A stretch of 64,000 bases of DNA, from IMG/VR virus record IMGVR_UViG_3300013426_000017, positions 64,001 to 128,000 of that record, one strand, 5' to 3'. Each line of letters opens with the position of its first letter. Position 1 is the first letter of the stretch. Positions 1 through 64,000 of the stretch are shown in pieces. The notes beneath the pieces were generated by a model that did no database searches, was not told where the DNA came from, and worked only from the letters and a program-made list of their open reading frames with translations. The DNA is from a virus (lineage: Duplodnaviria > Caudoviricetes). A program made the position numbers and the translations under genes.

Positions 1-1
1 G

Positions 2-2431
2 GCTGGCAAGCTAGGTTTTCAAATTAACTGTGTTAGCCAATCCACTAGCACAAGCAATCGCAGATTTAGATTGCATGCCTTTGATTTATATGTTGTTTAT
101 ACAATAGAGGATGTATCGTATAAATGCGATGTAGTAAGCGATGGACATATAGATGTATCTATCGAATCTCATGATGTGGCGCCGGGGGTTGAGAACACCT
201 GGACCGCGCGTCCCCAAGGTGGATATAGGTTTGATGGCTGGTATAGTGATGCTAACTATTTAAATCTCATATCTACCGATTTAGAATATACACAAGCAGT
301 TACTGGGTCATTGACTTTATACGCAAAGAGCAAATACCATTCGCGTGTTGTGACTCGTGTGCTTGATATTCCCTATGGTAAGGGCACCACGTATTTCACG
401 GGCCTAGATACAAATAACAAGGTACTTGACTCGGGCACCAATGGCTCTGGTTGGAAAGCTGATATGAATTGTGCGGACTATGGATGGATTGCTACCATTG
501 GCGGCACATCAGATGTCACAAGTGCCGCTTCACTAACTAATAAATCTAGCAAGCCTTATACTATAAAAGCTGTTTTAAATACGGCTGCAAAAGATGTATT
601 GTTCCCTAATGACACTGCTCACATGGTGCGCTTAGACAGCGTGAGTGAATTAGGCCGAGCCGCTATAGGAGCGCGAATAATAACTAATAAAATTACTAAT
701 CCTATTACAGGCGAAGATTATGTAACACCGCTATTTGGTGGTATTAATGGCTCAGTATGGCGTGCTAATGCAATACATAATGTAGAGAGGATTGATACTA
801 ATATCCGTCACGATTGGGTATTAAATGTAACCAAGGAATCTGAAATCGGATATTTGATGCACCAAGGAACATCGTCTATATATCGAGCTGTTGGTATTAA
901 TGATATTACACTGACCGGTTATTTCGAGGAATACGATTATGTGGCTAATATTGCCTCTAATTCTCGCGGCGTGCGTTCCGCCACAGTCAATCAAGCTATT
1001 GGTTACGAGGGCGATACAATTACATTCACTGCGGATGTAGGTAGCTATGTCACATCATTTGGTTGGTATAGTGATGAAGCATGCACGCAATTGGTAAGCA
1101 CCGAGCTCAGTTATAGTTCGGTTCCAGATGCGAATGTTACACTATACACCAAAGCAGTCGCGCCAGAAGGTGAGATATATACTTGCTAGGCGGTGGCCAA
1201 GGATAATATGGCGACGGCCTCGGTCAGCGAATCAGATATGCTAGCGGGGGGTAGCGTCACATTCACGGCTACCTTGAATCCTGGCGTTGAGTTCTCAGGG
1301 TGGTATAGTGATGAGTCTTGCACGCAATTGGTAAGTAACCAATTATCCTATACCGTAACAGTCAATTCTAATTTGATATTGTATGCTAAGGGCGCTAAAA
1401 TCTTGTATACTATTGGTGTGGGGCAGGCAGAACATGGCCACGCCACAGTAAGTAAATCTACGGCCTATTATGGCGATACAGTCACATTTAGTTGTTCAGT
1501 TGATGATGGATATGAATTTGTTGGTTGGTATTCAGATAGTGGATTAACTCAATTGGTTAGTAATAAAGCTAGCTATAATCATACCATTGTTAGCAATATA
1601 AAATTATATCCTAATATCGAAATTGTTACATATAGAATAAAAATTGGTAATGATAAAGATACCCTAAATGGTTTCCCAATTAAACTCGAGGGAGTCGTTG
1701 TAGAGTATGAAAAACTAACTGACGATGAAATCGACTATCTGCGGACTGGTGAGTATGATAAAATTGGCAGCTCTAAAATTTAGCAGCGAAAAACGGTTAA
1801 TAGTTCATCGGCCTTAGAAGATGTCTATTTGACATTAGATTGTCCATACAATGCCTATATTGCTTGGTATGGCCAACCATACTCATTCTCGGTCCTGGGG
1901 AAAACCTAGATGATATATTTATATTTCCTTGATGAGAATAAGGCCGATGTCACGGCTTGGTCATATTATTGGTACTAGCCAACAAAAGATGCAGTATTTC
2001 ATATTTCGTCATTTATGGAAGAAGACTCGTGTATTTGTACCGCAATAGCAAAAACAGGTATCAGTAAAGCGTCCGCAACCTCACCAGTATACCAAGGGAA
2101 AACGGCTATTTTTGAAGCCAAAGTAAATACGGGATATAAGTTTAATGGATGGTACTCTGATGAAGCATGCACAACACTGGCCTCGTCTGACAATCCTGCG
2201 AGTCTCACTGCGCCAACTGCTAATAATACGCAATCTACATTAACTCTCTATGCGAAAGCTGATTATACTGGTGCGCCGCCACTCTCATTTAAATCAAATG
2301 GGACGTGGAAAAATGTAGTAACAGTATTCCAAAAAGTCAATGGCACTTGGGTAGAACAAAGTGACCCTGCCTCGCTCTTTACAGGTTCGCCATCAGGCAC
2401 TGAATCATCCTATCTATATTTAGGAGACTAA
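2..2431 (+). CDS. Large repeat-containing virion/adhesion protein (InlB B-repeat-like GYxFxGWY units), 5'-truncated, code 15
   Basis: Track ORFs 71-1189, 1193-1783 and 2015-2431 share one frame, separated only by TAG (1187, 1781, 1907, 1977). Repeats of F.GWYSD..CT.LVS....Y...V.....LYAK. Ends in TAA. Confidence 0.8.
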
Positions 2432-2433
2432 TT

Positions 2434-3150
2434 ATGAAAGATATAAAAAATGCAATTTAGGCCTAGCGAGAATATCGCTAGGCCTTAGAGGTTAATCCAT
2501 TCAAGGCTGATATCTATGAATACTTGGCACCTTATGGATATACCGACCTAGATGATTTTACTTCAGACAAAATAGAATACCTATTAAAAAATAGCAATAT
2601 ACCAATTACAATCACTAATCCAGATGAATGTCTGCAATCAGACCTTATGGAAGTTCTAACCGCTAAACAACAACTATTTATCAGTATCAACAATGGTAAA
2701 ATATTTGCTTGGCATTAGAATGATGATATTGACACTGAACTATTTGAGAACTATGGCATCCCGGTCTATGAAACTCATGGCGAAGGTGGCACAATTATTA
2801 GTGGACCTGATGATTTAGATATTGCCCTAGTGTTAGATAGAAATGATTGGGATGTGATTAAGTCCAATTATTTTCTTGAGATTTTGGCGCAGATGGTAAA
2901 AAAATACCTACCAAATTATACAATAGAAATTGACAGTAATGATATATTGTGTGATGGTAAAAAAATAATAGGCGCTACAACAGGTGAGGTAGGTAGTAAG
3001 CTACTCTACATGGCGCATATTAGTTTCTATGACTTTAGCGCATTGGCGAAAATACTCTGCAGCAAAGAAAGCACTAAGACCCCCGGTTGCATACCCGCAG
3101 AGCTGAGCCGCGCCACATTATTAGAAGAATTGAAATCATGGTTGGAATAA
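2434..3150 (+). CDS. Lipoate-protein ligase / BPL_LplA_LipB-like protein, code 15
   Basis: ATG 2434 reads through four TAGs, joining track ORFs 2524 and 2830. Motifs GEGGTIISGPDDL and NDILCDGKKIIG resemble LplA. Confidence 0.65.
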
Positions 3151-3154
3151 TCCT

Positions 3155-3195
3155 ATTGGGGAATCGTGTTATGCGATTCCCCAATTGATTTTTTT
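3155..3195 (+). terminator. Intrinsic terminator-like hairpin
   Basis: ATTGGGGAATCG / CGATTCCCCAAT inverted repeat followed by a T-run. Confidence 0.6.
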
Positions 3196-3237
3196 AAAAA
3201 AATATTATATAATAAAAATAAAAAAGGAAGAAAAAAT

Positions 3238-3819
3238 ATGAGAACAGAGCGTCAGGCGCATGGGTTTATATTTGAAGAAAGCATAATAAATAAATATCAT
3301 ATTAAGAAGAATACTGAATATACAGGCAAATGGGATGGTTATTTGCCATCTAAAATACCCGTATCTATTAAGCATATTAAGAAAGGCAATGCGATTGATT
3401 TGGCCGACCTATTTCGCCAAGCGTCAATTATAGAAGATTTTATTCTGATTATTGGTTTTTATGACGATATCAATCCAGACGATATTTATATATTACATTT
3501 TTCTGAAAATGAATGGCACAATTATTTTCTCGATTTAGCTGACTTTGAGAATCTATTTAAAAATGCCTTAAATAGTGTTTCTAATAGTTTTAGTGATGAT
3601 GCTAAATGGACTCAATTGCGTAAAGAATGTGTAGATTTTTGGAAGCAAAACACTAGCGGATATATCACTGTTAACGGTAAGCGTGACCATAAATCTCAAA
3701 AGCGTTGGCAATGTTCTATTAACAAGACTAATTTTTTTAAAGAATTTCTTCCTAAATTTCAAATTACTGAGGAGGAATTATTTTATTATGCCTCGAGAAA
3801 CCAAAAGCAATGGGCGTAA
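3238..3819 (+). CDS. Putative restriction-endonuclease-like PD-(D/E)xK protein
   Basis: RQAHGFIFE...KWD...VSIK pattern. Overlaps the start of an adenine MTase. Confidence 0.5.
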   Translation: MRTERQAHGFIFEESIINKYHIKKNTEYTGKWDGYLPSKIPVSIKHIKKGNAIDLADLFRQASIIEDFILIIGFYDDINPDDIYILHFSENEWHNYFLDLADFENLFKNALNSVSNSFSDDAKWTQLRKECVDFWKQNTSGYITVNGKRDHKSQKRWQCSINKTNFFKEFLPKFQITEEELFYYASRNQKQWA

Positions 3820-4603
3820 AGACCATTTAGATAGATTTTATACACCTGATAATATTGTCCAAAAGTGTTTAGCGCTATTGGATTTGACTCAATTCGATTG
3901 TATTATTGAACCTAGTGCAGGGACAGGTAATTTTTCTAAATATTTGCCCAATTGTTTATCGTATGATATTAGCCCACAAGATGATGATATTTTACAAGCT
4001 GATTGGCTTACGCTAGATAAATCACAATTTATTGGCAATAACATTTTAGTTTGTGGCAATCCCCCGTTTGGCGAACAAAATACTCTAGCTATTAAATTCT
4101 TTAATGAATCAGCTAAATTTTGTCATACTATTGCATTTATTTTGCCACTATCATTTAAAAAAGACTCAATTCAAAATATGCTTGATTTAAATTTTCATTT
4201 AATTAATGAATTGCGTTTAGATGATGCTGAGTTTTACCTTAAAGACCAAGATTGGATACGGGTTCCTTGTGTATTTCAGGTGTGGCGCCGCACTGACCAA
4301 CTTCGCCAAAAAATAAAACTAAGAACTACTACTGATTTATTTGATTTTACTACTCCTGATAAGGCAGATTTTCGTATCCAAAGAGTGGGCGGCAATGCAG
4401 GAAAAGCGTCATTTGAATTAAATCGGGCGGTATCAAGTAATTATTTTATTCATAACAAAAGCACATTGCCAAATTCTGATTTTGTAAATTATATTAATCA
4501 ATTGATATTTCCAACAATCGAGTATACTGTTGGCCCCAAATCGTTATCCAAAGGTGAATTGATTCAAATAATTGAAGAAAATTTCCCCCATTTGATTTTT
4601 TAA
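3788..4603 (+). CDS. DNA N6-adenine methyltransferase
   Basis: DRFYTP, IIEPSAGTGNF (motif I) and GNPPF (motif IV). Confidence 0.85.
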   Translation: MPRETKSNGRKDHLDRFYTPDNIVQKCLALLDLTQFDCIIEPSAGTGNFSKYLPNCLSYDISPQDDDILQADWLTLDKSQFIGNNILVCGNPPFGEQNTLAIKFFNESAKFCHTIAFILPLSFKKDSIQNMLDLNFHLINELRLDDAEFYLKDQDWIRVPCVFQVWRRTDQLRQKIKLRTTTDLFDFTTPDKADFRIQRVGGNAGKASFELNRAVSSNYFIHNKSTLPNSDFVNYINQLIFPTIEYTVGPKSLSKGELIQIIEENFPHLIF

Positions 4604-4620
4604 AAAAAATATTATATAAT
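4592..4620 (+). promoter_or_regulatory. Sigma70/SigA-type promoter, one of about 15 similar copies
   Basis: TTGATT-N17-TATAAT. Similar copies near 3185, 10126, 11686, 13880, 18265, 23838, 30004, 32537, 32798, 37867, 44350, 47246 and 60567. Confidence 0.75.
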
Positions 4621-4644
4621 ATATATACAAAATGAAAAAGGAGA

Positions 4645-5007
4645 ATGATAAAAATGAACAAGCGACCGTTTAACCGATATAAATATTATGTTCAGGGCAA
4701 TAAGGTTCATGCTGTTAGCAAGTATGCTGGCAAAACTGTTCGCGCCACTGCTATTTGCTCACCCAATGATGAATTCGATATTGGAATAGGAATGGGTGTA
4801 GCGGGGCGTAAGTGCAATATTAAAGTTGCTGAGAAGCGTGTGCGCCATGCGGAACAGAGACTAACTGAAGCAAGAGCTGCACATGATGCAGCAGTAGAAG
4901 AGCTATGTGCTGCCTATGATTATTATGATAATGCAATTGACCAGGCAGCGGACGCTATGAATGATTTTTATGATTATATAGGAGAGGTAGATAATGCCGA
5001 AGATTAA
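4645..5007 (+). CDS. Hypothetical phage protein
   Basis: ORF with RBS. Loosely resembles 20502-20990 (A.C...D motif plus helical tail). Confidence 0.6.
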   Translation: MIKMNKRPFNRYKYYVQGNKVHAVSKYAGKTVRATAICSPNDEFDIGIGMGVAGRKCNIKVAEKRVRHAEQRLTEARAAHDAAVEELCAAYDYYDNAIDQAADAMNDFYDYIGEVDNAED

Positions 5008-5443
5008 AATGACACCCGAAGAAGTTGCCACGTTTTGGCATCAGAAAAGCATTGAACTTGAAGAAAAACTCAAAGATTCAGAAGGCACAAGACGGAACCT
5101 TGCCATTGAACTTGGTGATTTGAAAAATAAATATATTGCGCTCAAACTTTCAACAGAAGAAGATATGAGAAAATTAGAGAAGTGCGTTGACAATGAAAGA
5201 GGCCGTGTATATCAGAAAGAGAATGATGCATATATATACTTGAAAAGATGGCGCCAGACTATTGATGAACTTAAAGCCGCTCAGCTCACAATAGCAGACA
5301 AAAACAATCAGATTCGTGAACTTACACCCAAAATGACCTACGAGCAGATTATCGACCTCAAGTGTGAAAATGCAAGACTTAAAGAAGAAAATGCCAAATT
5401 TGCTGAGCGGAAGCGAATACTTGACAAATTCAAAATTTTTTGA
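4994..5443 (+). CDS. Hypothetical coiled-coil protein
   Basis: ORF with GGAGG RBS. Confidence 0.6.
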   Translation: MPKIKMTPEEVATFWHQKSIELEEKLKDSEGTRRNLAIELGDLKNKYIALKLSTEEDMRKLEKCVDNERGRVYQKENDAYIYLKRWRQTIDELKAAQLTIADKNNQIRELTPKMTYEQIIDLKCENARLKEENAKFAERKRILDKFKIF

Positions 5444-5518
5444 TATAATAAATATGTAAGGGATTAAGGGATTAAGGGAGAAAAATAAAAAATAATTTTT
5501 TCCCTAAGTTCCAATTAA

Positions 5519-5547
5519 TTGACAAAATTAAATAATTATTATATAAT
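5519..5547 (+). promoter_or_regulatory. Consensus promoter for tRNA cluster 1 (a second copy lies at 5421-5449)
   Basis: TTGACA-N17-TATAAT. Confidence 0.8.
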
Positions 5548-5571
5548 ATATATGTAATAAGAAATAGATAT

Positions 5572-5647
5572 TCCGGCGTAGTGTAAAGGTTAATGCAGCT
5601 GGCTCTAACCCAGCGGATCCCCGTTCGAGTCGAGGGCGCCGGCGCCA
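5572..5647 (+). tRNA. Amber suppressor tRNA (anticodon CTA), likely Gln
   Basis: Cloverleaf with GCTGG-CT CTA AC-CCAGC anticodon arm (CTA at 5605-5607), TTCGAGT T-loop, G73 and encoded CCA. Confidence 0.92.
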
Positions 5648-5749
5648 TATATTATGGCTCAAACCTACAAGGTAATGCTACCTATAAGTGCATCCTGCTA
5701 ATGGAGGTTAGGTTAATTAGCATTCCTTTCTGAGTAGAAAAATGTATAT

Positions 5750-6179
5750 GCAGATATGGTGAAATTTTGGTAAACACAATGGACTTTGATGTATTCTATT
5801 TAATGGTAAATTAAATACTACCAATTTTGGTAGAGAGTGCCTAAAGGGAAACTTTTAGAGTAGAAGCTGGCTAAAACGGCGAAGGCGAATACAGAACGCC
5901 GTGCTAAGTTAAATAAATTGGTGCTAATTGAGTATCTAAAATACTAATTATTAGATTGTATCTCAAAACAATTTATGTGAAATTAGTTGAAATGGTAGGA
6001 CTAACATCCAATTTATTTATAAATGTGTAGAGAGTATATACCAGCTACCTAAGTCTGAATAAGATATGGTAAAGACGTATTCCAGACTACAACACAGAAA
6101 TGTGGCTATGGCGACATAGAGTAGTAAGAAAATCCATCGGCATTACGCCTTGCGGGTTCGAGTCCCGCTATCTGCACCA
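5750..6179 (+). tRNA. tRNA-Leu(TAA) interrupted by a group I intron (exons 5750-5786, 6129-6179)
   Basis: GCAGATA/TATCTGC-A-CCA acceptor. Joined anticodon arm ATGGA-CT TAA AA-TCCAT. Long variable arm. Confidence 0.88.
5787..6128 (+). ncRNA. Group I intron in tRNA-Leu anticodon (no ORF)
   Basis: Follows U and ends in G. AGCTGG/CCAGCT P3-like pairing and ACGGC...GCCGTGCTAAG P4/P5-like core. Confidence 0.8.
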
Positions 6180-6201
6180 TTATTTTTTAAGGAGTATAAA
6201 A

Positions 6202-6477
6202 ATGGTTAGTTTTATTCTCAACGACCAAGATACTGGATATGATGTAATCGTAAACCGTATCAATAGATATTACAAGGTTCATAATCGAGATGCTGTAATT
6301 GTATCTATTGGTATTTCCTATGATGGAGAAAAGTGGGAGTATATGAATGAAGTAGCATATCCCCTAGATTATCTATGTAGTGAAATTGAGTTTCTCAATG
6401 ATTGGTGGGAAGGCCAACAATATATTAAGCTACTTGGCATCGAGTCAGTTTCTAATCTAAAAATAAATGGAGAATAA
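6202..6477 (+). CDS. Hypothetical protein
   Basis: AAGGAG RBS before ATG 6202. The track start at 6100 overlaps the tRNA. Confidence 0.6.
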   Translation: MVSFILNDQDTGYDVIVNRINRYYKVHNRDAVIVSIGISYDGEKWEYMNEVAYPLDYLCSEIEFLNDWWEGQQYIKLLGIESVSNLKINGE

Positions 6478-6645
6478 AAAATGTTTAGAACAATTACATT
6501 AACTGAAAGCGAACTTGTGGTATTCATCAATAGCCGATGTTGGAACGATATTAAATATATTATTCCAAAAGGTGCTGATGAATATCTTGTTATTTATTGG
6601 GAAGATACTGATGAATATGATTTTTATTAAGGAGGAAATAGGAAT

Positions 6646-7815
6646 ATGGCATTGACTGAAAAAGGGCGACAGGCCCTTGGTTATATTCAAAAATACTTTA
6701 GTGAGGGTGAATTTTGTGCTAAAGATTTGTCAGATTCATGTGGCGCAAAGGTAGCCCCCGCCACACTCACCGCAGTCGCTAACCAAGGTTTCATTGAAAA
6801 ATTGGGTGGTTCACCCGTTCAGTATAGAGCAGTAGATGAATTTGCTGAACTCATGAAATCGCTTGAAGAAAGCGAAAAAAGTGGCGCCACTAATACAAAT
6901 TTACATAATGCAAAACGGGTAAAAAATGATGAATTTTATACTCGCTATGAAGATATTGAAGCAGAGGTTATGAAATATCGTAAGCAATTCCGAGATAAAA
7001 TTGTTTATTTGCCTTGCGATGACCCCGCTGAAAAGAAAAGTGAATTTTGGTCATTTTTTGTTGCCAATTTTGAAGCATTTGGTCTCAAGAAATTGATTGC
7101 TACTCATTATGAAGAAAATGGCCAGGCATATAAAATTTGGATTGACCGAGACAATGATTTGAATGGCAATGGTTGGATTGATGATGGCGATGCCATTCAG
7201 GAAGACTTGATGGGCAATGGTGATTTTCGCAGCCCCGAATGTATTGAAATTCTCAAAGAATGTGATATAGTATGCACCAATCCACCATTTAGTCTGTTTA
7301 GAGAGTTTGTAGATGTTATTATGACTCATAATAAGCAATGCTTAATTATCGGTAATCAAAATGCATTTACTTATGCCGAAATTTTTGAATTAATTAAAAT
7401 GAACCGCTTATGGACTGGATATAATATGGTAAAGCAGTTTATGGAACCCGATGGAAATTTAAAATCCTTTGGAAATATTTGTTGGTTTACTAATTTGTTT
7501 ACAAATAAGCGTCAAGAGGAACTGATACTAACTAAGGATTATAATCCAATTGATTATCCTACATATGAAAATTATAATGCTATTGAGGTTGGGAAAGTAA
7601 TAAATATACCTAAAAATTACGATGGTATTATGGGTGTCCCTATTACTTTTATTGATAAGTATAATCCTAATCAATTTGTGATTATTGGGCATACTCATTC
7701 CGGTGACAATAGCCCCGAAGTAGAGGCAATAAGAACTGATAATAATCATCGACATGGCGGATTTATCAATGGTAAAGAAAAATATATGCGTGTTCTAATT
7801 CGTCGCAAGAAATAA
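6646..7815 (+). CDS. EcoRI-family adenine methyltransferase with N-terminal winged-HTH
   Basis: AK..KNDEFYT, LPCDDP, GDFRS.EC and TNPPFSLFREF motifs. Confidence 0.85.
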   Translation: MALTEKGRQALGYIQKYFSEGEFCAKDLSDSCGAKVAPATLTAVANQGFIEKLGGSPVQYRAVDEFAELMKSLEESEKSGATNTNLHNAKRVKNDEFYTRYEDIEAEVMKYRKQFRDKIVYLPCDDPAEKKSEFWSFFVANFEAFGLKKLIATHYEENGQAYKIWIDRDNDLNGNGWIDDGDAIQEDLMGNGDFRSPECIEILKECDIVCTNPPFSLFREFVDVIMTHNKQCLIIGNQNAFTYAEIFELIKMNRLWTGYNMVKQFMEPDGNLKSFGNICWFTNLFTNKRQEELILTKDYNPIDYPTYENYNAIEVGKVINIPKNYDGIMGVPITFIDKYNPNQFVIIGHTHSGDNSPEVEAIRTDNNHRHGGFINGKEKYMRVLIRRKK

Positions 7816-7895
7816 AAATAAATAATAAATAAATTCCATTTAAAAAACACAACTAAAGTTAATTTATATTATAAAGCGTTAAAGGAGATTTTAAA

Positions 7896-9062
7896 ATGGA
7901 GATTCGTAAAACAACTATTACTATTCGTGAGCTGTGTGCTGGTTATGTAAACGACACTGAGACTGACATTGAACGTGGTGTATGGGCTTATGGTGGAAAG
8001 CTGTGTGTTCGTCCTGAATTTCAGCGTTCCTTTGTCTATAATGCCAAGCAGGCAAATGCTGTAATTGATACAGCCCTCAAAGGGTTTCCCCTTAATATCA
8101 TGTATTGGGTTGATAATGGCGACGGCACTTATGACTGCCTCGATGGTCAGCAGCGCACAATTAGTCTGTGTAATTTTGTAGATGGTCTGACATCATATCA
8201 TGGTAATGCTGTGTATACCGAAAAGCCGATGTATATTTCTACCCTTAAACGCTTGTATCCTGAAATGGAGCAGAAATTTCTCGATTATCCTCTTGAGATT
8301 TATATTTGCCGTGGCGCCAAGGCCGATCGTATGGAGTGGTTCAAGACGATTAATATTGCTGGCGAAGAGCTCTCGTCACAAGAGCTGCGTAATGCTAACT
8401 ATGTAAGTAAGTGGCTGACTGATGCAAAACGCTATTTTAGTAAGGCTAATGGTAATGCAAAGTGCCCCGCGGAGAATGTGGGTTCCATGTATACTAAGGC
8501 TAATGCAAATCGTCAGGAATTGCTTGAGCAGGTAATCACTTGGTATATTGATTCCAAGAAGGATGAAGATATTTGTCAGTATATGGATGAGCATATTAAT
8601 GATGACAATGCTACTGAACTTTGGGATTATTTTAATAATGTAATAGAATGGATTGAGACTCTATTCCCCGGCACATATGATAAGGGCATGGCAAATCTCA
8701 ATTGGGGTTCCCTTTATAATAAATATCATGATGAAGAATTTGATTCTGAGGAAATTGTGAATAAATTTAATGAGCTGATTGAATTTAAGGCATCTAAGGA
8801 GCTTGATGCATCAGTAGGAAAAATTGTAGAATATTGTATTACTCGCGATGAAAATCTACTTAAGCATAGAGCATTTAGTGAAGCTCAGCGAACTACTTTG
8901 TATAATCGTCAGAAGGGCATATGCCCTGATTGCGGGGAACATTTTATTAAAGCTGATATGCATGCTCACCATATTGTCCCATGGTATGGTGGCGGTATTA
9001 CTGAACTTACTAATGGCGTTATGCTTTGTAAGAAATGCCATACTAAACGTCATGCCGAATAA
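7896..9062 (+). CDS. DUF262 (GmrSD-like) + HNH endonuclease
   Basis: RPEFQR and DGQQR motifs. C-terminal CPDC..HAHHIVPW..GG.T...NG.MLCKKCH. Confidence 0.85.
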   Translation: MEIRKTTITIRELCAGYVNDTETDIERGVWAYGGKLCVRPEFQRSFVYNAKQANAVIDTALKGFPLNIMYWVDNGDGTYDCLDGQQRTISLCNFVDGLTSYHGNAVYTEKPMYISTLKRLYPEMEQKFLDYPLEIYICRGAKADRMEWFKTINIAGEELSSQELRNANYVSKWLTDAKRYFSKANGNAKCPAENVGSMYTKANANRQELLEQVITWYIDSKKDEDICQYMDEHINDDNATELWDYFNNVIEWIETLFPGTYDKGMANLNWGSLYNKYHDEEFDSEEIVNKFNELIEFKASKELDASVGKIVEYCITRDENLLKHRAFSEAQRTTLYNRQKGICPDCGEHFIKADMHAHHIVPWYGGGITELTNGVMLCKKCHTKRHAE

Positions 9063-9091
9063 TTGACAAAAATAAAATTTTTTGTTATAAT
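9063..9091 (+). promoter_or_regulatory. Consensus promoter for tRNA cluster 2
   Basis: TTGACA-N17-TATAAT with extended TG. Confidence 0.8.
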
Positions 9092-9177
9092 ATAAATACA
9101 AGGTAAATAATACCTTCACAATTAATTTTCCCCTATTAATTGTTTGGGATTTTCAGAAATGGAAATCCCTTTTATAT

Positions 9178-9252
9178 GCTAGGTTAGCTCAGAGGCAGAG
9201 CGGGCGCCTTGTAAGCGCCAGGCCGAGATTTCGAAATTCTCACCTAGCTCCA
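9178..9252 (+). tRNA. tRNA-Thr(TGT)
   Basis: GCTAGGT/ACCTAGC-T-CCA acceptor and GGCGC-CT TGT AA-GCGCC anticodon arm. Confidence 0.9.
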
Positions 9253-9373
9253 GGAATGATGGTTCGAGTCCATCTCGCTGATCGAGGTTAGGTAAGTGCG
9301 CGCGATCAAGCCCCTCTCGCAGTTCCGGTCTTAATTGGCTACTGTCCCATGAGGGGGGCGCTTTAGATAAGAT

Positions 9374-9462
9374 GCGCCATAAATTCGTCCGGCGGCGAAA
9401 CCGGTCTTGAAAACCGTGTGTATCAGCAATGATATGTGGGTCGGCACCACTGTGGCGCGCCA
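9374..9462 (+). tRNA. Non-canonical 8/4 tRNA-Ser(TGA)
   Basis: 8-bp acceptor GCGCCATA/TGTGGCGC, G73-CCA, 4-bp T-stem GTGG-GTCGGCA-CCAC, anticodon TGA at 9408-9410, variable arm TATCA-GCAA-TGATA. Confidence 0.8.
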
Positions 9463-9483
9463 CTTAACAAGGAGAATGAATAT

Positions 9484-9635
9484 GCGCTCGTAGCTCAGAT
9501 GGTAGTAGCACTTGACTTTTGGTAGATTAGCCTAGCGGTCAGGCGGCGGACTGTTAATCCGCTTCAGATTAGTTCAACTCTAGTATCTACCGCCAAATCA
9601 AGGTGTCGCGGGTTCAAGTCCCGCCGAGCGCACCA
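9484..9635 (+). tRNA. tRNA-Lys(TTT) split (halves 9484-9520 and 9596-9635) by a nested tRNA-Asn
   Basis: GCGCTCG/CGAGCGC-A-CCA acceptor. Joined arm CTTGA-CT TTT AA-TCAAG. T-arm GCGGG-TTCAAGT-CCCGC. Confidence 0.9.
9521..9595 (+). tRNA. tRNA-Asn(GTT), nested in the tRNA-Lys anticodon loop
   Basis: GGTAGAT/ATCTACC-G-CCA acceptor, GCCT/AGGC D-stem, GCGGA-CT GTT AA-TCCGC anticodon arm, ATTAG-TTCAACT-CTAGT T-arm. Confidence 0.9.
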
Positions 9636-9650
9636 TTTCTTTCTTTTTTA

Positions 9651-9697
9651 GCCCTATATAGAATTACATGATGATTTTATATAGGGCATTTTTTATT
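9651..9697 (+). terminator. Terminator after tRNA cluster 2
   Basis: GCCCTATATA...TATATAGGGC followed by ATTTTTT. Confidence 0.7.
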
Positions 9698-9751
9698 TAG
9701 TTAATTAATTTTATTAAGGAGAAATATATATTTAAATCTAAAAATGTTTGT

Positions 9752-10081
9752 TTGATTATTAGTGTGGCGTTGGCTATTTTGTGCCTTATTATTATGATTG
9801 TTGCTTTAGGCACTGGTTCGCAGGGGCTTAATAGTAGTGATGGCACTGAGGTAGCCGGCACTGCTCTGGGTATGGCAATTGTTATGCCATGTGTAGTAGT
9901 TGGTGGTATTGGAACTGTATTGCATACTATTGGTGGTTGTGTCTATAAGCGGGGCTTGGTTCTTGCTGGACTGATTTGTGAGTGCGCTTCTATTATATTT
10001 ATGTTTCTCTGGGGAATGTATTATATTCCCGCTATTGTTCTTGGTTTTATTGGTTACGCCAAGATGCCAAAAAAGGTTTAA
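9752..10081 (+). CDS. Small multi-pass membrane protein (start uncertain)
   Basis: Three to four hydrophobic segments. Confidence 0.6.
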   Translation: MIISVALAILCLIIMIVALGTGSQGLNSSDGTEVAGTALGMAIVMPCVVVGGIGTVLHTIGGCVYKRGLVLAGLICECASIIFMFLWGMYYIPAIVLGFIGYAKMPKKV

Positions 10082-10198
10082 AATCTAAATGTTTAATAGG
10101 CGCGTCTAGTTGAGACACGTCTTTTTTGATTTTTGTTAAAAAATATGTTATAATATATCTAGAAAGTAAAATAAGCATATATAAAGGAGTATAAAGTT

Positions 10199-10810
10199 AT
10201 GCAGTTATCTGAAGTATATAATAGAAATAAAAAAGTTCTTAATCATGCTTTATATATTCAAAATTTGTTAGAACAGGCTCTTAATAAAGGAGTATCTTTA
10301 ACTGATGATATTGTTAATTGTGGTGATACCTATTTATATTATATTAGTACTGCAAGTTTAACTGCTCAGGCAAAGGCTCCTTTAGGTGAAAAGTTTTTAT
10401 GTAATCTGCTTGGATACACAAGAGTTTCTTCCAGAGAAAATCGTGGTGATGCAGTCGATAAAGAAGGAATTTATTATGAATTCAAAAATTCTTTTACTAA
10501 TCAACAACAAAATTTAAATATTAGACAGATTAGATTGTGGCAAAATGTTGATTATTATTATTGTTTTTATATTAATGAAGAAGATTTGGATAAAAGTGTA
10601 TTTTTTATTTTAACAAAAGATGAAATGATTAAAGAGGTTGCTCTTTGTGGAGGATATGCTCACGGGACAATAACAGCAAATGTTGTTAATGAACATAATG
10701 AATATTCTATTACTATCCCAATTTATAATGATAAAAATGAAAAAACTAAGCGCTGGAAAGAAAAATATCTTTCTAATGAATTGAAAAACAAAATCTTAGG
10801 AGGGAAATAA
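10199..10810 (+). CDS. Putative restriction-endonuclease-like protein
   Basis: GEKF...RGDA...YYEFK PD-(D/E)xK-like pattern. Directly upstream of an MTase. Confidence 0.5.
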   Translation: MQLSEVYNRNKKVLNHALYIQNLLEQALNKGVSLTDDIVNCGDTYLYYISTASLTAQAKAPLGEKFLCNLLGYTRVSSRENRGDAVDKEGIYYEFKNSFTNQQQNLNIRQIRLWQNVDYYYCFYINEEDLDKSVFFILTKDEMIKEVALCGGYAHGTITANVVNEHNEYSITIPIYNDKNEKTKRWKEKYLSNELKNKILGGK

Positions 10811-10812
10811 AT

Positions 10813-11607
10813 ATGAGCATTGATAAATTTTATACTCAAGTAGAAGTTGCTAAAGAATGTATTGATTTAGTACCTGATCTTGACACTTATGATTTAATTA
10901 TTGAACCTAGTGCTGGAAATGGTAGTTTCAGCTCTCAACTAAATTGTATTGCTTATGATATTGAACCAGAAAATAAAAATATTATTAAGTAGGATTGGCT
11001 TACAACAAAACCAGTTAAGAATAAACGAATTTTAGTAATTGGCAATCCACCATTCGGTTCTCGTTCAAGTTTGGCAAAAGCTTTTATTCGTCATAGCCAA
11101 GCTATTGGGGCAGAAACGATTGCTTTTATCTTACCAGATACTTTTAGTAAATTAAGCAATCAATCTTTAACTCTTTTTCCAAAAAATTGGAAATTAATTG
11201 TTGAATACAAATTATCTAATTCTAACTTTATAATTCAAGAATCTACAAAACCATATTACGTACCTTGTACTTTTTATGTATGGACTAAGCGTGATAGCGA
11301 TATTAATTTACGTCAAGTAAAAATTGAAGCTAATGATGATTTTGAATTTTTATCCAGAGGTAGTAAAGATGCCGATTTTACCATTAATGGCAATTCTGGC
11401 AAGGTTAAAGAAATATACGAAGTAACGAATAGTAAAGCTGAACATTATATTAAAGCAAAGAAAAAAAATGCTGAAGAACTTAAAGAAATTTTTAGAAATT
11501 TAGATTATACATTTTTGTCTTCTGTCAATGGCGGTAATGCTTGGATTGGTCAACAAGAAATTCTTAAAGCTTATACTACTCAATAGTCACGTAACGGAGA
11601 CGTTTAA
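10813..11607 (+). CDS. DNA N6-adenine methyltransferase, code 15
   Basis: MSIDKFYT, IIEPSAGNGSF and GNPPFG motifs. In-frame TAG at 10990 and 11584. Paralog of 3788-4603. Confidence 0.85.
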
Positions 11608-11738
11608 TCACAAGCGTTATACTTATATTGAGTAATTTTAATGGATTAGATATTTAATTAAATATCTAATCCATATTTTTTATTTGATTTTTATTAAAAA
11701 ATATGTTATAATATTTATATAAAGTAAAGGAGGGAAAA

Positions 11739-12020
11739 ATGTTGATAACTAAAGCTTGTGTAATAACATTTGATAAGGCTGGTAAAAAGTATACAATACC
11801 CTGTCATCGCCACAGTAATGCTTATTGGATTATCAGTCAGTTCCTCTCTTAGGACAAAATAGATAAGTCTCGTACTCAAGAAGGTTTTCTTGATGAGCAA
11901 GATAATTTCTACAATAGGTACGAAGCCTATAATCACGCAGTATTAGATGGCCAAATAATTGATATTCGTGAAGCTGACGATTTTAGAGTTTGTGAATTAT
12001 TTTCGGAGGATTTATGGTAA
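11739..12020 (+). CDS. Conserved phage hypothetical protein, code 15
   Basis: RBS and ATG 11739, one TAG. PCHRH...EGFLD...ELFSEDLW. Absent from the ORF track. Confidence 0.7.
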
Positions 12021-12268
12021 TGACAGCTAAAGAACTAATTAATAGCAATGCCATGTTGCACGGGTGGGAGAAAGAAGATTTGTGCGAACTATTGGATAAA
12101 TACCCCGAGATTAAAACCGCTACATACGAACAGCTTGAAGAATTCAAACAAAAAAGATATTGGGATGCCCAAGCTCTCATTGATGAAGCTGCAAGAATAG
12201 AAGAAGAGGCGGATATGATTAATGTTTTTTTAAATTGGATTTATAAAGATTTGCATAAAGGAGAATAA
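12014..12268 (+). CDS. Hypothetical protein
   Basis: ORF track. Translationally coupled to neighbours. Confidence 0.55.
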   Translation: MVMTAKELINSNAMLHGWEKEDLCELLDKYPEIKTATYEQLEEFKQKRYWDAQALIDEAARIEEEADMINVFLNWIYKDLHKGE

Positions 12269-12270
12269 AA

Positions 12271-12600
12271 ATGTTAGAAGGAATAACTATACTTAATAAG
12301 ATAGCAATCACAGGGCTGCCTGCATGGCTTACTATAATCTGGATAGCCATTACAATGATTAGTTTAGCTACCTCAGTTATCGTACTGTTTGCCGATGGAA
12401 AAATAAAAATTATGCTTGTATCTGGTATCATAGCAGTTATTATGTTATTCACTGGTCTTATTTTAGAAAGCACTATCAAGACTGGCGAATATCGTTATGA
12501 ATGCACGATTGATGATTCAGTGTCCTATAATGACATAGTTGAGAACTACGAAATTATTGAGCAGCGCGGTGATATATGGGTACTAGAGGATAAATCATGA
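12271..12600 (+). CDS. Two-TM membrane protein
   Basis: RBS and two hydrophobic helices. Confidence 0.6.
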   Translation: MLEGITILNKIAITGLPAWLTIIWIAITMISLATSVIVLFADGKIKIMLVSGIIAVIMLFTGLILESTIKTGEYRYECTIDDSVSYNDIVENYEIIEQRGDIWVLEDKS

Positions 12601-12757
12601 ATGAGATATTTTGTAAACATTTAAAAATAGAAGATATTTTGGGCCGAGATATTTATGACCATCCTACCTATAAATATTTTTGCACCAAAAGAAATAAAGA
12701 GATTTTTTATCTCATGTGCGCAAGATGCGAGGATAATACCATTAAGGAGACAACTGA

Positions 12758-13108
12758 ATGATATACATGTCTAATGCCGCCTTGAAGTGTGCGGCAGATG
12801 TTTGTCTTGAATTGCCTAATTATCAAGTAATTATCTGCCCGAGTCTCCGAAGTAAAAGAGATGACATACTGGGCGAAATAACTGATTATATTCCGTCAAA
12901 GGCTATAAATATTCATAGAATATTGAAAAGCAACTCTAACTGTTATATTGAATTTACTAATGGCAATATTATTAGAATTGTAACGGCACATGAATCCTGT
13001 AGAGGATATAAAGCCAACTTAGTCGAAGTAGATTCAGAAGTTAGTGAAGAATTTATTAATACAGTATTGCGACCAATGGAGATAAAGCAACTAAGAGAAA
13101 AGCGGTGA
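12758..13108 (+). CDS. Hypothetical protein resembling a terminase/ATPase sub-domain fragment
   Basis: IEFTNG..I.......RG..AN....D pattern. Confidence 0.45.
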   Translation: MIYMSNAALKCAADVCLELPNYQVIICPSLRSKRDDILGEITDYIPSKAINIHRILKSNSNCYIEFTNGNIIRIVTAHESCRGYKANLVEVDSEVSEEFINTVLRPMEIKQLREKR

Positions 13109-13114
13109 TAATAA

Positions 13115-13855
13115 ATGAAATATTTTGTTGTATCAGATATACATAGTTTTTTTGGTGAATTTAAAAAGGCAATAGACGAAGCGGGATTTGATCCTACTGA
13201 CGAAAACCATAGGCTAATTATTTGTGGCGACTTGTTCGATCGAGGATCTCAGCCCCTAGAGCTCATGCAGCATCTTAATGAGGAGGTTCCCAATGCTATA
13301 CTCATTCGCGGCAACCACGAGGATTTGTTTGTTAAAATGTGCGAACGCGGCGAACCTTGGATGCATGATTATAGCAATGGAACTGCACAGACTATATTTG
13401 ATTTCACTGGCGTGGATAAGCCTTGGCCATTTGAATACCGGGCTGAAGTAGCGCTTGGAATGGTGCGGCCAATGCTCAATCGCATGGTAGACTATTACGA
13501 GACTGATCATTATGTATTCGTGCATGGTTGGATTCCTTGTGTTAAGGAACATCATAGGCTTGCAAAATATCGCCCATTAGAAGAAGATTGGCGCGATGCC
13601 CCCAAAAACAAATGGGAAGACGCCAGATGGTATAATGGCATGGATTGTGCCGCCCAAGGTGTAGTGGTCCCCGGCAAGACAGTAGTGTGTGGCCATTGGC
13701 ATTGTAGCTATGGGCATTGGTTTTATGAGAATGATGGTAAGCCTGAGTTTGGCGAAGGAGCTGATTTCTCACCTTATTATGCCAATGGAATTATAGCAAT
13801 AGATGCTTGCACTGCATACTCGGGCAAGGTAAATTGTATCGTGCTTGATGATTAA
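13115..13855 (+). CDS. Metallophosphoesterase (calcineurin-like)
   Basis: SDIH, GDLFDRG, RGNHE, VHG and GHWH motifs. Confidence 0.9.
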   Translation: MKYFVVSDIHSFFGEFKKAIDEAGFDPTDENHRLIICGDLFDRGSQPLELMQHLNEEVPNAILIRGNHEDLFVKMCERGEPWMHDYSNGTAQTIFDFTGVDKPWPFEYRAEVALGMVRPMLNRMVDYYETDHYVFVHGWIPCVKEHHRLAKYRPLEEDWRDAPKNKWEDARWYNGMDCAAQGVVVPGKTVVCGHWHCSYGHWFYENDGKPEFGEGADFSPYYANGIIAIDACTAYSGKVNCIVLDD

Positions 13856-13928
13856 GGATGCTAGAAATAGCATCCTTAATTGATTTTTTATTAAAAATAT
13901 GATATAATATATATATAAAAAAAAGGAG

Positions 13929-14534
13929 TTGATACTTATGAATTTTATTTTACCAACTATTACAATTAATATTGAACGATGGAAATGGAATAGAAAATAC
14001 CGAGTATTTGTATCTAACAAAGGGCGAGTAAAGAATGTTGAGGGCCAGCTTCTTAAAGCTAGAATGACTAGTTCGGGTTATTTAGCAGTTAAAGTAGCTG
14101 CTAAAAAAATGATGAAAATTCATCGTCTTGCTATGGAAACGTGGCGCCCCATCGCAAACCCACAGGAAATGACTGTAGACCATCTTGACCATAACAAGCG
14201 TAATAATGATATTCGTAACCTTGAATGGGTTACTGAGGTAGAAAATCGCAAACGTGCGGCGGCAGATATGGTTGTCGAAAAAGAAGTAGAACTCATCAAA
14301 GCCAAAGAAATGATACAACATAAACAAATTTATGTTGATTGTAATAGTGGCGAAAAATTTACTAATCTTAATAGTTATATAACTTATTTATATCGAACTG
14401 ATAAGAGTATTTCTCGTAATGTACAATTGACACCAGCAGTCTGCGCCACAAAAATAAAAAATAAACTTGCCGCTCATGGCGGAATAACTAAATGTTATGG
14501 ACATAAAATAGCCATGATAACTGTAGCAGAATAA
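13929..14534 (+). CDS. NUMOD4/HNH homing endonuclease
   Basis: VSNKGRVK, HRL and VDHLDHNKRNNDIRNLEWV motifs. Confidence 0.85.
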   Translation: MILMNFILPTITINIERWKWNRKYRVFVSNKGRVKNVEGQLLKARMTSSGYLAVKVAAKKMMKIHRLAMETWRPIANPQEMTVDHLDHNKRNNDIRNLEWVTEVENRKRAAADMVVEKEVELIKAKEMIQHKQIYVDCNSGEKFTNLNSYITYLYRTDKSISRNVQLTPAVCATKIKNKLAAHGGITKCYGHKIAMITVAE

Positions 14535-14551
14535 ATAAGGAGGAATTAAAA

Positions 14552-15889
14552 ATGAGTATGCATTGCGGATATTGCGTAAAAGTTACTAATTTACGCCCGC
14601 ACACTAATGCAGATAGATTGCAGATTGCCACTTTCTTTGGCAATGATACTTGTGTGGGGCTGGATGTGGTCAAGGGTGAGATTGGTATTTATTTTCCCTC
14701 AGACTTGCAGCTAAGTGAAGAATTTTGTGTGGCGAACCACCTTTGCCGCAAGAAGCCTGATGGCACGCCTGATACTGGCTATCTTGATCCTGAGAAGCGC
14801 AATATCAAGCCTATTAAGTTGCGAAGCGAGAAGTCAGATGGAATTTTCTTGCCTATTAGTTGTCTTGAGTATACTGGTATAAATCTTGATGATATTAATA
14901 TTGGTGATACTGTTACTGTAGTTAATGGACATGAGATTTGCAAGAAATATATTCCTCGTGGCCGCGCCAAAAGCAACGCCGCCAAGGGTAAGGGTAATAG
15001 GACTCGTAAGAAGCATGCACCCGTGGCACCGCTATTTACTGAGCATGCTGATACTGAGCAACTTGCCTACAATCTTGGCGCATTTAAGCCGGGTGATGAA
15101 ATTGAGATCACTCTGAAGATGCATGGCACTAGCCAAAGGACCGCATACCTACCGGTTCTCAAGGGATATAGGCGGACTATTTGGGATAAGTTGCTTGGCC
15201 GCGAAGGTATTCCTATCTATGATTGGGATTATGTGTCTGGTACTCGTAGAACTGTCCTTGATGATTGGGATGGTGGTTTTTATGGTAGTAACGCGTTCCG
15301 TAAGCAGCACCATGATAAGTTCGTTGGTAAGTTGCGCAAGGGCGAGGAAGTGTATTATGAAATTACATCATACACTGATAATGGAACGCCTATTATGTCA
15401 AGTTGCTCAGTTCCAAAAGAATATCAGAATATTTATGGTGATACTATGGAATTTAGTTATGGTTGTTCACCTGATGGCGGTGACGTGCCTCAGTCCGACT
15501 TGTATGTGTATCGCATGACTATGACTAATGAAGATGGTGATGTTGTAGAATATTCACCCGATTTTATGCGTTATCGTTGTGAGCAGATGGGAGTTAAGTG
15601 CGTTCCTGAGTTTGTTCATGAGTTTATCCCCGACCAAGAGTGGCTAGATTCAATGGCGCTAACTGCCGGCGAATATGTCATGGGAGTGGCTGAGCAATAT
15701 TACGATGGTCCTGACCCAATTGGCAAGACTCATGTGCGCGAAGGTGTGGTAGTTCGTATCATTAATCGGCCCAAGTTCTGCGCCTATAAGCACAAAAATT
15801 TTTTATTTAAACTAATTACTGGTATTATTGTGGATAAAATTGCTGATTCTCGTGACGAGATTGGTGAAGACGTTTTAGAAGAATTATAA
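14552..15889 (+). CDS. ATP-dependent RNA ligase (Rnl2/DRB0094-like) with N-terminal OB/tRNA-binding-like domain
   Basis: H.NADRLQ N-terminus and KLR..KSDG. Ligase motif I TLKMHGTS, motif IV EGVVVR, motif V KHKN. Confidence 0.8.
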   Translation: MSMHCGYCVKVTNLRPHTNADRLQIATFFGNDTCVGLDVVKGEIGIYFPSDLQLSEEFCVANHLCRKKPDGTPDTGYLDPEKRNIKPIKLRSEKSDGIFLPISCLEYTGINLDDINIGDTVTVVNGHEICKKYIPRGRAKSNAAKGKGNRTRKKHAPVAPLFTEHADTEQLAYNLGAFKPGDEIEITLKMHGTSQRTAYLPVLKGYRRTIWDKLLGREGIPIYDWDYVSGTRRTVLDDWDGGFYGSNAFRKQHHDKFVGKLRKGEEVYYEITSYTDNGTPIMSSCSVPKEYQNIYGDTMEFSYGCSPDGGDVPQSDLYVYRMTMTNEDGDVVEYSPDFMRYRCEQMGVKCVPEFVHEFIPDQEWLDSMALTAGEYVMGVAEQYYDGPDPIGKTHVREGVVVRIINRPKFCAYKHKNFLFKLITGIIVDKIADSRDEIGEDVLEEL

Positions 15890-15968
15890 GGCCAAAAAGA
15901 TTAAATAATTTACCTACAACCTCATAATATAGTGAAAAATATTACGAGTTATAGGAGGTTGGTTATTA

Positions 15969-16853
15969 ATGATAAATCGGCAATTTGGGGTATATTTAGT
16001 TTTAGAAAAAGACCTGGAGATGAGTGCTTAGAAAAAACGAACATATTGGAAATGTCGTTGCCAAAAATGTGGTAATATTATAAGCGTTAGAGACGATAAT
16101 CTTATGCGTAATTCATAGTCCTGCCCTAAGTGTAAACACGATATTACTAATTAGCGTTTTGGTTTATTAACTGTTTTATACAAAACAAGAATAGATAAAA
16201 ATGGACATTCATATTGGATGTGTTAGTGTGATTGTGGAAAGCAAAAGGAAATTTCTTCTTCCAGTTTAAGATAGGGGACGACCCGATCTTGTGGCTGCTT
16301 GCATAGTATCACTACATCTCAGAATGTCTTAAAAGATTTAACGGGATAGAAATTCGGCAAATTAACTGTAATTTCAAGGGCTTCTAAAATTGGAGAGAAA
16401 AAAGTCCAATGGTTGTGTAAATGTGATTGCGGTACAGAAACAATAGTTAGCGGTGGCAATTTAAAAAACGGACATACCTATTCTTGTGGTTGCGTTCGTT
16501 CTAAGGGTGAGCTAAAAATACGAGAAATTTTAATTTCATTAAATATAAATTTTATAACGGAGTATCGTTTTTCTGATTTACCCAATAGGCGTTTTGATTT
16601 TTATTTACCGGATTATAATCTTTGCCTTGAGTATGATGGGAAACAACACTACCAATATGTAGCAGCTTGGCATTAGACATTAGAAAATTATATTGCGGCT
16701 TGCGACCGAGATCAAGAAAAAAATAAATACTGTTATGAACATAATATACAATTAATTTGTATTTCATATCAAGATTATGATAAACTAAACGAAGAATATA
16801 TAAAACAAATATTATCTACTATAGAAGCTGAGGAGATTTCTGATGATACCTAA
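15969..16853 (+). CDS. Free-standing endonuclease (CxCDCG repeats plus DUF559/Vsr-like domain), code 15
   Basis: About 8 in-frame TAGs. Repeated W.C.CDCG...SCGC and FDFYLPDYNLCLEYDGKQH. Confidence 0.75.
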
Positions 16854-17151
16854 TACCCTAAACTCAATCAAATGCACTCGTGCCCATGTCTATCGAGAAA
16901 ATGGTCGCTTGTATGTTGACTATTGGGGAGTGGATGAAACCAATCCCAAAGTTGAAATCCATATCCCCAAAATGTCACTCGACCTCAAGAGCATGCAATT
17001 CAATACTAATACCACTAAAAATTGGTATACTGGGTCAGTAATAACTAGTAGAGAAATTATGGCTAGTTCCGATAAGAAAGAAATGTTCGAGATATTGGTG
17101 AAAAACGATAATGGAAAAAATAAAAATAGAAGCGATAAAAAATCTCGATGA
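16843..17151 (+). CDS. Hypothetical protein
   Basis: ORF track with RBS. Confidence 0.5.
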   Translation: MIPNTLNSIKCTRAHVYRENGRLYVDYWGVDETNPKVEIHIPKMSLDLKSMQFNTNTTKNWYTGSVITSREIMASSDKKEMFEILVKNDNGKNKNRSDKKSR

Positions 17152-17282
17152 TTTTACCATCTATCTCATTCCTATTAGTGGCGTCAAACCGCTCAAGATA
17201 ATATTTGATAATGATTCAGATTTAGCACTTGATATGGAAACAGCAACTGAATCATTAATATTAAAAGGGGTAAGAATTATAG

Positions 17283-17561
17283 ATGATTTATTTCGGTAAT
17301 ACAACATTTTATGAATTAAATACAATTAAGGCTTTACCAGGTAGTGTCTATTATACTACTGATACCAATGAATTTTATATTTTCACTACTGATAACACAT
17401 GGGCTAAACTTGCAGAAAGCACTATTATTTCTGAAGTAAGTAAAAGAAGATATACCAATAAACGACTCAAATGTCCATCTTGTGGCGCAACCCATAAGGA
17501 AAACGAGGAACGATGCTATTGGTGCGGCAATTATTTTGTATCGGAGGACTATTATGAGTAA
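17283..17561 (+). CDS. Small Zn-ribbon protein
   Basis: CPSC...CYWC. Confidence 0.55.
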   Translation: MIYFGNTTFYELNTIKALPGSVYYTTDTNEFYIFTTDNTWAKLAESTIISEVSKRRYTNKRLKCPSCGATHKENEERCYWCGNYFVSEDYYE

Positions 17562-17799
17562 AATACCATTTGGCTATTACACCAATCAATATAATAGTGG
17601 TAAGATAGACTTTGAAAACCTAATGAATTTGATAGAAGCTCAAATGAATTATGAAATAAATCGAGAAGTAGTGGAACGTATATCTCATTTAGTTCCAGTA
17701 GAACAAATAAATGTATTTTGTCCTTGCTGTGGCGCGCTCCTAGTGCCCGGCGCCACAAATTGTATATGGTGTGATTGGGAGGATAAAAATAATGATTAG
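17554..17799 (+). CDS. Small Zn-ribbon protein
   Basis: GGAGG RBS. CPCC...CIWC. Confidence 0.55.
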   Translation: MSKIPFGYYTNQYNSGKIDFENLMNLIEAQMNYEINREVVERISHLVPVEQINVFCPCCGALLVPGATNCIWCDWEDKNND

Positions 17800-18253
17800 T
17801 AAAAAACATTTTATTGATGTAATGAATCAGCTAGAGGAGCTTAGAATTAAACAAGATAGTCTTGATATAGCTCTGCGTGATCTTTGTGGCAGTGGATTTG
17901 GGTCTTTTTATCTATCTGATTATCAAAATATTATAATTGATATTCTTACCGAAAATTTTAAGGACGAATCACATTGGTTAGAATATTTTTGTTATGAGAA
18001 TGATTGGTTAGCTGGATATAAACAAGAAAAAATTACCATGGAGGACGGTTCACACCCAAAAATTGAAAACTGGGGCGATGTATATGATTTTCTTACCGAT
18101 ACAAATACCTTAAATGAAATTCCATGTGATGCATATCATTTTAATGCATATACTGGTATGGGATGTTGCTGGGCAACCGCTGAGCGAGATTGGTGCAATT
18201 GTGAGGGAAGAAAAAAGCTATGCGAACTAAAAAAAGTAACTAATGTTTGGTAA
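17792..18253 (+). CDS. Hypothetical protein with Cys-rich C-terminus
   Basis: ORF track with RBS. Confidence 0.55.
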   Translation: MISKKHFIDVMNQLEELRIKQDSLDIALRDLCGSGFGSFYLSDYQNIIIDILTENFKDESHWLEYFCYENDWLAGYKQEKITMEDGSHPKIENWGDVYDFLTDTNTLNEIPCDAYHFNAYTGMGCCWATAERDWCNCEGRKKLCELKKVTNVW

Positions 18254-18322
18254 AATTTTTTTAATTGATTTTATTTAAAAAATATAATATAATATATATA
18301 TAAAGAAAAGAGGAGATAAAAA

Positions 18323-18631
18323 ATGATAGGAATTATTAGTATATGTTTATTACCATTTGTGCTACTCATAATGATTCATTCCTTACAGATTGTTATTCAT
18401 GGTGCATTAATGGGTATAGATGTGGCGCCGCCAGACACAGAGAAGCTAGCACCCCAGCTTGAGGAGTGATTGAGCGCCCAGCGCCACGCTTCTTATGACA
18501 TCACAACGTTAGCTGAAATATTTAACACATCCAATAGAGCAATTAATGGTAGTATGACTGCCCTATTGCACAATGGCATTATTGGCTATGATGTTATAGA
18601 TAATGTTAAATATTATTATCGAAAGGGTTGA
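18323..18631 (+). pseudogene. TM + winged-HTH-like protein interrupted by in-frame TGA (18467-18469)
   Basis: Promoter, RBS and ATG 18323. The frame continues past TGA into LAEIFNTSNRAINGSMTALLHNG, similar to the wHTH of 34333-34689. Confidence 0.5.
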
Positions 18632-18806
18632 TACTATTGATTCAGGTAGATATATCATGTCATTCTAATGGCCAAGCCATTAATGAATATTTGTGGCATT
18701 GGCAAGATTATTATGCCAAAAGAAAGATAATTAATGTAGATGTAACACCTACTGATCCCGTTGGCTGGTTCCTCACTATAGTGTATGATTCGGAGGTTAG
18801 GATATA

Positions 18807-19088
18807 ATGCCAAAGGGTAATCGATTTGAAATGCATAGTTTTTATTGTTTGACTTGTGGCAATAAGACATTTGATTTGCCGCGTCAATATAGCCACATGT
18901 ATGGCAAGGGACATATTAAAGACCTATATTGTCCTACTTGTCGCGCCACGAGAAAGACATTAGAGTGTAGAAATGAAACTGAGGTATTTGAGTTTAAGGA
19001 AGATTTTTTAAATGGAACCTATGAAGACGGTATGGATACTTGCGGGGCCGCCGGGCTCGGGAAAATCGACCTGGCTCGAGCAGAATAG
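18807..19088 (+). CDS. Zn-ribbon protein (YqaH / L33-like)
   Basis: FYCLTCG...GHIKDLYCPTC. Confidence 0.6.
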   Translation: MPKGNRFEMHSFYCLTCGNKTFDLPRQYSHMYGKGHIKDLYCPTCRATRKTLECRNETEVFEFKEDFLNGTYEDGMDTCGAAGLGKIDLARAE

Positions 19089-19548
19089 ATTACCCCAGAG
19101 CAGAGTAATTTCAAGGGATGAAATTCGTTTCTCGCTTGTAACTGATAAAGATGATTATTTTGGCCAAGAGGATGAAGTATGGCGCCAGTATGTAAAAGCG
19201 GCTCAGATAGCGATTTTGGACAAAGAAATTAAAAATATTTACCTTGACGCCACACATCTCAACGAAGCATCAAGAAATAAAATCTTGAATCTACTGGCGA
19301 AGCCGACCTTGCCCTATTTTGAAATTAAGGTTGTTTATTTTGATGTGTGTTTTGCAGTATGCTGCGAACGCAATGCAAAAAGAACGGGTTTGGCTAATGT
19401 TCCTATTAAAACAATTCGCAGGATGATGAATGCATTTCAAATTCCGACATTTAATGAAAAACATCTGTATACTGAAATTTGGCGTGTAGATGCCCAAGGA
19501 AATATTGAAAAGGAGATAAATTATAATGTATGTTGCTGTCCCGTATGA
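19021..19548 (+). CDS. Polynucleotide kinase-like P-loop protein (AAA_33)
   Basis: GPPGSGKST, SRDEIR, DATHL and ERNAKR motifs. Confidence 0.8.
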   Translation: MKTVWILAGPPGSGKSTWLEQNRLPQSRVISRDEIRFSLVTDKDDYFGQEDEVWRQYVKAAQIAILDKEIKNIYLDATHLNEASRNKILNLLAKPTLPYFEIKVVYFDVCFAVCCERNAKRTGLANVPIKTIRRMMNAFQIPTFNEKHLYTEIWRVDAQGNIEKEINYNVCCCPV

Positions 19549-31158: not shown

Positions 31159-31706
31159 TAGAAGAATGGAGACAAATTATAGAAGCACCTGATTGCGAGG
31201 TTAGTAATTATGGGAATGTTCGAGTTAGAGCTAGAACTATAATCACAACTACTGGGGGTAATCGTCATTATAATTCACGTATTATTTCACAAAATCGAAA
31301 GAAAAGTGGATATATTGAGGTTGCTTTGCCAATCGAAAAAGGGAAAAGAATATACCGTTTAGTTCATCGACTTGTGCTAGAAACATTTAATCCTGTTGAT
31401 GGTATGGAAACATTAGAAGTAAATCATATAGATGAAGATAAAACCAATAACAACCTTAATAATTTACAATGGGTATCTGCCAAACAAAATTGTAATTATG
31501 GCACAAGAAATGAAAATATTTCTACAAATGGCGTACGATATGAAATATATTGTCCTGAATTAAATAAAAGATTTTATTCGCAGAAAGAGGCGGCACAATA
31601 TATAGGGATTTCTACTGGCGCAATGAGTGAATACGTTAATGGAAAATCTAAACCGCGTAATGGATATCATTGGATTCGAGTTGGAGGATACGGTTATGAA
31701 AAATAA
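31146..31706 (+). CDS. NUMOD4-HNH endonuclease inserted between ligA halves
   Basis: EEWR...VSNYGNVR, VHRLV and VNHIDEDKTNN..NNLQW motifs. Confidence 0.88.
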   Translation: MDRMIEEWRQIIEAPDCEVSNYGNVRVRARTIITTTGGNRHYNSRIISQNRKKSGYIEVALPIEKGKRIYRLVHRLVLETFNPVDGMETLEVNHIDEDKTNNNLNNLQWVSAKQNCNYGTRNENISTNGVRYEIYCPELNKRFYSQKEAAQYIGISTGAMSEYVNGKSKPRNGYHWIRVGGYGYEK

Positions 31707-32544
31707 TATTTTATACATCCCACTACCCGATAGTTGCCCCATATGTGGCGGTCTTACTCAGATAAAAGAATCAGATAGCGGCACTCGAGAATTGTATTGC
31801 ACAAATCCAGATTGTCAAGCAAAATTAATTAATCGTATTGAACATTTCCTTAGTAAGAAAGGCTTAGATGCTCGTGGCATATCCAAAAAGACCCTTGAAA
31901 AGTTGATTGATTGGGGTTGGATTGAATCTCTCATAGACGTATTTAATCTCACGCCATATCGCAAAGAGTGGGTTCAGAAGCCTGGGTTTGGCGCAGCATC
32001 TGTAGATAGGGTTCTCAATTCTATTGAGGGCGCAAGAAACTGTGAGCTAGAAAAATTTATCTGTGGCTTGGGGATCCCGCTGGTTGGCGCCACATACTCA
32101 AGAGAGATTTGCAAGCATTTCGCCACTTGGGAAGAATTTGTAGCGGCCGCAGAAGATGAATCCTATAATTTTGCCGAATGGGATGGCTTTGGTATTGAAA
32201 CCAATACCGCTCTACATAATTATGATTATACTGAAGCAAAAGAAATTTATGAAAATTACTTGACAAATACTATAAAAAATAGTATAATAAATCAAGAAAG
32301 TAAAGATAGTCTATCTGGCGAAGTGATAGTTATAACTGGCGGTTTAACACATTTTGCTAATAGGGTAGAATTACAAAATAAGATTGCAGAATTGGGCGGG
32401 CGTAGTTCGACAAGCGTATCTGGCAAGACAACGATGCTAATATGCAATGATATTAATTCTAAGTCTAGTAAGGTTGTAAAAGCGCAGCAACTAAACATCC
32501 CGATTCTCACAGAAGAAAATTTTATACGAGATTATTTGACATAA
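31696..32544 (+). CDS. ligA: NAD+-dependent DNA ligase, C-terminal part (Zn finger, HhH, BRCT)
   Basis: Own GGAGGA RBS and ATG 31696. CPICG...C.N..C, GLGIPLVG, VITG...R and SVSGKT motifs. Confidence 0.88.
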   Translation: MKNNILYIPLPDSCPICGGLTQIKESDSGTRELYCTNPDCQAKLINRIEHFLSKKGLDARGISKKTLEKLIDWGWIESLIDVFNLTPYRKEWVQKPGFGAASVDRVLNSIEGARNCELEKFICGLGIPLVGATYSREICKHFATWEEFVAAAEDESYNFAEWDGFGIETNTALHNYDYTEAKEIYENYLTNTIKNSIINQESKDSLSGEVIVITGGLTHFANRVELQNKIAELGGRSSTSVSGKTTMLICNDINSKSSKVVKAQQLNIPILTEENFIRDYLT

Positions 32545-32587
32545 ATTAAAATATATTATATAATAATCTTGTAAATAAAGGAAAGTT

Positions 32588-32788
32588 ATGAAAAAGAAAG
32601 AATTAAAAAATTTCGCAAAAAAGATTGCTAGTTGGGAATACTTGTGTCAAACTAGCACCGATAGCAAAGAAATAGCAAGGGCTTAGGGTGAAATTATGAA
32701 GATGGCGAATCATATTGGATGTATCGAGGAGCTTGAAGAAATAGACATAATGGTTCAAGAGATTCTTGCTAAAGAGTATGGTATGTGA
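32588..32788 (+). CDS. Small hypothetical protein, code 15
   Basis: Promoter, RBS and one in-frame TAG. Confidence 0.5.
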
Positions 32789-32891
32789 AAAAATTTCTTG
32801 ACATTTCAAAAATTTTTTTGTATAATATTTACATAATCCAAAAGGATTGAGAGTAAAAATATTTTATTAATTTTAAAGGAGATTTTTAACT

Positions 32892-33161
32892 ATGGCAATG
32901 AGCACTAATTCCAAGATGGTATTTGAGTTTTTGAAGGAGAACAATGGTGTTGACCTCACCGCAGCTGATGTCGCAGAGGCACTTTCCCTTGAGAAGCGCC
33001 AGATTGATGGCATCTTTACTAGCGCAATTCAGCGTAAGGGCTATGGCGTTCGCGTTCCTGGCGAAATTGAGCTGGCGGATGGCACCCATAAGGCTGTGAA
33101 ATACCTCCACCTGACCGATGAGGGCATGGCACTTGATCTCGACGCAACCGACGCTGAGTAA
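32892..33161 (+). CDS. Winged-HTH DNA-binding protein
   Basis: LTAADVAEAL...KG...LTDEG. Strong promoter and its own terminator (33181-33215). Confidence 0.7.
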   Translation: MAMSTNSKMVFEFLKENNGVDLTAADVAEALSLEKRQIDGIFTSAIQRKGYGVRVPGEIELADGTHKAVKYLHLTDEGMALDLDATDAE

Positions 33162-33232
33162 TTTAATTTGATTAAGTTTAATTATAGGGGATAACGATTA
33201 TCCCCTATAATTTTTCATATCTAAAAATTATT

Positions 33233-34255
33233 ATGATTTTATATATTATTATTTCAATCATAATTACATTTATTATTTCTTGGTTAATATTTTATTTTAT
33301 ACCAAAAGGTAAAATTTATGAAATTAACCAATAGAAAATACGAGAAGAACAAGATGTAATTAATGAATTGGCGGCAGAAAAAACAGCCCTTGATAAAGAT
33401 GTGGCGATTGGACAAACGCAAATTAACACATTAAATCAAGAAATTAAAAAATTACATTCTAATTTAGCTGAAGAGAATGCTCGATTAGATAATGCCAGAG
33501 TGTAGAACAATAAGTTAATTGATTCTATGCTCAAGGATAATTTAGCACAGATTCAAGAACGATTAGATCTAGAAAGCGAAAAACTTGGTGACAAATATCA
33601 AGAGTCAGAAGCTGAATATCGACGTGAATACGCTAAAATGATGCGAGAATTGGCGCAGGAATATGAAAAACAAATTCATGATTTAACTCAATTGGTGGCG
33701 CAGGCCGATCAAGAGTATCAAAAAGCGCAGTATTAGTTGGAGGACCTCGCCAAACAGGTAAGCTCAGCTATTGAGGCTAATAAACGAGAAGAGGAAAAGC
33801 GCATTCAAGCAGATTTCTATCGTGTTGTAATACCTGAATCTGATTTAATTGAAATTGCGAAGCTCAGAGAAGTCGAGCCATATCTACGTGATAAAGAGGC
33901 ATTAAATAAAGTTATTTGGAAAGTCTATTATGAGAAACCGACTAGTGATATGATTGGTCGAGTAATCGGCGCCACAAAAAAGACTGGTATTTATAAAATA
34001 ACTGAAATCGCTACTGGTAAGTGTTACGTTGGACAAGCGATCGACGCCGCTTCGCGCTGGCGCCAACATATTAAAAGAGGCCTAGGCGCCGAGGCCCCCA
34101 CTCGGAATAAATTGTATCCTGCTATGAAGTCTATTGGTGTTGAAAATTTTACATTCGAGATTATCGAAGAATGTTCTCGTGATGAATTAGATGCCAAGGA
34201 AGATTTTTGGCAAGAGTATTTTCATGCCTTGGAGTTCGGTTTTAGTATTAAGTAA
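33233..34255 (+). CDS. TM + coiled-coil + C-terminal GIY-YIG protein, code 15
   Basis: Joins track ORFs 33527 and 33737 through TAGs. TGIYKIT...YVGQA...RW.QH. Confidence 0.75.
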
Positions 34256-34332
34256 TAAGATACTATATAGGTTGTAATTAATTAAAATTTTTGATATAAT
34301 AAATATAGAAATTGAGAAAAGGATATTAAGTT

Positions 34333-34689
34333 ATGAAAAATGAATTTCTAAATTTTATTAACAAATTAATGGAAGCGTCACCCGAAATAGTAGATGAGTA
34401 TATGACAGATAGCATTAAAGAGTATTTGGAAATGCTCAAAAATGATAAAGATAAAAAGCCTGAGATAACTGAGACAGGCAGAAAGATTTTGGAGTTTTTC
34501 CAGAATCCTGATACGCCGTCAAAGCTATGGAAGGCCAAAGAAATAGCGCAGGAATTGGGATTGACCTCAAGGGGTGTTTCAGGCTCGATGCGAAAGCTTG
34601 TTAACGATGGTTTTTGTGAGAAGTTGGGAGCATCACCGGCGGTTTATGCCATTACTGATAAAGGAACAATGTATAAATTTAATGATTAA
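34333..34689 (+). CDS. Winged-HTH protein
   Basis: AKEIAQELGLTSRGVSGSMRKLVNDG. Confidence 0.7.
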   Translation: MKNEFLNFINKLMEASPEIVDEYMTDSIKEYLEMLKNDKDKKPEITETGRKILEFFQNPDTPSKLWKAKEIAQELGLTSRGVSGSMRKLVNDGFCEKLGASPAVYAITDKGTMYKFND

Positions 34690-34704
34690 GGAGAAAAAGA
34701 AAAG

Positions 34705-35685
34705 ATGAAAGCTAATTTTCTAAACACCACCCATGTAGAAGGACTGTTGTATGACCACAATCTTGAGATGAAGGTAACTGGCGAAAATTCCAAGCATCCT
34801 GGCACTCAGTATATTCGTGGCGACATTAGCATTGTCACTGATAGCAAGCTGATGAATGTAGTTCAGGTTTATTATTCTTATGTCACTGAGACTACTTCTT
34901 CTGGCAAGACTGATAGCCGTTGGTCGGCATTGATGGATATTATCAATGGTAAGCGTAAGACTGTTGTTGCTAATGGCGCAGATCAGGCATCCATAATTCG
35001 TATTGACTCGGTAATTGGTTTTAATGAGTTTTATGCCGATAGCCGCGAGAATCCTGGCACTCAGGAGCTTGTTAGCGTCAAGCGTAATGAAGGTGGTTTT
35101 ATCCATTTTGATGGCACTGGCGAGAATAATCTGTTGCTTGCCGATGAGCACAAGCGCGCCACGTTTAAGAATGATATAGTAATTACCAGCGTTGTTGAGC
35201 GTGAAGCCAATGAGGAACGCAACCTCCCCGCTAAGGCAGTTATTAAGGGCTGGATATTTGATTTCCGTAAGGCGATTTATCCTGTTGAGTTTTCCGCAAT
35301 TGAGCCTAACGCCATGAATTATTTCCTGAGCCTTGAAGCGTCTCCTAAGAATCCCGTTGTTACTCAAGTTTGGGGTGAGCAGGTTTCTGAGACCACTATT
35401 CGTAAGATAGTAACTGAGTCTGCTTTTGGCCCTGATGATATACGCGAGGTTTCCTCGACTCGCAAGGATTTTGTTATTACTGGCGCATCTCGTGAGCCTG
35501 GCGTATGGGATGATGAGTCTTGGATTACCGCCGCGGAATTTAATAAGGCCATGAGCGATCGTGAGGTCTATCTGGCGACTATTAAGAAGCGCGCCGATGA
35601 TTATAAGGCTAGCCGCGCCAAGGCATCTCAGGCATCCGCATTTAGCGCAGGTGGCGCCCCCACCGCTGGCGAGTTTAAATTTTAA
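34705..35685 (+). CDS. Putative ssDNA-binding protein
   Basis: Replication context, OB-like beta pattern and a flexible tail ending EFKF. Confidence 0.55.
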   Translation: MKANFLNTTHVEGLLYDHNLEMKVTGENSKHPGTQYIRGDISIVTDSKLMNVVQVYYSYVTETTSSGKTDSRWSALMDIINGKRKTVVANGADQASIIRIDSVIGFNEFYADSRENPGTQELVSVKRNEGGFIHFDGTGENNLLLADEHKRATFKNDIVITSVVEREANEERNLPAKAVIKGWIFDFRKAIYPVEFSAIEPNAMNYFLSLEASPKNPVVTQVWGEQVSETTIRKIVTESAFGPDDIREVSSTRKDFVITGASREPGVWDDESWITAAEFNKAMSDREVYLATIKKRADDYKASRAKASQASAFSAGGAPTAGEFKF

Positions 35686-35738
35686 TTAGGAATTAATTCT
35701 TAATTAAAATTTTTAAGAGATAAAGGAGATAATAAATT

Positions 35739-37830
35739 ATGGCAATTAATTTGTTAAACATACAGCCGCATAAGGTGTCTCGTGATTTGAGCGGTTATAT
35801 TACTTACTTGTTTGGAATTCCCAAAATTGGAAAGACTACATTCGGCTCACAACTTCCCGGTTCATTGATTCTTGCGTCAGACTAAAAACTTTTAAACAAC
35901 TAAATAAGGAGCAAACATGAATAATTTATATACTATTACACGTATAAATGGCGGTGTAATCGCTTGGACAGACGAACAAGTGGCCTACATTATTGATAAA
36001 TATTTAAACGAGAATTATACGTTAAAACAGCTTGGCCGAGAATTTGGTTGTAGCTATGGAACCATTCGTAATCTATTAAATAAACATCATATTGATAGCC
36101 GTGGCAATAAGCAGGGCTATCCTAGGAATGAATTTATTTTTATGAATATTGATACAGCTGAGAAGGCCTATTGGCTAGGGTTCTTGTATGCTGATGGTTG
36201 TGTTCATAATAACAACAATGAAATTTCAATCAATATCACGGATCAAGAACATGTGGTTAAATTTAAAAATTTTTTAGGAGCTAAAAATCATCGTATTACA
36301 GAAACAAAAGATACTCGTTGGAAGAATGCTAAAATTTTATATCAATTTAGTATTAAAGATACGCAAATACACAATGATTTAATTACTTGGGGATGTGTGT
36401 CTAATAAAACATTAATTATTGAAAAAATCCCTAATATTCCTAGAGATTATATCTCACATTTTATTAGAGGGTATTTCGATGGAGATGGTAGTTTGCATTA
36501 TTTGCAAAGCACAGATAATTATCGCATTTCATTTACCAGTGGTTCTAAAAAATTTCTAGAGGACATTCAAAAAGAATTAAATATAACCAATTTGTCCTTA
36601 GGTCATTCTGATGATACCAATACCTATCAGCTTCAAATTAGTGGTCGCAAACAAGTAGAAAGAATTTTAAATTATATGTATCAAGATTCTACAGAGAATA
36701 CTCGTTTAAATAGAAAATATAATTCTTATTTAGATTGTTTAAAATGGGCGCATCGCCATTGAACCTATAAATGTAGGGTGTGAATAAATATTTATTTATT
36801 TGCTAACAGGGAATGCTATATGGGGATTTATCCAACCTATATAGAGAATCCTGTGCCAAGTCTCAAATTGAGAAAGGTGCAACGACTATCCCTTCTAGGG
36901 AGTAGGCTAAATGTGAAATTCATTTGGCCCAAGTGGTGGCGGAGCTTATAAAAAAGCTCGTGATATAGTCTTAATTTTTTTAAATTAGTCGAAAGAGGAT
37001 ACAATAGTCTACCTGGCGTTATGGTTCAAGATATTACTTCGTGGGGCGAGCTGCGCCAAGTCATGCGTGAGCTCAAAAAGCCCGAAGTCCATGAGGTATA
37101 TAAAAGTATTATCATTGATACTGTTGATGTGGCAGCTACTATGTGTGAAAAATATATTTGTAACCAATTAGGTATTGAAAACATAGGCGACGGTGGTTGG
37201 ACCAATAATGGCTGGTCTAAGTATAAAAAAGAATTTGAAGATACATTTCGTTCTATGGCGCAGATGGGATATGCGATTGTATTTATTAGCCATTCAACTG
37301 ATAAAACATTTACTCGCAAAGATGGCACTACTTATAATCAGCTGGTTCCAACTTGCCAGCGTTCCGTTAATGAAATAGTAAAGGGCATGGCTGATATTTT
37401 TGCATGTGCTGATATAGTTAATGGCGAACGGAAGTTGATTCTGCGTTCCCTTGATGGCACTGTTGACTGTGGCTGTCGTTTTAAGTATATAGATCCTGAA
37501 ATTCCGTTCTCTTATCAGTCGCTTGTTGACGCATTGAATCGTGCTATTGATAAAGAAGCTGGTGAGACTGGTGGCCAGTTTGTAACTAATGAGCGTCGAG
37601 TAGAAAATATAGCACCTAGCTATGATTATGATACTCTCATGGCCGAATTCCAGACCCTTGCTGGTGAATTGACAAGTAAGAATGGCGCATTCTATGGGCC
37701 TAAAATTGTTCAGATTATTGATAAGTATTTGGGCAAGGGTAAGAAGATTACTGATACAACACCTGATCAGGCCGAATTTGTTTATTTGATCATCTCTGAA
37801 ATTAAAGAAGATTTGGTAGACAAAACCTAA
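35739..37830 (+). CDS. AAA_24 / Sak4-like ATPase (exons 35739-35877, 36989-37830)
   Basis: GIPKIGKTT, spliced LILAFERGY, IIIDT and FISH motifs. Confidence 0.82.
35878..36988 (+). ncRNA. Group I intron in the AAA ATPase gene
   Basis: Removal restores the frame. Core 36745-36988 (GCTAACAGGG, GTGCCAAG, GCAACGACT, GATATAGTCT). Terminal G. Confidence 0.85.
35917..36762 (+). CDS. LAGLIDADG homing endonuclease (intron-encoded)
   Basis: YWLGFLYADG and FIRGYFDGDG motifs. Confidence 0.9.
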   Translation: MNNLYTITRINGGVIAWTDEQVAYIIDKYLNENYTLKQLGREFGCSYGTIRNLLNKHHIDSRGNKQGYPRNEFIFMNIDTAEKAYWLGFLYADGCVHNNNNEISINITDQEHVVKFKNFLGAKNHRITETKDTRWKNAKILYQFSIKDTQIHNDLITWGCVSNKTLIIEKIPNIPRDYISHFIRGYFDGDGSLHYLQSTDNYRISFTSGSKKFLEDIQKELNITNLSLGHSDDTNTYQLQISGRKQVERILNYMYQDSTENTRLNRKYNSYLDCLKWAHRH

Positions 37831-37924
37831 TTAATTAATATACAGCCCGAGGAATCAATCCTCGGGTTGACTTATATTAAAAATTATGATATAATATATA
37901 TATCAATGGAAAAGGAGGTTTTAA

Positions 37925-38437
37925 ATGGCAAAAAGAATGTTGAAATGCTTGTATTGTGGCTAGTATTTTGATGCCAATAGTGAACCTACGGTTCAAGTTA
38001 GTGCGCGACGTTATGCTCATCAAATTTGCGCCGATAACCACGAAACCATTGATAAAGAAAGGCAAGAATTAGAAGAGTATATTAAACAATTATTTAATGT
38101 AGAAACAATTCCATCAAAAATTCAAAAGCAAATTAATTCATATATTAGAGATTATAATTTTAGTTATTCTGGCATGTTAAAAGCATTAATATATCATTAC
38201 GAAATTCAACATGGCGATATTTCTAAAAGCAATGGCGGAATTGGCATAGTTCCATATTGTTATGATTCGGCAAGAACATATTATTATAATTTATGGATGG
38301 CTCAACAACAAAATATAACTAAAGATATCTCACAATATGTGCCAAAAGTTGAAGAAATTGTAATTAAACAGCCACATAAAAAACGCAATCATAAAAAATT
38401 ATTTTCATTTTTAGATGAAGATAATGGGGGGAGTTAA
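37925..38437 (+). CDS. Zn-binding hypothetical protein upstream of helicase, code 15
   Basis: RBS and ATG 37925. CLYCG(TAG)...H..C, in frame with track ORF 38174. Confidence 0.65.
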
Positions 38438-40280
38438 TGAAAAGTAAATATGTTGACAGGACTGCCTTGGCGCAAGTCATAGGTAGTATTTTTAATTCGC
38501 CTCAAATTTTGGATTTAACAGATAAATATACAATTACCGAAGCAGATTTCCCAGATGAAATGTTGCAAGTAATTATTGGTTCAATTTATAAAATCCATGA
38601 AATGGGTGCAAAAACCATATCACTTGAGAGTATTAGTGATTATTTGGCGAACAAGCCCAAAAGTCAAGCGATTTTTCAAAGAGATAAAGGAGAAGAGTGG
38701 CTACTAAAAGCATCAGAGGTTGCAATTACGTCGGCATTCGATTTTTATTATGATAGAATGAAGAAAATGTCGTTATTGCGTGCCTATGATACTTATGGAA
38801 TTGATGTTAGTTATATTTATGACCCCGATAATATTTTTAATGCCAAGTTAAAGCAACAGCAAGAAGATCAGCTAGATAATATGTCCCTTGAAGACATTGC
38901 CGAAAAAATTGACCAACGTATTGATGAAATTAAAGCACAATATGTTAAAGATATATTTGGAGAAGCTAGCCAGGCCGGTGATGGATTAGAGGAATTAATT
39001 GATCAATTTAAAGAGGCACCAGAAGTTGGTGTTCCATTGTATGGCTCATTGGTTAATACTATTACTCGTGGCGCCAGGCTCAAGAAATTATACCTGCGGT
39101 CGTCTCCCACGGGCTGCGGGAAGAGCCGTAGCATGGTCGCCGATGCATGCTTCATTGGCTGTCCTAAAATTTATGATGATAATTTTGGGTGGATTCGTAG
39201 TGGCGCTGCTAATCCTTCGTTGTTTATTACGACTGAACAAGAACTGTCGGAAGTTCAAACTATGATGCTGGCATTTTTATCTAATGTCAATGAAGACCAC
39301 ATCCTTAATGGTAAATATGAAGGTGACGAGGAAGAACGTGTTCGAGAAGCCGCAAGAATTTTAAAGAACAGCCCGTTATATATTGAAGAATTACCTGATT
39401 TTTCATTGCAGGATGTTGAAGAAACTATTAAGAAAAATATTCGTGATCATGATGTAAATTATGTATTTTTCGACTATATACATAGTAGCATCAAGATTCT
39501 TGAAGAAATATCTCGTAAAACCAAAGGCATGTCATTGCGTGAAGATAACATTTTATTTATGTTGTCTATCCGTCTAAAAGATTTGTGTAATCAATATGGC
39601 ATTTTTATTTTAACTTCAACTCAGCTAAATGGCATGTGGCAAGAGGCCGATACACCTGATCAAAACTTGCTTAGAGGCGCGAAGTCGATCGCAGATCTGT
39701 CGCTATGGCGCGCGACAAGTCGTCCTTAATAGAAATATTAAGTGATTATTAGACCGAGAATTGCTGGAAAGCCCTAAAGTCATATAAACTACAACGTAAA
39801 TATGAAATATAATTAAGCGTGAATGTTATAAAAATTATATGAATTGGGTAATCAGCAGCCGAGCCCCAAATAGGGGAAGGTTCAACGACTATCCTGTTGC
39901 GAGGAGTAGGAAGAAATTCCGAAGTACGGTCTACCTAAACTTGTTATGTAAATAATAAGCATGGTAAAGATATAGTCTATTCCTTATAGAAATATGAGGT
40001 AGCAAAGAAAGTAGATTTTGGCGCCATTTTATTACCCGTTAAGTCTGAGGATGTGGAGAAGCTACAACCCATTCTTGACTCAGGCGTATTTGAAAAGCCC
40101 GTATTAAAATTGTCTGTTTATAAAAATAGACGAGGGCGTTACAAAGGAATTTATCTATGGTGTAAAGCAAATTTAGGAACCTGCCGTATTAATCCTATGT
40201 TTGCTACAACCTATGGTTATGAAATAATTAGTATAGATGATATGAAAATTATTGTAGAGGATGCGCCAAGCGCATTTTAA
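38437..40280 (+). CDS. dnaB: Replicative DnaB-like helicase (exons 38437-39696, 40008-40280)
   Basis: SPTGCGKS, TTE, FFDYI, TQLN, spliced AKSIAD|KVDFG and KNRRG motifs. Confidence 0.88.
39697..40007 (+). ncRNA. Group I intron in dnaB (no ORF)
   Basis: Core very similar to the phoH intron (GAATTGCTGG, AATCAGCAGC, GTTCAACGACT, AAGATATAGTCT). Boundaries taken from frame restoration. Confidence 0.82.
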
Positions 40281-40294
40281 AAAGGAGAAAAATT

Positions 40295-40492
40295 ATGATA
40301 GAAAACAAAACACGATTTGTCCATGAGCGAGCTGGTGCGGTTGAATACGCTATGCCTGATGGTTTGGCGCAGGAGATTCTCAAGACGCGCCACGGCGCTG
40401 AAAAAAATATGCACCCTAATGAATTCCTTGTAAAAGTTGTGAACGAGACATTCGGTCTCAAAGATAAATGTGTAAAGGTGAGCCGATTCTAA
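40295..40492 (+). CDS. Hypothetical protein
   Basis: ORF with RBS. Confidence 0.55.
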   Translation: MIENKTRFVHERAGAVEYAMPDGLAQEILKTRHGAEKNMHPNEFLVKVVNETFGLKDKCVKVSRF

Positions 40493-40493
40493 A

Positions 40494-41603
40494 ATGATTA
40501 AATATGACAAAGTTGAAGTAAGAGAAAAGTTAACAATTGAACAGGTTTTTGAATTATTAACTGACTGGGGTGGAGAACCTATTTATTCACCTTCTGGTAT
40601 CATTGCTTCAACCATTTGTCATAATATACCTGGCGCTGGCAGTAAAAAGCTATACTATTATAGCTCAAATCAAATGTTTCATTGCTATACTGGATGTGAA
40701 AAATCTAGTTTTGATATTTTTGAATTATTTATAAAAATATCAGCTATACAATATAATCAAGAAGTTGATTTTGATAAAGCTGTTCGTTATATAGCAAATA
40801 GATTTCAATTATTCTCCTATGCTGAGGATACTGGCTTAGATGATAAACTCAAAGACGAAGAAATATTTGCTAATTATGATAGAATACAGCAAATTACATT
40901 GCCACCAAAAAAAGAAATCATACTTAAAGAATATGATTCTAAAATATTAGACCATTTAAATTATAATGTAAAGCTTGAGCCCTGGCTTCAAGATGGTATC
41001 TCTCAAGAAGCCATAGAACAGGCAAGAATAGGATTTTATCCCAAAGATTTACAAATTACTATTCCTCATTATGATGTTAATGGACGATTTATTGGGCTGC
41101 GTGGTCGATGCATTGCCAAAGAGGATGCTGAAAAGTTTGGCAAATACAGACCCGTATTTATCAATAGGCAATGGTATAATCATCCACTAGGTATGAATTT
41201 ATACAATTTAAATAAAAGTAAGAAACATATTGCCGAATTTGAAAAGGCTATTGTATTTGAGGGAGAGAAATCGCCATTGCAATATCAAACTATTTATGGA
41301 ATGGACAGAGACATTACTGTAGCTAGTTGTGGCAATAATCTATCTCAATATCAAGTAGATTTGCTAGTTGAAGCTGGCGCCAAAGAAATTATTCTTGCCT
41401 ATGACAGACAATTTGAAGAATATAATAGTGAAGAATATAATAAATGGAAAAGGCATTTGATTGCCTTGCATCAACGATATAAATATGATGCATTAATTAC
41501 AATCATATTCGATAGGAATATGATTACTAATTATAAATCCTCACCAATAGATGAGGGTCAAGAGAAATTTGAAACATTATTTAAAGAAAGGATTGTATTG
41601 TAA
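40494..41603 (+). CDS. dnaG: DNA primase
   Basis: CH...HCYTGC Zn domain, GLRGR, LYNL, FEGEKS and AYD TOPRIM motifs. Confidence 0.85.
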   Translation: MIKYDKVEVREKLTIEQVFELLTDWGGEPIYSPSGIIASTICHNIPGAGSKKLYYYSSNQMFHCYTGCEKSSFDIFELFIKISAIQYNQEVDFDKAVRYIANRFQLFSYAEDTGLDDKLKDEEIFANYDRIQQITLPPKKEIILKEYDSKILDHLNYNVKLEPWLQDGISQEAIEQARIGFYPKDLQITIPHYDVNGRFIGLRGRCIAKEDAEKFGKYRPVFINRQWYNHPLGMNLYNLNKSKKHIAEFEKAIVFEGEKSPLQYQTIYGMDRDITVASCGNNLSQYQVDLLVEAGAKEIILAYDRQFEEYNSEEYNKWKRHLIALHQRYKYDALITIIFDRNMITNYKSSPIDEGQEKFETLFKERIVL

Positions 41604-43346
41604 TTGTAGTATAAATTAATTAATGAACGAGATAATTCATTAACACCAATAGCACAAATATTTAAAAATCGTGGAATGGATTATACTATAGAGGATATAT
41701 ATCATTATTTAAATACTACAGAAAATGATACATATCCTTCAACTATGCTCAAGAATATGGAGCGTGGCGCCGCCATGCTAGCGCGCCACATAGCCAATGA
41801 CGATAAAGTCCTGCTAGTAGTCGATGATGATTGCGATGGATTCACTTCGTCAGCATTACTTATGAATTATTTACATCTATTATTTCCCCACTTCGTGGAA
41901 AATAGTATTCAATATTACATCCATGAAGGGAAAAAGCATGGTATATTAAATGCAGATGTGGCGGCGCCAGGTATAGCGCTCGTCATAGCGCCAGACTCAA
42001 GTAGTAATGAATATGCGCTTCATGAGGAATTGGCGCAACGAAATATAGACGTTTTAATTTTAGATCATCACAAAGCTCCATATTATTCTCAGCATGCTTG
42101 TGTAATTAATAATCAATTAGACGATTACCCTACTAAATCCTTATCGGGTGTAGGCATTGTTTATAAATTTTGCAAGTATTTAGATGAACAATTAGATGTT
42201 GAATATGCTGATTTATTTTTGGATTTGGTTGCACTTGGTATTACTGCTGATGTAATGAGTATGTGCGATTATGAAACTAGATATTTAGTATCTAATGGTC
42301 TTGAGCATTTTAGAAATCCTCTAATCAAAGCATTATATGCTAAAACAGAATATTCGATTAATAAAAGTGGTGGGTTGTCGCCTTATAATTTAGCTTATTA
42401 TATTGCGCCATTTCTCAATGCCACTGCTCGGGTAGGGACAGTAAAAGAAAAAACCATATTATTTGAATCACTGCTTGAATTTAAAGCCTATGACCAGATT
42501 ACTTCAACAAAACGAGGCTGCGCTGGCCAAATGGAAAGCATCGTAGAACAAGCCGCTCGAAATTGCACGAATATCAAGTCACGCCAAACTAAAGAGCGCG
42601 ATACAGCTTATGAGCAAATAGAATCAATGATTGCAGAGCAAAATTTGCTTCAAAATAAAATTCTACTTATTCAAATGGATAGCGGAGAGCCTGCGATTGG
42701 TGGCCTTATAGCCAACCTATTGGTCGCCAAGTATCATCATCCAACATTAATTCTTTATAAGATGGGTGATATGTGGCAAGGTTCAGCACGTAATGATTCA
42801 AGATATGGATTAGAGGATTTTAGACAATTTATGCGAGATTGTGATTTAGTGAATTTTGCCGAAGGGCATGAATCTGCTTTTGGCACGCAAATCGCGAATG
42901 AAAATATAGATAAGTTTATAGAATATAGTAATAAGGCATTACAGAATTATGAATTTTCCCCAGTTGATCGTGTTGATTTTATTATTAATGCCAATCAACT
43001 AACATCTGAATTTATTTTGGATATAGGAAAATTACATTATATTTGGGGGCAAGAAGTATCTGAACCTTTAATAGCAATAGAACATATTGCTATTACTAAC
43101 GATAATTTAAATGTTATTGGCAAAAAAGAAGATACGGTTAAAATAATGCTACCAAATGGTATTAGCCTTATGAAATTTGGGTCTACCGCAGATGAAATTG
43201 ATGCACTGGCCCCTGAAACGTCTGCGGGGTGTGTAATAATTAACATTCTTGGTATGTGTAATATTAATAACTACAACGACCAAGAATATCCACAAATAAT
43301 AATTAATGAATACGAAATTGTAGGACGGCAGAGCTACTATTTCTAA
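41604..43346 (+). CDS. recJ: RecJ-like ssDNA exonuclease (DHH family), with TAG as second codon
   Basis: DDDCDG, DHH, LSGVG, GSAR and GH..AFG motifs. TTG TAG TAT AAA start. Confidence 0.85.
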
Positions 43347-43387
43347 TACGCACGAAGACCTAATAGTAATATTAGGAGGAAGTTAGT

Positions 43388-64000: not shown

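Follow-up and report, generated by a model that had tools for sequence, protein, structure and literature searches.

Introns within phage tRNA genes are not without precedent. Conserved "enigmatic" introns were described in the tRNAs of Lak megaphages, one of which "itself may encode a tRNA" (Devoto et al. 2019, Fig. 4; PMC6784885), and a 2026 survey stated of the introns in tRNAs of recoded jumbo phages that they "could encode another tRNA" (PMC13037316). The statement of an earlier note on the DNA analysed here, that there was no description of such an arrangement, was therefore wrong. The Lak and jumbo phage introns are like the present case in that alleles with and without the insert exist and that the insert is highly conserved; unlike here, no architecture rule, mechanism or connection to RNA repair was given in either paper, and a search of the literature found no paper that supplies an architecture rule, a mechanism or a ligase link for introns of this kind. 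The locus reported here, where a tRNA-Asn gene interrupts the anticodon loop of a tRNA-Lys(UUU) gene, is an unusually clean member of this published but unexplained class: its inner gene is canonical throughout, a decoding tRNA whose ends are tRNA positions 1 and 76. What makes it special is its canonical cargo tRNA, an outer tRNA which is the classic target of anticodon nucleases, and an allelic series at the same gene; what is new is a minihelix rule obeyed by 41 of 41 inserts, together with a census of RNA ligases and kinases.

Several better understood systems invite comparison. Group I introns (RF00028) share with the phage inserts the site in the anticodon loop, a mobile and patchy distribution, the existence of intronless alleles, and long members which carry HNH reading frames. 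In contrast to them, the Asn insert has no group I core, is shaped like a tRNA and, at 75 nt, could not accommodate the group I fold; moreover, the last base of group I introns is a G, whereas the Asn insert ends in A (...GCCA). The RF00028 model gave no match at positions 9000–9800 even at E-values of up to 1; at other places of the window it recovered two group I introns. Lack of the Rfam core, insufficient length and the terminal A thus rule out a group I intron for the Asn insert. Introns in archaeal and eukaryal tRNAs form a bulge-helix-bulge, which is cut by a splicing endonuclease, and the exons are sealed by RtcB or Trl1. Common ground would be the protein-dependent removal of an insert from the anticodon loop and the enzymatic ligation of paired halves; however, the archaeal and eukaryal introns reside at 37/38, whereas the phage inserts are found at 34/35 to 36/37 and have ends defined by a tRNA-like acceptor end. 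At the Lys::Asn gene this intron type is also ruled out, as inspection showed the junctions to flank a 7-bp acceptor helix and to contain no 3-4-3 motif, and as both PF01974 and RtcB are absent from the phage.

The repair of tRNA-Lys by phage T4 after cleavage by PrrC resembles the present case in its components: tRNA-Lys(UUU) is broken in the anticodon loop, the halves are held together by the tRNA body, and a phage kinase and an ATP-dependent ligase are involved. There, Pnkp and Rnl1 mend a host-inflicted break at 33/34, whereas in the phage studied here the gene's own structure would dictate the break, and the ligase is Rnl5-like. Polycistronic tRNA precursors, which are processed by RNase P and 3′ nucleases, are similar insofar as the inner tRNA would be released as from a multi-tRNA transcript; but their spacers are discarded, whereas the flanks here are the halves of another tRNA, which would have to be joined.

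Anatomy and setting of the nested gene

The window, a stretch of 64,000 nt, corresponds to bases 64001–128000 of the 175,406-bp IMG/VR record of a gut-type phage (estimated completeness 96%, G+C content 37%). TAG is a sense codon in a number of this phage's genes, and a CUA suppressor tRNA is also encoded. The nested gene is the last of a small tRNA operon (Table 1); among GenBank phages only the neighbouring tRNA-Thr found a match, and no close relative was identified there. The sole tRNA-Lys and the sole tRNA-Asn gene of the phage genome are both located at 9484–9635. Within the long reading frames AAT is the most frequent codon (52 per 1000) and AAA the fifth (42 per 1000). The tRNA-like gene upstream of the nested one scores 42.3 bits (E 5.5e-7) with the tRNA-Sec model of Rfam, which is under the gathering score of 47; it is not called by ARAGORN.

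Table 1. Features of the tRNA operon and candidate RNA-processing genes in the window
Feature	Coordinates	Strand	Basis and remarks
Promoter-like site, sigma-70-type	9063..9091	+	TTGACA-17-TATAAT, TG extended; 12/12 consensus matches; function inferred; heads the tRNA operon
tRNA-Thr(UGU)	9178..9252	+	ARAGORN; Rfam 55.7 bits; first gene of the operon
tRNA-like gene	9373..9459	+	8-bp acceptor stem, long variable arm, anticodon loop CTTGAAA (UGA, Ser-type), odd T loop GTCGGCA
5′ exon of tRNA-Lys(UUU)	9484..9520	+	Acceptor strand, D arm, anticodon stem strand, loop positions 32–36 (CUUUU)
tRNA-Asn(GUU), intron of the tRNA-Lys gene	9521..9595	+	G1 to CCA76; ARAGORN, Rfam
3′ exon of tRNA-Lys(UUU)	9596..9635	+	Loop positions 37–38 (AA), anticodon stem strand, variable loop, T arm, acceptor strand, ACCA
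Intrinsic-terminator-like hairpin with T run	9651..9697	+	16-pair stem, then ATTTTTTATT; end of the operon
Calcineurin-like metallophosphoesterase, possible 3′-end healing (role inferred)	13115..13855	+	PF00149 E 2e-16; weak match to the Pnkp phosphatase region; adjoins the ligase gene
ATP-dependent RNA ligase, Rnl5-like (Naegleria/Deinococcus type), candidate sealing enzyme	14552..15889	+	phrog_968 "RNA ligase" E 2e-61
Polynucleotide-kinase-like P-loop kinase (AAA_33), candidate for 5′-end healing	19012..19548	+	phrog_505 E 5.9e-22; PF13671 E 2.6e-17; TIGR04075 (Pnkp) weak
Phosphoesterase, possible 3′-end healing (role inferred)	19885..20334	+	phrog_547 E 2e-30

The earlier note had proposed that a complete tRNA-Asn(GTT) lies, without any spacer, between positions 36 and 37 of an intact tRNA-Lys, and this reading of the sequence is confirmed. 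The inner tRNA-Asn(gtt) of 75 nt is called by ARAGORN and reaches 54.2 bits with RF00005 (gathering score 29). It is the only tRNA which ARAGORN calls in the unspliced DNA at 9484–9635. Once the inner gene is deleted, the program calls a tRNA-Lys(ttt) of 77 nt, which has an acceptor stem of 7 bp and ends in an encoded CCA; the anticodon arm restored this way reads CTTGA-CTTTTAA-TCAAG, its 7-nt loop containing U33. The insert cannot be slid along the flanking sequence, and the junction is unambiguous.

The ends of the inner gene are formed by a 7-bp acceptor helix with discriminator and tail (GGTAGAT...ATCTACC G CCA); the T arm (ATTAG-TTCAACT-CTAGT; 5 bp, 7-nt loop) abuts the 3′ acceptor strand, and the insert has U at position −1 and G at +1. 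It carries G34, U35 and U36 as well as G73, the anticodon and G73 being the identity elements for AsnRS; to the free-standing tRNA-Asn of a related phage (G045) it is 71% identical. By its sequence, the inner gene is a canonical elongator tRNA-Asn. Thermodynamic folding of the 152 nt resulted in a centroid structure with the acceptor and T arms of the outer tRNA, the acceptor, anticodon and T arms of the inner one, and part of the outer anticodon stem. The comparative evidence given below supports the view that the inner tRNA-Asn may behave as an intron whose ends are exactly tRNA positions 1 and 76.

Recurrence, common design and alleles of the inserts

Similar genes were sought with a detector which requires that the first 7 bases of an insert pair with the 7 bases ending 4 nt before its end, and that the outer gene possess U33, a 5-bp anticodon stem, a junction inside the 7-nt loop, and a tRNA valid to ARAGORN once the insert is removed. 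It was first applied to 80 loci surrounding genes homologous to the RNA ligase of the window. From the real sequences 39 candidates were accepted, 27 with a perfect 7-bp helix, and 24 of these 27 end in CCA, which is not required by the detector; the reversed sequences of 81 contigs gave two weak candidates, neither with a perfect helix nor with a CCA end. The 12 candidates with only six of the seven helix pairs were treated as false, none of them ending in CCA. After IMG/VR had been scanned twice for the motif and the genomes of 17 relatives had been searched in full, the tally, with these loci included, stood at 72 instances representing 41 distinct inserts of 47–844 nt. The detector accepts a gene only if its outer anticodon stem is intact and its spliced product is valid to ARAGORN, and is therefore blind to decayed cases.

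A second nested gene is present in the same genome, 19 kb upstream, where ARAGORN, with introns allowed, finds a tRNA-Pro(UGG) split at 34/35 by an insert of 87 nt; this insert is a class-II-like tRNA mimic and ends in ACTA. The intron mode of ARAGORN detects the Pro case, but misses the Lys case, and it misplaces boundaries, for example by taking the CCA of an insert for a Trp anticodon. Within the collections searched, the exact Lys::Asn pair occurs just once: exact-pattern scans of IMG/VR and a junction scan of metagenome contigs gave no second copy, and the 8 matches to a looser gapped pattern are all due to chance, being without tRNA context. Because the pair is a singleton, its intactness could reflect recent insertion rather than selection.

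The inserts follow a common design. In 41 of 41, a 7-bp acceptor-like helix begins at the first base of the insert, which ends with a discriminator and a tail of always 3 nt, that is, CCA in 35, CAA in four and CTA in two. A T-arm hairpin (5 bp, 7-nt loop) abuts the acceptor strand in all 41 as well, a feature outside the rules of the detector; it is found both in mini-inserts of 47 nt and in inserts of 586–844 nt which contain reading frames for HNH endonucleases. Of the 41 inserts, 33 have a U immediately before the 5′ cut and 28 begin with G. Insertion is at 34/35 (24 inserts), 35/36 (8) or 36/37 (9) and the first base of the second exon varies, yet removal restores a 7-nt loop at every insertion position, which argues that the ends of the inserts are set by their own tRNA-like top half and not by the exon. 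Real tRNAs are a minority among the inserts, namely Asn (this locus), Phe (L018) and CUA suppressors (L052, L056); all others are mimics. The smallest substrate that bacterial RNase P accepts is an acceptor/T-arm minihelix ending in NCCA, the enzyme favouring U at position −1 and G at position +1, and the same minihelix is what tRNA 3′-end enzymes measure. The design of the inserts is, as far as its sequence features tell, that of a module recognised by RNase P and by tRNA 3′-end enzymes. For the Pro insert, comparison with its ortholog in the close relative G031 revealed two compensatory pair changes, located in the acceptor and T stems of the insert, which indicates that the fold of this insert is itself under selection.

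The interrupted tRNAs, too, are well preserved. All 17 pairs of acceptor, anticodon and T stem are intact in every interrupted tRNA examined, and orthologous tRNA-Ile(UAU) genes with homologous inserts differ by three to five fully compensatory pair changes, with no pair broken. Decay of the Lys halves in the absence of compensatory change, a possibility raised by the earlier note, was not found. The tRNA-Lys exons of the window are 95% identical to an uninterrupted tRNA-Lys (L006, 6749–6825), from which they differ by a compensatory change of T6-A67 to C6-G67, one wobble pair turned into a Watson-Crick pair, and one base in the D loop. Covariation in the outer stems is supportive of functional tRNAs but is not proof, because the detector sees intact outer genes only and because mobile inserts can enter alleles that have already diverged.

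At the tRNA-Lys gene several alleles are found: intronless (L006, L037), interrupted at 34/35 by a tRNA-shaped, HNH-carrying insert of 734 nt (L003, L009), interrupted at 36/37 by a different HNH-carrying insert of 586 nt (L067, L069), and reduced to a dead 3′ remnant beside a GIY-YIG-like gene (L002/G031). The latter is the closest relative of the present phage (97% identity in a DNA polymerase fragment) and possesses neither a tRNA-Lys nor a tRNA-Asn.

RNA ligases and kinases of insert-bearing phages

The candidate sealing enzyme of the window consists of an N-terminal OB domain and an adenylyltransferase domain with motif I (KMHGTS) at residues 189–194, of which K189, H191, G192, T193 and S194 are invariant among 20 homologs. 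Searching its sequence against solved structures yielded nothing, and a fold search was needed: with the AlphaFold model (pLDDT 72), Foldseek returned NgrRnl (6vt4; E 2e-13) as the best match, over the whole length, followed by T4 Rnl2. As the match to TIGR02306 is weak and below the cut-off, the protein is regarded as a distant member of the Rnl5 group. From the model it is predicted to be an Rnl5-like ligase of the nick-sealing type, joining a 3′-OH to a 5′-phosphate; Rnl5 enzymes have been characterised on nicked duplexes and are not known to have been studied on anticodon loops. Genes for RtcB, Pfam Rnl1, RNase Z-like proteins, the archaeal splicing endonuclease (PF01974) and CCA-adding enzymes were looked for in the phage genome and none was found. 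Since the phage lacks RtcB, RNase Z-like, splicing endonuclease and CCA-adding genes, the cuts must be made by host enzymes or by an unrecognised protein.

That inserts co-occur with the ligase family of the window, as the earlier note had suggested, did not hold for this family by itself: among records found by the insert motif alone it is present in two of the 21 with a verified insert, and in two of all 30 searched. The suggestion does hold if three ligase families and the Pnk-like kinase are considered. Of the other insert-verified records, 11 have a Pfam RNA_ligase (Rnl2-type) and six an Rnl1-type gene; two are without any ligase, but these are only 58% and 80% complete. All 17 near-complete insert-bearing records of the insert-motif set encode exactly one of the three ATP-dependent RNA ligase families, which are thus interchangeable, and none of the 17 has RtcB. 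Counting all near-complete insert-bearing genomes, 20 of 20 encode an RNA ligase (Rnl5-like, Rnl2-type or Rnl1-type) together with a Pnk-like kinase, which is usually located 1–2 kb from the ligase gene. Healing of the ends before sealing may be needed.

For comparison, relatives were defined by similarity of their DNA polymerase, which gave 17 near-complete genomes. Nine of these have a ligase of the said families, and two of the nine have an insert; in the eight ligase-less complete relatives, scanned on both strands, no tRNA-shaped insert was found in 55 tRNA genes. Fisher tests on pooled contrasts gave p values of 0.0013 (17/17 versus 9/17 ligase-bearing) and 0.0003, whereas the contrast within the DNA polymerase clade alone (3/10 versus 0/8) is not significant (p 0.15). 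As judged from these genomes, the association of inserts and ligases is a clear tendency, but no proof, because the records are phylogenetically non-independent. The association is also confounded, in that RNA repair genes are frequent, as a means of counter-defence, in large phages rich in tRNAs.

A putative splicing route and its alternatives

A possible route to two tRNAs, the enzymatic steps of which we infer, builds on the anatomy of the locus, the recurrence of the arrangement, the design of minihelix, N and 3 nt, outer tRNAs whose stems are intact and co-vary, and the link to genes for ligase and kinase. The operon would give rise to one transcript comprising tRNA-Thr, the tRNA-like RNA and the nested precursor, where tRNA-Lys(UUU) has tRNA-Asn as its intron. 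The inner tRNA would fold on its own and present its acceptor/T-arm minihelix with the GCCA end. Host RNase P would cut 5′ of the inner G1 and leave the 5′ half of tRNA-Lys (...CUUUU) with a 3′-OH; a second, ruler-like endonucleolytic cut directly after the inner A76 would then liberate mature tRNA-Asn as well as the 3′ half of tRNA-Lys, starting with A37. The Lys halves might be held paired via the acceptor, D/T and anticodon stems; the Pnk-like kinase and the phosphoesterases could heal the ends if needed, and the Rnl5-like ATP-dependent RNA ligase would seal the anticodon loop between U36 and A37, so that the spliced junction would read ...GCACUUGACUUUU-AAUCAAGGUG.... The outcome would be two working tRNAs, for two of the five codons used most by the phage. 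That the inner tRNA is cut out by tRNA end-processing enzymes, that the Lys halves are sealed by the phage ligase, and that both tRNAs result is, in our judgement, the probable course of events. The idea of the earlier note, in which the inner tRNA acts as an intron excised by host enzymes and followed by sealing through the phage ligase, thereby gains comparative support with respect to the intron ends, the design and the ligase link; its enzymatic part stays a proposal. The note further speculated that the arrangement might shield tRNA-Lys from anticodon nucleases such as PrrC or act as their decoy, and that its timing might be gated by the ligase.

The weakest step of the route is cleavage behind the CCA, at the 3′ side of the insert. 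RNase Z is blocked in most bacteria when CCA is encoded, and such precursors are matured at their 3′ end by exonucleases; here, trimming of this kind would destroy the 3′ exon. The sole precedent that can be cited is the tRNase Z of Thermotoga maritima, an endonuclease which cuts exactly after an encoded CCA (PMC3161902).

In a wider form the proposal says that phage tRNA genes harbour a separate class of introns, neither self-splicing nor of the bulge-helix-bulge type, which are tRNA mimics or real tRNAs and would be excised by the universal tRNA end-processing enzymes, with a Pnk/RNA-ligase cassette, hitherto regarded solely as a repair kit for counter-defence, completing the splice, and that in the present case one gene would give two tRNAs, of which the Lys-UUU would be functional only where the phage ligase is present. 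For this generalisation the chances appear evenly balanced.

Among the alternatives the best placed, albeit unlikely, is that both junctions are cut by a dedicated, unrecognised endonuclease of phage or host, which would leave a 2′,3′-cyclic phosphate and a 5′-OH; the Pnk-like kinase and the phosphoesterases would heal these ends and the ligase would seal them, much as in T4. The kinase genes, found in all 20 complete insert-bearing genomes and mostly beside the ligase, speak in its favour, because hydrolytic cuts, which produce a 3′-OH and a 5′-phosphate, would need no kinase; so do the two phosphoesterases near the ligase in the window and the lack, in the likely hosts, of any bacterial enzyme firmly known to cleave behind CCA. 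However, the minihelix followed by N73 and a 3-nt tail, the U before the 5′ cut and the G after it are substrate features of RNase P and of 3′-end enzymes, a candidate family for such an endonuclease was not found (the archaeal splicing endonuclease is absent from the phage genome), and defence against anticodon nucleases also explains kinase-ligase cassettes.

Less likely still is that the tRNA-Lys gene is defunct, having recently received either a tRNA-Asn gene or a selfish element of tRNA shape; Asn alone would be made, the Lys halves would be waste, and the host tRNA-Lys would serve the phage. Such a scenario would be compatible with the finding of the exact Lys::Asn arrangement only once, and with the loss of tRNA-Lys to the GIY-YIG-like gene in the L002/G031 lineage, where tRNA-Lys must be dispensable since this closest relative has neither of the two tRNAs. 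It is difficult to reconcile, though, with 17 of 17 stem pairs and a 7-nt loop left intact and with changes from the intronless ortholog that are all neutral or compensatory; furthermore, removal of the insert restores a perfect tRNA in all 72 instances, outer stems evolve in a compensatory fashion, inserts are missing from ligase-less relatives, and AAA is among the most used codons.

The nested arrangement is not due to chance, and an assembly error is hardly credible: the contig does stem from a metagenome, and reads of separate tRNA-Lys and tRNA-Asn genes might in principle have been misjoined, but this is extremely improbable because dozens of contigs that were assembled independently show the same design, as does a second gene of this genome, with the junctions falling exactly at tRNA positions 1 and 76, the 7-nt loop restored, and the junctions free of repeats by which an assembler might be misled.

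If excision of the inner tRNA by end-processing enzymes and sealing by the phage ligase prove true, the under-counting of tRNAs by standard finders in large recoded phages would be explained; in the present phage the only tRNA-Lys and the only tRNA-Pro are both invisible to ARAGORN in its default mode. The Lys::Asn locus offers a clean test substrate, with canonical partners, an unambiguous junction, and intronless as well as HNH-intron alleles for comparison. A further way of tRNA splicing would then stand alongside group I self-splicing and splicing by endonuclease and ligase, one built from universal bacterial enzymes, that is, RNase P and a 3′-end nuclease, plus a phage ligase; and the RNA ligases and polynucleotide kinases of phages would, beside the repair of damage, have a housekeeping job in the maturation of the phages' own tRNAs.

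A second nested gene and variation among inserts

The same genome carries a second nested gene approximately 9.5 kb ahead of the window (L001:3905-4067 of the locus fetched around its RNA ligase, genome 54404-54566); there, tRNA-Pro(UGG) is interrupted at 34/35. The insert, 87 nt long, is a class-II-like tRNA mimic whose anticodon arm is degenerate and whose tail is ACTA, not ACCA. In the ortholog from the closest relative, phage G031, two compensatory pair changes fall within the helices of the insert, and the outer tRNA-Pro gene has no encoded CCA.

Inserts of tRNA-Glu(UUC) vary in depth. Compared with the 79-nt tRNA-like insert at L006:1055-1133 (L-numbers denote such ligase loci), those at L005:1062-1156 and L003:604-735 contain an extra 16 nt and 53 nt, respectively, within the anticodon loop of the insert itself; possibly, three levels of nesting exist at this locus. 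The helix of the 53-nt piece forms only 6 of its 7 pairs, and the piece lacks CCA. In many mini-inserts (L007:5264-5338, L056:2740-2787, L054:2484-2539, and others) the usual T-loop sequence is replaced by GGCAGGA, GGCAGCA or GTCATCA, with the 5-bp stem and 7-nt loop retained. CAA or CTA takes the place of CCA as the tail in a few insert families, the length being three bases in every case.

Surroundings of the nested tRNA-Lys gene

In the tRNA-like gene beside the nested Lys/Asn gene (see table), the acceptor stem has 8 bp, the variable arm is long, the anticodon loop reads CTTGAAA (UGA, Ser-type), and the T loop, GTCGGCA, is non-canonical. Its score with the Rfam tRNA-Sec model, 42 bits, is slightly below the gathering score, and ARAGORN made no call for it. 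The tRNA operon and the ligase gene are flanked by two free-standing nuclease genes.

In G031 (region L002:5100-5935) a GIY-YIG-like reading frame (YIYQITN...YIGKT) replaces the spacer, the 5′ half of tRNA-Lys and the tRNA-Asn gene; tRNA-Lys is reduced to a 3′ remnant of T-arm and acceptor, and this phage lacks both tRNA-Lys and tRNA-Asn.

Features of the window
Feature	Window position	Remark
CUA suppressor tRNA	5573-5643	
GmrSD_N + HNH protein gene	7896-9062	free-standing nuclease, just upstream of tRNA operon
tRNA-like gene	9373-9459	24 nt upstream of nested Lys/Asn gene; Rfam tRNA-Sec model match
HNH_3/NUMOD4 homing-endonuclease-like gene	13929-14534	free-standing, directly precedes ligase gene
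Group I intron	21842-22173	Rfam 90.7 bits
Group I intron	39689-39999	Rfam 73.9 bits

Possibly interrupted reading frames and TAG codons

The second group I intron sits at the end of the reading frame of a DnaB-like helicase (38437-39729). Two reading frames (47400-49181 and 50111-52492), with approximately 930 bases between them, encode the DNA polymerase; this arrangement suggests that the gene is split or that a mobile element lies in the gap. Reading TAG as an amino acid makes many reading frames (for example, 71-2431 and 15969-16853) much longer; together with the CUA suppressor tRNA, this lengthening is consistent with recoding of TAG in part of the genome.

Anticodons of the interrupted tRNAs

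Position 34 is U in all of the interrupted (outer) tRNAs that the detector found in ligase loci, insert-motif records and whole relative genomes: Lys UUU, Glu UUC, Gln UUG, Ile UAU, Arg UCU, Leu UAA, Pro UGG and Thr UGU. This uniformity may reflect the tRNA repertoire of the phages, or else a requirement of the insert or of the ligase.
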